DNA from: a virus
Length of the DNA stretch: 64,000 nucleotides
IMG/VR virus record: IMGVR_UViG_3300022744_000028
Span: 5,750 to 69,749 of that record
Strand: one strand, 5' to 3'
Part shown: positions 1-64,000 of the stretch, piece by piece
Position numbering within the stretch: position 1 is the first letter of the stretch
Layout: every line of letters begins with the position of its first letter
Position numbers and translations under genes: made by a program
Notes under the pieces: model-generated
Told to the model about the DNA's origin: nothing
Databases searched by the model: none
The model's input: only the letters and a program-made list of their open reading frames with translations

Positions 1-127
1 ATAGAGTTATATTAGCTGCAGGGAAATGCTCGCGTATGGACTCTGCTAGAATGACAGCAGACAGTACATACTTCTTGTGTACAGACGCTATTACTACAAA
101 GCCATTACTCGGCTGCTGGCTCTTCAT
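1..127 (-). CDS. 5' part of a putative glycosyltransferase-like protein (runs off the window start)
   Basis: Not in the ORF track. ATG at 127 gives MKSQQPSNGFVVIASVHKKYVLSAVILAESIREHFPAANITL, open to base 1. It resembles the N-terminus of nucleotide-sugar transferase (GT8-like) proteins and overlaps the end of the upstream ORF. Confidence 0.5.
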   Translation of the reverse strand, partial: MKSQQPSNGFVVIASVHKKYVLSAVILAESIREHFPAANITL

Positions 128-548
128 CTGCAGGCTCACCACTCATCATTATCAATGCTGCAACAATAGCAACAACTTCAACGGTCGTAGTTGCTTTGCG
201 AATTTTTGCCTTCCATGCCTTGGACGCTGCTTGTACAAGTGGGTGCTCGAATGCTTCGATCTTGGCGTTAAAGAGAACATTAGCACGCTTTTGCTCTGCT
301 CTATCTGAACTTTGAGCGACATTCTTCTCACGTGCGACTGCCTGTTCGGCACGGACGTTCTCTGTATTAGTTTCCGTATCTTCGTGCGAGCTGTGTTGTA
401 GGAACACTTGGTAGTCTTCGTTGGATTCGTCTACAGGAAACGATACGACATTGGAGCTCCCATCATCATACACGAAGCGAGCCATGATGCGATCTTTTGT
501 CGAGACGTCCTGCCAAATTGGATTTTCAATTGCTTGTATTGTTTTCAT
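105..548 (-). CDS. hypothetical protein, probably virion/fibre-associated (147 aa)
   Basis: Clean ORF abutting the 327-aa structural ORF; same strand as the baseplate operon. Confidence 0.6.
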   Translation of the reverse strand: MKTIQAIENPIWQDVSTKDRIMARFVYDDGSSNVVSFPVDESNEDYQVFLQHSSHEDTETNTENVRAEQAVAREKNVAQSSDRAEQKRANVLFNAKIEAFEHPLVQAASKAWKAKIRKATTTVEVVAIVAALIMMSGEPADEEPAAE

Positions 549-551
549 TTA

Positions 552-1535
552 TTAACTCCTGCGGACCCATAATGCAACGGAACCGACTGTCTCTGTTGTA
601 TTTCCTACTGTCAGGCCTGTGTAGTAACCTGTATAGTTGCCTGTATAATACCCAGTATAATAACCAGTGTAGTAGCCAGTATAATCATTGTGCGAGCTAC
701 CATACCATGTACTGTATGTGCCAGAATACGTACCAGCATATGTACCGGTGTAGGATCCGGTATACGTGCCAGTATATGCGACGTTGCCTGCTGTTTGTTG
801 AGTGTCGGTGTACGAACCGCCCATCTGAGCCCAGCTGCCGTAGCTAGGAGCTGTTGCTTGTATAGCGTATGTACCTCGCCCAGTGCTAATTATACGGTTA
901 CGCAGACGTTGAACCAACAGTTTGATTGTTGTTTGATCAATTTCGCGGAGTGAGCTGCTACTATTCCACTTGATTGGGTAAAGTGTAGTTGGCGTAGCCA
1001 AGTTCGTCAGCTGCCACACATACGTCGTTCCTACATTGGAACCAGTGTATGCATAGTCGTTGATACTGAACACTTGCGTCCACGTGGCTCCAGCTACATG
1101 GCTCGGAGTAGTGGAGCTGATGTAGTAAGAACCAAGTCCACCATTGGTCATTGTTGTGATCGCCGGATCGATAATATACGTGTTGATATCATCATCAGAC
1201 ATTTCCTGCAAAGCAGACAAAGTTGTTGACCATCCAATAGGACGCGTGAACGTCTCGCTTATCGTTCCGGTTAATTGTGCAACGGTAATTGTCGATGATG
1301 ACAAATATCCGGCGGTACCATCATGTGTGCCTGGAGCCGATGTGCGGTACACATCAACAAAGCTACCTATATTACTAGCGCCGCCTTGAGGGCTTACCAG
1401 GCTTCCAGTGCTGCTACTAGAAGCAAACTCCTTGAGCACATGAAAGCTAATAGCATTGTATATGTCGGCGTTGGACATCTCCTTCAAGGAAATGCTACCC
1501 GCATCATATGCATCAATCTTTAACGGTCTACCCAT
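552..1535 (-). CDS. virion structural protein with C-terminal YTG(x) tetrapeptide repeats (327 aa)
   Basis: Thr/Ser/Gly-rich composition, repeats YTGTYTGSYTGTYAGTYSG and YTGYYTGYYTGYYTGNYTGYYTG; position in the structural operon. Confidence 0.7.
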   Translation of the reverse strand: MGRPLKIDAYDAGSISLKEMSNADIYNAISFHVLKEFASSSSTGSLVSPQGGASNIGSFVDVYRTSAPGTHDGTAGYLSSSTITVAQLTGTISETFTRPIGWSTTLSALQEMSDDDINTYIIDPAITTMTNGGLGSYYISSTTPSHVAGATWTQVFSINDYAYTGSNVGTTYVWQLTNLATPTTLYPIKWNSSSSLREIDQTTIKLLVQRLRNRIISTGRGTYAIQATAPSYGSWAQMGGSYTDTQQTAGNVAYTGTYTGSYTGTYAGTYSGTYSTWYGSSHNDYTGYYTGYYTGYYTGNYTGYYTGLTVGNTTETVGSVALWVRRS

Positions 1536-1545
1536 ATATCACCAA

Positions 1546-2349
1546 TTACATTGAAAATAGCTGAGTGCCATTTACATCATATACTTTTAAAATAGTACGA
1601 CCATCATAGGTCGATTTGAATGCAGCAACGTTTACACCATCAATACCAGTATTGCCTACAGTAGTAATGCCACTGGCAGTGATGTATCCATTTACTTGAA
1701 GGTTAGCTGTCGCTATGACGAACTTAGTGCCGTCATATTGCATATATCGTGTTGCGGTGTTGCCGAAGTACAATATACCTTGAGTATTGTTTGCTGCGTT
1801 ATATAATGTAACGTTAGCTGTAGCAACAACGTTACCATTTAATGTTGTTGTCGTGCCAACATACAACGCTTGAGAAACGTTAGCGCTTCCTGACACAGTT
1901 AATGCAGCATCAGCCGTTGCAGTGTTGATACCAACGCGGCCTGTAGATACGACTGTAAGCGACGTGCCTTTGACATATAGATTGGAAGCGACGTTAGCAG
2001 TCGTTCCGTTGATTGTCAGGGTAGTAGTATTAGCAAGAGTAGCAGTTGCTTGTAGGTTAAGGTATGTGGTTGCAGCGCTTAGGTTGGCACCAGTAAAATG
2101 TGCGTTCGATGAAATGATGAGGTTGGCGGACGAAGTAACACCACCGCCTCTCAACTCTCCAACTGCAACCATCGTCTGAGCTGCAAAGATGCCATTAACG
2201 AAGGCGTTTGCGCTATTCTGTCCACCAACTGAGTTAGCTGCTGTCGTAAGGACAACAGTAGACATAGCATCAGCGATCTGATTCGTTTTATCTACCCAAG
2301 ACTGAAACGTGTCAGATGTTGGGTTTACGTTAGCTATTAGTAGAGGCAT
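1546..2349 (-). CDS. fibre/baseplate structural protein (267 aa)
   Basis: N-terminal DTFQSWVDKTN motif typical of T4-like fibre/baseplate proteins; beta-rich Asn/Thr/Ala composition. Confidence 0.6.
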   Translation of the reverse strand: MPLLIANVNPTSDTFQSWVDKTNQIADAMSTVVLTTAANSVGGQNSANAFVNGIFAAQTMVAVGELRGGGVTSSANLIISSNAHFTGANLSAATTYLNLQATATLANTTTLTINGTTANVASNLYVKGTSLTVVSTGRVGINTATADAALTVSGSANVSQALYVGTTTTLNGNVVATANVTLYNAANNTQGILYFGNTATRYMQYDGTKFVIATANLQVNGYITASGITTVGNTGIDGVNVAAFKSTYDGRTILKVYDVNGTQLFSM

Positions 2350-2548
2350 GTTTAATCAATTGTCCTAATAATTGTTTTATTTCGCTGATGTCATTCTTCA
2401 AATCGCTGACTTCATCAGCGAGAGCGTCGATCGTGCGTGACTTATCTCGCTGTTGTTTGTAGAGCATGTACGCGGTAGTATTTGTATTTATTACCGCGTG
2501 ACTCTCTGTATCACGCGCAAAGTTAGTATCGGTAGTTTGTAATATCAT
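2330..2548 (-). CDS. small coiled-coil protein (72 aa)
   Basis: Heptad pattern (LADEVSDLKNDISEIKQLLGQL); overlaps both neighbours. Confidence 0.6.
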   Translation of the reverse strand: MILQTTDTNFARDTESHAVINTNTTAYMLYKQQRDKSRTIDALADEVSDLKNDISEIKQLLGQLIKHASTNS

Positions 2549-5500
2549 ACCGATACTGCGAGTGCACGAACGTCATTGACTGTTGGTACCAAGTATGAGT
2601 ATGGAGATCTCAATACAATCTTGATAGCCAAATACTTATACGTATCATATGCCGCACCAGTTAGACCGTGGTAGCGTACAATGTAGCTATTACGGCAGTA
2701 TTTAAACGCAGCTTTCGGCTGAGTGACTTTCTCAATTGTACAGCCAGTCGATGTGAATGAAACATCTGTCGTTGTTGTGATTGTGCTGCTGTTAGCAGAA
2801 GCTACGCGCAGCATATCATAGTCAGTCAGTGTATTTGATTTGACGACCTTGATGAAATCGCCAGCAGCCAAGTACGTATCGAACGCTGTACCAATACCCG
2901 TGATTGTGGTGTTAGTGTATGTTTGAGCTACACCACTTAGTTGCAACGAAGGTGCAGTTTGTGGGAATGTGTACTCATACTCACGATAGTCTTGATCATT
3001 CAACGAATCACTGTACATATATGGAGATGTTGATTGCTCAAGCAATGTCCAATCCTTATCCTCGAACAGTTCGCCATCGCTGAAGTTCAACACCTTAGCA
3101 TAAACGTCGATGTTGGTACCTGTTGGCTTGTATGCTGTCAAGAACACTTTAACGTCTTCCGCATCCATACCTTCTGTCAGCGCAAGACGCTTAGAGATAT
3201 ACTTGCTCAATGCGCTACCATAACGTGTTGTTTCGTTTGTGGTAGAGTCGTTGATCAAGTTGCGTGTAGTGATTACGCTGATAGGGTTGACGTCGAGTAC
3301 GGGAGATGTGTCTGTTGAAGACGTGCTGTAGCTCATCGATACAGAGAATGACTTATTGACAACAGAACCAACGATCTCGTTACTACGACTCTTAATCATA
3401 GCGCTATCATTGAACGTCAATTTGTTCAACATTCCAAGTTCATACAACTTCGTATCAGTAGCACCTGTATTTTGCAGTGTGAATGTCGACGTCAACGACA
3501 ACGATGTTCCAGGAGTCACGATCGTGCTGAAGAATGGTTTGAAGAAGTTGACACTAATGTTATTGATACCAGTAACTTCAGCCGTAGCTTGTGTAGTATC
3601 GCCAACAATCGTTCCACGATATGTGCTATTCGAAGTAAAGAACTTGAATGTGTCGTTTGCGGACGAGGAGTTGTTGATGTAGATGATGTTGTTGCCATAA
3701 TCGTATGTGTCAACAGTACCTGCTACGACTTTTTGGATCGTAGCTTGAACAGTAGCAGACGTGGTAGTCGATGCAGACTTGTTCAATGTGATTGTAGACG
3801 AGTTAGCAGCCAATACCTTTGCTACCTGGAATACAGGAGAGATACGGTATTGCTGTGTGCTTGTCGTGTTGCCGACGATCGGAGCATCGATAATCATCAT
3901 CGAGCTGTTTGTAACAGATACAACTTGACGGATTTCACCGTTTGCCGAGCTACCGAGCTTGATGAAGCTGCCGTTGCTGTAATCTGTATTGAACGATGTT
4001 GTTTGGCCAGCAGCGTTCGTTACGATTGTCGAGCTGACAGTAACATTACCAGTACTTACTGTTTGGTTATTACCATAGATGATCAATACGTTATCGCCAG
4101 CAGCAAGCGACGATGTCATGTTGGTGCTAGTACCAATCACGTTAGTCGCCGTTGATGTCATAAGCGTTGTATTCAGATAGTTGCTTGGGTGGAGCTGAGC
4201 AATAGCTTCGCCACCACGAACAGTACCAGATGCAGCATTGATTGATAAGAATTCATAGTCGCCGTTGTTGAGAACAGCAGTACCATTAGTGCTTTGGAAT
4301 ACAGCACGTTTGATAGTGAACTTCAAATCCTCGTCTTGAACAGGTGTCCATACAGAACCAGACGTCGAATAGAACAGAGTTCCAAGACCCCAGTTTTGGT
4401 TGACTGTCAAGCTAGGATTTGTCAAGTCTTTGTAACCAACGCGAGCAGTGTAGATGCGGTATTCTGGTGTGTTAGCATCAGGATACAATACGATAGCGTA
4501 ATCGCTATTTGCTCTTAGGTATACTGGAGTTACAAATTCAAACGTTGTAGCAGCCGTTGCGTTGTTACTGACTGATACTTGACTGCTTGTCTTGTATACA
4601 CGTGAGAACGGAACAATAACAGATGCCGGAACACCATTCACTGTTTCACGGAGCTCTAGTGTAACACCTTGTGAAACATCTTTTGCCTTGAAGAACACAT
4701 CAACGCTTGTAACAAAAATGCCATCAGTTTGATCGCCAGTCGACTGCACCTTGAATGTCTGTGCTAGTGGGTCTGGGTTAGGTAACTGAACATGGAAATC
4801 AGTATGATCGTTGCGATAGTATGTTGCAGACAAGTAGTTTGTTGCAGAGAAACCGCTTCCGCCAGCCACGTCGATAGTCTTAGTAGAGATCGATAGATTT
4901 GTTCTGTTTCCAGAGAATGCATATGCAGTAAACTTACCGAGGCCACGCGACGTTGCAGTAGCTTCTGATACGACATTATCAACGTCCATCAATACAACAG
5001 AGCGCTCACCGACGAAGTATGTCGACTTTGGAAGGTCGATATAGCCAGCAATCACGCCAGAACTATTAGCCACTAACGGAGAACCGATTGTTCCTGTTGC
5101 GACGAATGATGTTGGTAGCAATTGTGATAATGTCAGATCAACTTGAGCAGGAGCTGCTCTGTCGGAGATCTGCACGCCATCAAAGTATACCCAGTGACGT
5201 GCGCCTGGACGTAGGCCGGTGCTCACGAAATGGATGCGTTGATCACGAATGTATTGTTGCAGCTCCAAACTATTCAAGATATCAACTGTCGTTGCGTTTG
5301 AAGTTGTAACGCCACCAGACAATGTTACCTTAGTATCATTGAGAGCAGTGTTGACGTCTTGTCTCCATGTTTGAGTCAATCCAGATTGGCTGATCAAATA
5401 TGAACTTCCAGCATTAACAGAGCCGAGTACGTTGGTGTTAACTTTCAATTGTGAAAGAGCTGCAGACGTAGCTTGTGCAAGGCTGTTCAGCGGAGAAGCC

Positions 5501-8500
5501 AAGTCGATGACGACAGATACGGACGTATTTGCAATATCGTAGTAGCTGTCAAATGAAGGAACTGTTGTCAAGTTACCAACATATCTCCAATACTGGTCAA
5601 CGAGCGTACGCTCCTTGGTAGCAGTAGGCTGACTCAACATGATCGTCGTATTGCTGTAATTGAGCAATACGTGGTCGCCGTGTCTGCTGACATTCGAGCT
5701 TGCTGCTTCGTTGAATTGAAGGTCGACGCGAGCATCTGAGAAGTATGGACGTGCAATGCCACTAACTGTATCAATCAAGATCTTGTACTCAGGATCTTGA
5801 AGGTTAGATACGTTATAATCAGTCATTGGATCTACAAAGAACCCGTTCTTGAAGCGCTCAATCGAAGAGTTTGCTTCACCTGGCAGCACCATTTGCTTGG
5901 TGCTGGTTTCCAATGTGTTCAATAGAGTATAGTATTCCAAACGGCTGATACGTCCTTCGATGTCGGAAATATCCTTCATCGTGTATCTACGGTTTTGTTG
6001 TGGAAGCACATATACGCCAAGGTCTGGGCGGCCACTATCGGCAGCGTCTTTGGCAGATAGACTTGGATATGGTGGTACGTTGACAACACCGATCGTCATA
6101 CATCCTTCTGGTTCCACTGGAACAGATGGAGAGTTGGACGGAGTACCTTCAACGATACGGATAGAACCAACCTTGTCGATGATAATTCTGTCACGGCGGG
6201 CAAGATATGATGTTACCGAGCCAGTGAACGATCTTGTTGGTGAAGGGAACTTCTTATCTGTAGCAGCGAACGTCACCGTGCTGCTTGGATCGATTGTTGC
6301 AGTAGCAGCATCGGTGGCCATAACAGCTGTGTTTGAACAGATAGGACGGAAGTCAATCACGTTACGAAGATCGTATGCCTTACCAGTCTTTGGTGATACA
6401 AACACAGGGATGTCCTGAGTTCTGATCTTGTTGCTTGGCAATGGGTTGGTTGTGTCGTCGATCGAACCACTATATGATTCTGTAGAGATGTATGTACCAA
6501 CGCCGTGCGTCATCGCCTTAACGACGACCAACAGGTTCTTGTTCGTCAGCGAAATAGAAGCACCTGGGCGAATCTTCAATGTAGATAGGCCGTAGAAGTT
6601 GTCTGTCTGTCCACTGTCGATTACAAAACTGTCACGGTAGTTTGTCGTAGATGTGTTAGCGTATGATGTGCCTGTGCCAACATATACGCCGACCAAATCT
6701 ACTACGTCAGGAATACCTAAGCTCCATGGACCACGTGTTGATGTAGTAGTCGCTGTATTAGAAATCTTTACATAATATGTGTTAGCTGTCTTAACACGAA
6801 CAGCAGGAGAGTCGAACTCGGCATCGTGGTAGACTGTAGCGCCAGCAGTCGCCGTAATTGGGTGACCCAAAGAGACTGTAATCGCACTACGTGTAGAATC
6901 AGTAGCGATTGTACGACCGGTTGGTGCAAAATCGATAGGCACGTTAGCTGGATATGTGGTGTGGTGAGCGTTGCCTGTCCACGAAGCACCCCAGTTTGTA
7001 GACACCTGTATCGATGTGTTGGAGATGATGCGCGTAATCAGTGCAGTGTTGCCAGATACGCTGGTATTACCGACTTTGATATATTGACCAACAGTATATT
7101 CTGTAGTAAACAACGTACCAGTGCCCGTCACAGTGTTAGCGCCAGACGTGACTGTAACAGTACCACTATTATTCGATGACTTAGTCATCGCGCTGCTTGG
7201 GATAACGATGAAATCGCGCTCTTGAATAGTATTCAGCGTAGAGCTAGCTTCGTATGGGAACTGAACGCCACTACCCAACGAGATACTCAAGTCACCAGAC
7301 AACGTAAACGAACCTGTGTTGTTCGATGTACGATCGATTACAACTTCGTTGTCGAGCTGTTGGACGGCAAATGTACCAGTTTCAAATATCAAACGATCAA
7401 AATCGGCATCATATTGCACTGCATAGCCGAGTGCCGAATCCCAAATAATGTCTGCAACACCTGTGCTGTTATACAATACAGTACGTACATCTTTGAAGGC
7501 ATATCCTGGCGACATTTGTACGTCGAACAGGTACATACGATATGTACACTCTGCAGATCCTGGGGTTCCAGAATCGTATGCCAATGAACGCACACGAGCT
7601 GTGCCGATTTGGACGCCTCCAGACGGTGCTCCAATGCCATTGCCAGCGCTGATTGCGAGACGGCCGAGTGGGGCAGATGGGTCATTGTACAGAGTGACGG
7701 TAGATGCATTCTTTACATCAAAGTTGCCCATCAGTTCTTTCACCAACACATAGCCGCCATAGTTGGTAGCGATGGTTTGTGTTGTATCTGTTGCTGTATC
7801 TGTAGCCTTGCGGATAGGGTAGCGTGTGTTGTTCATAATCTCAACACGACCGCCTTCAACGTAGCCAACACCAGCACCAACAACCATACTTAGATGAGTT
7901 GTGTTGCTTGCGATTGATTCAGAATACAATGTAAATGGGTTAACGACGTAGTTACCTGACTCTTCATATGTACGACGAGCCAACTCTTTGTTGATCGAGT
8001 TGTATTGTGTAAATGTGCGGTCCTTTATGACGCGACCATCTTGGTATTCATATAACGTCAAGAATTCGTTATTGCTTGCCGCATTAGCTACAGACAATGC
8101 GACTAGGTTAGCTGTCAACTTGAGACGGTCTGCGCCTGGAGCTGTATAGTTAGTGGTGCCACCAGCATTGTCAAGCAATGTTTGATCAGAGTTGCTGTTA
8201 ACAACAGCTTCGCTAGTAACGAAACCAACTGCAACGTTATTAGGTGTCGTATCATATTTCGAAAGAATCGTTTCATGTGCAGCGACGCGGATGAAGTGAC
8301 CTTTTTGGTATATAACACCATCGGACGTCTTGATAGCAGTACCGCGGCCAACTGGTGCAGTATATACGCTATTAGCAACCTGCACTTGAGCAAGGTAGTT
8401 GACCACGTTCAATACAGCGCCAGCACCATTCGTAGACGTGATGGTGATGTCTGGAATCGTAGTGTAGCCGATTCCTCGCTCAACGACATTCACACTACGG

Positions 8501-9099
8501 ATTGTACCGTTAGCATACGTGATAATTTGAGCACTTGCACCGGATCCAGTATTGCTTACGAACCCAACAACGTCGCTGTTAGAGTACAACGTACCGCCAT
8601 CAACAACGCTGATAGATTCGACGCGATAATCGCGGTGGTAGGAAGTGAGAACGGAGTTGTTGCTATATGTCTTTTCGCCATTGATACCAGTGTTCAAGTA
8701 CTTCAAGTACAATGTGTTCAAGTCTGGATCGAGCTGCTGGCCGCCTTGTGCATAGTTGACGGTCAGTGCATGCAGATTACTTGTCGATTCGACGACGTAG
8801 GTATTGACGAGCGCCGAGATTGAATAGTTATCACCACTCGGTTGCAAATCGAACAACTTTACATAGTGATACTCAGAATCAGTGATCAAGGAACATCCCT
8901 TGATGATAGTGCCTGTTTGATATATGTTATCACCAAAGCGCTCGATCTGGTTTTGCAAGATTGTTTGCAGTTGAGTCAACTCGCGCGCTTGTACAGCCAC
9001 CGATGGCTTAAACAATACTCTATGATAGTTGCTTTCTTCGTTGTAGTCGTCGAAGTAAGGCGATTGTCTTAGAGTTGTCGACTGTTTGTCTAATGGCAT
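2545..9099 (-). CDS. giant baseplate-associated protein, DUF4815/VrlC-like (2184 aa)
   Basis: N-terminus PYFDDYNEESNYHRVLFKPSVAVQARELTQLQTILQNQIERFG and internal ERFKNGFFVD and DPLAQTF motifs match the DUF4815 family of T4-like phages. Confidence 0.85.
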   Translation of the reverse strand: MPLDKQSTTLRQSPYFDDYNEESNYHRVLFKPSVAVQARELTQLQTILQNQIERFGDNIYQTGTIIKGCSLITDSEYHYVKLFDLQPSGDNYSISALVNTYVVESTSNLHALTVNYAQGGQQLDPDLNTLYLKYLNTGINGEKTYSNNSVLTSYHRDYRVESISVVDGGTLYSNSDVVGFVSNTGSGASAQIITYANGTIRSVNVVERGIGYTTIPDITITSTNGAGAVLNVVNYLAQVQVANSVYTAPVGRGTAIKTSDGVIYQKGHFIRVAAHETILSKYDTTPNNVAVGFVTSEAVVNSNSDQTLLDNAGGTTNYTAPGADRLKLTANLVALSVANAASNNEFLTLYEYQDGRVIKDRTFTQYNSINKELARRTYEESGNYVVNPFTLYSESIASNTTHLSMVVGAGVGYVEGGRVEIMNNTRYPIRKATDTATDTTQTIATNYGGYVLVKELMGNFDVKNASTVTLYNDPSAPLGRLAISAGNGIGAPSGGVQIGTARVRSLAYDSGTPGSAECTYRMYLFDVQMSPGYAFKDVRTVLYNSTGVADIIWDSALGYAVQYDADFDRLIFETGTFAVQQLDNEVVIDRTSNNTGSFTLSGDLSISLGSGVQFPYEASSTLNTIQERDFIVIPSSAMTKSSNNSGTVTVTSGANTVTGTGTLFTTEYTVGQYIKVGNTSVSGNTALITRIISNTSIQVSTNWGASWTGNAHHTTYPANVPIDFAPTGRTIATDSTRSAITVSLGHPITATAGATVYHDAEFDSPAVRVKTANTYYVKISNTATTTSTRGPWSLGIPDVVDLVGVYVGTGTSYANTSTTNYRDSFVIDSGQTDNFYGLSTLKIRPGASISLTNKNLLVVVKAMTHGVGTYISTESYSGSIDDTTNPLPSNKIRTQDIPVFVSPKTGKAYDLRNVIDFRPICSNTAVMATDAATATIDPSSTVTFAATDKKFPSPTRSFTGSVTSYLARRDRIIIDKVGSIRIVEGTPSNSPSVPVEPEGCMTIGVVNVPPYPSLSAKDAADSGRPDLGVYVLPQQNRRYTMKDISDIEGRISRLEYYTLLNTLETSTKQMVLPGEANSSIERFKNGFFVDPMTDYNVSNLQDPEYKILIDTVSGIARPYFSDARVDLQFNEAASSNVSRHGDHVLLNYSNTTIMLSQPTATKERTLVDQYWRYVGNLTTVPSFDSYYDIANTSVSVVIDLASPLNSLAQATSAALSQLKVNTNVLGSVNAGSSYLISQSGLTQTWRQDVNTALNDTKVTLSGGVTTSNATTVDILNSLELQQYIRDQRIHFVSTGLRPGARHWVYFDGVQISDRAAPAQVDLTLSQLLPTSFVATGTIGSPLVANSSGVIAGYIDLPKSTYFVGERSVVLMDVDNVVSEATATSRGLGKFTAYAFSGNRTNLSISTKTIDVAGGSGFSATNYLSATYYRNDHTDFHVQLPNPDPLAQTFKVQSTGDQTDGIFVTSVDVFFKAKDVSQGVTLELRETVNGVPASVIVPFSRVYKTSSQVSVSNNATAATTFEFVTPVYLRANSDYAIVLYPDANTPEYRIYTARVGYKDLTNPSLTVNQNWGLGTLFYSTSGSVWTPVQDEDLKFTIKRAVFQSTNGTAVLNNGDYEFLSINAASGTVRGGEAIAQLHPSNYLNTTLMTSTATNVIGTSTNMTSSLAAGDNVLIIYGNNQTVSTGNVTVSSTIVTNAAGQTTSFNTDYSNGSFIKLGSSANGEIRQVVSVTNSSMMIIDAPIVGNTTSTQQYRISPVFQVAKVLAANSSTITLNKSASTTTSATVQATIQKVVAGTVDTYDYGNNIIYINNSSSANDTFKFFTSNSTYRGTIVGDTTQATAEVTGINNISVNFFKPFFSTIVTPGTSLSLTSTFTLQNTGATDTKLYELGMLNKLTFNDSAMIKSRSNEIVGSVVNKSFSVSMSYSTSSTDTSPVLDVNPISVITTRNLINDSTTNETTRYGSALSKYISKRLALTEGMDAEDVKVFLTAYKPTGTNIDVYAKVLNFSDGELFEDKDWTLLEQSTSPYMYSDSLNDQDYREYEYTFPQTAPSLQLSGVAQTYTNTTITGIGTAFDTYLAAGDFIKVVKSNTLTDYDMLRVASANSSTITTTTDVSFTSTGCTIEKVTQPKAAFKYCRNSYIVRYHGLTGAAYDTYKYLAIKIVLRSPYSYLVPTVNDVRALAVSV

Positions 9100-9110
9100 T
9101 TAGCTTTTCC

Positions 9111-10871
9111 TTAGAATTCTATAATAGCTTTGATTGATTCTGTTTGACCTGATGCTTTATTTATCGGCGAAAAATTCTCCATGTACATAATATCGCCGGA
9201 TCCGTAAATAATATCTGCAGGTATCACACTATCAATCGGTGCTGATGAGCCAGTTACTGGGCTCGAAATGTCTGTTCCTATATTACCTTGCAATTGTGTC
9301 AGCCATACTTGTGATGTGTTTGCAAAGTATACAATTGCGTTCGATGTTGCTGTATTGCCAGTCAATGTTACTGTTTCATTCGCAACGAATGAACCTGAAA
9401 GTGATGAGATGTTCAATTTTGTAAGTTGGCATGCATAGCTGACGTTAGCAACTAAGTTTGCGCTTCCGTTATTGCGGACTGCCAAAACTTCAGCTGTTGT
9501 AGTAGAGCTGCCACCGACAATGTAATTCACACTAGAGTTACCAGTACGGAAATGGCGGGTTACGTTGGTAAGAGTCAATGTGTTGGCAGATAGCGTTACG
9601 ACCTTACCGGTAGCATTCGTTGTCGGTTGAGTTATTGTCTCACCGACAATAAACGACCCAGTTGCACTAGTATACGACAATTGGATGTTGGCCATCATCG
9701 GGTTGGACAAAATACCAATCGAACGGAATTCATTTGTATCCAACACTTTGTTATTGGCTTCAATGTCAGCGCTATTGAATGTCGTGGTGATACACAAATA
9801 TCTACCGCCGAGCTCATTAACAGGGTCATACCCATGGCCGCCTTTCGGGCCAATGATCGCTTCTGCTGTAGCGGTATTACTTACGCCGCCTGTGTTACCG
9901 GAGAAGTATAAAGATGCTGTTGTGTAACCGCTTCCGCGTTTCGTAATCTCGATTTTGTATACCGAATTAGATGCTGCTGAATTTACTAGGGCACGAGCTT
10001 GGAAGTCGCTGCCATTTCCGACGACGATTACGTTTGGAGTAATTTCATACGTCGATGACGTTGATGGTGTCAGATCAAATGGCTGATCGAGGACGACCGT
10101 ACGTGTAGCTCCCGATACAGTATAACCAGTGACAGTTCTTTGCTGGCCAGCACCAGTGCCGGTTGTAATTTTAATTGCTGATCCGTTGTAGAAGTTGGCA
10201 TTCGATGAAGCAGACGACTCAATTACATACACCAACGCATTACCGCCGACAGATGTAGCTTGAATTGTACCGCTTGTAAATGCATCGTAGTTTGAACCAC
10301 CATACGTCACTTGTGCATAGTCGATGGCGCCGGATACTGCATTGCCGACGACTGCTGCATTTGCAAATACTGGAATAAAGTCGTCAGAAGCGAATTTTGC
10401 AAACGTAGCATTTGGAATAGTGTACATATACTTCCATTGATATCCATCAGAAGTTTCGTAAATATCATCAGCAGGTGATGTAGATGTAGCATCGGGAGCG
10501 ACAGTCGACACTGTGCTGTTGTTACTCAAACACTTAAATACATCATGTCCACTTCCTGAGTCTACAGATACGTAGAATGTATTACCATACAAACTACCTG
10601 AATCGTGCCTATACGCTTTATATCCAACGCCCGATTGCCAGTCGTTTCGTGGAATCATAGGCGACATATCAGTCGTTGCAATCGATTTCGCAACGATCAT
10701 AGAATCATATGCACCTGTGTACATTTCCGACACCCGATCGAGAGGCTCAGGAGGATTTTGGTCGTCAGCAAATGGCTGCGACTTACCAAGGAACATATAA
10801 AAGATCGGATTAGATGTGATGATTCTGCCAACCATCGCAGTTCTAAATTTAGTGGTGAATATTTTTGCCAT
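9111..10871 (-). CDS. gp8: baseplate wedge protein gp8-like
   Basis: FYVSVDSG..VFKCLSNN and DGYQWKYMYTIP motifs, KGGHGYDPVNELG, C-terminal SGDIMYMENFSPI. Confidence 0.85.
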   Translation of the reverse strand: MAKIFTTKFRTAMVGRIITSNPIFYMFLGKSQPFADDQNPPEPLDRVSEMYTGAYDSMIVAKSIATTDMSPMIPRNDWQSGVGYKAYRHDSGSLYGNTFYVSVDSGSGHDVFKCLSNNSTVSTVAPDATSTSPADDIYETSDGYQWKYMYTIPNATFAKFASDDFIPVFANAAVVGNAVSGAIDYAQVTYGGSNYDAFTSGTIQATSVGGNALVYVIESSASSNANFYNGSAIKITTGTGAGQQRTVTGYTVSGATRTVVLDQPFDLTPSTSSTYEITPNVIVVGNGSDFQARALVNSAASNSVYKIEITKRGSGYTTASLYFSGNTGGVSNTATAEAIIGPKGGHGYDPVNELGGRYLCITTTFNSADIEANNKVLDTNEFRSIGILSNPMMANIQLSYTSATGSFIVGETITQPTTNATGKVVTLSANTLTLTNVTRHFRTGNSSVNYIVGGSSTTTAEVLAVRNNGSANLVANVSYACQLTKLNISSLSGSFVANETVTLTGNTATSNAIVYFANTSQVWLTQLQGNIGTDISSPVTGSSAPIDSVIPADIIYGSGDIMYMENFSPINKASGQTESIKAIIEF

Positions 10872-10872
10872 G

Positions 10873-13800
10873 TTATATAAACAAAATGTTTGTGCTGCTG
10901 ATTGTACCAGTAGCTGATGAGTTGGCTCCTACGACGCTACCAGAAGCAGTAAACTGACCTTCTACGTCGACGAGCTGTAGGGTATTTAGTGCACCATTAA
11001 ACGATTTGACTCGCCCTGTAGCTTGTCCCGCTTGACTGACTATCTCGTTAGCAACGTACGTGCCTGTTACGCCTGTCAACGTCAATGTATTGATTCTGCT
11101 ATACGTTGCGTTTGCTGCAGCTACAGGTTTACTCGATAGTGTAATGCCAACGAACTTATTGAACATCTTAGTGCCGACGACGTGAGTAAGGCTCTTAACG
11201 ACACTTTCATACTTTTCACGGCTAAGTCCAGTTTGAATCTCATATGAGTATTCTTGATAATATTCATTATCTTGAATTCTTTTTGTACTATCGAGTGTGC
11301 CTCTATCGCCTCTCCAATATCCTTGCGATGAACCATGCGTTTCTACTCTAGCAACACCAGCAGCCATGATCTGGTTACCAGGAGCGGAGATATCAACAGT
11401 TTCACCTTCCTCATAGAGGAAGCCAGAGTCGAGGACTTCGAGTGTGTTAATACGGCCGTCAGAAATGCCTGCTTCAGCATCTACGTTAACGTTGTTGCCA
11501 ATCACGCCTGACGATGAGTCTTCCTGAATAGTAACGACGTTAGCAGTTGCGCCGGATTCAGCACCATAGATCATCGTCCCACGCACAAAGTCCTTAAACG
11601 TCGTCCGTTGCACGTCTACCTGATTATTCGAAGTGCCTACAACTATACCTGTTGTTATGATATTGGTATTTGTAATGCCAACCGACGTTACGTTAGCAGT
11701 TGCGCCGGAAACTAGACCAACGATTGTGTTGGATGAATCGAATGTGTTTGCTGTATTTGCGACGAATACACGAATCGTTCCAGCATTGCCTATTACAGAC
11801 GTTGTGTACAAATCGCCAAAGATTGTGTGACCATCGGCACGCACTTGCTTGATAGTTTCACGAACAGAAAAGTCGAACGTCCCACTTACATTACTAACAG
11901 CGACGTTAGCGAGTGGTGTGCTGATACTTTGTGTTACTTGCTCGCCGATTGCGAAAATACCAACCTTATCAACGACACCTAGTGTCAATCGACTTCTCTT
12001 ACCATAAGACGCAACAATCTGTTCGATTTCAACGACGAACGGCTTGGCGGTGTTATCGAAACCTGGGTTACGTTCAGTCAACGTCAGTACAGATCCGATT
12101 GTATATGCATTCTTACTGAAAGCAGATGCAAGTACAGATGATAAGTTGGCAGACGTATTAGCAGCAAACCCATATGTACTTGAATTTAATGGTAACGACA
12201 AGAATGTTGTATTAGGAGCTGCGTTTGCGCTCAGTAAGTCTGAGCCCAAGTATACAACTTCTGTATTTCCGATAGCACCGATCTTAAATTGGCCTGGATA
12301 TCCACTCGATGTTACAGTAACATCGGCAACGGCGCCGTTGTATGGCGAGTACACTCTTGCATAAGATCCACCCTTGAAATCATTGGTGATTTGGAATACA
12401 CCTACGGCACCTGTATTCGATCCTACGACGTTGGCTGATGCGGATATATCAACAGATCCTGTTTTAGAAGCACCATTATTAGTTTCGCCAATCACAAGTT
12501 TTGTGATATTTGTATTAGAGAAGTTGGTGTTATTGAAAGATCTCGTTGTTACCGATACGACGTTAGCAATTGCACCAGAGCTACTTCCTAGTATCAACTG
12601 GCCTGATGTAAAGGGACCATAACGATGGTCGATTACAACATACGATGAGTTTGCTTGGATGATGGTTCCAACTGCTGCATTACCGCTGCTATTGGATTGG
12701 TATACATCTTCGCCAATTACAAACGACCCTGTAACAGTATTTGCAAACTGCACGCTATCGATGTTTGCCGTGGACGTGGTGTGTGGTGAAATTAACAGTG
12801 TACCAGAACCAGCTGCCTGTGATACAGACAACACAAATCCGGTTGCGAGCACATTCGATGTTGTGTTTGTTGTTCCGTAAATCAGATCACCCGCAGCAAA
12901 GGTGGTATTTGCTGTGCTAAATGATACGTTCGTTAATGGTTGAACGATAGTAGTAAATTCCGGAAAGCCAGTAACAAATGAATTACTGCTAGAGAAGGAC
13001 GTCAATGATAGTACGTTCGCTGATACGTACACCTTTTGGCTCGTCCCATAGATGTTAGCATTAAGCGTATATCCATACCCGCCATCAATAAGACGATAGT
13101 TAACTTCGCCCGTTCTGTTGCCAACAGACGTAACACGAGCCTTTCCGCGATGCCCACGGCGACTAGAAATAATATCGACAGTCTCTCCTTCGACGAACCC
13201 GCTACCAGACGATGTAATATTGACACGTGTGAGCGATCCGACTACTTGCGGAGCATCCTTAATGATGCCGTCTATAGAAACATACTCACCATAGAGGAAC
13301 GATTGACCCGTATCTTGGTTGGGTTGCACGTTCGAGAGGTATGCCACGTCTACGATTTTGCCGTCGTATGTTTTGCGATCGACGCGCTCGACGAACGCCT
13401 TTGCGCCAGACAAGTTTCCTCTAATATCATGGCCCACAAACTGGACTGCTTTATCGCTTACAGAAAGCTCAATGTACTTTGGAACGATCCATACACCATC
13501 CGACGTTCTTAGGATATCATCCCCAGGATAGTATACGTCGACGTTCTCATTGAACAGCATGCGAAACACCAGCTCCAGCGATTCAATCGTACCTTTTGTC
13601 TGGTATAGGTCGTGTGAGTGTTTGATTAAATTGCGCTGCTCGCCGATGGTTACATTTCTCGCTCCAGCCAAATACTTGTCGGCGAAATGAGGAATGAATT
13701 CATCCAACGTGCTATCAATATCTCTATACTGTAGCAGGTTGCGAGAGTGAAAGAGTGGATTGCCTGTTTGCTCAAGCCACTCATAATACGCTTTGACGAA

Positions 13801-13890
13801 AGCTACAAAATGAGGCCCTTCTTCCCTATAGAAAGAAGGAAATTGTGACTCAATGAGAGGAGATATTTTATCGTGTAGTAATATATTCAT
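10873..13890 (-). CDS. gp7: baseplate wedge initiator gp7-like (1005 aa)
   Basis: SQFPSFYREEGPHFVAFVKAYYEWLE N-terminus, YQTKGT motif, C-terminal IQDNEYYQEYSYEI..HVVG; lies between gp6 and gp8. Confidence 0.8.
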   Translation of the reverse strand: MNILLHDKISPLIESQFPSFYREEGPHFVAFVKAYYEWLEQTGNPLFHSRNLLQYRDIDSTLDEFIPHFADKYLAGARNVTIGEQRNLIKHSHDLYQTKGTIESLELVFRMLFNENVDVYYPGDDILRTSDGVWIVPKYIELSVSDKAVQFVGHDIRGNLSGAKAFVERVDRKTYDGKIVDVAYLSNVQPNQDTGQSFLYGEYVSIDGIIKDAPQVVGSLTRVNITSSGSGFVEGETVDIISSRRGHRGKARVTSVGNRTGEVNYRLIDGGYGYTLNANIYGTSQKVYVSANVLSLTSFSSSNSFVTGFPEFTTIVQPLTNVSFSTANTTFAAGDLIYGTTNTTSNVLATGFVLSVSQAAGSGTLLISPHTTSTANIDSVQFANTVTGSFVIGEDVYQSNSSGNAAVGTIIQANSSYVVIDHRYGPFTSGQLILGSSSGAIANVVSVTTRSFNNTNFSNTNITKLVIGETNNGASKTGSVDISASANVVGSNTGAVGVFQITNDFKGGSYARVYSPYNGAVADVTVTSSGYPGQFKIGAIGNTEVVYLGSDLLSANAAPNTTFLSLPLNSSTYGFAANTSANLSSVLASAFSKNAYTIGSVLTLTERNPGFDNTAKPFVVEIEQIVASYGKRSRLTLGVVDKVGIFAIGEQVTQSISTPLANVAVSNVSGTFDFSVRETIKQVRADGHTIFGDLYTTSVIGNAGTIRVFVANTANTFDSSNTIVGLVSGATANVTSVGITNTNIITTGIVVGTSNNQVDVQRTTFKDFVRGTMIYGAESGATANVVTIQEDSSSGVIGNNVNVDAEAGISDGRINTLEVLDSGFLYEEGETVDISAPGNQIMAAGVARVETHGSSQGYWRGDRGTLDSTKRIQDNEYYQEYSYEIQTGLSREKYESVVKSLTHVVGTKMFNKFVGITLSSKPVAAANATYSRINTLTLTGVTGTYVANEIVSQAGQATGRVKSFNGALNTLQLVDVEGQFTASGSVVGANSSATGTISSTNILFI

Positions 13891-15689
13891 TAGCCGCGCT
13901 CGCCGATAACTGTAACGTAGATGTCATCATCTTTGATTCTGATGATGTCGTTCTGAGTAGCTGCAATATCCTTGCTGTCTGTAACAGCACGAAGGCGGAT
14001 AGCGCTTCCTTCATATGCTGTAATATTCAAACCAGCATCAAATACAACTGTTCCTGTTGTATAGTCTACAGTTCCTACATTGACTACTACAGCATGGTCT
14101 GCGCCTTCGTCAGCAACTGTAACAATTCTGATGACACCAAAACCATCATCTTCTACTTTACATTGAGCGCCACCATATGTAAAGAACGTCGATGTTATAG
14201 AGTGATTATCAACATACGGATGGATATAAGCGCTATTGAGAATCTTCAGCGGGTTGCGGAAGTGTACGGTGAATGGCTCTGTTGAATTGAGAGCAGGATT
14301 CAACTCCTTGTATGCGACAACTTCTGTACTATTGCCAATTATGCTGGTAGTCGTGTCATCGATTGCCTTGACGAGCTTAGAGTAGCGACATACAGTACCA
14401 AAATCGTTTAAGTTCTGCTCATTAAAGATACGAACCTTTGTAGCGATGGCCGAAATCAGCTCAGCTTCAGAAGAAGTTGTCGTATCGATGTCATATGTTA
14501 CCGATGTATACACCTCGACGTTTAAGAACTCTGGATCAATGAAGATTGGGTCGATAGTAAGCGGACATCTTGTCTTCAAGAATTTTCTATATTCTTCCTT
14601 TTTGGAATCAGACACGCCATCAGACCCAGCGATGTCTGTAGAGATCATAACCTTGCCATAGCGTGGAGGATCAGCTTCTTCGCCACCGAAAACATAGATC
14701 GATGTAATCTCTGGATAGTTCAATTGAAGAAGTGTACGGTAGTCTGATGCTGTTACTGCGCGCTCTTGTGTTTGGAAGAAACGAGGAGCATTCTTACGGA
14801 TCAATTGTGTTGTCTCGTGGACGGCCCCGCCAATTGCATCCTGGACGGTAGTAACGCGGACATTTGTGTGGCCATCGATGGCATCATCGCTAGCAAATAC
14901 GCTACATCCATTAGGTAGCTCACCATTACCCACCTGATATACAGCTGAAATGACAGCACCATGCTTTGGCAAGCGGCCTTGCGTACCGTTACCGAACACC
15001 AACTCATACAAATCATTCTCTGCCGCTTGTACGAAGAATACTTGAGAGTTTCCGTCAATACCTAGGAACGATGAAGCCTGTTGGTAAGTGAGTGTAGTAC
15101 TGCTGTTATCTTCAGTGACATACACGCGCAGACTTGTTGTGTCGATTGTAGGGTTGGATAGAATGAAGCGTTGGCTTTCTGAAGCTGCATTGAAAACAAA
15201 CGTGTCAGTTACTAACGAACCTTCATAGATTGCAACGTTGCTGGCTGTAAACACACCATTTGAAGAACTCGTAACCAGCAAATTATCTGGCATCGTGAAT
15301 GTGTAAGTGTTTGCACCAACCTTACTTGTAAACGATGTCCCACGTGGAATTGTAACTGTAGTAATTCCATTTGGGTTTGTCGGCGCGATAGCAATATCGA
15401 TGATCGCTTTTGCTGAACGGAATGAGCGTGGAACGTAGTTCAGTTCCTTGGCATGTGATATTACACTAGCTCTGAGTTGAGCTGTATCCAAGAACATCTC
15501 ACTTGCTACCATGTTAAGATAGAAAGAGTTAATGTATGTGTTATACGCCATCACATCAAGCAGGACATTAAGGTTCGAACCCTCGAGGTTGAAGTCCTTG
15601 AACGCAGTTTGCGAACTGAGGTATGACTTGAATGAAGACTTTAGCGTATCAAAGTCGAGGTTGACTAGATTAATTGAACCGTTGGCCAT
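13890..15689 (-). CDS. gp6: baseplate wedge subunit gp6
   Basis: LDFDTLKSSFKSYL, EMFLDTAQLRASVISHAKELNYVPRS and QERAVTASDY motifs. Confidence 0.92.
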   Translation of the reverse strand: MANGSINLVNLDFDTLKSSFKSYLSSQTAFKDFNLEGSNLNVLLDVMAYNTYINSFYLNMVASEMFLDTAQLRASVISHAKELNYVPRSFRSAKAIIDIAIAPTNPNGITTVTIPRGTSFTSKVGANTYTFTMPDNLLVTSSSNGVFTASNVAIYEGSLVTDTFVFNAASESQRFILSNPTIDTTSLRVYVTEDNSSTTLTYQQASSFLGIDGNSQVFFVQAAENDLYELVFGNGTQGRLPKHGAVISAVYQVGNGELPNGCSVFASDDAIDGHTNVRVTTVQDAIGGAVHETTQLIRKNAPRFFQTQERAVTASDYRTLLQLNYPEITSIYVFGGEEADPPRYGKVMISTDIAGSDGVSDSKKEEYRKFLKTRCPLTIDPIFIDPEFLNVEVYTSVTYDIDTTTSSEAELISAIATKVRIFNEQNLNDFGTVCRYSKLVKAIDDTTTSIIGNSTEVVAYKELNPALNSTEPFTVHFRNPLKILNSAYIHPYVDNHSITSTFFTYGGAQCKVEDDGFGVIRIVTVADEGADHAVVVNVGTVDYTTGTVVFDAGLNITAYEGSAIRLRAVTDSKDIAATQNDIIRIKDDDIYVTVIGERG

Positions 15690-16117
15690 TATCGTACTCT
15701 ATTAAGAAGGAGGTTGAGTGCTACAGGCGTTGATGTGTTAACGAGACTGAACACTAAGTTGACTTGTATTTGATGCTCATCAGCAGTTGTAGTAACACGC
15801 AACGATATTACGTTCGCGCGAGGCTCAAACTTGCTGATGCATGTAAGGATTCTGTGTCTCAGCATAGAAAGTGTGTCTTCAGTTGCTGGTTCGAATAATA
15901 GATGCTTAATATTAGCACCCAAATATGGTTGGTGGAAGCGTTCGTGATAGTCCGTCAAAAGCAGGTTGACAATCGAGCGCTTAACAGCATTCTCATTAGT
16001 CACGCGGACGATGTCACGTTTACCGGGATGCAGCTGGAGGTCGACGCCAAAGTCGCTAAACAACTCCGTCTTAACATCTGTAGATGTAAATTTATCTGCT
16101 ATCGAAATATTTGCCAT
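15689..16117 (-). CDS. gp25: baseplate wedge subunit gp25 (GPW_gp25 family)
   Basis: AVKRSIVNLLLT..ERFHQPYLG..LLFEP and FEPR motifs. Confidence 0.9.
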   Translation of the reverse strand: MANISIADKFTSTDVKTELFSDFGVDLQLHPGKRDIVRVTNENAVKRSIVNLLLTDYHERFHQPYLGANIKHLLFEPATEDTLSMLRHRILTCISKFEPRANVISLRVTTTADEHQIQVNLVFSLVNTSTPVALNLLLNRVR

Positions 16118-16118
16118 G

Positions 16119-16406
16119 TTAGCCTATGAATACTTTTGCGTCAGGCCCAACAATCAAGGGATGTACGCATGTTGCTGTGTCTCCAGTTCCACAAACTGGA
16201 GTTTTTGCTGCACCTACCCATACCAAAGGATTACCAACTGCCATCTTTGATGCTGCATGTGGTCCTGATCCATGTGGTGTAACAGGAGTACCGACAACTG
16301 CTATTGGAAGTCCTCCTACCGTGACGGTAGGATATAGTGGCGTCATCAAAGGTACACCACCGACAGTATCAGTAGGGGCTCCTACTCTTCCAACTAACTT
16401 TGGCAT
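16119..16406 (-). CDS. PAAR spike-tip protein (gp5.4-like)
   Basis: 95 aa Gly/Pro/Val-rich, HxxxPH and C-terminal Cys/His metal ligands, directly after gp5. Confidence 0.8.
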   Translation of the reverse strand: MPKLVGRVGAPTDTVGGVPLMTPLYPTVTVGGLPIAVVGTPVTPHGSGPHAASKMAVGNPLVWVGAAKTPVCGTGDTATCVHPLIVGPDAKVFIG

Positions 16407-16416
16407 ACAACTCCTC

Positions 16417-17301
16417 TTATGCTACTGTACTTCCAGGATTCAACCATAGGCCCAAGATACCCGAGACCATTGTGGTAGAACCAGACATAGACAACATACC
16501 AGCTGTATTAATATTAACAGCAGCAGTTCCGTTTATATTTATCAGCGGGGCAGACATCGATATTTGCTTATCCGATGCCATCGTAATAGCGCCCTTTGCG
16601 TATATCGTAAGAGCTCCGTCAGCAACAACGTACATATCGCCGTTGCTTTTTGTGTAGTGGCCGACGGTAGCTGTGTTGACGCGAATGCCATTTGTCTTAT
16701 CGACAGTCATTCCGTTGCTCATCTCCATATATGAGCCACCATTGTGGTATACATGGATACGTTCAGCACCAGGTGTATCGTCTACTTCGATTGCATGCCC
16801 GCGTTCAGACTCAAATACTTTGTTGTATGGATACTGGGCAGCAAATGTTGCTGTAGGAGGCGGCTCCATTGGATTATCTTCACCTGCTCTGACTTCTGCC
16901 TTAGCAGATGCTAGCTTATTGACGCCTCTTGCAAGCTGACTGACGTCATGCATATCAGATGTAAAGTTATCTGTATCGGTGAAGTCTGGATCAGGCTGCG
17001 GAATGCCAGGATACGTTCCCAGAACAATTGGCATTTGTCCTTGTGGGCCATCAACGAAGAACCCAAACACAGTACTGTCGGGTCTGATAAATGTTGGGCT
17101 CCATCCCTTGCCTTGATAGCTTGCACTTGTTGTTGGCATTACCACATGAGCCCATGGCAGGTCATCAGTAGGTAATGTGCTGCTGTTCATCGAATAAAAA
17201 TGATACACGCGCACCTTGACGCGGCCGAGTTGTAATGGATCCATAACATCTTCAACGATGCCGAACCACCACGTAAACCCCATTTTACCCATTTCACTCA
17301 T
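16417..17301 (-). CDS. gp5: baseplate hub/spike protein gp5 (OB-fold plus short beta-helix, no lysozyme domain)
   Basis: WWFGIVEDVMDPLQLGRVKVRV and QYPYNKVFESERGHAIEVDDTPGAERIHVYH motifs. Confidence 0.9.
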   Translation of the reverse strand: MSEMGKMGFTWWFGIVEDVMDPLQLGRVKVRVYHFYSMNSSTLPTDDLPWAHVVMPTTSASYQGKGWSPTFIRPDSTVFGFFVDGPQGQMPIVLGTYPGIPQPDPDFTDTDNFTSDMHDVSQLARGVNKLASAKAEVRAGEDNPMEPPPTATFAAQYPYNKVFESERGHAIEVDDTPGAERIHVYHNGGSYMEMSNGMTVDKTNGIRVNTATVGHYTKSNGDMYVVADGALTIYAKGAITMASDKQISMSAPLININGTAAVNINTAGMLSMSGSTTMVSGILGLWLNPGSTVA

Positions 17302-18614
17302 GTTCTAAGACCCTCAATACTGTGATTGCGCGCACCGTTGACAGCGCTAATATGCACATAATAATCTACGTTTTCATTAAAGCTGAATGTATGTACTACA
17401 CGAGCACACAAAAATGTGCCGGAATACATCTTATCAACCATCCCTCTACCTTCGCCCTTGGCCGCAATCTCACGTGATTGCGGAACCATGACTTTCATAA
17501 CTTGTCCTGCTGTCACGTTCGAATCACCATATATTGTATACTGGATGTTATACTCGCTTAGCAGATTTGTGTATGCTTTCATTTCCCCGACATACTCAGA
17601 ATACAGATCTTTTTGTGTGCTGTTCTGGCCATCCATTTCCCACGAACAATCTTTCGGTAGGTAGTACGCTACACATCTTGTATTTGCAAACGTTTCAGCA
17701 AAACTTGCTCTATTAAGATATCCTTGGCCACCCAATTGGAACTTGTTGCCATCGTCGACTAAGTTAAATCTCTTATTGAGAACGAACGCCTTTGTAGTCA
17801 AGTCGAATGAGTAGCAGTCAGCGTTGTATGCGCCCGAATCAATCTTTTCGGTCGTATCATAGAACGACACAATTTCAAAATCGACGATGTCTACCTTAAC
17901 GCCGTTGGCAAGTTTTTCATCATATTCAGCTGGTAGTTGTCTAGCAGCATATGTGTGAGTAATTCCTGCAGATGGCAAAGATCCTTGTCTATTGAATAGA
18001 CCGCTAATCGACGTAAACGAATATCCTTCCGAGCTACGGAAGAAGGTAAACGGTGTACGCGATTCACCAGTCGCGACAGATCTTGCACGGCAAAAGTCGA
18101 TAGCAGCAAGTGGGCTCAGTTGCGGTGATAAGAAACGGCCGACGCCACGACTTGGTTCAAAATTGAATACATTGCCATCAGAGTCTAGCTGAATGTAATC
18201 ATCAAAGATCTGGCCGGCAATGCTTGCGTATGTTCCTGTATAAGCCCGAGCCACAGTCTTTGCTGTATCAAATGCGCGTTCTTTTGTAACACCGCGTAGC
18301 ACGTAGCCTTTAGCAGTGTTCATTTCGGTCATACCTGCTGTATCTTTTGTACCTAAGAAAAATTCATAGGAGACGGTCTTGCCATCGATGCTTTGGTATG
18401 AGAATCTGAAGAACTCCTCACCGACCAATGGAAACTTCTTTGCAAGGCTGTCATAATCGATCAGCATCATTTCACAACTGACGAACGGGTTGTAGATGTC
18501 CTCGTATATCTGAACAGATATCAAATTGTCAGTTACAGATAGTGTAACGCCGTCACCATTATAGATGACAGCTTCTTTAATAATCGCCCGCCCGAGTACG
18601 TTTTGTTCAGCCAT
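17298..18614 (-). CDS. baseplate hub protein, probably gp27-like (438 aa)
   Basis: ISVQIYEDIYNPFVSCEM N-terminus, GQVMKV...YSGTFLCARVVHTF C-terminus; lies between gp53 and gp5. Confidence 0.6.
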   Translation of the reverse strand: MAEQNVLGRAIIKEAVIYNGDGVTLSVTDNLISVQIYEDIYNPFVSCEMMLIDYDSLAKKFPLVGEEFFRFSYQSIDGKTVSYEFFLGTKDTAGMTEMNTAKGYVLRGVTKERAFDTAKTVARAYTGTYASIAGQIFDDYIQLDSDGNVFNFEPSRGVGRFLSPQLSPLAAIDFCRARSVATGESRTPFTFFRSSEGYSFTSISGLFNRQGSLPSAGITHTYAARQLPAEYDEKLANGVKVDIVDFEIVSFYDTTEKIDSGAYNADCYSFDLTTKAFVLNKRFNLVDDGNKFQLGGQGYLNRASFAETFANTRCVAYYLPKDCSWEMDGQNSTQKDLYSEYVGEMKAYTNLLSEYNIQYTIYGDSNVTAGQVMKVMVPQSREIAAKGEGRGMVDKMYSGTFLCARVVHTFSFNENVDYYVHISAVNGARNHSIEGLRT

Positions 18615-18615
18615 A

Positions 18616-19479
18616 TTAGCTCATCACACTTTGCAAGTTAAGCTGAGCTTGTTCTGCATATCTCTTGTCGATTAGCTTTACAGTCTTTCGCTGCTCATTT
18701 AGCAATTCTTCATAGTCGTAGTACGACACAGCGCGCCAATATGTTTGCTCGACTGTGGGGATATTCTCAACCATCACAGTAACAGTAATCGGCGTTGCTT
18801 GTGTGCTAGTGTTAAACCCAACAATCGGCAACCCCGCATTAAATGTACCGTTGACGTTTTTAAGCGTGATACTCTCAGTATCCAGTGTTGTAATTTCAGC
18901 ATAGCCAATCACAGTATCGCCGCTCAGCTGACTTACCAATTCACCAACTTCAAATCCAGCCGACGTAGGCACAGCCAAACGGATGATTCTATTAGTAGTT
19001 ACAATGAGATCGAGCGCAGCACGTTGATAAAAAACAACACTACCATATTCATTTAAAACAGGACTCCAATAACGCTTTAGATTAACTGGCGCTACACACT
19101 GTAGTCCTTCATATGCTGAAATGGTCAGCTTGGTATCGTCCCCTACCCAATTGACTTGGTAGTGATGTGTTTTAAGTTGTGCTTCTGTCAATGACCCATA
19201 CTTACTAACGATGTATTGGTTGAATTGATCGCCAGACAAATACCATCCATAATAGGGATCGATGATTCCGTTGGCAAAGAATATCAACCACTCCATCATC
19301 GAATCTTCGTAGTAGAGATGCGATAAAGTGTCAGGGCGCTCACCTTCCTTAGCCTGATATGGATAGAACACCGATGCGCGATTCATCACGTCGCGCGTAA
19401 TTCCAGCACGATGTGTAATGTTACGACATATCTCGTCGTTATATTGCGCAGTATTGAAGTTTTCGAAATATCGAGCCAT
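18616..19479 (-). CDS. gp53: baseplate wedge protein gp53-like
   Basis: YQAKEGERPDTLSHLYYED..WLIFFANGIIDPYYGW and YDYEELLNEQRKTVKLI motifs. Confidence 0.88.
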   Translation of the reverse strand: MARYFENFNTAQYNDEICRNITHRAGITRDVMNRASVFYPYQAKEGERPDTLSHLYYEDSMMEWLIFFANGIIDPYYGWYLSGDQFNQYIVSKYGSLTEAQLKTHHYQVNWVGDDTKLTISAYEGLQCVAPVNLKRYWSPVLNEYGSVVFYQRAALDLIVTTNRIIRLAVPTSAGFEVGELVSQLSGDTVIGYAEITTLDTESITLKNVNGTFNAGLPIVGFNTSTQATPITVTVMVENIPTVEQTYWRAVSYYDYEELLNEQRKTVKLIDKRYAEQAQLNLQSVMS

Positions 19480-19480
19480 A

Positions 19481-20914
19481 TTATGCTGTTGTTGGTTTTA
19501 GGTCACTCAATTGAGTGGCTTCTGATGTTTGAATTGCTGAATCTGGAGTAGACTCAGCATAGTAGTCAGTTTGACCTTGACGTGTTTCTGAATAGAATGG
19601 CATATTGCTTGTGTGGATATCCATTTCACGAAGAACGATCGTCAACTCAACTTCTGTTGGGTATCTCTTCCCATCATCTGCTGATGTATCGTAAGCACGG
19701 AAGAACGATGGGACTCCATTTGGTGCATAGTTGATACCGACAGAATCGATTACGCAAGGTTTGAATGGAATCAAGTTTGCAGGATTCATTTCAACAATAA
19801 CAATATCAGGGAACGTCAATAGCAGGGCGAACTCACCTTCCGTTGAAGGTAATGCGGCTGCCTGCAAGTTTCTAATGATATTTTCGAGTTCTTTACTTTC
19901 AGCATAGCTGTCTGGAGATAGTCTCCACGTATATGCGTGCTTCTTGAGATTGACGCCGTTGAAAGTAACAGCCATGTGTGGGTTTGGTGCGCTGCCAGTA
20001 ATTCTATCAAATGCTGCCGACATCGTAGAGTTTGTTAGGAGTTTGCGTGCCACTGCTTGTGCAAAGTTTGGATCATGGAGCAAGTCTGACATTCCGCCCT
20101 TCAACGAGTCTACACCAGCTCTAATTCCTCCTGACATTCCGCCAGCAGATCTACCAGTATCATATGCATTACCAGCTATATCTGCCATTGGTCCGCCAAA
20201 CATACCCATGCTCAATTCTTGGTACGATAGCTTGACAGCATCGACCAAGTTAGTTGGTAATGGTAACTTGATCATCGTGTGGAAATCTGACAATTCACTA
20301 GACGCATTCGAACGAGTGACTGTACGATTATATTTGCGGACAGAGAAACGCATCCAATAGTCCGGACTCAATGTCTTCGGGAAGGTAAGTTGCAACGTCT
20401 TGCCCTTCTCACGCTCGTTCATCACAGCAATATTTGGATCAACAACTTCTGAAGTCTTGAAATTCGATGGAGATGTTAATGATCCCCCACGAGCGTTCGA
20501 TGACTGCTCCAATGCTGCTGCTGCAGCCTTACCTTGCTTAAGCAAAGCGCTGACACTCAACCCAACAGCTGCTGTTGCGGCGAGGTTTGGTAAATTGAGC
20601 GAAGGAATTTTTGAGCCCGAACCAAGAGCTAAGCCGACCAATCCCATACCTACGCCCGTAAGGAAGGCTGGGTTGTTGATCGCTGAGCTGAAAGTCGAAC
20701 TCATCGCCGATACACCAGCATCCGCAGCAGCGCCCGACATTGCTCCTATAGCGTCGGCAGCCGTTCCGCCAGCATCAATCGATTGCGCAATCTGGCTTTG
20801 AGCGCCGCCGAACGAATTCCATGTGCTAGCTGCAGCTCCAACACCCTTAGCAAGGGCCGGAATAGCAACCGCACCAGCGACTACTGCTCCATACTGCGTA
20901 TATTTGTTTGCCAT
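19481..20914 (-). CDS. gp48: baseplate tail-tube cap gp48-like with an Ala/Gly-rich N-terminal extension
   Basis: IKLPLP, NPHMAVTFNGVNLKKHAYTWRLSP and CVIDSVGINY motifs. Confidence 0.8.
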   Translation of the reverse strand: MANKYTQYGAVVAGAVAIPALAKGVGAAASTWNSFGGAQSQIAQSIDAGGTAADAIGAMSGAAADAGVSAMSSTFSSAINNPAFLTGVGMGLVGLALGSGSKIPSLNLPNLAATAAVGLSVSALLKQGKAAAAALEQSSNARGGSLTSPSNFKTSEVVDPNIAVMNEREKGKTLQLTFPKTLSPDYWMRFSVRKYNRTVTRSNASSELSDFHTMIKLPLPTNLVDAVKLSYQELSMGMFGGPMADIAGNAYDTGRSAGGMSGGIRAGVDSLKGGMSDLLHDPNFAQAVARKLLTNSTMSAAFDRITGSAPNPHMAVTFNGVNLKKHAYTWRLSPDSYAESKELENIIRNLQAAALPSTEGEFALLLTFPDIVIVEMNPANLIPFKPCVIDSVGINYAPNGVPSFFRAYDTSADDGKRYPTEVELTIVLREMDIHTSNMPFYSETRQGQTDYYAESTPDSAIQTSEATQLSDLKPTTA

Positions 20915-20956
20915 GTTAGATAAAATCCATGTTTGTTGTTATTGTTATGCTCGTTT

Positions 20957-20991
20957 TATTTATGTGGGGGTACTGCCGCGTTGTCTAAATA
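20957..20991. promoter_or_regulatory. divergent T4-type late promoters
   Basis: CATAAATA on the - strand (20957-20964) and CTAAATA on the + strand (20985-20991) between the two divergent late operons. The T4 gp55 consensus is TATAAATA. Confidence 0.65.
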
Positions 20992-21028
20992 CCTCGTTAG
21001 AAATAAACCAGAACAGTATCGTTTTACG

Positions 21029-21538
21029 ATGAAATCCACTTATCAGTTTGCTGCTATATGCGAGTCGCTCAATATGGCACCACTTTCTTCAGACAATTCA
21101 TATCTCCCTGACTTTGAACTTGTGTGTCAGGGCGGTCAGCGTGGAAGCATGAATCCTCGCTATGGGACCAAGCATTCAGCAGAATCGGTTGCTAAAATGT
21201 CTGCATCAGCAAAAAAGCGATGGATCGAAGCGCCTAGACGAGGATTCAATCACAGCGATGAGACGAAGAAACTCTTAAGCGATAAGGCCAAGGGTAGACG
21301 ATCGCCTCGTATTGGCATTGAACCTTGGAATAAAGGCATACCCCAATCCGAAGCCGTCAAAGAAGCTATATCCAAAGCTCTCAGCGGAAAACCAAGGTCA
21401 GAAGCTGCTCGAAAATCATTGGCAGAAGGAGCTCGGCGCCGTATCAAAATGCAATGTGCCCACTGTGGTATGATTGCTGATGCGTCGAACATAGGAAGAT
21501 GGCACAATGATAATTGTCGAGAAAAGGCCGTTAAATGA
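21029..21538 (+). CDS. NUMOD3-repeat DNA-binding protein with C-terminal CxxC..H..C motif; no obvious nuclease domain
   Basis: KHSAESVAKMS, NHSDETKKLLS, PWNKGIPQSEAVKEAISKALSGKPRS and CAHCG..RWHNDNC. Start placed at ATG 21029 because the longer ORF start overlaps the promoters. Confidence 0.7.
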   Translation: MKSTYQFAAICESLNMAPLSSDNSYLPDFELVCQGGQRGSMNPRYGTKHSAESVAKMSASAKKRWIEAPRRGFNHSDETKKLLSDKAKGRRSPRIGIEPWNKGIPQSEAVKEAISKALSGKPRSEAARKSLAEGARRRIKMQCAHCGMIADASNIGRWHNDNCREKAVK

Positions 21539-21975
21539 GTAAAAGCTATAAGGGCAGCTTCCGTCCCAAGAACCCATCGAAGTATAGAGGCGATCCGTCT
21601 GGTATCATTTTCAGATCGTCATGGGAATTGAAGTTTATGATATACATTGATACTCACCCAGACGTATTGGAATGGTCGAGCGAGGAATTCTGCATCCCAT
21701 ACATATCACCACTAGACGGCCGAGTGCATCGTTATTTCCCGGATTTCTGGATTAAACAAAAGAATAGAGACGGAAACATAGAGACTCTCGTCGTTGAGAT
21801 TAAGCCCAAGAAGCAAACGCAACCACCTGCTGTTCAAAAAAGAAAAACAAAACAATACATCAATGAGGTTATGACGTGGGGTGTCAATTCCGCTAAATGG
21901 CAAGCAGCGGAAGAGTTTTGCCTCAAGAAGGCGTGGAAATTCCGCGTATTAACTGAACAGCACTTAGGAATATAA
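21535..21975 (+). CDS. gp4: head completion protein gp4 (TnsA-like nuclease fold)
   Basis: YKGSFRPKNPSKYRGDP..FRSSWELKFM..WSSEE..PY..HRYFPDF..EIKPKKQT motifs. Confidence 0.93.
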   Translation: MSKSYKGSFRPKNPSKYRGDPSGIIFRSSWELKFMIYIDTHPDVLEWSSEEFCIPYISPLDGRVHRYFPDFWIKQKNRDGNIETLVVEIKPKKQTQPPAVQKRKTKQYINEVMTWGVNSAKWQAAEEFCLKKAWKFRVLTEQHLGI

Positions 21976-22581
21976 ATGGCAGCCGTATTTGCAAATCTTC
22001 TGAAAAAGAATGTCGATGCATCGACCATTCCCACACGAACGAACGAAGCTCGTAAGTGGGTTCAGACAACTGCATCAGCAGCAATGAAGAATGCTAGGAA
22101 CGTAATCAAGGCAGCTCCAGCGGTTGTTCAAAAAGGCGCTCCATCAAACTCGATCATTGGACAGATGTTGCTTTTTCAATATCAAGCAACCACAGCTAAA
22201 GACCTTCCATATTGGGACAAGTATCCTCTCGTATTTCCGTTCCACGTCGACAGCACAGGGATGTGGGGGATCAATATGCACTACCTGCCTCATACTATGA
22301 GAGCAGCATTAATGGATCAGCTAATGACGGTCGCAACTGGCGACACGACGGATCCCAAGACTAAATTGAAGCTATCATACACGATACTACAAGGCGCTTC
22401 GAAGAACCGTTACTTCCAACCATGTGTGAAACACTACCTAAATAAGGGATTGGCGTCTAATATTGTACCAATCCCAGCAAACGAGTGGAGCATCGCTCTA
22501 TTCTTGCCATTGGAAAGATTCCAGAAAGCATCTGCATCGCAAGTTCACGAAGACAGCAAAAGAATCATTAGAAAGAGATAA
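21976..22581 (+). CDS. gp2: DNA end protector protein gp2
   Basis: LPYWDKYPLVFP..GINMHYLP..CVKHYL..FLPLERF motifs. Confidence 0.92.
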   Translation: MAAVFANLLKKNVDASTIPTRTNEARKWVQTTASAAMKNARNVIKAAPAVVQKGAPSNSIIGQMLLFQYQATTAKDLPYWDKYPLVFPFHVDSTGMWGINMHYLPHTMRAALMDQLMTVATGDTTDPKTKLKLSYTILQGASKNRYFQPCVKHYLNKGLASNIVPIPANEWSIALFLPLERFQKASASQVHEDSKRIIRKR

Positions 22582-23498
22582 TGGCATCCCTCAACGACCG
22601 CAACCAACAGATATTAGGCACACTAGGCCTACTGGGTGGTGCTGCCAACCAACTGTTTGGCCTCAAACAAACCACAGGCGAAAAGCGAGCTGACGAACCA
22701 TTTGCTAAAGCATCTGAAGGCGTTCGTGCCGGTGTCCGCAAGTGGGGTATTGAGAAACCAAACCTAACTTACGTTGGGCTGACTCCTCCTAGTCTATTTG
22801 GAAGCGTTGTTCCTGATGCAGGGGCATTGCTATCGCAGCTAATTACACTGCGTGCTGAGCGTGTTAACCAACCTGGCGTACAGCTAATGACATCAGCAGT
22901 TAGACGTCATGGCGTCGGGCCGTTAGAAAAGAAACCATACTCAGCAGCATTTAATGACGTCAGCATTTCCTTCATTGGAGATGCTCGTGGCATCATTCAC
23001 CAATACTTCTATGTGTGGATGAATGCTATCATTGGATTTGATCACATCCCACAAGCTGGCGTTGCGCTAGATTCATTCTATGGCAAACCATTCGAGCTTG
23101 GGTATCGCGATTCGTATAAAACTACAATCGACATCGTTACTTACGACGAAGTACAACAAAAGATTGGCGTCGTTAAGTTGTACAATGCATACCCTATATT
23201 CCTAGGCGAGATTCAGAGAGATTGGGCAAGTGTCAATGACCTAGTCCGCATCCCTGTAACATTTACATATTCACATTGGGCTTATGACGGTGCACTTGAA
23301 ATGCAGCTTCGCGAACCAAGCCGCCAAACGCTATCTTCGCAGAACGCATCGTTATTCGACAACATCATGCAAGGTGCGTCTGTCCTCCAAACAATTACAT
23401 CAGTCAAGAGTCCACGAAACGTCAACGATGTTCTCAATGTCGTGAACTCTGGATCTACATTATTGCGTTCTTTATTACCAAACCGACTTAACTATTAA
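22581..23498 (+). CDS. tail-tube-fold protein (gp54/gp19-like)
   Basis: VVKLYNAYPIFLGEI and VRIPVTFTYSHW tube-fold motifs; lies between gp2 and gp26. Confidence 0.75.
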   Translation: MASLNDRNQQILGTLGLLGGAANQLFGLKQTTGEKRADEPFAKASEGVRAGVRKWGIEKPNLTYVGLTPPSLFGSVVPDAGALLSQLITLRAERVNQPGVQLMTSAVRRHGVGPLEKKPYSAAFNDVSISFIGDARGIIHQYFYVWMNAIIGFDHIPQAGVALDSFYGKPFELGYRDSYKTTIDIVTYDEVQQKIGVVKLYNAYPIFLGEIQRDWASVNDLVRIPVTFTYSHWAYDGALEMQLREPSRQTLSSQNASLFDNIMQGASVLQTITSVKSPRNVNDVLNVVNSGSTLLRSLLPNRLNY

Positions 23499-23503
23499 CT
23501 GAG

Positions 23504-24217
23504 GTGAAAATGAGTCTTCCGAAAATTAATTATCCTATCTTTGAAGTTGTTATTCCATCATCAAAACAAAAAGTCAAGATGCGTCCATTCCTCGTCAAGG
23601 AAGAGAAGATCCTACTTACTGCGCAGACGACTGGCAACACCAGAGATGTTGTATTAGCGATCAAACAAGTCGTCAATAACTGCTTGCTAGACGACGTTGA
23701 TGTGGACAAACTAGCAACATTCGACTTAGAGTACTTGTTTATTAAGTTGCGTGGGCGCTCTATTAACAACATCATCGATGTTACATACAGAGATCCTGAT
23801 GATGAGCGAGACTACACACTACAAATCGATCTAGACAAAGTTGATATAGTTAATGATCCTGATCATAACTCTAATATCAAAATCAACGATCAGCTGGGAT
23901 TGGTACTGCGTTATCCTAAGACGGACATGCTTAAAGCAGTCGAGCAAGCATCATCAGAAGTTGACTTATATTTCGAAGTTATTAAGTATTGCATCGATAA
24001 AGTATACGACGAGAATGAAGTATACGACACAAAAGACTATACCGACGAAGAGCTTGTTGAATTCATAACGTCGCTTGACGTATCAACATTCAAGGAAATT
24101 CAAAAATTCCTGGAAACGATGCCAAAGCTGCACTATGAAACTTCCTACACAAACAGCAACGGCGTAGAAAAGAAAGTAGTTTTACAAAACCTCAATGATT
24201 TTTTTATATTGGGCTGA
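23504..24217 (+). CDS. gp26: baseplate hub assembly protein gp26
   Basis: KVKMRPFLVKEEKILL, LATFDLEYLFIKLRGRSI and C-terminal LNDFF motifs. Confidence 0.9.
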   Translation: MKMSLPKINYPIFEVVIPSSKQKVKMRPFLVKEEKILLTAQTTGNTRDVVLAIKQVVNNCLLDDVDVDKLATFDLEYLFIKLRGRSINNIIDVTYRDPDDERDYTLQIDLDKVDIVNDPDHNSNIKINDQLGLVLRYPKTDMLKAVEQASSEVDLYFEVIKYCIDKVYDENEVYDTKDYTDEELVEFITSLDVSTFKEIQKFLETMPKLHYETSYTNSNGVEKKVVLQNLNDFFILG

Positions 24218-24393
24218 GTCACAATACGATAAGCAACTACTATCAGTTGCTTTTTAATCTGGCTCAGCATCATCACTACTCTATCAGGGATTTTGAAGAG
24301 ATGATGCCATATGAACGAGACATATATGTTGATTTGTTGAAGGATTACTTAGAGCAAGAGACAGAACGGCTTAACCAAAAGAAACAAAAATAA
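24200..24393 (+). CDS. gp51: gp51-like ORF in the -1 frame relative to gp26, lacking its own ATG/GTG/TTG start before the conserved part
   Basis: Not in the ORF track. Reads FFYIGLSHNTISNYYQLLFNLAQHHHYSIRDFEEMMPYERDIYVDLLKDYLEQETERLNQKKQK*, matching the gp51 pattern SHN..NYY..HH.YS..E.MMP.ERDIY. An in-frame TGA lies immediately upstream of the T7 run. Confidence 0.8.
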
Positions 24394-24396
24394 CAA

Positions 24397-26685
24397 ATGG
24401 CCAATATACTAGACGCAGCAGCACAAGGAACAAGAAACACGGTAGCAGGAGCAGCTCGAACTGCTAAAGAAGCTGTGATGGATCAGTTCGACCCACGCAA
24501 ATCAATATATGGTTTGGGGTTAGGTGTTGGCCCGTTAATTAGACAAACTGTCCTCGAGTATAAAAAGCAGTCCGCCAAAGACAAGAAAGACGGCACACAG
24601 CAACAAAAAAAGCTAACCGAGATCAAGAAGACCGGCGATGCAGGCAACAAGTCACTACAGCGGACCGTGGCTCAGTTGAGTAGCATGAATTCCTTGTTGA
24701 AAGAGATTCATAAAATCAACATTGCACAGTTGCAGGCCCAAAGAAGCTTCAATAAAGGCCAACGCGGCAACATTAATCGTAGTGCGTTCCGTAATAGTAA
24801 TGATCCCACAGATCAGAAGATCATTAGCTCCAGCATGGTCGATCGCGACGACATCGTAGGAAAGAAAGCAGACCCTGGCGGCAATTCGCTTGAGGGTATC
24901 GGTACGCTCATTAAGATTGTAGCGGGCGGTCTTGCAGCTGGCGAAATCTGGAAGATGCTCCCTCCAGACATGAAGAAGGATGTACAGCAAGGTGCCAAAG
25001 CAATAGACGATGTAGTAATCAAAACTACCACCGACATGTGGAAGTCTGCGTTTGAGGCTGCACCAGTTACAACAGCATTAGGTACTATATTTTTAGCTAA
25101 AATTAGTGGCGTACTTGATGTAGCGTTAGCTGCTGCTCGCGTAGCTACTACGACAGGCAAGGCCGCATACAACGTTGGTAAGTTTATTACACAACCACTA
25201 CCATCAGCAACCACGGCTATCGAGACTTCGACGCGAGTGCCTACAGCACCGATAGCTCAGGCGCCCGGCATAGCCAATACTATTCGCAGAACGCTCGGCA
25301 TGGAACAGCAGCTTGTTAATGCGTCAAAGGAATCCGCCGACATTGGCACTAAGACGGGAATTAAGGCGGCCGCGCAAGAATATAAAGAGCTGGCTAAGAG
25401 CACTACTACTCAATACGCAAACGAAACATTTGCAAAGAGATATGGTGATCAAGGGTTGGAGGCAGTTAAGAATGTAGCGAACCCAGTAACACCAACTGCA
25501 GCCGCAACCGCAACAGAAGCAGCTAAGAGCGGAGAGGCTGCAGCAGCCACTGCTACTAGCACATCAAAGATTGCAGCAACGTTTGGTAAAGTGGTCGGCG
25601 TAGCATCAAAGGCCCTTGGCGTGTTGGGTGTAGCTGGGAGTGGTTATTCAGCTTACGAAAACTACAATGCTGGCAACAAAAAACTAGCTGCGTTAGATGC
25701 TATATCAGCTACCACTGGTGGACTAGCTTTGGCAGCTGGAGCAACTGGCATTGGAGCGCCGGTAGCAGCGGCACTTGGTGGCGTATCTCTAATCACTGGA
25801 TTGGCGTCAATGGTGGGTTCACGATTTGTGGACAATCAGTCAAGCAACGTCCAACCACAACAAGATACCGCCGGAAATAAAGCTGCGTCGAATGCATCTC
25901 AGCAAGAGATGAAGGCCGTAATCGAAGAAGTGTTTAGATCTAAAGGGTTCGGCGAAAACCAAATTAAAGCTGCGCAGATTGTTGCAGCAGCCGAGTCAGG
26001 ACTCAATCCATCCGCCCGCAATACAAGTGGAGGCGAAGACAGCGTCGGTCTCTTCCAATTGAATAGAAAAGGTGGCGAAGGCACACCATACACAGTCCAA
26101 CAACTTCTTGATCCTAAGTTTAACGCTGGTGTTGCAGCTGGCAAGATGTCAGGTAAACAAGGGGATGCGTTTAGAAACGCCAAGTCAGTTGAAGAAGCCG
26201 TTGCAGCACTTACGCGAGACTTTGAGCGTCCACATTTTGTAAAGGGTGGTAGCATAGTCGACGGCAAAGCATTCGCAGCATATGCTGCCCGAGGATCGAA
26301 TATCGTCGGTGGAAGTATAGACGGCACTGCACTGGCATCAGCTGCTACTGCGACCGGCACATCCTTAGCATCTTCTTCGGCCATACAAGCTACTGATCTT
26401 AAAAATATGGGTCTAGCTAGCGATCAGATTGCCGCTGTAACAGAGTTCCAAAAAGCGATTAAGGGATTTGAGGGTGGCGGAATGTTTGACTCAGATATCA
26501 ATAGCCTCATGCAAGCATTTGCTGCTGCAACATCAGCAGCACCCACTAACGCTGCTCCCTCAGGTGGCAGTAACAAGACACCTCCGTCCGTGCCTCCTGT
26601 TAGCATGTACAAAGAGAAACACTCTTTTGGACAAGCGAAAGCACCGTGGTATGCGTCAGGCGGATCGATCCCATCGTTCACATAA
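24397..26685 (+). CDS. tape-measure-like protein (gp29 position) with a C-terminal lysozyme-like domain
   Basis: Ala/Gly-rich helical body with hydrophobic segments; AAAESGLNPSARN..SVGLFQLN..FERP motif of phage tail lysozyme/SLT-like domains. Confidence 0.75.
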   Translation: MANILDAAAQGTRNTVAGAARTAKEAVMDQFDPRKSIYGLGLGVGPLIRQTVLEYKKQSAKDKKDGTQQQKKLTEIKKTGDAGNKSLQRTVAQLSSMNSLLKEIHKINIAQLQAQRSFNKGQRGNINRSAFRNSNDPTDQKIISSSMVDRDDIVGKKADPGGNSLEGIGTLIKIVAGGLAAGEIWKMLPPDMKKDVQQGAKAIDDVVIKTTTDMWKSAFEAAPVTTALGTIFLAKISGVLDVALAAARVATTTGKAAYNVGKFITQPLPSATTAIETSTRVPTAPIAQAPGIANTIRRTLGMEQQLVNASKESADIGTKTGIKAAAQEYKELAKSTTTQYANETFAKRYGDQGLEAVKNVANPVTPTAAATATEAAKSGEAAAATATSTSKIAATFGKVVGVASKALGVLGVAGSGYSAYENYNAGNKKLAALDAISATTGGLALAAGATGIGAPVAAALGGVSLITGLASMVGSRFVDNQSSNVQPQQDTAGNKAASNASQQEMKAVIEEVFRSKGFGENQIKAAQIVAAAESGLNPSARNTSGGEDSVGLFQLNRKGGEGTPYTVQQLLDPKFNAGVAAGKMSGKQGDAFRNAKSVEEAVAALTRDFERPHFVKGGSIVDGKAFAAYAARGSNIVGGSIDGTALASAATATGTSLASSSAIQATDLKNMGLASDQIAAVTEFQKAIKGFEGGGMFDSDINSLMQAFAAATSAAPTNAAPSGGSNKTPPSVPPVSMYKEKHSFGQAKAPWYASGGSIPSFT

Positions 26686-26687
26686 AG

Positions 26688-26716
26688 AAAAGGCCCCGAA
26701 AGGGGCCTTAATTTTT
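26688..26716. terminator. bidirectional intrinsic terminator
   Basis: AAGGCCCC-GAAA-GGGGCCTT with A-run and T-run flanks, between the convergent tape-measure and gp32 genes. Confidence 0.85.
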
Positions 26717-27650
26717 ACTCTTCAGCTAGTTTCTTGAAGAAGTCGAGCGATGCGTCGTCATCTTCGTCGACTGCTGCTGGTGCAGGTCTTGCTGCGGCAG
26801 TCTTAAATGCTGGAGCTGGAGCTGCTGCTGGCTCATCGTCCCATGGAGCTGTGGACGTCTGTGCAGACTCAGCTGTAGTACGTGGTTGAGCTGCACCACC
26901 ATCCAAACCAAGAGCACGGTTCATTCGTACCTTCAGTTCATCATATGACTTGAAGTTCTTTGGATCGATCAACTCAGCAAGTGAGTGCTCTTGTTTCCAA
27001 ACAGCTTCGAGGTCATCGTCATTATCGAACAAAGGAGCAGCTCCTTCAAATTCTGACTTATCAAAGTTGCGATATCCTTCGACTTTGCGGATCTTCAATT
27101 TGAAGTTTGCGCCTTCCCAAAGGTCAAATGGGTTGATCTTTTGCTCATCTTCGAACTCTGGGTTCATAGCGAGTTCGATCTTATCCCAAATCTTCTTGCC
27201 GTACTTGAACAAGAATACCTTACCTTCGTTTTCTGGATGAGCTGGATCCTTGACGACGTAGATGTTAGATGTGAAAGACAAGCGACGCTTGTAGTGCTTG
27301 CGGACGAGTTCTTTGTTAGCCTCAATGCCAGAGTTCCAGAGAACGCTGTTGTATTCACCCAATGGGTCTTTTTGGTTGAGGGTCGTCAGAGACTTCTCGA
27401 TGTACCAACCACCTGGGCCTTGGAAGCCGTGATCGAAGATACGGACGTATGGAAGATCTTCACCAGCAGGTGCTGGCAAGAAACGGATAATAGCGTAGCC
27501 GTTGCCAGCCTTGTCTACTTCTGGTTTCCAGAATTTGTCGTCGTCTTGGGAGTTGCCTTGGGCGGGTGCGTTCAGTTTCTGAACTTCTGATACCAACTTG
27601 TCTGTAAGAGACTTGCGGTTTGTTTTGAGGGCGCTGAAATCGATTGCCAT
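26715..27650 (-). CDS. gp32: single-stranded DNA-binding protein gp32
   Basis: FWKPEVDKAGNGYAIIRFLPAP, HGFQGPGGWYIEKSLTT, YGKKIWDKI and FDLWEGANFKLKI motifs, acidic C-terminal tail. Confidence 0.97.
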   Translation of the reverse strand: MAIDFSALKTNRKSLTDKLVSEVQKLNAPAQGNSQDDDKFWKPEVDKAGNGYAIIRFLPAPAGEDLPYVRIFDHGFQGPGGWYIEKSLTTLNQKDPLGEYNSVLWNSGIEANKELVRKHYKRRLSFTSNIYVVKDPAHPENEGKVFLFKYGKKIWDKIELAMNPEFEDEQKINPFDLWEGANFKLKIRKVEGYRNFDKSEFEGAAPLFDNDDDLEAVWKQEHSLAELIDPKNFKSYDELKVRMNRALGLDGGAAQPRTTAESAQTSTAPWDDEPAAAPAPAFKTAAARPAPAAVDEDDDASLDFFKKLAEE

Positions 27651-27749
27651 GTTGTATTTTCCTTGTATTACGGTGTATTAAATGTATAACGGTATATAAA
27701 CGTCGTGTATCACATAAGCATTATATGTCTAGTATATAGCTTCCCTTTA

Positions 27750-28331
27750 CTAGGTTTTAAACTTATTAACCACAATTATTCTCGTCTTTTGATTATCAAA
27801 AGGAACGAATGGCCGATACTTTTTTGTAAGCATCTTATACCTTGGCCACACAACGGGGTCGATGATATTTCGAGACCAATACTTAAAGAATCCACATAGG
27901 TCGTTTAAAATGACCAAGGTCTCTAGTGATATTGACTTTTGTATCACCAACTTCAGAAGGTAGGGGTGTTGTCCATCCTCCACCTTCAAGTTGTCATCGA
28001 AAGCAGGAAGCAAGTTATCGAGCTCGTTGGTAAAGTTATACGTCAAAGATTCCGTACGAGCCTTCCACTTTAGATAGTTGCTCTCTGCTTGTTGCTCGTT
28101 TGCAATGTCGCCGACCCAGATATCTGGGCCACCTTCGACAATGTTAGCGAGTATATAATTTTGGCAGTCCTTGTGTTTGGCAAGGACATTGAAGAAGTGC
28201 TTGTCATTTCGCTTCTCGAACGCTGCCAAGCTCGCTCGAGTCTTCCCACCATACTTAAAAAAGTCGTATGTTTGTGAATTGAAATGATTCTTCATCGCAA
28301 CGTACAATTTGTACGCTTCATAACCATTCAT
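27750..28331 (-). CDS. gp59: helicase loader gp59
   Basis: AYKLYVAMKNHF..YDFFKYGGK and ISLETLVILN motifs; adjacent to gp32. Confidence 0.92.
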   Translation of the reverse strand: MNGYEAYKLYVAMKNHFNSQTYDFFKYGGKTRASLAAFEKRNDKHFFNVLAKHKDCQNYILANIVEGGPDIWVGDIANEQQAESNYLKWKARTESLTYNFTNELDNLLPAFDDNLKVEDGQHPYLLKLVIQKSISLETLVILNDLCGFFKYWSRNIIDPVVWPRYKMLTKKYRPFVPFDNQKTRIIVVNKFKT

Positions 28332-28339
28332 AATGTAAT

Positions 28340-28579
28340 TTAAATAGGCAGCTTTGCCGTCTTCGGTAAGTATCCGTTATTCTCAGCGTCGTTTTTAATG
28401 CGCGCCTTCATCTTGGCGTTCTTACGAATCAGCTCAGCTGCAGTTTCTATCTCTAGTCCAGAGTTGGAGCAGTACCAGAGTACAGCATCCATATAATCTA
28501 AACGTTTTTCAACAGATATTTGTTCAATTTTTTGAAGAAAGTCTTGGACGTTGATGAGTTGATTGATTTGTTCTTCCAT
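28340..28579 (-). CDS. gp33: late transcription co-activator gp33
   Basis: FLQKIEQI...DYMDAVLWYC....EIETAAELI..KMKARIKNDAE..GYLP; start placed at MEEQ (28579). Confidence 0.85.
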   Translation of the reverse strand: MEEQINQLINVQDFLQKIEQISVEKRLDYMDAVLWYCSNSGLEIETAAELIRKNAKMKARIKNDAENNGYLPKTAKLPI

Positions 28580-28878
28580 TATTTGAATACCAATAGTCCG
28601 AGTAGCATGGCTTGGATGATGAACCCAACACCAATAGTAATAACATTCAGAGTGTCCTTTGTCAGCAGTGCTCGGATAAACATTAATACCAAGCCAGCCC
28701 ACATAAACGCTACCACATCAATTGAAGGTAGGTGATCAGACACTCCAAGCAACAAAGCGAGAATTGGAGGGATCGTACTACAATGGATCAGAATGATTGC
28801 CAGCCATCCGATCGTTTCGGATGAAATGTGACGTAGATGCTCAACAACAAAATGCTTGAGTGATTCGATTTTATCCAT
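28579..28878 (-). CDS. small membrane protein (three hydrophobic segments)
   Basis: Hydrophobic ORF coupled to gp33 and the hydrolase gene. Confidence 0.65.
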   Translation of the reverse strand: MDKIESLKHFVVEHLRHISSETIGWLAIILIHCSTIPPILALLLGVSDHLPSIDVVAFMWAGLVLMFIRALLTKDTLNVITIGVGFIIQAMLLGLLVFK

Positions 28879-29443
28879 TGCTCTTGTCCTTATAGAAAAT
28901 ATGTCGACCAATCTGCGTCACCTTCTCTTTGTTCCAACGAGGGTTGACGTAATCAGCATGATAATACAAAGCACCATCTAGTGTTTTTAGACGGAACCCT
29001 TCCAACATCACCATCTTAGCGACTTCTTCGCTTTCTTGGTACATCTTTGGATGTACCGTCTTCGTGCGGTATGTGTTTTCACACAACCACGAGAACTGGC
29101 AAACAATCTTATTATAGACTGTCGTTTTCTGATGAACAACACCGCAGACAGTATCTGGGAATTTACCGCTGTTCATCCTATTCATAGTAACTTGAGCAAC
29201 AGCAACTTTTCCTTCGAAAGGTTCTGAAGCAGCTTCCCAATAGATGTTGCGTGCGAGGCAAGTCAATTGAGTTTGGATTTCGCGTGCAGACTTATTGACG
29301 ACTGGAGCGATTTCATTTTCTACGCGATAGTTGATCGCATATTTTAACGCAGATGCTACGACAAACACACCGATTACAAAACAAATAGCTCTGACGAATT
29401 GTACTAACTGGTTACTCACAGCAGTTGAAGCTGTTGTATGCAT
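28871..29443 (-). CDS. SleB/Hydrolase_2-family cell wall hydrolase with an N-terminal membrane anchor
   Basis: CLARNIYWEAASE..GKVAVAQVTMNR..FPDTVCGVV..QFSW and YYHADYVNPRW..IGRHIFY motifs. Confidence 0.92.
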   Translation of the reverse strand: MHTTASTAVSNQLVQFVRAICFVIGVFVVASALKYAINYRVENEIAPVVNKSAREIQTQLTCLARNIYWEAASEPFEGKVAVAQVTMNRMNSGKFPDTVCGVVHQKTTVYNKIVCQFSWLCENTYRTKTVHPKMYQESEEVAKMVMLEGFRLKTLDGALYYHADYVNPRWNKEKVTQIGRHIFYKDKSNG

Positions 29444-29559
29444 TTTGCACCTCCATAGTTAAGACTCGTCTATTATACATCCATTCCATCAAAAAGTCGA
29501 CGGACAAAAGGACTGCATTACCGCAGGTGCGGTTCAACGAATCATGGGGTTAGCAAGCC

Positions 29560-29700
29560 TTATTTGGTTGGCTTGGGCTCGGGAGTCGAGCAGTAGGGGC
29601 ACGCTTTGCCTTTTTCTGTATACACATTCGAGCCTTCTTTGGCTTCGCATTTGTGCAACCAGAAATCGCGTGCTAGGGTTTCTTGAGGGATGAGCGACAT
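29560..29700 (-). CDS. small Cys/His protein (46 aa)
   Basis: Not in the ORF track: MSLIPQETLARDFWLHKCEAKEGSNVYTEKGKACPYCSTPEPKPTK*, with a GGAG RBS upstream. Confidence 0.55.
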   Translation of the reverse strand: MSLIPQETLARDFWLHKCEAKEGSNVYTEKGKACPYCSTPEPKPTK

Positions 29701-29745
29701 TAAATCTCCATCTATTTTAAGTACGTTGTATACTTATACAAACGT

Positions 29746-29771
29746 AAAAGCCGGGATATAATACCCGGCCC
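29746..29771 (-). terminator. intrinsic terminator
   Basis: GCCGGG-TATTATAT-CCCGGC followed by TTTT on the - strand, directly after the 68-aa ORF. Confidence 0.75.
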
Positions 29772-29776
29772 AGACA

Positions 29777-29983
29777 TTATGCCTTATCGACAAACGCCTT
29801 TAGCTTTTCAGCTTCCAACAGCAATTTGCTAGCGTCTGGAAATTCAGGCACTTCGTTGATTGCAGTGTTAGATATCGATGCGTTATGTGTCTTGATCTGG
29901 AGATCGTTGTAATAACGCTGGTTCATTTGATCTTGAGCGATCCTTAGCAAATCGAGACGAATCTCGTATGGTGTTTTGGACAT
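29777..29983 (-). CDS. hypothetical protein (68 aa)
   Basis: MSKTPYEIRLDLL..A start with an AGGAG RBS; terminator follows. Confidence 0.75.
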   Translation of the reverse strand: MSKTPYEIRLDLLRIAQDQMNQRYYNDLQIKTHNASISNTAINEVPEFPDASKLLLEAEKLKAFVDKA

Positions 29984-30077
29984 ATTATGTCTCCTATGTG
30001 TGTGTTAAAAAGCAGTTTCTTAGATGGTACTGCGAAACCATACAGGGCCTCTAATGGGCAACGTGTGTATTATATAG

Positions 30078-30698
30078 CTATACAACTTTATGGATGTTCT
30101 CGGCTTTCGTCATACCCCAGAACCTCGCTTTCCAGTTGTTACGCTCCATGCCGTCTAAAACATCCCACTCATGTTTGAGGTCGATTAGTCCATCTGCGAA
30201 TTCTTGCCAGTCGGTCGTAACGATGCGGTGCTCGTAGAACCCTTTGATCGTGCGTGCAGTAGACAGATCGTGAAAGTCTAGCTCTATGTGTAGCACTTCC
30301 ATGAAGTCGTCTCCCTTGAAATACTCAAGCGCAAAGTCAATTCCCCACTTGGGTTTGATCTTTGTATACTTTAAGAGGTATGGGAATTTGTCTGGAGTGG
30401 CAAATCGCTTGATCTGAGCCAACGCCTCTCCGCTATAACAGCATCTTGTGATTAGCATGCTGTGGTCGACGACAAAGTGTGGATCGTCGGCAATAATCCA
30501 TGGCGTTTGTGCTCCCCACACGCCATTAATGTAGTTGAGCTCTACGCCATTTGCCTTGTAGAATTCTTGTTCAAGTTTGCTTAACTGGAAGCCATCATTA
30601 TCAAAATATTGGATGTTCTCCCAAGTAAACAGACTATCATCTATCGGCTTGGTTAGAACTGCTGGACCGATAAATTCGGTATGTGCAACTCTAAGCAA
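30078..30698 (-). CDS. hypothetical protein (206 aa)
   Basis: Long ORF with an AAGGAG RBS; function not recognised. Confidence 0.75.
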   Translation of the reverse strand: MLRVAHTEFIGPAVLTKPIDDSLFTWENIQYFDNDGFQLSKLEQEFYKANGVELNYINGVWGAQTPWIIADDPHFVVDHSMLITRCCYSGEALAQIKRFATPDKFPYLLKYTKIKPKWGIDFALEYFKGDDFMEVLHIELDFHDLSTARTIKGFYEHRIVTTDWQEFADGLIDLKHEWDVLDGMERNNWKARFWGMTKAENIHKVV

Positions 30699-30715
30699 TG
30701 TGTACTCCTTAAATT

Positions 30716-30812
30716 AGTGGTGGGTTATTCTGTTACGAGGAAACCCACCGAAACCCTAGAGCCTATTCAATTAGGCTGCAATGCAAACTTCGAAGTTTGC
30801 ATTTACTAAATA
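30716..30812 (-). ncRNA. second tmRNA-like tag module (resume motif, tag ANFEVCIAA*, stop hairpin, terminal hairpin)
   Basis: On the - strand: AGTAAAT GCA AAC TTC GAA GTT TGC ATT GCA GCC TAA, hairpin AGCCTA/TAGGCT, then GGTGGGTT-TCCTCGTAACAGAAT-AACCCACC. Confidence 0.65.
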
Positions 30813-30834
30813 GTATTGCATAACATCTTGGAGG
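30806..30834 (+). promoter_or_regulatory. late promoter and RBS of the endonuclease gene
   Basis: CTAAATA at 30806-30812 (same variant as at 20985) and GGAGG at 30830-30834, ATG at 30841. Confidence 0.6.
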
Positions 30835-30840
30835 ATAAAA

Positions 30841-31233
30841 ATGCAATACTTCACATACTTATGGATTGATAAATCGCGAAAAATGTTTTATGTTGGTGTA
30901 CATGAAGGACATATCAACGATAGCTACATTTCATCGAGCAGATGGTTCAACGGCGAATATCAATATCGACCTAATGATTTTAAGCGTAGGGTTCTTAAAC
31001 TCTTTAACGACAGAGCCTCAGCAACAAAGGAAGAGTCTCGATTGCTTGCTCTAATTAAAGAGGAAGAGTATGGCAGCAGGTACTACAATCTTAAAACCGG
31101 TCGACCTAAAGGCACACCAGCATCCAACAAGGGCAAGCCAATGTCCCCAGAACAGCGCGAAAAGCTTAGCAAGGCTAAGCTAGGAAAGCCATCTGTGAGG
31201 AAAGGCATTCCTAATAAAAATAAAGCTAGTTGA
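30841..31233 (+). CDS. GIY-YIG (Seg-like) free-standing homing endonuclease with a NUMOD3 tail
   Basis: YFTYLW..FYVGVH..YISSS..FKRRVL..EE..LL..YYNLK, plus NKGKPMSPEQREKLSKAKLG; antisense to its neighbours. Confidence 0.8.
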   Translation: MQYFTYLWIDKSRKMFYVGVHEGHINDSYISSSRWFNGEYQYRPNDFKRRVLKLFNDRASATKEESRLLALIKEEEYGSRYYNLKTGRPKGTPASNKGKPMSPEQREKLSKAKLGKPSVRKGIPNKNKAS

Positions 31234-31393
31234 TTCTGTTTCCAAGTTCAACTAGCAAAACTCATGCAGTGCAATTAAGCAGCTGCTAGGAATAACTCAT
31301 CGTTTGCAGTTATTGATTTTGCTTGATTTACGGTCATCGCCTACCGTGTTGCCGTCTCTACTATCTACCCCTGTCGAAACCAAGTGCACCCCC
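31225..31393 (-). ncRNA. ssrA: tmRNA coding piece (two-piece tmRNA); tag ANDELFLAAA*
   Basis: 5' end GGGGGTGCACTTGGTTTCGAC at 31393; pk1-like ACGGT..ACCGT; resume context ATAACT GCA AAC GAT GAG TTA TTC CTA GCA GCT GCT TAA (31307-31275); terminal hairpin GCTAGTTGA/TCAACTAGC. Confidence 0.9.
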
Positions 31394-31473
31394 ATCAAAA
31401 ACACACCAAGTTAGTATTCAGATACATTGAGCTATCTAACTACGTCCTAATCCAATGTTCTTAGGTATGCTTT

Positions 31474-31535
31474 TGGTGGAAGTGGCGGGATTCGAACCCG
31501 CGTCCAGAAGTCCTTCGCTTTGAAGGGATTACAAC
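31474..31535 (-). ncRNA. ssrA: tmRNA acceptor piece, encoded upstream of the coding piece (permuted gene)
   Basis: GGACGCGGGTTCGAATCCCGCCACTTCCACCA: T-arm plus CACTTCC-A-CCA, which pairs with GGGGGTG of the coding piece (G.U pairs included). The 80-nt intervening segment has complementary ends (AAAGCATAC/GTGTGTTTT). Confidence 0.9.
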
Positions 31536-31684
31536 AATTCCTCGAGCTTCTCCAATCTAGGAATTTTCTTTTTTTCCTTTTTGCGGGAGTAGCCACAAGC
31601 TCCACATTTACCATAATCACCAACAACATCACGATCGCAACGGCCGCACCACATGCTTTTGAGGCCGTCCTTGCGAGCAGCCAT
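31529..31684 (-). CDS. small zinc-finger protein (51 aa)
   Basis: CGRCD...CGACG pairs and a basic tail; the stop codon overlaps the 5' end of the tmRNA acceptor piece. Confidence 0.6.
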   Translation of the reverse strand: MAARKDGLKSMWCGRCDRDVVGDYGKCGACGYSRKKEKKKIPRLEKLEELL

Positions 31685-31726
31685 TCCGCTGCGTCTATTT
31701 GATTTTGTTAGGATCATGGTCTATGT

Positions 31727-32563
31727 TCAGACAATCTCCAAAGCCGTTCCGCAATTAGAACAGAATTTGGATGTTGCCTTATTTACCTTACCGCACGTTA
31801 CACACTTAGGCTTAGCCTTGACGGTAACTGGCGCAGTGATCTTATTATCCTCTGTTTCGCCTTTTAATTGCAACACAATAACGTGTTTTTGGTCTTCCAG
31901 AGGGAAGGAATCAACTGTTGTAAATCTTTGCTGAGACATCGATCCAGGAACAGTGATACCGACATCGTTAACAGACTTGGCCATCACGCTATCGTTCCAG
32001 TCCATGCAAGCTGCGCCATCGTGTGCTGAAGCTGCCGATGCACTAACATTCATTGATTGGGGTGATACGATAGCAGACGTAGCCACAAGCGAACGATACA
32101 ACGGCGTACTGTTATTTGTGCTGTAGGAAGATCCAGATGCTGCGATCCATGGTGTTCCACCAGAGCCACCCCACGTATTGGCAAAAGGATCTGGACGGAC
32201 CTGATAGACAGGGCGTGGTTTCTCAAATTGCCATTCAATTCGAATCAGTCCATCTCCTGCACCAACACCACGATGTTGTTCTACAGAAGAAGTACGTTCG
32301 ATGAATTTGAATCTGTTGCCTTGTGTGACGTCTTTGATAAAACGCTCAATTTCCAGGTTGCTGTTTGGGCTAACAACAAGCGAGCGTCCGCCAAGGACAT
32401 CTTCGCCATCGATAGTGATGCGAACATCAGCACGGACAATATTGAGGTTTTTGAGCAGAAGTGAATATTCACATCCGAATGGAAGGTAGACGGTGTCGCC
32501 CACTTCACGAAGAACACGACCGCTACTTTTGACGGCGACGACGAATTGATTTTTGTACATCAT
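31727..32563 (-). CDS. conserved phage protein with a C-terminal double zinc ribbon (278 aa)
   Basis: VYLPFGCEYSLLLKNLN..ITIDGEDV..EIERF N-terminal domain, CVTCG..FCSNCG C-terminus; AGGAG RBS. Confidence 0.8.
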   Translation of the reverse strand: MMYKNQFVVAVKSSGRVLREVGDTVYLPFGCEYSLLLKNLNIVRADVRITIDGEDVLGGRSLVVSPNSNLEIERFIKDVTQGNRFKFIERTSSVEQHRGVGAGDGLIRIEWQFEKPRPVYQVRPDPFANTWGGSGGTPWIAASGSSYSTNNSTPLYRSLVATSAIVSPQSMNVSASAASAHDGAACMDWNDSVMAKSVNDVGITVPGSMSQQRFTTVDSFPLEDQKHVIVLQLKGETEDNKITAPVTVKAKPKCVTCGKVNKATSKFCSNCGTALEIV

Positions 32564-32618
32564 TACATACTCCTAAATTGTTACGGACGTCTGTCTAGCA
32601 TCCTAGTATTAAAGACAG

Positions 32619-32649
32619 AAAAGGGGTCAAGGCATTGCACCCTGACCCC
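32619..32649 (-). terminator. intrinsic terminator overlapped by a sigma70-like promoter
   Basis: GGGGTCA...TGACCCC-TTTT on the - strand; TATAAT (32655-32650) and TTGATT (32679-32674) immediately upstream. Confidence 0.65.
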
Positions 32650-32685
32650 ATTATATAGTTAAGTTTTCTATGAAATCAACTCAAG

Positions 32686-33636
32686 TTAGGCCATTTCAGC
32701 CATTTCGACTGCTGTTTCCAGCGCCTTGATCTTTAGGTTTTTATTGGGACCAAACCATGCAGATTGCAAGCGAGTGTCTGCGCTGCGACCGATTTCGTGG
32801 TCAGTCAAGTACGTCACCGCATTGAATGCTTGCCACCAGCTACCTTCCGCAAACGAAGCACCAGGTTGTGTATGGATCACTTCCAATGCACGAGAGGCAG
32901 ACTTGGAGATTTCCTTACGCTGAGCACCTTTTTCCTTATTATATGCGATAACAGGGAAGATTTTGTTAAAGTAGTCGGTCAGCGATTCGCCGGTATAGCG
33001 CTTGCTGCCCAGGAATTCAGCCATCTCTTTGTACTTGGCGAGCTTATCCGTAGCGATGCCGAGTTGTTCTTTGACCAGTGCTGGATCAAATTCAGTGCGG
33101 TGGCTTTTCTTGACCATGCGTTCTTCGTTCTTTGACAGCGAAAGAGTCAGCGTATTATTGCAAACAACGCGGATTGGAGTGAAGCGAACGTCGATCGATT
33201 GGCCAAACTTATGCGGATTCGTGAACAGCAGGTATGAATCGACAGTATCGCCCTTGAACAGCTCGAACGATTCTTTCACCTTCGCGAGCACCCATACGAT
33301 CTGGCCGTTGCGCAGTGAACCAGCAGTATGCATTTCCATGTCGCCAGCAGCGCAATATTCATGGAAGAATTCAAATGCCTCGTGATTCTGGACGGGATTC
33401 CAATCATTGGAAACCACACTAAGCATCTGCTCATCAGTATTACGGACAAGCGCGGACCACCCGACGCTAGTTTTTTTTCCGCCGATATCTGCGAACGCAG
33501 GAATCTTCTCTACCGTCCAATCGAGTCCTGCTTTTTCCAACATTTGCGCGGGCGATAGATCAGCCGGTACTTGGACGCCGAGTCCGTGCCAAGGAGTTTC
33601 ACCAGCATATGCCATCGTTTCGACCATGTGAGCCAT
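32686..33636 (-). CDS. DUF932/DUF945 phage-plasmid protein (316 aa)
   Basis: MAYAGETPWHGLG..AGLDWTVEK, PVQNHEAFEFF, IRVVCNNTL and SWWQAFNAVTYLTDH motifs. Confidence 0.92.
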   Translation of the reverse strand: MAHMVETMAYAGETPWHGLGVQVPADLSPAQMLEKAGLDWTVEKIPAFADIGGKKTSVGWSALVRNTDEQMLSVVSNDWNPVQNHEAFEFFHEYCAAGDMEMHTAGSLRNGQIVWVLAKVKESFELFKGDTVDSYLLFTNPHKFGQSIDVRFTPIRVVCNNTLTLSLSKNEERMVKKSHRTEFDPALVKEQLGIATDKLAKYKEMAEFLGSKRYTGESLTDYFNKIFPVIAYNKEKGAQRKEISKSASRALEVIHTQPGASFAEGSWWQAFNAVTYLTDHEIGRSADTRLQSAWFGPNKNLKIKALETAVEMAEMA

Positions 33637-33695
33637 TTTGATTTCCTTACAAAGTTAATTAAAGAACCCTCATTCTAGTTCTTTTCAGGAAAACG

Positions 33696-34016
33696 TCAAC
33701 TGGTTTGGTCAAACTCTACTTCCCACAGGAAGCAGTTCTGTTGTTCGTCCCACTGAACGTCAGTAAGTAGCACTTTTGATCCAAAGTAGTAGAGGATGCT
33801 ATTTGCTCCGGTCAGCAGAGCGACTTTCGAGAGCTGTTTGTCGTCGAGATCGTCTCTCCACAGCTCCCATGCAGATGCTCGTGCTTGCTCGCTGATATCC
33901 GCGGTGATGTGGTCGAATTCGAAGTCTGAGAAGATTGCAACGTTTTTCAAATCAATGATCCGATTAGTAGGCCGATGAGGAATGCAGCGCCGCATAGTAA
34001 TGCAAGCGCTATGCAA
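33696..34016 (-). CDS. hypothetical protein
   Basis: ORF on the coding strand, filling the gap between neighbours. Confidence 0.55.
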   Translation of the reverse strand: MHSACITMRRCIPHRPTNRIIDLKNVAIFSDFEFDHITADISEQARASAWELWRDDLDDKQLSKVALLTGANSILYYFGSKVLLTDVQWDEQQNCFLWEVEFDQTS

Positions 34017-34040
34017 TATGTAAGCGGATTGTCGATAATC

Positions 34041-34217
34041 TTAGCTAGAGATAGATTTTCCAAATTGGACAACATAGTCGTAGTCTGCCTTTGTTAGTTC
34101 TTTTCTCGACAGCGCTTTTGCTAGGTCGTTGTACACTTGATTGAGCGCTGGCTTTTTGTGGTTAAAAGCCTTGAGCGCTCGGATGTACAATTCCTTCAGA
34201 TCAACTGTGGTATTCAT
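34041..34217 (-). CDS. hypothetical protein (58 aa)
   Basis: Not in the ORF track: MNTTVDLKELYIRALKAFNHKKPALNQVYNDLAKALSRKELTKADYDYVVQFGKSISS*. Confidence 0.55.
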   Translation of the reverse strand: MNTTVDLKELYIRALKAFNHKKPALNQVYNDLAKALSRKELTKADYDYVVQFGKSISS

Positions 34218-34503
34218 TGAGGTCTTTGAACAGTGTATTCAAAGATGGCTGAACGGTATTCAACTGATGCATTTGCATTTCGTATCCTTCTGCGCGAGTA
34301 TCGAATTCGCCGATGATATTCAAAGACAACGCATCAACGCCGCCGAGTTTGCGGATTCGTTGGTTGAGCGACAAGAAGTACTCGCGGCCGTGAATTGTTT
34401 GTGAATTGTAGCGCATGCGGTTAAGACGTTTACTGAGATCCTGTGTCAAACCGATGTATGCGTCCTTACCTTTAGACAACGAAAATACTGTATACTTGCT
34501 CAT
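34201..34503 (-). CDS. small GIY-YIG-like nuclease-domain protein (100 aa)
   Basis: YTVFSL..AYIGLTQDLSKRLNR..E..E..LN pattern. Confidence 0.6.
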   Translation of the reverse strand: MSKYTVFSLSKGKDAYIGLTQDLSKRLNRMRYNSQTIHGREYFLSLNQRIRKLGGVDALSLNIIGEFDTRAEGYEMQMHQLNTVQPSLNTLFKDLNEYHS

Positions 34504-34504
34504 T

Positions 34505-34747
34505 TCAAATCACCTTTACATTACAAGGATGGTATGTGCGAATCTCACTCATACCAATCATATTGACGTACAATACCATCTCGCCTACACTATTATAAGC
34601 GAAACCATGTACGACACCAAAGAACGTCCTGCCATCGCCATCATCGATCATTACCTTATCACCGACATTGTATGCTTTGAACGTTTTTCGATTGTACTCG
34701 ATTAATTCAGGATTGTCAAATTGGATGGAATATGCAAATGCCATCAC
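34505..34747 (-). CDS. hypothetical protein (80 aa)
   Basis: Coupled ORF with an SH3-like beta pattern. Confidence 0.6.
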   Translation of the reverse strand: MMAFAYSIQFDNPELIEYNRKTFKAYNVGDKVMIDDGDGRTFFGVVHGFAYNSVGEMVLYVNMIGMSEIRTYHPCNVKVI

Positions 34748-35112
34748 TCAGTCCCCTTCTTCATCAAATCATTACCAATACTTTCAAGTACTTCTGAAGA
34801 CACTTGAACAAAATCAACTCTATTATCAACAGCAACTTTAGCCATATGCAACACTTCTTCTACACGAACAGCATAATAGCGACCGCGCATCCAGATTTCA
34901 TCATAATCAGAAATGAACCCGTCCGCCTTTGCAGCTCTGATAGCCTCTTCTCTTGTACGCGCAGGCAAAAGGCCGAAAAACCTTGGCTTACTGAATGATT
35001 CAATGATGGGTTCCCGCTCACGCAGAATCCGTTCTTCACGCCTCTTCAAATACGCATCACATGCATCACGCACCTTGAATGCAGGAAGAGACACATATCC
35101 ATTACAACTCAT
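34744..35112 (-). CDS. hypothetical protein (122 aa)
   Basis: ATGA overlap with the next gene. Confidence 0.65.
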   Translation of the reverse strand: MSCNGYVSLPAFKVRDACDAYLKRREERILREREPIIESFSKPRFFGLLPARTREEAIRAAKADGFISDYDEIWMRGRYYAVRVEEVLHMAKVAVDNRVDFVQVSSEVLESIGNDLMKKGTE

Positions 35113-35138
35113 AAACGACCCTTTTTAGCGTATTTTTC

Positions 35139-35360
35139 CGCAAAAAAATTTTAGACATCCGCTTTATATAAAACCGGATTTGGTGTTGGATTTTCTGCGA
35201 AAAAATTTTTGAGATCAACTTTATTTGGAATCCGGATAGTTTTTGGTGCAACCATCGAATGTTTCTATGGTGATCTCCCCAGAAATATGGGCAGACCTTT
35301 TCAGCACGTTTCCCCGCACAAAAATTTTTAGAAAACGACTTTATTAGAAACCGGATTTGA
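35139..35360. repeat. imperfect direct repeat of about 43 nt with A/T tracts in a non-coding region
   Basis: gcaaaaaaattttagacatccgctttatataaaaccggatttg (about 35139-35182) versus gcacaaaaatttttagaaaacgactttattagaaaccggatttg (about 35316-35359). Confidence 0.7.
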
Positions 35361-35490
35361 ACAGAGATTCCCCGGGACTTTCTAATACCCTCCGCACGTA
35401 TAGTACTTGCGTTTCCAAAACACCCCCCCATGGGCTATTTTGTGTCCGGGCGCCTGTGGCTCGGCTGGGGGTGGGCTGCTCAGCTAGTGG

Positions 35491-35685
35491 CTATTCTGTT
35501 TCCAGCGCTATCTCATCGTCGACTAGCTTGTGTGCTAAATTGAATGTCATCATCGACACTGTGTAGGCAACTGCTTGGTCACTCTTTGGCAGTCGCTGAA
35601 TGTAAGCGTCGAGTGACTGCTGGTCTGTGGGCGTTGCGAACAATGGGCTGCGGGGGACTGGATTATGTTGCATGATGCACTCCAT
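35491..35685 (-). CDS. hypothetical protein (about 60 aa)
   Basis: MQHNPVPRSPLFATP..AVAYTVSMMTFNLAHKLV; plausible coding frame. Confidence 0.6.
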   Translation of the reverse strand: MECIMQHNPVPRSPLFATPTDQQSLDAYIQRLPKSDQAVAYTVSMMTFNLAHKLVDDEIALETE

Positions 35686-35792
35686 ACTAGTTTAAGTTGC
35701 AGGGGGTGCTGGACGCATTGAGATCCCTAATAGAATCCTATATCATCCAGCACAAAGCTGACTATACACACTCTGTGTACTTGGGTCAACGG

Positions 35793-36200
35793 TTAGGCAC
35801 AAGCCTTCTTTGCATTATAATAGTACGTTGTACTGCCGGCGATACTCATTCCGAGCTCTGTATGGAAAGCCGCAATACAGGCCGTTTTATCGCCGTGCAA
35901 ACGCTTGTAGATCTCGACTGCGAGTTCCGACTTGCTGCCTGCACGAGGACCATCGGATACACGGGCGGCCTTCTTGGCTGGCTTGATAGCGACCTTCTTC
36001 TCTTTGGTCAACACCTTGGTCATGTCTGCGATTACGGTTGAGGGCATTTTCTTTCCTTTCGAGGGTTTGCTGTCTGTTGGGTAGCCGGGGTAAACTGTTC
36101 CGAATTCTCGCTTGGGGTCTAGCAACCATTCATTATAGTGTGCTAGACGCTTTGAGCCTTCGTCAAGTTGTGTTGGATTTTCGATGTGCTTCTTCGCCAT
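35793..36200 (-). CDS. basic protein with a C-terminal predicted DNA-binding domain (135 aa)
   Basis: Lys-rich linker plus SKSELAVEIY..LGMSIAGSTTYYYNAKK, similar to the C-terminus of 38301-38708. Confidence 0.7.
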   Translation of the reverse strand: MAKKHIENPTQLDEGSKRLAHYNEWLLDPKREFGTVYPGYPTDSKPSKGKKMPSTVIADMTKVLTKEKKVAIKPAKKAARVSDGPRAGSKSELAVEIYKRLHGDKTACIAAFHTELGMSIAGSTTYYYNAKKACA

Positions 36201-36202
36201 GA

Positions 36203-36337
36203 TCAGATCAACTCATTATCAGTCAGCACATCTACCACCTGAGATACTGTCAGATCGAGCGTCCATGCAATCGACTTGACTGTCTTGCCGTTGATGTACA
36301 TGTCGCAGATCTGATCGTCGTAGTTTACAGATTTCAT
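36203..36337 (-). CDS. small helix-turn-helix protein (44 aa)
   Basis: Not in the ORF track: MKSVNYDDQICDMYINGKTVKSIAWTLDLTVSQVVDVLTDNELI*, with a CAGGAG RBS and its own promoter. Confidence 0.65.
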   Translation of the reverse strand: MKSVNYDDQICDMYINGKTVKSIAWTLDLTVSQVVDVLTDNELI

Positions 36338-36416
36338 CTTGTTCTCCTGTTGATGTCTCAATTATAAGACCAGAATGAGAGTTGGGCAACGAGTACCCAA
36401 CCAAACTTGAAGGACA

Positions 36417-36659
36417 TTATACCGTGAAGTCGAATGCGAACTCTGGGCCAACCTTGCTGACGATCACACCGCAGTTGAGATTCTCAATCAGCGTTGTTTC
36501 AATCTTCGCTGCATCTTTCGGTGTGCAAGCGACAAACAGGCTGCCAGCGTACATGTTGGCTGTGTTTGCGACTTGGACATCTTCGATCGCCTCATAGACC
36601 GATGCAACTGCGACTGCTGCAAACTGATGCTTGTTCATGTGATATCCGTTGTTCATCAT
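36417..36659 (-). CDS. hypothetical early protein
   Basis: CAGGAG RBS before MMNNG; promoter at 36689-36717. Confidence 0.65.
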   Translation of the reverse strand: MMNNGYHMNKHQFAAVAVASVYEAIEDVQVANTANMYAGSLFVACTPKDAAKIETTLIENLNCGVIVSKVGPEFAFDFTV

Positions 36660-36744
36660 TTCATTCACTCCTGTGTTTGTATGACTCAATTATCTGTCCA
36701 AAAGACCAACTGGGCAACAGATAACCATACAAACATGAAGGACA

Positions 36745-37092
36745 TTATTTCACTGTTGACTTTTTATGGAATTTCGATGTCAAATCATGCATCCCAGCAT
36801 CTACAGCTCGTTGTTGTCGGATGTAAGCCAATTGACGCTCACATTCTTTTTGATTGACTTTGAACTTGATGTCAGGTTGTTTCTCGACCGCTTTCACTTC
36901 TACAGTCTCAACATCCATCGATCGCTGTCTTTGTCTGATCACCTTCTTCGCCCGGGAAAACGCAGTCTTCACATTGTCAATGAAGTCCGCGATTTTCCGC
37001 AGAATCATGTACTGTCCGAACGCCGCCATCACCACAAAATATGCGATAAAATATACGGCGTTGGAATCAAATAGATCTTTCATGCTTCCCAC
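36745..37092 (-). CDS. hypothetical protein with an N-terminal transmembrane helix
   Basis: AVYFIAYFVVMAAFGQYMIL hydrophobic segment followed by a basic region. Confidence 0.6.
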   Translation of the reverse strand: MGSMKDLFDSNAVYFIAYFVVMAAFGQYMILRKIADFIDNVKTAFSRAKKVIRQRQRSMDVETVEVKAVEKQPDIKFKVNQKECERQLAYIRQQRAVDAGMHDLTSKFHKKSTVK

Positions 37093-37442
37093 GGACGATT
37101 GCCAGGGATATCAAATTCACGCACTACGCCGCGCTCCTTGCCCCAGCACTTCCAACAGCCGTCATTCGACCACAGATAGACATAATCATAGCCGCTAGAC
37201 AACACGTCTTTGATATCATCGAATGTCTCAGCGCCGTCAACAGGACCATGTCCGAAGCGGCAGATTGTGCCGTCATTATCAAAGTTGCGGATTTGACCGC
37301 CGTCAATGATCGCTTCCATCGCAGCGAAACTGTTGTGGTGTTTGACGAGGATCTTGCCGACATGGTCAGGGTAGCCATCATAGTGGCTGTACATGCCGTG
37401 GATTTTACCGTCCGAATACCCGATGATGCAGCGTGTTGACAT
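37080..37442 (-). CDS. conserved phage early protein (HYDGYP motif, 120 aa)
   Basis: MSTRCIIG..YSHYDGYP..VG..L and YDYVYLW patterns; own promoter and RBS. Confidence 0.75.
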   Translation of the reverse strand: MSTRCIIGYSDGKIHGMYSHYDGYPDHVGKILVKHHNSFAAMEAIIDGGQIRNFDNDGTICRFGHGPVDGAETFDDIKDVLSSGYDYVYLWSNDGCWKCWGKERGVVREFDIPGNRPWEA

Positions 37443-37530
37443 TTCACTTCTCCTGTTGTTGATGAGTCAATTATCTGTGAGAATGAAAATCTGGTCAAGT
37501 AATACCCGACCAGATTGTAAGCTCATTCAA

Positions 37531-37962
37531 TTAGTAGTTGTCATCCTCATCATCTTCGTCTACGGGATTTGTTTCGATCGCAACACGGCCAAATTGAATT
37601 GTCCCATTCCACTTGCCGCCGCGGCCACAATCCGCACGGCCGCCGCCTGTGACGAAATCAGTCTCGAATTCGTGGATTGCGCCAAGAGATTCGATGTTCT
37701 CGTACTTCTCTGCACGAATGTCTTCCACACGAATACAGCCGATCAAACCTGCGTCTACGCTATATTCGTTGCCATATTGGTCGTAGTATCCACCATCGCC
37801 CCAGTATGTGCCATATGTTGCGAACTTGCGGCCATCAGGCAGTTCAAACTCACCATCGAGGCAATTGTGGCCTGCGATTGTGATATCACAAAACTGCTCC
37901 CACTCTGCATCTGTCATCACGTAGCACAGATCGCCAACATAATATTTGCCTGCTTGCATCAT
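37531..37962 (-). CDS. conserved phage early protein (YYVGDLCYV motif)
   Basis: GKYYVGDLCYVM, T.WGDG.Y and VDAGLIG motifs; own promoter. Confidence 0.75.
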   Translation of the reverse strand: MMQAGKYYVGDLCYVMTDAEWEQFCDITIAGHNCLDGEFELPDGRKFATYGTYWGDGGYYDQYGNEYSVDAGLIGCIRVEDIRAEKYENIESLGAIHEFETDFVTGGGRADCGRGGKWNGTIQFGRVAIETNPVDEDDEDDNY

Positions 37963-38047
37963 TTCAGTTTCTCCTGTTGTTGAATGATGACTCAATTATA
38001 TGCCCAATCTCACAACTGGGCAACGAGTAACCTTCTACTCTGTCAGG

Positions 38048-38200
38048 TTATTCCTCGCTGGGGAGATCAGGCAATTTTGCTTCGTGCATCACGGATTGAA
38101 CTGTCTGAGCACGGACTTTCAGCTCTGCAGCGGCCATTGCGGCATTGACTTGCTGGGGCATCAGTTGACGTGCGGTGAAGAGGTCGAGTGGATTGTACAT
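38048..38200 (-). CDS. hypothetical protein (50 aa)
   Basis: Not in the ORF track: MYNPLDLFTARQLMPQQVNAAMAAAELKVRAQTVQSVMHEAKLPDLPSEE*, TAGGAG RBS, own promoter. Confidence 0.6.
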   Translation of the reverse strand: MYNPLDLFTARQLMPQQVNAAMAAAELKVRAQTVQSVMHEAKLPDLPSEE

Positions 38201-38300
38201 GCGTTTTCTCCTAGTTGTTGATGTGCTGATTATAGCACAGATTCAGTCTCAGTCAACAAATACCCCTCAATTAAGAAGGGTATTCAGCAACCGTTGACTT

Positions 38301-38708
38301 TTAGGCCTTGACCAAGTAGTAATACGTGTTGGCTTGTGCTGCAGACATGCTCAGCTTGGATTGGAACATCGCGAGGATCTTTTGACGACCAGCTTCTGGA
38401 TTCTTCAACATGATTTCCAGAGCTTGTGCCTTCTTAGACACCTTCTTCGCTGCTTCCACTTTCGCTGCGGGCTTAGCCTTGACAGCCTTCTCAACTTTCG
38501 CTGGGGCAGCGGCCTTAGCTTTCGCTGGGGCTTTCACTTCTGCTTTCGCAGGGGCTTTTGCTTTAGCTGCGACCTTTGCTTTTGCTGTTTCTGCAGCTTT
38601 TGCGACGATCGCTTGAGCGACCTTCTCAGCTTTCGCTTTGACGGCTTTCGGTGCTGCAGCAGCTTTCACAGTTGCTTGGGCGATGGTGGCTTTGGTAGTT
38701 GCGTTCAT
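38301..38708 (-). CDS. Ala/Lys-rich histone-H1-like protein with a C-terminal predicted DNA-binding domain (135 aa)
   Basis: AKAKAPAKAEVKAPAKAKAAAPAK repeats plus SKKAQALEIM..LSMSAAQANTYYYLVKA; AAGGAG RBS before MNATT. Confidence 0.8.
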   Translation of the reverse strand: MNATTKATIAQATVKAAAAPKAVKAKAEKVAQAIVAKAAETAKAKVAAKAKAPAKAEVKAPAKAKAAAPAKVEKAVKAKPAAKVEAAKKVSKKAQALEIMLKNPEAGRQKILAMFQSKLSMSAAQANTYYYLVKA

Positions 38709-38797
38709 GGTTTTCTCCTTGAGGTTGAACACTATTAAAAACTTGTGAAATTCAATTGTCTGTGAGATTGCCCTATTGGGCAACAGGTTTGGTCAAA

Positions 38798-39115
38798 TTA
38801 TTGTGAGTCATATGCCAGTTGCAATTCCTCCTGTTCTATGGTAGGAAAACGAGATGTCACTTTGAAAAATGCATCTGGAAATTCGACGCCGTCAGCGACA
38901 TAGCCGTTGAGCAGCTTCAATGCCTCATCAAAACGATCAGCCTCCAATTCCTCTTCAATCGCATCTTCTACTGCAGCACAGTAGGTGTGATATTCGACGT
39001 GAAAGGCGATTGGGTCGCACTTGCGCAAGATAGTCCCTTGCCCAAACTTCCGGCCGAGAACAGTGATTGCCTTATTCTCGTTTAGCAGCTCTTCAAATTC
39101 GTCCATGTTGATCAT
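38798..39115 (-). CDS. hypothetical early protein (105 aa)
   Basis: AGGAG RBS and own promoter cassette. Confidence 0.7.
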   Translation of the reverse strand: MINMDEFEELLNENKAITVLGRKFGQGTILRKCDPIAFHVEYHTYCAAVEDAIEEELEADRFDEALKLLNGYVADGVEFPDAFFKVTSRFPTIEQEELQLAYDSQ

Positions 39116-39195
39116 CTTTCACTCCTTTGGTTGGATGTCTCAATTCTCATCTCAGTTGGGCAATCGGTCAACGAATACCCAACTAAAAGAGACTG

Positions 39196-39420
39196 TTATT
39201 CCAAGATCACGACTTCCCGTGCAGACTCATCGATTTCGTCGCCGTCATCGATCTTGTCCATTCGGTGGTATTCGCTGTACTTGACATACCCCTCAGAAAC
39301 CATGTCGACTTTGGGAGCAACGACTGTGCGCCAGTAATCTCCGCTGCCATGTGCAAAGTGCACCTCAGCGTTCTGATTCATGTCTTTCAACTGCTCAATC
39401 AATTCTGCAACTGTCATCAT
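39196..39420 (-). CDS. hypothetical early protein (MTVAELIEQL family)
   Basis: AGGAG RBS; MTVAELIEQLKDM start common in small phage proteins. Confidence 0.7.
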   Translation of the reverse strand: MMTVAELIEQLKDMNQNAEVHFAHGSGDYWRTVVAPKVDMVSEGYVKYSEYHRMDKIDDGDEIDESAREVVILE

Positions 39421-39514
39421 ATACTCCTTTGTTTGTGATGACTCAATTATCTGTGCAATTTGAGAGTTGGGCAACTTCTTTTTCGAATACCCAACTGTCT
39501 CGTAAGCTCATTAA

Positions 39515-39724
39515 TTAGCCGTTGACTTCTGTCACATTATCAGGGTGGACAACGATTGTGTCGATGAATGCATTGTGGTCTTCCGTCCACTTGCCTTGAT
39601 CCATTCGCACAATGTACGCTGGGGACATCGTTGCGAAATGCGCTTGCTCGAAGAATCCGTGGCCGACGATTGTGTGCACGCCTTCCAGATTCTCCACTTG
39701 TACACGTTCTCCGATTTTAAGCAT
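39515..39724 (-). CDS. hypothetical SH3-like protein
   Basis: AGGAG RBS before MLKIGERVQV. Confidence 0.6.
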   Translation of the reverse strand: MLKIGERVQVENLEGVHTIVGHGFFEQAHFATMSPAYIVRMDQGKWTEDHNAFIDTIVVHPDNVTEVNG

Positions 39725-39908
39725 CTTCGCTCTCCTCTTCAGTTGAAATGAAATAATCGTTGATTTCCGCAAATCGCTCGACATCGGATTCCATCATCCA
39801 TTCGAGCAGATCTCTTGCCAGTTTCTCCCAGCTAACAGCTCCCGCCTCAGCCATGTCGATTAGCTGTGTGGATGCACGTCTTGCTTGATTACGCATAGTC
39901 CCACTCAC
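39717..39908 (-). CDS. hypothetical protein (63 aa)
   Basis: CAGGA RBS; coupled ORF. Confidence 0.6.
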   Translation of the reverse strand: MSGTMRNQARRASTQLIDMAEAGAVSWEKLARDLLEWMMESDVERFAEINDYFISTEEESEDA

Positions 39909-40075
39909 TTTCCTGGTTTTCGTACAATTCGTGTTCTTCGCACAGAGCGATCAATTCTTCCAATTCTGCATCCATTTCGATACTCCTTGTTGTGATGTGC
40001 CCATTGTAACACATTTAAAATCTCAGTCAACGAATGTCCCTCTCTTTTTGAAGGACATTCAGTAACCGTTGACTT

Positions 40076-40417
40076 TTATGTAATTACAGCGTACACATCA
40101 TCGACGAATTCTTTTGTGAAATTCACTTTACGGACTTCGATGTTGACTTTTTGGATTTCAGCGTGTACGGCGTCTCGGAATTCTGTTACAAAATCTGTAA
40201 ACATATCCGCAGCGGCGTCTTTTGAATATTGCATCACTTTATCGACGTCCGCGAACGTGTTGTATTCGCCGGGGAAATCGGAAATCATTTCGATATGTCC
40301 CTCCGCAGAAGACGCGACCAATTGCCGAGCGAGAGCGGCGATTAGATGTTTGTCGTACAAAACTTTTTGCAAATTTCCCGAGTGAACGGTTGCGAGCGCT
40401 GGTGCGATTTCAATCAT
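40076..40417 (-). CDS. hypothetical early protein
   Basis: AAGGAG RBS before MIEIAP; own promoter. Confidence 0.7.
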   Translation of the reverse strand: MIEIAPALATVHSGNLQKVLYDKHLIAALARQLVASSAEGHIEMISDFPGEYNTFADVDKVMQYSKDAAADMFTDFVTEFRDAVHAEIQKVNIEVRKVNFTKEFVDDVYAVIT

Positions 40418-40533
40418 GTTAAACTCCTTTGTTGATTGATGAGTCAATTATCTGTGAGATTTCGGATTTGTGCAACATGCGCAAATAATATCAGCCTGTT
40501 TTGTAAGCTCATTATTTGCGCTGTTGACTTTTC

Positions 40534-40890
40534 TCAATAATTGCTGTATCCAAGCGCCCACATCGATGCACGGAATGGCTCTGGTGAAATATCGCCGAGC
40601 AAATAGATTCGATGCTTCAATTCTTCCGTGCAGTAATTTTCGAACACAGAATAGGCATCTGAAATGTCTTCCAGCTCGTTCACCGCAGCGACAAACTCTT
40701 TCACGCTTGTGTATTGTGGAAAGAATGGATTTTGTGCCTCTGCTTCGCTGCGGAATTCATCTTCAAGATCGTCGATCAAATCCATACAGCATTGTGCACT
40801 GGCAATCAAACCATGCTCTTGCAAGTCTGCATTGATTTGATCTAACTGCTCTAAAATCTCGTCTGCACGCTCTCTTGTGATTTTCGCCAT
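40534..40890 (-). CDS. hypothetical acidic early protein (118 aa)
   Basis: CAGGAG RBS; own promoter cassette. Confidence 0.7.
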   Translation of the reverse strand: MAKITRERADEILEQLDQINADLQEHGLIASAQCCMDLIDDLEDEFRSEAEAQNPFFPQYTSVKEFVAAVNELEDISDAYSVFENYCTEELKHRIYLLGDISPEPFRASMWALGYSNY

Positions 40891-40989
40891 AATAGCTCTC
40901 CTGTTAAGTGATCTGTGAATTATCTCACAAAATTCTGGTTGGGCAACAGTTATTTGAATACCCGACCTGAGTGTAAGCTTGCTGTTGAC

Positions 40990-41256
40990 TTATTGCTTGA
41001 AATTCGTGTAAACAATGCCGGTGATGATTACGTTTCCGAAATATGGACATTTGGAAACAAACGTGGCAGCCCAGTTATCACCATGATTGATTAGCGATTT
41101 TAGTTCCCAAAACTGAATTTCAGCGTCGATGTCCATTTGAGCGATATGTTTGTTGAATGCCATTTCGAATGAATTGACAGACATATTATCGACGCGAATT
41201 GTGAAAAAATCAGATTCACCTGTGCCAGAATCGGTGTAGCAGTATTTGACTAACAT
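40990..41256 (-). CDS. hypothetical early protein
   Basis: CAGGAG RBS before MLVKY; own promoter cassette. Confidence 0.65.
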   Translation of the reverse strand: MLVKYCYTDSGTGESDFFTIRVDNMSVNSFEMAFNKHIAQMDIDAEIQFWELKSLINHGDNWAATFVSKCPYFGNVIITGIVYTNFKQ

Positions 41257-41332
41257 ATCATTCTCCTGTTGAAAAAGCAATCATCGCACAGAATTGAGAG
41301 TTGGTCAACTAATAACCAACTCCCACGTAAGC

Positions 41333-41554
41333 TTACTCAATCCAATAACTATAGCCTTCTTCACCAGACTGAGCCATTTGTTTCCACTCCTCAAAATATT
41401 CGAACATATCCTCATCATCCTGTTCTTCAAAAATGAGAATTCCTTCGCACTTTGCAAACTCATTTCCACGTTTTAGCACAACATCTACAGTAGAGCCACT
41501 TGTATATGCGTCTTGATAAAATCCACCATCTTCCACAGAAACAACTTCAATCAT
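41333..41554 (-). CDS. hypothetical acidic protein (73 aa)
   Basis: AAGGAG RBS. Confidence 0.65.
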   Translation of the reverse strand: MIEVVSVEDGGFYQDAYTSGSTVDVVLKRGNEFAKCEGILIFEEQDDEDMFEYFEEWKQMAQSGEEGYSYWIE

Positions 41555-42003
41555 GTCTTACTCCTTGATACTTTTGTTTTCAATTACCACATACTCTTCG
41601 AACTTATAGGAAATGAAATGATCATTTTCTGTAATCTCCTCACACCCCTCAATCTGCTCAATATACTCATCATATGACAGTTCAGCACATTCCCCATTAT
41701 ACAACTCAATCGACAAGTACTTTGACATTTACATTCTCCTGTTGAAAGATTTCATTATCCCACAAAGTCACAAACAGACAACAGTACCAGACTGGATTGT
41801 AAGCATATTCCAAAATCAGTTGCCAAATCCAAAATTCGATGTATAATAGGGGCATGCGTTCGAACAGGCAGACTGGGGATGGACGGCAAGAGCGGACAAC
41901 AGCAATTTACAGCAAACTTCAGGATCTTCCCACTACCCATTCTACACCATTCCAAACAGAAGTCAACAGTACCCAACTGAAATGTAAGCTTATTTGTGAG
42001 CTG

Positions 42004-42032
42004 TTGACTTGTGAGCTTTGTTCTGGTATAAT
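42004..42032 (+). promoter_or_regulatory. consensus sigma70 promoter firing into the iteron-like region
   Basis: TTGACT - 17 nt - TATAAT with an extended TGn. A second + strand promoter, TTGCCA - 16 nt - TATAAT, lies at 41820-41847. Confidence 0.8.
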
Positions 42033-42059
42033 CGCGATGTCGAAAACTTTACATGAGGA

Positions 42060-42840
42060 AAACACGCATGGCTATTATGTGCTAACTTTCACTCTGGAAA
42101 CAAAAGTGCTACCTGGTTGGCAGGATAGTGCTATGGGCAATTGTAGCTACCCAAGTAGCTATTTTGGCTGATAGCACAGAATCGCTAGCAGGTTGGGCAG
42201 AAAGTGCTATGCGCCAAAATCGCCACCGAGTAGCACATTTTAGCCATAGACCGAGTAGCACTTTCGTGGCACTTTGATCCAAAAAGTAGCACTTTCTAGC
42301 CAGTAGCACTTTAGTGCCATTGACACTTTTTAGCCATGGGCTATTCTGAGCTAGTGGCTATTTTGGCTGTAATCCTGGGCACTTTTGGGCTATGGCTATT
42401 TTGTGCTAGTGCGTAGAATGTGCTGCCCAATTACTGGAAACAAAAGTGTTAAGTGTGCAGTTGGGCAGTAGCACAAATTGCCCAGTTGACTTAGTGCGAT
42501 GTTCTGCTGTACGAAATACTGTGACTGCTTAGTGTTGTGCTGCACAAATGGAGTGGGTGCTTAAGGCCACCTCTGCCTATACCTGCACACGGTTATATAC
42601 GGCTGCTTGTGCTACTTTCCTACCTGTTGCCTTATATTGCTGTATAGTGTGCATATAAGTTTAAGACGGGGGTGTATAATGTGCATCTATATCTTCATTA
42701 CCATTTTCCCCGCGTAATATTGTGCATACTAGTTTAAGACGGGGTATATTATTCTGCATAATGGTATACGCTTCTCTCCCACAGAATATACGTAAATTCT
42801 ATATACAAGGATTAACATACTTGTACTAGGATTAATTAAA
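42060..42840. repeat. iteron-like repeat cluster followed by an AT-rich tract; candidate replication origin
   Basis: More than a dozen TAGCAC(TTT)/(AAA)GTGCTA-like motifs in both orientations, TGGCTA/TAGCCA motifs, CTGGAAACAAAAGTG twice, AGTTTAAGACGGG twice; no credible ORF. Confidence 0.6.
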
Positions 42841-43364
42841 TGATAAACGTATACTTACGGGATAGAACGCTTATAGCGCATGATAAAGGCGATAAACTTT
42901 TTACAACCGACCATGGACGCGGGTGGGAAAAGGTGTCTACTATCAAAGATTCCGCTAATTATGACACTGTAATTGAGCGGCTAGTCAAGCAATATAATGC
43001 TACTGAAGTAGTGAAGGAATGTACTACTAGAGCAAAGATTGGGTGGAAGTATATGACTGAATCTCAGCGTGCTAGGACTATTAAAGCTCTTAAAGCTGTC
43101 CATACTGGCAAGGATGTCTCTGAGCAATCTAAGGCTAAGATGGCTGCTGCTAAGCGTGGGAGGGAGTCTAATGCTAAGGGAAGTAAGAAGTCTGCTATGA
43201 GTAAGACTTTAGTTAGTATTGCTAGAATGGGCAATTCTACTGTTACTGGCCTTACATGGTGTCATTGTCCTAAGACTGGAAAAGAAGGACGAAAGCGCGA
43301 ATTGCCAGTCGGATGGGCTTGGGGGAGAAGTCCAGAAGTTAAGGACTATTTGAGAAGATACTAG
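42840..43364 (+). CDS. NUMOD3-containing protein without an evident nuclease domain (174 aa)
   Basis: HTGKDVSEQSKAKMAAAKRG motif and a C-terminal LPVGWAWGR motif; the only credible + strand gene in 31.3-64 kb. Confidence 0.7.
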   Translation: MINVYLRDRTLIAHDKGDKLFTTDHGRGWEKVSTIKDSANYDTVIERLVKQYNATEVVKECTTRAKIGWKYMTESQRARTIKALKAVHTGKDVSEQSKAKMAAAKRGRESNAKGSKKSAMSKTLVSIARMGNSTVTGLTWCHCPKTGKEGRKRELPVGWAWGRSPEVKDYLRRY

Positions 43365-43573
43365 AGTCCAAAGTGCTTATTTGCTACAGCAACACCTTCG
43401 TCTACATCAGCATAATGAAGGACGATATTGCCATATTCACGAGCTAGTGCTTGAGCGAATTTCTCAGCAAATACATTCGGAATATACATCCTATGAATGT
43501 CTCCGTCTGGGTCATTGGCACTATCTGATTCAATGATTGCATTGACCATTAACGATCTGATTCGCTCATTCAT
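43361..43573 (-). CDS. MNERI...FAELI...HFGV paralogue family member
   Basis: MNERIRSL..EKFAQAL..KHFGL. Confidence 0.75.
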   Translation of the reverse strand: MNERIRSLMVNAIIESDSANDPDGDIHRMYIPNVFAEKFAQALAREYGNIVLHYADVDEGVAVANKHFGL

Positions 43574-43751
43574 ACGTTACCCAATCCTACTCTGGAATAC
43601 CCCGTCTTAGCGTGAATCTCTTTTCTATCAGGTCTTTCAGCGAATCTTCTCACACCGGCCATATATCCTGCAATATACGCTTCCCAGTGAAGAGTTTCCT
43701 TATCTGGTTCTCTCTCGAAATCCTTACGAATTCGCTCCATCATTTCAGGTG

Positions 43752-43970
43752 TCATTCTTTAACTCCGAAGTGTTTCTTAATCTCATCGCGATAGTCTAGC
43801 CAGCCCATATAGTAGTCTGGACTTACATAATCAAGAGTTAGTTCAGCACATTGCTTGATGATTAATTCCGCGAACTTTTCCAAATACCAAGAAGGAACGT
43901 CCACATAATGCTTGGTGTTTCCGATAATAGTAGCCCGTTCGGCAAGTTCTCGAATTCGTTCATTCATCAT
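43752..43970 (-). CDS. MNERI family member
   Basis: MNERIRELAERA..EKFAELIIKQC..KHFGVKE. Confidence 0.8.
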   Translation of the reverse strand: MMNERIRELAERATIIGNTKHYVDVPSWYLEKFAELIIKQCAELTLDYVSPDYYMGWLDYRDEIKKHFGVKE

Positions 43971-44136
43971 TTTCTCCCGTTACTCGGAGTCCAATTACGC
44001 ATACGAATATAGTATTCATCCATCTTTCTCTTCTCCTCTTCAGGTGTCAAGTCCCTTAACCCACGCCCGCGTACACGAGTAAAACTGGATGAATTACCAT
44101 TTCGCCTGAAATCACTATATGCTGCACGAAAACTCA

Positions 44137-44415
44137 TCACTCAACTCCGAAATGTTGTTTGATCATGTTATTAGCATCAATAACCGCATCGTGGTAACCG
44201 AATTCATAGTCGTTCCACTCGCTATCGTCTTCACACAATGATTCCTTTTGTGCTTCTACGATACTGGCGCATTCCATAACAATCAACTCGGCGAACTTGT
44301 CTAATTGTTCTTGCGTAATAGCATATCGACCATCTAAAAATGAATCATTGGGATTATGAATTTTTGTATAGCCTCCAGCCTGCCACAAAAGTTCGTCAAT
44401 TCGCTCGTTCATCAT
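44137..44415 (-). CDS. MNERI family member
   Basis: MNERIDELLWQAG..DKFAELIVMEC..QHFGVE. Confidence 0.8.
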   Translation of the reverse strand: MMNERIDELLWQAGGYTKIHNPNDSFLDGRYAITQEQLDKFAELIVMECASIVEAQKESLCEDDSEWNDYEFGYHDAVIDANNMIKQHFGVE

Positions 44416-44588
44416 TTTCTTTGTTCCTGCAATCTTAGATACCACCCGATTAGGTAACAAATGCCAAGAGCCGGCAGCAACATCGGCCAGTCATACCACT
44501 TCTCCTTGCGGAACTTCTCGCCCATAAGGTGTAGAAACCACCAAACACTTATTGCAGTGTAGAGTAAGATACCGAATATCCAGATCAT
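44412..44588 (-). CDS. small membrane protein (58 aa)
   Basis: Not in the ORF track: MIWIFGILLYTAISVWWFLHLMGEKFRKEKWYDWPMLLPALGICYLIGWYLRLQEQRK*; ATGA overlaps on both sides. Confidence 0.6.
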   Translation of the reverse strand: MIWIFGILLYTAISVWWFLHLMGEKFRKEKWYDWPMLLPALGICYLIGWYLRLQEQRK

Positions 44589-44824
44589 TTTGTGTCCCTG
44601 AAATGCTTCTCAACCTGCTTGCAGGCAACATACAACACGTCTTCCGGATCTGGTCCTTCCAATTCAGCCATATCTGCATTAGCCACGATATCCAAGCATT
44701 CGCCGATAATCAATTCTGCAAACTTTTCAAGCGATTGCAGCCTCTCATGCTGTTCACCAGGTGGTTGCCATTTGTGAATAAAGCCGTTTTGCTCGGCAAT
44801 TTCAACAATTCGTTTGTTCATCAC
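44585..44824 (-). CDS. MNERI family member
   Basis: MNKRIVEIAEQNG..EKFAELIIGEC..KHF. Confidence 0.8.
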   Translation of the reverse strand: MMNKRIVEIAEQNGFIHKWQPPGEQHERLQSLEKFAELIIGECLDIVANADMAELEGPDPEDVLYVACKQVEKHFRDTK

Positions 44825-45026
44825 TTGACTCCCAGCACACTACGGATTTCCTCAGCCTTCCACTCAGACCCTTGCTTGAACACATTGCTGAACCAGTAAC
44901 AAAGCCGCTCAGGCGTCATTCGGTCCAACTCATCCTTGAAAATCAACACCTGAGTGCGCGACAGATCGCCATACCAACTGATACACAGATCACCATGTTG
45001 ACTGATCGTATAACAATGCTTGCTAC

Positions 45027-45368
45027 TCATACATTCATCCCCGCTGCTCTCACAATAGCCATACGCGTTGCTGATTGTGGATCACCCATATGCGTCAGAT
45101 CATTGTAATACTCAATACAGTATGCAATCACCGAATTTGGCTTAACATAGCTCGCATATACCGCTTCACCCTCATCATCGGCGTGATACACTTCCATTTT
45201 CAGTGCAACAGCAAGCTGGAACGCATCCGCATCGCTTGTTATTGGATTCCACCAACATAACCGCTTACAATCCCACAGACGTCCATCATCAGCCTTTGAG
45301 TGTTCGCCACCTGGATGCTCAAGTCCAATTGCTTTTGCAGCCTTCAATATTAGCTCTTTGTACATCAC
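45027..45368 (-). CDS. hypothetical protein (113 aa)
   Basis: WNPITSDADAFQLAVAL and ATRMAIVRAA motifs seen in small phage proteins. Confidence 0.7.
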   Translation of the reverse strand: MMYKELILKAAKAIGLEHPGGEHSKADDGRLWDCKRLCWWNPITSDADAFQLAVALKMEVYHADDEGEAVYASYVKPNSVIAYCIEYYNDLTHMGDPQSATRMAIVRAAGMNV

Positions 45369-45595
45369 TTAATTCCGAAATGGTTTAAAATCGTGAAATT
45401 GTAACTTTCCCCATCAATATGACAAGGATTGTTCTCTTCACTATCAATTCGAGCACATTCCCGAACGATTAGTTCGGCGAACTTTGCCTTAAAGATTGTA
45501 GCTTTGTTGGGGTTATCTGGATTAGCCCAGTCCCACGTTGCGTCGACATACTCCCAAGCTCGTTTTTCGAGTTCGTCGATTAGCTGTTCGTTCAT
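45365..45595 (-). CDS. MNERI family member
   Basis: MNEQLIDEL..KFAELIVREC..NHFGIK; promoter TTGCTC..TATAAT upstream at about 45623-45651. Confidence 0.8.
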   Translation of the reverse strand: MNEQLIDELEKRAWEYVDATWDWANPDNPNKATIFKAKFAELIVRECARIDSEENNPCHIDGESYNFTILNHFGIK

Positions 45596-45659
45596 CTCTG
45601 CTCTCCATTTGGTCATGCATTGATTATACAATAGACCAAACAGATGAGCAATGTGGCTA

Positions 45660-45821
45660 TTATGGGGCGGTCCACTTCCCTAGCGGACATTTCGCGTTGC
45701 TCAGTGCCGCCTTTGCATGAACAATGCATCCACATGCCTTGCACATCTGGATTATCTTAATTAACTGATCGCAGCTCTTACACTGATCAATTCGTTGTTG
45801 GTACTGTGTTCGATTGTCCAC
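45660..45821 (-). CDS. Cys-rich small protein (53 aa, CxxC..CxxCGC..CPLGKW)
   Basis: Not in the ORF track: GTG start, MDNRTQYQQRIDQCKSCDQLIKIIQMCKACGCIVHAKAALSNAKCPLGKWTAP*. Confidence 0.7.
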   Translation of the reverse strand: MDNRTQYQQRIDQCKSCDQLIKIIQMCKACGCIVHAKAALSNAKCPLGKWTAP

Positions 45822-46170
45822 TCAACACCTCATTAACAATTGCAATAATTGCTTGCTTTTGCATTTCTGCTTGCGCTAGCAGCTGCTCTTCTGACGTAGC
45901 AATTGTGAAATCTATCGACTGATCCGTTTGCTGGACAACTACAGGCGTAATTGTTCCAGTTGTGCCGACCTGAACATCTGCCACTTCCATCATCGACTCT
46001 CTCCACTGAGGAATCGGCGCATACTGATTAATTACATTTTCCAATGGCTCACCAACATATGGCATCCTTGTACCAATTGTATATTCCTGATATCCATCTG
46101 CAGTATACTTGACCAACATCGCATTTGCTGCCTTGTTGACGTCCAAAATTTGATAATTGAATTCTATCAT
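45787..46170 (-). CDS. hypothetical protein, possibly a fibre-assembly partner (127 aa)
   Basis: Directly follows the glycine-rich gene in the same cassette. Confidence 0.7.
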   Translation of the reverse strand: MIEFNYQILDVNKAANAMLVKYTADGYQEYTIGTRMPYVGEPLENVINQYAPIPQWRESMMEVADVQVGTTGTITPVVVQQTDQSIDFTIATSEEQLLAQAEMQKQAIIAIVNEVLSGQSNTVPTTN

Positions 46171-46171
46171 T

Positions 46172-47179
46172 TTAATTTATCGCTCCATATCTTGAACCAT
46201 ATGCACCCCATGTGATGTACGCATTTCCATCGATCGCCGCACCACCTGCTCTACCGTATCCAGCATACCGTGAATCTGTATCAGAATATGCTCCAGTAGT
46301 ACCTAGTGTACCGTTGTTGCCAGATGCACCCAAACTACCACCAGCACCACCCTCAGCACCCGTCAATACTGAACTATTACAATCGCTCGTTACGCTAGGA
46401 GCAACCGATCCAGCAGGACCAGCCGTCGTCATCCCAGCTGTCGGCGCATCATATGATGCCGTCTTTTGCCCAGCTCCAGTACAGTTACCGGTTGCTGAGC
46501 CCGCAGTCTGACCATATTGCCACACGTTGAACCCACCACCAGCACCATTTCCTGCACCACCACCTCCAGGACCACCACAGGAATATGCCATCGTCGGAGG
46601 ATATGCGCACGATTGTGGAGGTGTGAACAGATAGCGCGCACCACCAGATCCCCCGCCACCGCCACCACCGCCAATAATCGAATTATTATACACTGTACAG
46701 TATGTGCTTACATACATCGCTGGACCACCAGCAGTTGCTAACGTAACATACTGTACCGCAGTACATACACCAGCACCAACGAATGCGCGACTACCATCTC
46801 CTCTTCCGCCTCTACCAACAATGTTTCCGTTGTTAATAATCGTCAGCCCACCAGGAAACGAGCCAGTAACATACAAACCATACGTTCCTGTGCTGGATGC
46901 ATATATCGATGCATTATTTGTCACTTCAACAGCAACCGATTGGTCCCACCCTTGCGAAACCAACCAAGGGCGCAAATCAAGATCTGTCATATTGCTATTG
47001 ATTGCAATAGCAAACTTGTTTGCCTTCCCATATCCATCAGACATACTGATGGCGCCAGATGGCTTTTGGAATAGCGTACGAACAATGCTACTATTCATGT
47101 CAATAGCTGCAGTCGATGAGCGCGCAAGCTCTGTATTAACTTGCGAAAGAGATATCGGTCCGGATGCTTGTAATGTCAT
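46172..47179 (-). CDS. glycine-rich virion fibre/adhesin-like protein (335 aa)
   Basis: MTLQASGPISLSQVNTEL..GAISMSDGYGK N-terminus, GRGG/GGGGGG glycine-rich loops; late-promoter motif AATAAATA at 47185-47192. Confidence 0.8.
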   Translation of the reverse strand: MTLQASGPISLSQVNTELARSSTAAIDMNSSIVRTLFQKPSGAISMSDGYGKANKFAIAINSNMTDLDLRPWLVSQGWDQSVAVEVTNNASIYASSTGTYGLYVTGSFPGGLTIINNGNIVGRGGRGDGSRAFVGAGVCTAVQYVTLATAGGPAMYVSTYCTVYNNSIIGGGGGGGGSGGARYLFTPPQSCAYPPTMAYSCGGPGGGGAGNGAGGGFNVWQYGQTAGSATGNCTGAGQKTASYDAPTAGMTTAGPAGSVAPSVTSDCNSSVLTGAEGGAGGSLGASGNNGTLGTTGAYSDTDSRYAGYGRAGGAAIDGNAYITWGAYGSRYGAIN

Positions 47180-47381
47180 GTGACTATTTATTGAGTGTCG
47201 CTATGATCAACTCCCAAAGCAATCTTCAGTGCTTGGATATGAACAGGCACTGGATTTCCAGTCTTCTCTGCTAGCTTTTCGTACTCTTCAATTACAACAG
47301 CCGCCACCTCTTGCCAAGACTTTGCGATATTCGCTTCGATAATGTATAAGTCTTTTAAGCTCTTGATTGTTTCTTGCTCGT

Positions 47382-47654
47382 TCATTGCTCAATCCCGAAG
47401 TGCTTTTTCATTTTGTGTTGTATTACATCGCAGGCAGCTTGACCTTCAGCATAGATGTTTTTCATACCAAAGTCCGTTTCCTCCATACGATACCGTTCAT
47501 ATTGAAACGACAGGTCTTCGCACAATGACGCACATTCTTTGATGATCAGCTCCGTAAACTTCTCCACATACTCTGGTGGCCAGTAGTAATTACCAGCGAT
47601 GAACTCACTGGTGCTCGTAGCATCTATCATAATGTCATGTAGTCGCTTGTTCAT
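47382..47654 (-). CDS. MNERI family member
   Basis: MNKRLHDIM..EKFTELIIKEC..KHFGIEQ. Confidence 0.8.
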   Translation of the reverse strand: MNKRLHDIMIDATSTSEFIAGNYYWPPEYVEKFTELIIKECASLCEDLSFQYERYRMEETDFGMKNIYAEGQAACDVIQHKMKKHFGIEQ

Positions 47655-48251
47655 CAGAATCCTCTTTGACCTTCGTCATCATTCTCTAGATGGTGGAATT
47701 CAATCAGCATTTCCTCGAAATCATCAAGCAAATCGCGATCACCATAGTCATCATAATCAGCTAGGTTCACTTGCTTGTTCATGTGCTGCATCCGCTCCAG
47801 GATCAGCGTTCTTAGTGTATGTGTAGAGTTTGACATAGTACTTAAATTCCTTTGGTTGTTGTTCTGGGTCTGGCAAATCATCACCGTAGTGCGCTACTAG
47901 CTCATTCCATAGATTGTTTAATGATTCAATATCCATGGACGTTAGCTCCTCGTATCAGCAATTCAGCAGCCTCGCGCATATAACGCTTCTGCGGCGTGTC
48001 ATCCAATCCCTGATCGTTGATCGCTCCATAATACGCTAGCTTTTCTGCCAAGTCAATAGCATACTGGCGCGACCTGTCTGTAGTAGATTTCGTGGGTTCG
48101 TTCATCCAAGTATTAAATGTGTCACACTCAAATCGTGGACAATCGCCGCCACAGTGGATACATTCGCCCTTTGGCTGCTCTGGTTGTGCTGCATTGAATC
48201 CATCTTGGTAGCCAGCTTCATAGCCGACTGAGTATTCTTCTGTCGCCATAC

Positions 48252-48461
48252 TCAATTCCCAGCATAGACGGAGATGTACTTCTCACCAACTGTCCAATCA
48301 CACAACTCACCACAATCTTCCGTCCCGTCAATTGTCCCTAGCGACGGACTACCAAGATAGCCAGTGGATCCTGATGCTCCATGACAATAGAATACTTCCA
48401 AGTCACCATGACCAGCATATTGCAGCTCTTGCAATCGTGTAATAAATTCGTTTAGTTTCAT
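48252..48461 (-). CDS. hypothetical protein (MKLNEFITRL family)
   Basis: Coupled ORF; similar start to 39196 and 60423. Confidence 0.6.
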   Translation of the reverse strand: MKLNEFITRLQELQYAGHGDLEVFYCHGASGSTGYLGSPSLGTIDGTEDCGELCDWTVGEKYISVYAGN

Positions 48462-48661
48462 TCCTCAACTCCGAAATGTTCCATTATGTTGTTCATAATA
48501 GTCCTGTATGGCTCATGCGCAATCATCTTTGGACTGGGATCGCTGTTGAGAACAACATCAATACATTCCTGAATCACTTGTTCAGCAATGCTATAGTGCT
48601 CATCCTCGGGAATGATGCCCATACTCACAATCATCTCTCGCAATTTAGGATTTGGTGTCAT
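48458..48661 (-). CDS. MNERI family member (divergent)
   Basis: NPKLREM..AEQVIQEC..EHFGVEE. Confidence 0.7.
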   Translation of the reverse strand: MTPNPKLREMIVSMGIIPEDEHYSIAEQVIQECIDVVLNSDPSPKMIAHEPYRTIMNNIMEHFGVEE

Positions 48662-48863
48662 TATCCAATCCTTTCGGCAGTATGAGTAATGCCATTTGGT
48701 GAACGGTGTTCGCGAATATGATACCAATGGCCGTCAACTTTTTCTATCCATTTCATCATACACGGACATTCTGGCTCTCCATTTCGTGGTCCCATGCAAC
48801 CACAAGCGTTGGAAATAGGAGCAGGTTTACTCAGCCATTGGCGAATAGCAATTTGTTCGTTAG

Positions 48864-49088
48864 TCATTCCGTCACTCCAAAGTGTTCTTTGATATCAGCG
48901 ATGATCGAGTCTGTGATGGTAACCTCTTGTTCACATCTGCAGCCACACTTACACGGCTCCACAATCTCAATACATTCCTGAATGATTAACTGTGCGAACT
49001 TTTCGTGATCGAAGTTCGTCTCTGCATGATCGACGTGGAAGGTATATGATACGCACTGCTTTGCAAGATTGTATATGCGCTCATTCAT
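48864..49088 (-). CDS. MNERI family member
   Basis: MNERIYNLAKQC..EKFAQLIIQEC..EHFGVTE. Confidence 0.8.
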   Translation of the reverse strand: MNERIYNLAKQCVSYTFHVDHAETNFDHEKFAQLIIQECIEIVEPCKCGCRCEQEVTITDSIIADIKEHFGVTE

Positions 49089-49950
49089 CTACAGGCTCCG
49101 TAACCAAGCTGATCACTTCATCAGCACCGATGATTCTGTACGTCAGTGCCATATTGGCATACTCGCCAGCAATCTTGCCAGCCCATTGGTCTGCGTTCAT
49201 GTTGAGACTGTTGTCGTCCGGAACAGTAACACGAATCTTAACAGTGATGTCGAATTGTTTCATTTCATTCCCCAGTTCTTATACCATGTGACCAACCAGA
49301 TGATACCGAGCAGCTACCACATAGCAGGAGCCATCGCACCATCAAATAATGCAATACATCCTATCAGCAACACGATCAAGCCAGCAACTGCTGTACCGAA
49401 ACTTCCCATACGATACTCCTGTTGTCTATGTGTATATTATAACACAAACAGGACTTTTGGCAACTAGGTCTAAAGTGTTGTTATTTTTGTAGTATATGAT
49501 ACTACTTTTCGCAGCGTCTTGTTGTAGCGAAATAACCATACAAAGTTGCGGATTCGTAGTATAAATCCGAAATTGTACTTATCCGATAGCGGATAGAAGT
49601 TCAATCCTTGATTGATATACTCACCTTCTTTTCTAATGTGTATCATTTGCGATTCCTTGCACCATCGATATTGAATTCATACAACAATTCGTGTGCGAGT
49701 AGCACACCTTCGTCCGAATCGCTCCTATGGCATATGTCAGCACACTCACTAACAATCATGTATTCAAACTTCGTCAGGATATTCAACAACGCAGCATCAA
49801 CATCCAGCCCATACACATCGTTGCGGATGAAATGTTGGATTTCATCTCTTGCAACTGTTTGTGAGAAGTCGACTCTTGCGATATCGTGTCTTGTGATATT
49901 CATATCTGTTTGCCTGTGTGCTTCGTCTAATGCTGATTTGACTTTATCGT

Positions 49951-50220
49951 TCATTTCACTTCTTTCGGCGTTGGTAGTTCTGGAATCCTCATCCAATGTG
50001 TGTATGGAGCTTCCTCAGAAGGTCCAGGTCCTAACTTCGGACCACCAACAATGATGTAGTGTTCATAGAAGTCATTGTGATTATACCACATTCCTTCGAA
50101 AATCCAATCGAAGTCGACGCATTCATCATAGTGAATTCCTCTTGGTGGAGTATAAACTAACACCAATTCCTCTTCAGGCGGTAATTCCCTCTCTACTGAG
50201 ATCCATGGATTAGTATGCAT
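49951..50220 (-). CDS. DUF551-like protein
   Basis: WISVERELP..VLVY and THWMRIPELP motifs. Confidence 0.8.
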   Translation of the reverse strand: MHTNPWISVERELPPEEELVLVYTPPRGIHYDECVDFDWIFEGMWYNHNDFYEHYIIVGGPKLGPGPSEEAPYTHWMRIPELPTPKEVK

Positions 50221-50986
50221 ATCTTGTATGGTATCTGTGTTTGTAATACAATTTGCGAATGTGTAGGAGTACTCGCTTCCACAACGGCTGCGGAATGATC
50301 TCACACCATAAGTCGACATATGATTCGCAATGACAATACTTGTCCAGCGCACCATAGTAGCACGAAGGACAAGTATCGTTCATGTGCTGGTAGTCTGTAT
50401 CATCATGCGTGACGAATTCGGCAATCTTTCCGTCATAGATGCATGTTCCAGACCAATGGACATCATAATGCATCGTGATGTAATGGAACACCACATCATC
50501 GTAGTTGACTTTAATCATTTTAAAATGTCAGCTCCCATTCTAACAATATCAAACTCGCTGCTCGTGCATGAGCTCCCGTCCATAAACCAACACTTATCCC
50601 AGTTTGGCGTATGGAACGTCTCGCTCTCCAGCAGGTCATCTGAATCGGGACGATGCATGACGTTCACTACCGTCCCGTTGCGCAGCTGCACAGGATAACC
50701 ATCGTTGCGATAGTCCTGCCTCATACACCTCATCTTCATCGCGTGTGTGAATGAGTTCAGCATGTCTCGGCTAACGAACATAGCAGAATTAATCATGTGC
50801 TCCACCTATAGTGACACATTGGGCATGTGTGTTGATTCTGTCTTCTAACCATATCATTGTGTGCGTTTACATCTTTCCCTTGCATCTCGACGATTCTATG
50901 ATATCCAGCATTCTGGATCTTCACAAGGATTGGATACCACAAGTGGTCTTCGTACTTCTGAGGAAACCCTCTTATAATTGGTGATG

Positions 50987-51259
50987 TCATTTGTCGATAC
51001 CAAAGTGTTTGATAACCAATGCTTGGTAGTTCTCCATAGAGTATGCCAGATCCATCGTATCCAGGTTATTGTACTCAGTTGGATCGAATGATGCAAATCG
51101 TTCTTCCTCATCAACAGCAAGCATGATGCACTCGCGAACGATCAGCTCAGCAAACTTTTCCATATACCGTTTCTGATAGTTCTCAAACAACATGCTAGAG
51201 TTATCCGAGCGAGCATATAGATCGGCCTGGTCAGATAGTTCTTGGACTCGTGGAGTCAT
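50987..51259 (-). CDS. MNERI family member
   Basis: MTPRVQELSDQA..EKFAELIVREC..KHFGIDK. Confidence 0.8.
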   Translation of the reverse strand: MTPRVQELSDQADLYARSDNSSMLFENYQKRYMEKFAELIVRECIMLAVDEEERFASFDPTEYNNLDTMDLAYSMENYQALVIKHFGIDK

Positions 51260-51683
51260 AGTGGTGCATCCTCAAAGTTATCAGGATTGAATTTAGGAAC
51301 CTTATTCCCCTTGTCCTTTGGATTGGGGAACGGAGGGAATGGCCAATTACTCATCTTCCCACTCGACAAAGAACCAATCATCATGATGTGCATTCAATTC
51401 TGCTGCATACTCATCAGCATTATGTTTGTAATCGAATTTCTGCCACACTTCAACCAACGAAGCATCGCTCTTGCTATATCGCTTTACGACGTACATTATT
51501 TCTTCTCCAGCGCAATAGCTTGCTCAATTACAGCAGCCAGTTGCTCGCCGAGAATTGTATGTCGCTCTTGTGGACTGAATAGTGCGACGGAGTCTTGTAG
51601 GTCTTCTATGCTGAAGTCAATTGTCAGTCGCAACATTGGCATGAATGTCTCATCGTCGATGGCTCTGCTTGTGCTTACTAGAT

Positions 51684-52103
51684 TCATAGTTTGTTCCTCA
51701 CTACTTGACGTTGTTGCTCATACTGACGAGGAAGATACTGCGCATCAATCGTTTGACGGGCAAGCGGCTCAATATCAATACACTTCCAAGGGATATCAGT
51801 ATCACGCGACTCCATTTGGCTGAATGCTTGTTTGTGCGTATACCGGCCAGCCTCAGAGATATTTGTCGTATACCCTCTGCTGTCCTTGCCCCACCACACA
51901 ACACAGTTGCCGACATATGAGCGAGTGTCTTGAATGAAATACATTCCATCGTCGACTGGTCCTGCCGTCAGGTTGGTCAGATCGACCACTGCAGCGAGCA
52001 TCCAATCACCAACAGCTTTCAGCTCACGATCATCGCTATCGCGCAAGATCATCGCCATCTGGCGACCGAACTCTTTCATCTCATCATCGATAATCAAATT
52101 CAT
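51684..52103 (-). CDS. hypothetical protein (139 aa)
   Basis: YVGNCVVWWGKDSRGYTTNISEAGRYT motif seen in phage proteins; coupled ORF. Confidence 0.65.
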   Translation of the reverse strand: MNLIIDDEMKEFGRQMAMILRDSDDRELKAVGDWMLAAVVDLTNLTAGPVDDGMYFIQDTRSYVGNCVVWWGKDSRGYTTNISEAGRYTHKQAFSQMESRDTDIPWKCIDIEPLARQTIDAQYLPRQYEQQRQVVRNKL

Positions 52104-52715
52104 TATGCATTCTTTCTACGTAGTGCGCCTGCGACGTGCAAGCACAGATCTTTCTCTCTCCATCCACCTTCTGGGGCTTGGTCATGGATGATTGCGCGAA
52201 GCTCACGGTCTGTTAGGTCGACCCATGTTCGGGCTACTGGTTTCACTTCGGACAGCAAACGAGCGTTCTGTATGCCATCCGCATCGACCACACGAACGAA
52301 TACACGATGGAGATTCTTTGCACCATCGAGGTCGCCCCAAACATAGTACCCAACGACCTTGTGCTCGACCCACTTATCCAGGCTGTTGAGGTGGATCAAT
52401 ACCTTAGAACCGACTGGTGGCAGCAAGTCACCTTCAATTGGTTGCAAATTCATTGTGGTTCCTTCATTCCCATAACAATCAAGTAGTCGCGTGCTCGATC
52501 GAGTTGTTGTTGCCATGCAGCCGTACTCTGCCACGATGATATGAATGCACTATCAAGTGCATCGACCAAGCCGAGCAAGTGGTTCGCTGCGTCAGGTGCA
52601 GGCGAGTAGATATACGTCTTCTGTGGCATATAGTATGCTGTTTCGAGGATCTTGCGAACGTCGTCGGGAAGTGTAAATCCTTCCAACACAATCGCCACTG
52701 CTTCACGTAGCGTAC

Positions 52716-53144
52716 TCATAGCGTGCCATCCATCAAGTCAGCACGAGCCATTGCTTGGTCACATTCGAAGCGTGCTTCGGCAATCATCTCACGAGTGGCG
52801 AGATAGTTTGTTTCTTCCATGATCTGTTCGTCGGTGAAATCGCGATAGACACCATCTCTGACAATTTGATGTAGTGTTGTGCCTGGCTTGTGCTTGGGCC
52901 ACATACGGAACTGTAGAAACCTAGAGATTGCTGCGTGCTTCTTCTCGCGGAATTGTTCGAACGCAAGATCGCTGGTGTTGCACTCATCGGTCCATAGCAC
53001 AGCATCAATTGCGTCGCTCATAATTAGATCAGCAAACTGTTGAATCTGTTTACCTGCTAGCATAGGAATCAATTGTTCGCCATCTTCTCCGCGACCGATT
53101 CCACCGACCCGCTCAGCAAATTGTTTAATCTTTGGATGGATCAT
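52716..53144 (-). CDS. MNERI-like N-terminal domain fused to an extra C-terminal domain
   Basis: HPKIKQFAERVG..QQFADLIMSDA. Confidence 0.6.
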   Translation of the reverse strand: MIHPKIKQFAERVGGIGRGEDGEQLIPMLAGKQIQQFADLIMSDAIDAVLWTDECNTSDLAFEQFREKKHAAISRFLQFRMWPKHKPGTTLHQIVRDGVYRDFTDEQIMEETNYLATREMIAEARFECDQAMARADLMDGTL

Positions 53145-53506
53145 ATTCTTTCTCCGAGTCCCATAACCCATTCTTATAGGTTGTTTCGATAATCTTGTCG
53201 CCCAGTGCACATTTGATCATGGGATCATTCCAAAACTCTTCATCGACGGCAGCATTCCTGAAGAGATTGACCTTACTGAGGAAGTATGTCAGCTGTTCTA
53301 GCGTTTCGAACTTTGTAATGTCGATCGGCTTTCTGCGCGACACCTTAACTTCAGGCTTATTGAATGGCCACATCACTCAATCCCTAGTCGTTGACGCAGC
53401 TTGCGTGCAAAGTGTCCCTTGAGGATTAGGTCGTCCATCAGGAATACAACCAAGATGGCGAGAAGGCATCCTATGACGCCAAATAGAAAAGGAATAACGG
53501 TATGCA

Positions 53507-53725
53507 TTACTCTACTCCGAAGTGTTGTTTAATTTGTTCCACAGGGAACACTGGTAAGATGCTATTATCATGGAGAAATGCATTTCTGCCAACACGGATG
53601 CATTCTTGGACTATCAATTTGCTGTATCGCATGATTGCTTCCTTATCATACTCATCAAATTGATCCCAGCAGCCAGATGCCGTCAGTCCGGCATTGTACA
53701 TCAAATCGTCGAAGTGTTTACTCAT
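53507..53725 (-). CDS. MNERI family member (divergent)
   Basis: LMYNAGL..YSKLIVQEC..QHFGVE. Confidence 0.75.
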   Translation of the reverse strand: MSKHFDDLMYNAGLTASGCWDQFDEYDKEAIMRYSKLIVQECIRVGRNAFLHDNSILPVFPVEQIKQHFGVE

Positions 53726-53927
53726 TCTATTCGTACCAAGTGGTCAACGGGAATAGTGAAGAATGGATAATCACCATCCTCCTTCAGAGATACAGAGACG
53801 TGCTCTATACCAGTGAAGTGCGTATCGTCACGCGCGAGGCCATAATCGTGGCCACGAGCCTCATATACAATCGTTCCAGCGTCGTGGCCGAATCGTTTGT
53901 TTAGTGTTTGATATTTGGCTAATTTCA

Positions 53928-54317
53928 TTACCATACCTCATCATCATAAAGTTCGGCTGCCTTCTCGTTTGCAAGAATCATGCAAGCCTTGTCCATACAC
54001 TTCCAGAACACTGGTGCATCTTGCAAACACATCCAGATAATTTGGTCGATATGCTTAGTTGGAATCACATCAACTTGGCGGAAGCTCTTGTGGAATTGGT
54101 ATCCAATCAGTTCACTGGGTCTTTCGCTATTGAAATCCTCAATCCCCCACATCGCATCTTTGAGCGTCGCCTTTACGTCTTTCTCATACACTTCAAACAA
54201 GCTCCAGAGAATGCGATCGCACTGACTAGCAGTATTTGTGTGTATGCTATTCATTTTCCGATCCATCAATGCCCAGAACAGGCTGACAAATTGATCACCA
54301 GTTAGATAAATTTTCAT
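53928..54317 (-). CDS. hypothetical protein
   Basis: Coupled ORF in the - strand chain. Confidence 0.6.
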   Translation of the reverse strand: MKIYLTGDQFVSLFWALMDRKMNSIHTNTASQCDRILWSLFEVYEKDVKATLKDAMWGIEDFNSERPSELIGYQFHKSFRQVDVIPTKHIDQIIWMCLQDAPVFWKCMDKACMILANEKAAELYDDEVW

Positions 54318-54530
54318 GTTGCTTCTTTCCAAGCCTCAACGGCTTCTTTCACCCACGCTGGGCTCGCGTGACCTTTTGTGATGATCATACTGCACTTCAT
54401 TAGTGTATTGAAATCCTCACTACGGTTGTGGTAGTATGCCAGGTATGTGATGATCTTACACATTGCTTCTTCCTTTGACCACATAGCAGGGCGCTCAGCA
54501 GGAAGCTCAGCCTTCTTCTGCTGCCAATAC

Positions 54531-55052
54531 TCAATCAGTTCCTTTTCCGTCATCGATAATCCTACAGTATGCTTGATATGCTTCCTCTGTTACGCCTAGT
54601 GCATCCAACCATTCGCCGAAATAGATGTCCAGGATGGTTGACTTTGGATGTGTTCCTCGGTGGTATGTGATGTAATCTTTACGGTTCTGTACCTTATCAG
54701 CAATCAACATATCATTGACATCTTTCAATGGGCTCAGACGGATGTCGCCGCCGTCCCAAACATCTTCGCTGAGATACTCATTTGCTACACTACGGTACTC
54801 CATTGCCAGCATAATGACGCGCGGATAGCACATATTGGTGACGATGTCGTGGAAGAACATTAGATCAGTATCATTTTGTACCAGTGGATGGATGCAAAAC
54901 GCTAGCTTAGCCTCATTAGTCGCACCGATGTGCTCGAGTACAGCTAGTCCTTCATTGATATGATTGATCAACGGTACTTGGCTTCGCTCAGCACGGCGCT
55001 TACCATAGTGAGCAGCAACTAAGCTATATTCGACTGATTGTTTGACGTTCAT
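54531..55052 (-). CDS. HD-domain-like (SpoT-hydrolase-like) protein with HD changed to HP
   Basis: AAHYGKRR..VPLINHINEG..LAFCIHPLVQND and ADKVQNRKD follow the HD_4 layout. Confidence 0.55.
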   Translation of the reverse strand: MNVKQSVEYSLVAAHYGKRRAERSQVPLINHINEGLAVLEHIGATNEAKLAFCIHPLVQNDTDLMFFHDIVTNMCYPRVIMLAMEYRSVANEYLSEDVWDGGDIRLSPLKDVNDMLIADKVQNRKDYITYHRGTHPKSTILDIYFGEWLDALGVTEEAYQAYCRIIDDGKGTD

Positions 55053-55263
55053 AAAATCTTCCACCATGGTTTGCTTGGTGCTGGAGGAATGCGATCGATC
55101 TCTTCGAACCAACGCGCTTCCTCACCACAACGTTTTTTATCATTTCTATTGCTAGAGGCAAACGCAGCATATACGTCACCATATACTGGATCGACACCAT
55201 TATTGGGATGCTTGCAGAACGATAGTATTCCGTCCCTAAAGTACTTGCAATCGACGCATACTT

Positions 55264-55506
55264 TCATTTTCTACCCCAAATGTGATTACAGTCTGGACAT
55301 TGCCATTGGCGCGTGCGGTCGGCTTCCATATCGTAGATACCGATCTGTCTACCCCATTGGCCTTTCTCTCGCGTAGCCCCATACATCTCTGCGATACGGT
55401 CGGCCTCACTCTCACTTCCTGTCTCTTTGAAGAAGTGTTCCCAAATAGACCCACCATCGAAGTCTACACCACAATTAGGGCAATGTCCATGTTCGCTCAT
55501 ATTCAA
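55264..55506 (-). CDS. zinc-ribbon protein (80 aa)
   Basis: CPNCG..WQCPDC motifs. Confidence 0.7.
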   Translation of the reverse strand: MNMSEHGHCPNCGVDFDGGSIWEHFFKETGSESEADRIAEMYGATREKGQWGRQIGIYDMEADRTRQWQCPDCNHIWGRK

Positions 55507-55725
55507 CCCAAGTCATTGATTCCATATCCACCGAGCGACAACACACGGAGGAGAACTTCCAAAAACGCAATCACTATACCGAGAACGGCAAATGATAGCA
55601 CAACAATGCAAAATGCTGGTGGCCAGGTCACTAGCGATTGTGCTTCTCTATCATATACGAGACTTGCCCAGCAACAGCCAGCAACGTATGCTAAAATCCA
55701 AGGTAACCAATCCATAACAATACTC

Positions 55726-56118
55726 CTAGTAACTCATCGTACCAACACGGTCGCCGGATGTCTTGCCGCGCAGCTTAGCAGACAAGATCCAAATGTCCTT
55801 CTTCTTATACCGCTTTGCTTTGATGTCTCCATCTGTAACAAACTGATTATGTTCCCACTCATGGTACTTCTTATAGCAAGCGCGTGTATGCTCTTCTTCG
55901 TCACTCGACATTTTGAACGTCTTCGGGTCGGCGCCGTCGTGCAACGCCTGCTCAAGACGGACCATCTCCAACATATGGGCTTCTGTCATCTTAACGAGGC
56001 GAGTGGGGACCAATTCGGACTCGATGTCCATATAGTCGCCGACGTATCCATTCCACAACTTAATGTCTGGATTGCCTTCAATTGCAGTCAGCAACTCAAT
56101 CAGTTTTGATTTTCTCAT
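55726..56118 (-). CDS. hypothetical protein (130 aa)
   Basis: MRKSKLIELL..GNPDIKLWNG start; coupled ORF. Confidence 0.7.
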   Translation of the reverse strand: MRKSKLIELLTAIEGNPDIKLWNGYVGDYMDIESELVPTRLVKMTEAHMLEMVRLEQALHDGADPKTFKMSSDEEEHTRACYKKYHEWEHNQFVTDGDIKAKRYKKKDIWILSAKLRGKTSGDRVGTMSY

Positions 56119-57461
56119 TATCCGTACCAGTTATGTTCTTTGACTGTGTCTTCCGACTTTGCCCCACAGATCATGCACTCATTCCAGTATGTTGTGTGTG
56201 CATGATCATAATAGCTACCGCTGAAGTAACGAGACTTTTCTTCTACACGTTCGTGGGTGCACGACTTTAACAAGAAGGCTAGTTCGCTCTTATGTTTATC
56301 AATCAGCTTGCGCTTACGTTCTATTGTCTGTTCGAACGTCAAGGTTGATTTCGCCATACAGCTTTCTCCGTTAACTGCTCGAGCGTCACATCTTCATCGG
56401 TCATTGCAGCTCCAAGCATCACTTGCAGTGCTGTTACGGCGAACCCACTAGCAGCACCCCAGAAGATTGCCTTATCGAGCACTTCCAAGATCTGCAATGC
56501 AGTAGGAGTGTCGTCCCACTTCTTGACCAGTTCAACCAAAGCAGGGTCGAGTTGACCTTCGGGTGCATCGATGAACAGCTTTCTCAATTCAACTAGATTT
56601 TCATTTGCCATTTCTACTTTCCTTGGCCAGCTGAGCAAAAAGCGCATGCCAGCGTGCTTGAGTTTCTTTATAACCTGGATGATCATATGATCCTTCACTA
56701 TACCCCTTATCTGACATCATGGCACCAGCTTGGAGTATCACTTCCTTATCAATTTCGCGTGCTATTTCATCACCAGCACGCGATAACGCTTCTTCCTCAT
56801 TGTATGGAGGATCGTTAGAGTGGTCTTTTCCGCATCTCTTGCACGTCATACATGCTCCACAGGAGACATTTGATTGTTTGGATCGATGACATAGTGTGTA
56901 TCTTTGTCGATGATGTAGATCTTCAGTGCAAACTTACCATCACCATACTGCTGGTATCCAACCACAGTACCGAGTTGCGGAGGCTTTGCGAACTCTCTTT
57001 CAAATTCATCAGTTCCAGCTGGCCACATCACCACGACATTGTCATTGATCTTGAATCGTTGCATCAGTGCACGATTGGCTTTAAAATATTGGTCAGACAT
57101 TTGGTACTCCTACGACTTTACAATGGACATTGCGAGGCAACGCACGCTCACAATCATCAATCGCCTTGCGATATCTTGCTGCATCTGAAAATGGCAACGA
57201 CGAAATGATTATAACGATCAACCCACCGACAGCGAGCCCAGAGAAGAAGTCTTTCATGTTCGGTTCCAAAGTGTTCCTTTAATATCATGTGCATCCATTA
57301 AGAACTCGATGATGCAGATTGCAGTCCTTCGATCGATGTCGATGCTCGTTTCATTATCGCTGTGCCAATGGTCAGTCGAATGCTCAACATACTCCAGACA
57401 CACATCCTTTACAGAGATGTTTTCATAGTTGGTATATGTGAGCTTGCAACTGGATGTCAAA

Positions 57462-57959
57462 TCAAGAGTTTTGGTTTCCATTTTTAAGCTCGTCCAGGCG
57501 TTTCTCTAGCTGCGCAATTTCTTCAGCTGTTTCAGCCATTGCTTTAGCACGCTTGAGTTCCTTCTCCTTGTTGACGAAGAAGTCGATCATCGTCTGCTCT
57601 GTCATCATCAATTGACGTATCGGAATGTGAATTCGCTTGCATCGATTCGATTCGTGAAAACTCGTTTCCTCACCGCTAATGTTAGACGATCCCCAGCTCT
57701 CACTGAAATTGTCATCATCTACATCATAGTATGTTGGTGTGGTCACAGAGTAGTTGTGCTTCCACAATACGTCAACGCAAACCATGCCTTCGATCTTTGA
57801 TGGGATGTGGACAACCGCGAACGAATCGTCCGGCATCCACACATCACCCCACCCGTTGGTGTGTTTGCGGAACAACTTCAAATATGTCGTTACGATCGCA
57901 GCTAGATCATATGACATATTCGCAGCGCGAATGAAATCGCTTTCGTCGCGGAGTAACAT
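57462..57959 (-). CDS. hypothetical protein with a C-terminal coiled coil (165 aa)
   Basis: Coupled ORF; KEKELKRAK..EEIAQLEKRLDELK. Confidence 0.65.
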   Translation of the reverse strand: MLLRDESDFIRAANMSYDLAAIVTTYLKLFRKHTNGWGDVWMPDDSFAVVHIPSKIEGMVCVDVLWKHNYSVTTPTYYDVDDDNFSESWGSSNISGEETSFHESNRCKRIHIPIRQLMMTEQTMIDFFVNKEKELKRAKAMAETAEEIAQLEKRLDELKNGNQNS

Positions 57960-58375
57960 TACTGGAACACCGTCTTAGCAATTGTGGAAGCCAACTTGCC
58001 GTCATATTGACCAGCATAGTTTTCCTTCAAGTGCTTCATGAAGGTTGGCATGTCTGGTTGTGTCTTAGCAACAGCAAACAGAGTCGACTCGGTCAATTGC
58101 TGTGGCAGGTATCGTTCCAGAATTGAACGCTCATAAGAGAATTCAGTAAACAACTGACCACGTGCCTGCAATGCAGTGATGGTCTCATCGATGTTCTTGA
58201 TGAACTTCTTAACGACAGCAACCACTTCTTGGTCAGAGGTTTCACGGCCAGCGTTCTTGCCAACCATAGCAGCCTCACCAAGCAAAGTCGTTAGCAAGCT
58301 GGCTTCGCGTTCTTGAAGTGCACCCAACTTACGGGCGGCGATTTGATGTGCTTTAATTTGTTCCATTAATGTCAT
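57959..58375 (-). CDS. GatB/YqeY-like domain protein
   Basis: LMEQIKAHQIAARK..LLTTLLGE..DQEVVAVVKKFIK..E..ILERYLPQQL pattern. Confidence 0.8.
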   Translation of the reverse strand: MTLMEQIKAHQIAARKLGALQEREASLLTTLLGEAAMVGKNAGRETSDQEVVAVVKKFIKNIDETITALQARGQLFTEFSYERSILERYLPQQLTESTLFAVAKTQPDMPTFMKHLKENYAGQYDGKLASTIAKTVFQ

Positions 58376-58613
58376 TTTTAACTCCAAAATATTCCATTGC
58401 GGTAAACTTGCCTGCTCGGATGATGCCTTTGGCATCATGGAATTGTCCATCGCCGATGACAACATCAAACGATGCCTTGAGTATCGACTCAGCAAACTTC
58501 TCGATCGTTTCACCAGTCATTACAAGTTCGGTGCGATAGTCTCCATGCCCATAGCACATACTACGCTCTGTGGCGCCAGCTTCGAGTGCTAGTTGTTCAA
58601 TTTGCTTGTTCAT
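58353..58613 (-). CDS. MNERI family member
   Basis: MNKQIEQLALEAG..EKFAESIL..YFGVK. Confidence 0.75.
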   Translation of the reverse strand: MNKQIEQLALEAGATERSMCYGHGDYRTELVMTGETIEKFAESILKASFDVVIGDGQFHDAKGIIRAGKFTAMEYFGVKNDINGTN

Positions 58614-58921
58614 TGCACACGTCTCCACACTTCACGGATCACTTCCATAGAGATTGCATCGGGATGTTCATTGCTCACATCGACGCCTTCCACCAGTTCA
58701 GGTTCCCAGCTGATATTCCACAACTGAAAATGGTTGCGAATCTGTCGGCCAAGGCTGTGGTGGTATTGGTGCAGTCGATCTTCAGCAACTGCTGTGAACT
58801 CTTCTTCGATGTCGCGTGGAAGGTCTCGTAACCACCCCAACACAACATCTGCCATGCGGCTAACATCTTTTTGGCTCACGACATACTCCGATCTATTACT
58901 ATGAATAGATTGTACATCCAA
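58610..58921 (-). CDS. hypothetical protein (HHSLGRQIRN motif)
   Basis: YHHSLGRQIRNHFQLW..HPDAISMEVI pattern of a small conserved family. Confidence 0.65.
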   Translation of the reverse strand: MDVQSIHSNRSEYVVSQKDVSRMADVVLGWLRDLPRDIEEEFTAVAEDRLHQYHHSLGRQIRNHFQLWNISWEPELVEGVDVSNEHPDAISMEVIREVWRRVQ

Positions 58922-59556
58922 ACCAAGATTACAGCAACTTATTTGGAATGCTTGAGGATTTCCAATACGGCGAATATCATTCGGTCATCGTTCGTTGCAT
59001 CACGGACATATACTTCTGAGATCGATCCGTGGTAGTGGTCATCATCTTCTTTGATGACCCAGCCGGTGTCCGTGCAGCGCAGGTAAGTATCTCCACCAAC
59101 CAACGATTTGAGGTACTTGATAGTAACTTCCTTCATCTGCTCGCTGGAAATGTTGATCTCTTTTGGTTCATACACCGTCAATCTCATTTCAACACCTCTA
59201 CGTTGCGGATTCGCCATAGCTCCCAGTCTGGAGGACCTTCATGGCCAAGCTCTATCCACTCAGCAAGTTTCTTGGCCTTACCTTCTTCAAATGCCTTGGT
59301 GGCGCCTTCTTCTGTTCTGTGTAGTGACACGACAGAGTATCCAGACTCATAGATGCAATCTGTGTACTCTACAGCGTATAGGATCTGTTCTTTTGGAGTG
59401 TCGTAGTATTCATCGAGGATCAAACCAATGTCATGTGCGTAGATATCAGCAACAGGTTCTGCTACGCCAGCCATTTCGAGACGATTTTTGAGGAATCGCA
59501 ACATCTTTTCTGGTGTGCGTGCAACTGGATCGTTACAACCACAGTCACATCCTTCT

Positions 59557-59946
59557 CTAACTCTTGCCATCTTCAACTCCAAAGTGTTCTTTAATTTTAG
59601 CCGCGAAGTAGTCGCGACGGTAACGGTCACCTTCCATAACAACTTCAACGCAACGCTCAACAATCAATTCAGCGAAACGTTGTTCAGATGGAGATAGCCG
59701 TGTACGGTCGAAGCCATTTTGTTGATCTGAAATCAGACCAGCCTTGATTGCTAGCCCAGTGATTGGATCTTTTTGTGATGTCAATATCATATTGATTGCG
59801 CGGATTGCTTTTTCAATCTCTGCTAGCGTTTCATCATCGCTACCATCACACGTTTCTGGATAGCTGTCTTGATACCATTCGAGTCCATTGCGTGTACGCT
59901 CTAACACATCGCGTGCCAACTCTAATGCTTTTTGTTCTTCGGTCAT
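59557..59946 (-). CDS. two-domain protein with a C-terminal MNERI-family domain
   Basis: ITGLAIKAG..QRFAELIVERC..KEHFGVE. Confidence 0.75.
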   Translation of the reverse strand: MTEEQKALELARDVLERTRNGLEWYQDSYPETCDGSDDETLAEIEKAIRAINMILTSQKDPITGLAIKAGLISDQQNGFDRTRLSPSEQRFAELIVERCVEVVMEGDRYRRDYFAAKIKEHFGVEDGKS

Positions 59947-61781
59947 GTCTTACTCTATTGCTGCCAGAGCAGCCGTTAGTGTCTCGTCTGTATATCGGCC
60001 AGGTATCATTGCAATTGGCTTGTGACAATCCAAGCAGAGATTTCTTAGTTGAGCTTCACTCTTGAGGTATCTGTGAGATACGTGGCCGTTCTCGCAACCA
60101 TACGTCGGTCTTGGCTCATACCATGCGTCTGGTAGGTCCATGAAGAACTCTTCCCCTGCGGCTTTGGCAGCTGCAATCTCTTTGTTCTGCAAAGCAGCCA
60201 GACGTTCATATGGCATCATATCAATACCCTTGAGTCGTATCTACTTCTTGGCGAATGATACCAAACTTTGCAGCTTCTTTCAGCACCCAAGGTTCATCCC
60301 AACCTTTGTTGATTTTGCGTTGGATCTCTTCACGCTGTGCTTCTTCGCTCATCCAACCATACCCTTTGCGTGGATAATCTCCAGCATTTCTCATAGCATC
60401 AAACCATGGCATTCATATCTCCTTATGGGTACAACACTGCAATCTTACCAGACTGCTGCGCTTTTAATTCTTCCCACTCATCTTCTTCCATATCAGCATC
60501 GTCAGCAGACCAGTCTGTGCTGAGTACCGTCTCTTGACACTCATCCCACAGCACATCGAAGTCGGCGCCACGCAATTGGCGATAACCATTACCTTCAGGG
60601 TCATCTTGAAGGACCAATTCAACGTCTGGTTTCTCCAACAGGAGCTTTGCTAATTCATGCGATCTCATCCACCTGTCCTCACTCTAAACAATGCCCAACG
60701 ATTGTCTTTCAACCACTGATCACCATAACAATCAACATACACGTTAACAGCACAACCTCCAATTGGATCGTTGAATGCGTGTCTGACGTATTTGAGTGTC
60801 ATGTATGATCTGATTGTCCTAAACATCGGTCTTCTTTCTTAATAGGTAATAGCGATACTCGCCCAATTCAATACAGCGCTTCCGAGCTTCATATGCTCGT
60901 TGGCGCTGTGCATCATTCCAATTCTTTTCGCCTATCTCATGTAGACGAACGAAGACAGACTTGAGATACTCTAGCTCAATTTCTGTTCCTCGCCACGTTT
61001 GTTCGGTATCAGCCATTCAACATCGTGCGGTACGTGTTGACAGCTTGCAACATTGCTTTTGCGACTGCTTCCATCTCCTTCATATTGCCGAAGGTAATGT
61101 GCGTGAATGGTGCAGGCTTGCCTTGCTCGTAATAGTTAATACAGCAACCCATGTCTTCTGCGACGACGCTGTAATGGTATGCATCATCTGCATAGACAGT
61201 AATCTCAGTGCTATTTGCGAATCCCATTTTCATTCTCCTTCAGACGGGCATGCGTGAATCTTGCCTTCTAGTATACCACCACTATATGCCAAACGCCAAC
61301 CGAATTTGGTGTGTTTCCACATAAAGTCATAACAACCACATCCATGGCACCGAATTATCTTGCTCGGACCAGTGCGGTTGTATTGCGGTCCTTCACTGTA
61401 GCTGCCATAGTCATATTCCGACTCGTCAGCGAACCCGTCTCCATTGAGGCCACCGAAGAACATTACTCGTCGCCGTATTGTGACATGAATTCTTCAATCG
61501 CGAAGTCCCAGCCATCCCAATTATCAACGCCAGCATTGCGCAAGCAGTTCAACAAATGAGCGTCGCGCAGCAACTGGTCATATTCTTTTCTAGGAATTTC
61601 AATCTTTTCTTGCGTCATTTGTCACACACCTTTGCAATTTCATCAACGTTGAGTTTGGCAGCACCAGCAGCTTTAATTGCCTCGATGCGGCATTCTGATC
61701 TTGCTCGTTCTTCGAACATATGTCCGATCGATGCTGATCCCATGACAACAGCGGCCATGATGCAAATCCATTTGTATTCCA

Positions 61782-62000
61782 TTATCGTACTGCTCCTGCG
61801 TATCGTGCGACCATGTACCAATCTGGCACACCTTCGCCTGCTTTTAGAGGTGGGTTAAACTTTTCGTTATATGCGTTTGCATACTCGATCGCCTCTTCAG
61901 CATTATCGAAGTATACACTTTCGTCAACCTTTTGGCCCCAACCACGCTCACTCTCAATGATGTCTACGCGATAGGTAGTTTTATGCTCAACTCTTGCCAT
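61782..62000 (-). CDS. conserved small phage protein (72 aa)
   Basis: IIESERGWGQKVDE..F..EEA..Y..YN..VPDWYMVA pattern. Confidence 0.7.
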   Translation of the reverse strand: MARVEHKTTYRVDIIESERGWGQKVDESVYFDNAEEAIEYANAYNEKFNPPLKAGEGVPDWYMVARYAGAVR

Positions 62001-63305
62001 TTTTAATCTTCCATTCTTGAAGTGATAATCTTACACCACCATTACAGTCCTGACAAATCCAATCATCCCAGAACTCTGCCTCTTCGTCATACTGCTCTTC
62101 GCTGATATCCCAACATAGAGACACACCACAACAATCGCAGATTGGCGTAAGTCCGCCATCCAGTGTTCCAGGATGGATATGGACACCCATTATGCAGGTT
62201 CCGGTAGGTAGAGCGGATACTCCCAGTAACCATTCTGATCGAGCACGCCATATCCACAAGTCGTTTGACCGCAGATGCCGGTTGAGTAGCATGGCTGCTC
62301 GCCTTCCAAATATCGCTCATAAGCAACAATTTGGTTGCGAAGGTTCTGGATGATGTTGTCGCGGAATTTGATTCCACCCTTCGCCATCTCGAGTCGATCT
62401 TCAGCTGAGTAGAGTGGGTTGTCCCAACATTCGAATGTCATTTGGATTTCCTCTTTACGTTGTCAAGTGCATCGAAGTAGCAAGCCAGTCCTTCAATCGT
62501 AGTAGTACCACAAACAGTAGCACCAGCTTCGTCATAGATGTAGAATGAATCGCCTATGGCTGAAATTGTATGGTCGTGTTCTTCAGCACGACTCTCAACT
62601 ACCAGAAAGTTACGAACCAATACAGATTGTGTTGTCATATCATCTCCACACAGGCATTTCAGATTCATCAAATGCGCCACTTTGGCGATCTACGCAACCG
62701 GCCCAGCTATTAGCTGCAGCATGATTAATGCACAACTCAACATCAGCCAAGATCTTCTTGAGTTCGTCGATGTTGATTTGGATGAACTCCAACTTGGCAT
62801 TGATGACAAACACTTCTGCCATTGAAGCATAGTCCTTATCGCTGCAGTAGGATTGATACAATCTTTCCTTGCCAGCAATCGTGTTCTTCAGATTGTCACG
62901 TAACGTATCTAAGTTCATTCTCGTCCCTCTCCGATGTGTTCACTCAATGCAATAGCCAAATGCCAGTATGCAGCAGTTGCGCCATTCTTGAAATAGAACT
63001 GCTCATTCAGCCGAGCGATTAGATCTTTCAACTCGTTCAACGCTTCAGCGGGCATACCTGGTGTGCCACCTACAACAACATCATTCATACTTTTGTCACC
63101 ACAATTGTGAATGGAGCGTTGGTGCATACCATGTACCATCCTTGGACGATAATGGCAAGGAAGAACAACATCATCAGACGGCCCTTCCAAGTGTTAGGAA
63201 CACCGCCGATGTTCCATGTCCCCATTATCAGTGGAGCACAGAAGAGCCATGTGATCGATACCCATAACAGTATGAAAACGCAAGCAAAGAATCCAATGAG
63301 TTCCA

Positions 63306-63521
63306 TCACTTGACTCCGATCAGTTGTGGATGAAATTCCATGCGGAACCCTAGACGCTCAGGATATAGCTCATATTGAAGCTCGCGAACTTCGCGATGCA
63401 TCTCTGCAGCATCGCGATGGTGCCATACTGTAGTGCTGACCAGTCGTTCGCCTGCCTTAGTGCGACGGTCTACTTTGTAGATGTACAAAGTGTAGGTATT
63501 TTTCTTTCCAACGAGATCCAT
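63306..63521 (-). CDS. hypothetical protein (71 aa), first gene after a sigma70 promoter
   Basis: YKVDRRTKAGERLV motif; TTGCAC..TATAAT upstream at about 63551-63579. Confidence 0.7.
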   Translation of the reverse strand: MDLVGKKNTYTLYIYKVDRRTKAGERLVSTTVWHHRDAAEMHREVRELQYELYPERLGFRMEFHPQLIGVK

Positions 63522-63588
63522 AACTACTCCGAATGATTGTTTATGTCATTATTATAAGACAGTCCAACCAATCGTGCAACGTAGCACT

Positions 63589-63906
63589 TTATAGCGTAGT
63601 GTTGTTGATGGTCTCTTGTACATCTGTTGGGATGTCTGGTGTATCATCGAACACAACTTCCTCACAATCACTGAGATCCTTCTCCATAACATCACACAAC
63701 GTGCGTGCTACTGTCTCCAGCATTGGCTTGTCTTTCAACAGCTGCTCATAATTCCATGAGAAGCGGACATTCGTCACACCTTGCTCTTCCATTCGACGTT
63801 GGATTGCTTCGATCCGTGCTCGTGTTTCTTCCGACAGGTTGGTATCAGACACCAACCGCTTGTCCAACATGCTTGTTATGTTTGTGTTCATTTCTTGCCC
63901 ATTCAA
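63589..63906 (-). CDS. hypothetical protein
   Basis: ORF on the coding strand. Confidence 0.6.
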   Translation of the reverse strand: MNGQEMNTNITSMLDKRLVSDTNLSEETRARIEAIQRRMEEQGVTNVRFSWNYEQLLKDKPMLETVARTLCDVMEKDLSDCEEVVFDDTPDIPTDVQETINNTTL

Positions 63907-64000
63907 TTATTTCATCATAGTGATGCCAGTAGTAATCTTCGGAGTAGTGCTTAACCATGCTCTGAGGTACTGGAATCTGCGCTATGAGCTTCCTCTCTAC

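Follow-up and report, generated by a model that had tools for sequence, protein, structure and literature searches.

The locus lies within a 64-kb window, by which the whole stretch of DNA analysed is meant, on a 71.7-kb IMG/VR viral contig with an estimated completeness of 42%. It belongs to a freshwater T4-like phage and is built around a permuted tmRNA gene on the minus strand, which ARAGORN called at 31184-31566 with the tag ANDELFLAAA*. In Rfam, the model RF04321 (tmRNA_permuted) covers 31275-31536 at 144.6 bits (gathering score 47), and RF01850 covers 31221-31588 at 139.6 bits (gathering score 84). The tmRNA fills the full length of the Rfam models with the acceptor piece preceding the coding piece, and it is of the two-piece (circularly permuted) class. 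A second, tag-like module lies further along the same strand, and a gene for a small endonuclease is located between the two modules on the opposite strand (Table 1).

When the sequence was re-read, the features listed in the initial annotation were found in place, including the AACAGAAT loop that is shared by both terminal hairpins. ARAGORN and Rfam agree with its resume site and tag for the working module. The 5' end of the tmRNA, which it had put at 31393, is correct for the coding piece, whereas the acceptor piece falls outside the span that it had assigned to the gene.

Table 1. Features of the tmRNA locus, with positions counted in the 64-kb window
Feature	Position	Strand	Basis or remark
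Upstream ORF, 62 aa, zinc-ribbon-like	31529..31717	-	overlaps the first tmRNA helix strand with its stop codon
tmRNA acceptor piece (3' half of tRNA-like domain and T arm)	31474..31536	-	Rfam alignment; CCA end 31474-31476
Intervening segment separating the two tmRNA pieces	31394..31473	-	appears as an insert when aligned to the Rfam models
Coding piece, 5' part (acceptor 5' strand, P2, PK1, to the resume codon)	31308..31393	-	Rfam alignment
Module 1, functional (resume context, tag, stop-codon helix, type-A terminal hairpin)	31222..31319	-	ARAGORN, model R1
Tag 1 ORF, ANDELFLAAA*	31275-31307	-	GCA resume codon, hydrophobic ..AA end
Hairpin 1, type A	31225-31256	-	loop contains AACAGAAT
Seg-like GIY-YIG homing endonuclease gene (predicted), 130 aa	30841..31233	+	PHROG_314, tblastn, fold match
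Endonuclease 5' region: conserved TTTACTAAATA box (reverse complement of TATTTAGTAAA) and GGAGG ribosome-binding site	30804..30840	+	
Perfect 24-nt palindrome from the old resume site and the first and last tag codons	30780..30803	.	sequence
Module 2, stranded remnant (resume context, pseudo-tag, altered stop helix, intact type-B terminal hairpin)	30716..30812	-	model R1
Pseudo-tag ANFEVCIAA* (GCA AAC TTC GAA GTT TGC ATT GCA GCC TAA)	30771-30800	-	sequence
Hairpin 2, type B	30719-30749	-	same AACAGAAT loop as hairpin 1
Downstream gene, 206 aa, function unknown	30078..30698	-	TTG start and ribosome-binding site after hairpin 2

The segment between the two tmRNA pieces, which is excised in known two-piece tmRNAs, is hypervariable across relatives. 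The 5' part of the coding piece is identical to that of the endonuclease-free loci L003 and L005, and the overlap between the zinc-ribbon-like ORF and the tmRNA is arranged in L003 as in the window. On the other side, the 206-aa gene comes straight after the tmRNA in endonuclease-free relatives. A blastn search of the locus against isolated phages returned the T-arm only, in unrelated phages. Metatranscriptome libraries cover 30300-31347 and 31318-31800 without differences in the form of assembled contigs, which carry neither strand nor ends and do not prove that the source material was RNA.

More than 100 related phage tmRNA loci were gathered by their PK1 pattern. A covariance model, R1, was built from 44 non-redundant endonuclease-free modules of other contigs, and it starts 12 nt ahead of the resume codon and includes the whole terminal hairpin. 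With filters switched off, R1 matched exactly two places in the window, namely module 2 at 70.4 bits (E 7.5e-14) and module 1 at 60.5 bits (E 1.2e-11), and the next match had an E-value of 0.59. The higher score of module 2 is due to the fact that it represents the commonest allelic type, B, whereas module 1 is of the rarer type A. The type-B hairpin has the form GGTGGGTT...AACCCACC, as in L039 and L143. The similarity of module 2 to tmRNA, on which the initial annotation had relied, is borne out by this match. In the 44 sequences, all eight pairs of the terminal hairpin change on both sides, 94% of the cells are paired, and the observed covariation score was reached by 0 of 500 shuffles. The terminal hairpin is a real RNA structure. 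A weakly supported 3-bp pseudoknot between this hairpin and an upstream GAG/GGG also fits the data.

The antisense endonuclease and its family

The endonuclease gene runs antisense to the tmRNA and ends within hairpin 1, whose 3' arm contains the TGA stop codon (31231-31233). The encoded protein matches PHROG_314, 'homing endonuclease', at an E-value of 1.7e-15. The match to the Pfam GIY-YIG family PF01541 reaches 14.5 bits and remains below the cut-off of 22.6, as does the single NUMOD3 match in the 130-aa protein with respect to the Pfam threshold; NUMOD3 is matched by 12 of 16 family members (best E 5.9e-6). By tblastn, annotated Seg-like GIY-YIG endonucleases of T4-like phages were found at 30-41% identity with a best E-value of 5e-21. 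The closest two relatives from isolated phages have 236 and 270 aa and are encoded between structural genes, not near a tmRNA. Their C-terminal DNA-binding part is missing from the 130-aa protein, which is a point against a role in homing. Longer family members occur in L195 and L206 (169 and 183 aa), and the 130-aa form is the minimal version of the family.

The residues Y3, Y6, Y17, G19, R34, E64/E65 and N83 are invariant in the family alignment. For an AlphaFold model of the protein (pLDDT 65), the catalytic domain of I-TevI was the best PDB match (Z 5.0, 80 residues), and the GIY-YIG domain of UvrC ranked third (Z 4.0). This fold match is weak and is consistent with a GIY-YIG protein. A Foldseek search against the PDB gave nothing significant, with I-TevI ranked first at an E-value of 0.6, and a profile of the endonuclease family had no match among the PDB sequences. 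Pairwise dN/dS values ranged from 0.05 to 0.36 where dS could be estimated, the synonymous sites being saturated in most other pairs; therefore, the intact ORF is under purifying selection. The initial identification as an antisense GIY-YIG gene with its stop codon inside the hairpin thus holds. From its sequence, the 130-aa protein can be assigned a GIY-YIG catalytic domain, with cleavage activity as a prediction.

The proposal that the motif CTAAATA serves as a late promoter of the endonuclease was not upheld. The window contains no copy of TATAAATA, the canonical late motif of T4, and CTAAATA shows no enrichment there, with 4 occurrences compared to 7.2 expected. A scan for sigma-70 promoters and terminators revealed nothing useful at the cassette.

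Relatives of the endonuclease are encoded at 20 viral loci. All relatives with at least 64% identity lie antisense beside a permuted tmRNA, and the end of their ORF overlaps the end of the tmRNA. A scan for the signature sequence of the cassette added further loci, resulting in a total of at least 16 distinct endonuclease-bearing loci. The relatives at 16 distinct loci share 60-83% amino acid identity, all of them adjoin a permuted tmRNA, and the family is confined to the neighbourhood of such genes.

Carrier and endonuclease-free loci compared

Module 1 was found by R1 in every carrier locus that includes the tmRNA side. Module 2 was found in 16 of the 18 carrier loci with the far side on the contig, with lower scores of 30-53 bits. 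L021 and L031 contain the palindrome only, without a stranded hairpin, which is a point against the homing model. Among 100 loci picked regardless of the endonuclease, two modules were present only in the endonuclease-bearing L047 and L086. The comparison with empty alleles, as suggested in the initial annotation, showed a single module in each of the endonuclease-free relatives (68/68 loci), and tandem modules without an endonuclease were found in none of them.

Which of the two modules is native was addressed by comparing carriers with endonuclease-free loci of matching backbone. The flanks of L047, a carrier, and the endonuclease-free L081 are 91-93% identical. Their coding pieces show no difference as far as the last base ahead of the resume codon, where the two loci part; L047 continues with a tag and a hairpin of foreign origin, the endonuclease and the palindrome. 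The stranded hairpin of L047 is identical to the only hairpin of L081 at 43 of 44 positions. The carrier L180 is syntenic on both sides with the endonuclease-free L114, L063, L112, L110 and L106. It has approximately 570 bp in place of the tag region of approximately 80 bp in L114, L063 and L112, and its stranded hairpin and downstream gene match the free alleles at 82-90%. The window, compared to the type-B locus L005, contains approximately 493 bp extra at the resume site, with approximately 15 bp repeated. Compared to the type-A locus L003, approximately 483 bp are inserted after hairpin A. Two of the three free backbone relatives of the window are of type B (L005/L006 and L016). The cassette is thus present or absent at one fixed site with mosaic flanks in window/L005/L003, L047/L081 and L180/L114. 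Since the three backbone-matched comparisons agree, the stranded hairpin is native and the working tag and hairpin came with the endonuclease. They support the initial suggestion that an endonuclease cassette invaded the tmRNA with a replacement 3' half and left the old half stranded.

The old half no longer has the properties expected of a tag. On the minus strand, the GCA AAC of module 2 is preceded by TATTTAGTAAAT. Compared to the R1 consensus, module 2 of the window carries two deletions (2 nt and 1 nt), which shift the central part of the tag, and the same deletions are seen against the type-B tag of L005 when read by eye. The module-2 frame was read from GCA AAC in 16 related endonuclease-bearing loci. 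It gives AN* in L018, ANF* in seven loci and ANI* in L031, and the remaining frames are of the ANFQECFY* type or long nonsense. A tag-like ...IAA* is found in module 2 only in the window and in its 97%-identical relative L086. Conserved in the carriers instead is TAT(T/A)TAGTAAA-N-GCAAAC followed by a 6-nt T-rich loop and GTT(T/C)GC, and these elements make up a hairpin or palindrome. Most lineages have a palindrome extended to AGTAAA.../...TTTACT at the cost of the tag end and the stop codon. Since the frame is destroyed in relatives and the palindrome is conserved in its place, module 2 is a relic and not a tag. On these sequences, the degron-like end of its tag can be taken as settled to be a chance open frame in this relic. 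Of the 'second complete module' that had initially been described, the intact hairpin 2 and the R1 match stand, whereas the tag does not, given its deletions against the consensus and the loss of its frame in relatives.

The two parts of module 2 behave differently among the carriers. The palindrome part shows a shared derived loss of the GA of codon 3 and the T-rich 6-nt loop in all loci. The hairpin part varies and includes several type-B variants, a type C with a terminator and a type D, and the downstream genes also differ. A variable hairpin part together with a shared derived palindrome part would be expected if each invasion had its right crossover in the hairpin region. Over 316 nt, the window and L086 differ only in a cluster of compensatory changes, all of them within the module-2 hairpin. 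From the sequences, this cluster looks like a short conversion patch from another allele. Both hairpin variants exist as contigs in one sample, with indels at 30726, 30747 and 30750.

Carriers with a type-A module 1 share 76-98% identity in its 3' half, compared to approximately 50% in the tmRNA bodies and 55-88% in the endonuclease genes. For the distribution of module types, 17 carrier and 61 free modules were collected by different search routes. The type-B marks occur in 28/61 and 25/61 of the free modules and in 0/17 of the functional modules beside the endonuclease, and type A in 7/17 of the latter compared to 3/61 of the free modules, all of these counts being phylogenetically non-independent. 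Module 1 is not exclusive to the cassette, since identical alleles exist in free genomes, which also counts against the homing model. The whole module 1 of the window, including the tag, is identical in the endonuclease-free L113, as is that of L021 in L037, and L025 and L071 are nearly so. In all three pairs, no more than 0-4 nt separate the left junction from the hairpin end. The type-A free alleles, such as L003 and L113, could either be ancestors or products of endonuclease loss.

Proposed mechanism and alternatives

We consider it likely that a free-standing GIY-YIG homing cassette of the Seg-like kind occupies this locus, that it has specialised on the two-piece tmRNA found in a group of freshwater T4-like phages, and that its module 2 is not used as a tag. 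The nuclease would cut endonuclease-free tmRNA alleles between the resume codon and the terminal hairpin, as the replaced interval suggests. Repair would then copy the tag, stop helix, hairpin, endonuclease and palindrome of the donor, with a left crossover in the conserved stretch immediately ahead of the resume codon and a right crossover in the region of the terminal hairpin. The recipient would gain a new tag and hairpin, and its own hairpin would be left stranded. For the next invasion, the stranded hairpin could act as a portable right-hand homology arm, which would be independent of the variable downstream gene.

The carrier itself is probably protected, because its module 1 is never of the common type B and its module 2 is without the tag core. 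That the replacement module immunises the cut site, as had been proposed initially, we infer from the single observation that the functional module beside the endonuclease is never of this common type. The consensus resume region in module 1 of L021 does not fit a protection of the carrier by module type, and the near-native stop helices that L018 and L020 have kept in module 2 do not fit a loss of the tag core.

A broader proposal can be put forward only tentatively, namely that homing swaps the proteolysis tag and hairpin of the recipient. The cassette would bring its own functional 'exon', confer immunity by module type and use the relic as a homology arm and perhaps as an operator. It would then parallel the mobile ORFs of mitochondria, without an intron and in an RNA gene, and would promote the diversity of tags among phage tmRNAs.

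Compatible with the homing cassette, although rather unlikely, is a co-option of the remnant in which the palindrome and the TATTTAGTAAA box regulate the endonuclease. The element could be an operator bound by the nuclease itself, in the manner of the autorepression of I-TevI at its promoter, or it could be a hairpin that keeps transcripts of the tmRNA and of the endonuclease from reading through into each other. The box and the GGAGG region are conserved in all endonuclease-bearing loci, no other non-coding part of the cassette is conserved as well as the box and the hairpin (18 invariant columns in 17 loci), and the element is located directly upstream of the ribosome-binding site. In the same 17 loci, the equivalent palindrome hairpin is 85% paired compared to 25-37% in slid controls, and the lengthening of the palindrome at the expense of the tag end in most lineages points in the same direction. 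However, a search for covariation of the palindrome in these 17 loci found none, and shuffles reach the observed values. Therefore, sequence conservation alone explains the pairing. The lack of a supported promoter motif also speaks against co-option, and the conserved box may be regarded as a candidate promoter or operator only.

Another explanation for the layout is a tandem duplication of the tmRNA 3' end that came first, with the endonuclease landing between the copies by chance. The final layout is formally that of a duplication with an insert. Nevertheless, this order of events is very unlikely, given that the two copies are of different allelic types, that the arrangement recurs with different hairpin types and downstream genes, and that a doubled module is absent from all 68 endonuclease-free loci. 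An integrase-type island at the tmRNA was also rejected as a candidate; the insert of approximately 490 bp has only the 130-aa endonuclease ORF, and the module copies are diverged alleles.

The presence of a small GIY-YIG protein beside a perfect palindrome is reminiscent of the Ssn nucleases, which pair with hairpin repeats (PMC11893778). The protein could accordingly be a hairpin-directed single-strand nuclease of this kind that acts on its palindrome, and not a homing enzyme. There is little probability in this reading, as the relatives by sequence are Seg-like phage endonucleases and the presence or absence at one fixed site in related genomes is a homing pattern. Furthermore, the gene is single-copy in the 71.7-kb contig, and the palindrome occurs once in the 64 kb even with 3 mismatches allowed. 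An Ssn-like repeat system was rejected on this basis, since the cognate hairpin repeat is not multi-copy.

The initial annotation had also offered a switchable degradation tag, with both modules used through recombination at the shared TGCAAAC or through read-through. This is extremely improbable, as an open module-2 frame ending in AA* in the window and L086 and an intact module-2 hairpin are opposed by the destroyed frame in every other endonuclease-bearing lineage (AN*, ANF* in seven, ANI*, nonsense), the deletions in the middle of the tag, a resume site buried in the perfect palindrome and the position of module 2 on the far side of an antisense gene, approximately 500 nt away from the tRNA-like domain. 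A deletion joint at TGCAAAC was seen in none of four public runs, which is weak evidence because these consist of contigs. Apparent joints that skip approximately 560 bp were rejected as deletions in the strain of the window; their sides are short (21-30 nt), and type-B alleles without the endonuclease, from other phages, are the best explanation for them.

For the homing cassette, the consequence is that the second tag represents a scar rather than a switch, and dual tagging is not to be sought here. If the homing model is true, it accounts for the allelic module types A, B, C and D in these phage tmRNAs. It would also mean that the tmRNA is of such value to the phage that invasions survive only when they restore it, and that a natural endonuclease targets a highly conserved segment of an RNA gene.

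Relation to known systems

Permuted ssrA genes have been described in aquatic T4-like phages, including the OM43 phage Melnitz, and two-piece forms are typical of aquatic phages (PMC9004378). The tmRNA of the window resembles that of Melnitz in being a permuted ssrA in an aquatic T4-like phage. The ssrA of Melnitz has a glutamine riboswitch in its 3' part instead, and where endonucleases are mentioned in that paper, ssrA is not the subject.

Free-standing homing endonucleases beside phage tRNA genes are already known. SegB is a GIY-YIG homing endonuclease in the tRNA cluster of T4 (PMC2330249, PMC13096335; reviewed in PMC2988022). A statistical association with tRNA genes exists for its homologues, and SegB can give rise to repeats that contain a tRNA and a C-terminally shortened segB (PMC2330249, PMC13096335). 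The tmRNA is unmentioned in PMC13096335. In the literature searched, no paper on an endonuclease family dedicated to phage tmRNA was found, and a family that exchanges tmRNA modules is not described there. As for SegB and the Seg endonucleases of T4 and T6, a free-standing GIY-YIG gene of a T4-like phage lies beside a stable-RNA gene, with a presence/absence polymorphism and mosaic flanks that suggest co-conversion. Unlike for SegB, the cassette is directed at a two-piece tmRNA, namely at its coding piece, and not at a tRNA. The gene is antisense, overlaps the terminal hairpin of the RNA and has only 130 aa. In addition, the cassette is flanked by two diverged copies of tag plus hairpin, and the identity to endonucleases of isolated phages is at most 41%.

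Integrase-borne islands restore the tmRNA gene that they split and leave the displaced fragment at the far end (Islander, PMC4383910). The cassette is similar to these tmRNA and tRNA islands in that the gene is split, a replacement 3' part is carried and a displaced fragment lies at the far end. In contrast to the islands, it has neither an integrase nor an exact repeat of the att type and consists of approximately 0.5 kb with one nuclease gene. Its replacement part is a diverged allele and not a near-copy, and its host is a phage genome.

Fungal mitochondrial mobile endonuclease ORFs, such as the one in Allomyces atp6, follow a related principle, in which a GIY-YIG gene brings a foreign 3' end and strands the original one downstream. 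These ORFs invade protein genes in frame, whereas here the invaded gene is an RNA gene, in which a tag ORF and an RNA hairpin are swapped.

Abundance of related tmRNAs in run X8

In run X8, a sequencing run read as assembled contigs and compared with the window, summed contig depth was 1000-2400 at the conserved tmRNA parts and 8 in the region of the Seg-like endonuclease, with contig depths serving as a rough guide only. Therefore, the sample contains many related tmRNA-bearing phages, most of which are endonuclease-free.

Variation within the tmRNA gene

The tmRNA genes of L047 and L081, a backbone-matched pair with and without the endonuclease, are identical except for one block, which takes in both acceptor strands (3' and 5') and the intervening segment. 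Within this block, the changes in the stem are compensatory (CCTGGTCC/GGGCTAG versus CCACCTCC/GGGGGTG). The block has the appearance of a second unit of the permuted tmRNA gene that can be swapped.

In many related phage tmRNAs, including L041, L051, L054, L062, L064, L078, L097 and others of the set, the tag frame is very long, at about 30-45 codons compared to the usual 10-12.

Flanking regions and intervening segment

Coordinates of the features described
Feature	Sequence	Position	Strand
Conserved tmRNA parts	window	30708-30758, 31320-31523	
Differing acceptor block	L047	4125-4222 (alignment columns 136-232)	
Extra DNA	L086	1036-3175 (window 31727-31731)	
ORF stop overlapping the first tmRNA helix strand	window	31529-31536	
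Intervening segment	L005	3627-3815	+
CTA-anticodon tRNA	L018	2752-2826	-

L086, a carrier 97% identical to the window, has about 2.1 kb of extra DNA, possibly another mobile insert, between a 278-aa gene and the 62-aa ORF immediately upstream of the tmRNA. In the window, the stop codon of the zinc-ribbon-like 62-aa ORF lies within the first tmRNA helix strand (GTTGTAA), an overlap also present in the endonuclease-free L003. Immediately past the stranded module 2, the tag-plus-hairpin remnant behind the endonuclease, L018 and likewise L019 carry an amber-reading tRNA with anticodon CTA, which ARAGORN labels Pyl.

In the endonuclease-free L005, the tmRNA intervening segment spans about 190 nt, compared to only about 80 nt in the window. 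Within the L005 segment lies an open frame that begins with ATG and runs for about 62 codons (MKLFAKTRDNQ...). If this frame is a gene, its location in the spacer excised from a two-piece tmRNA would be unusual.
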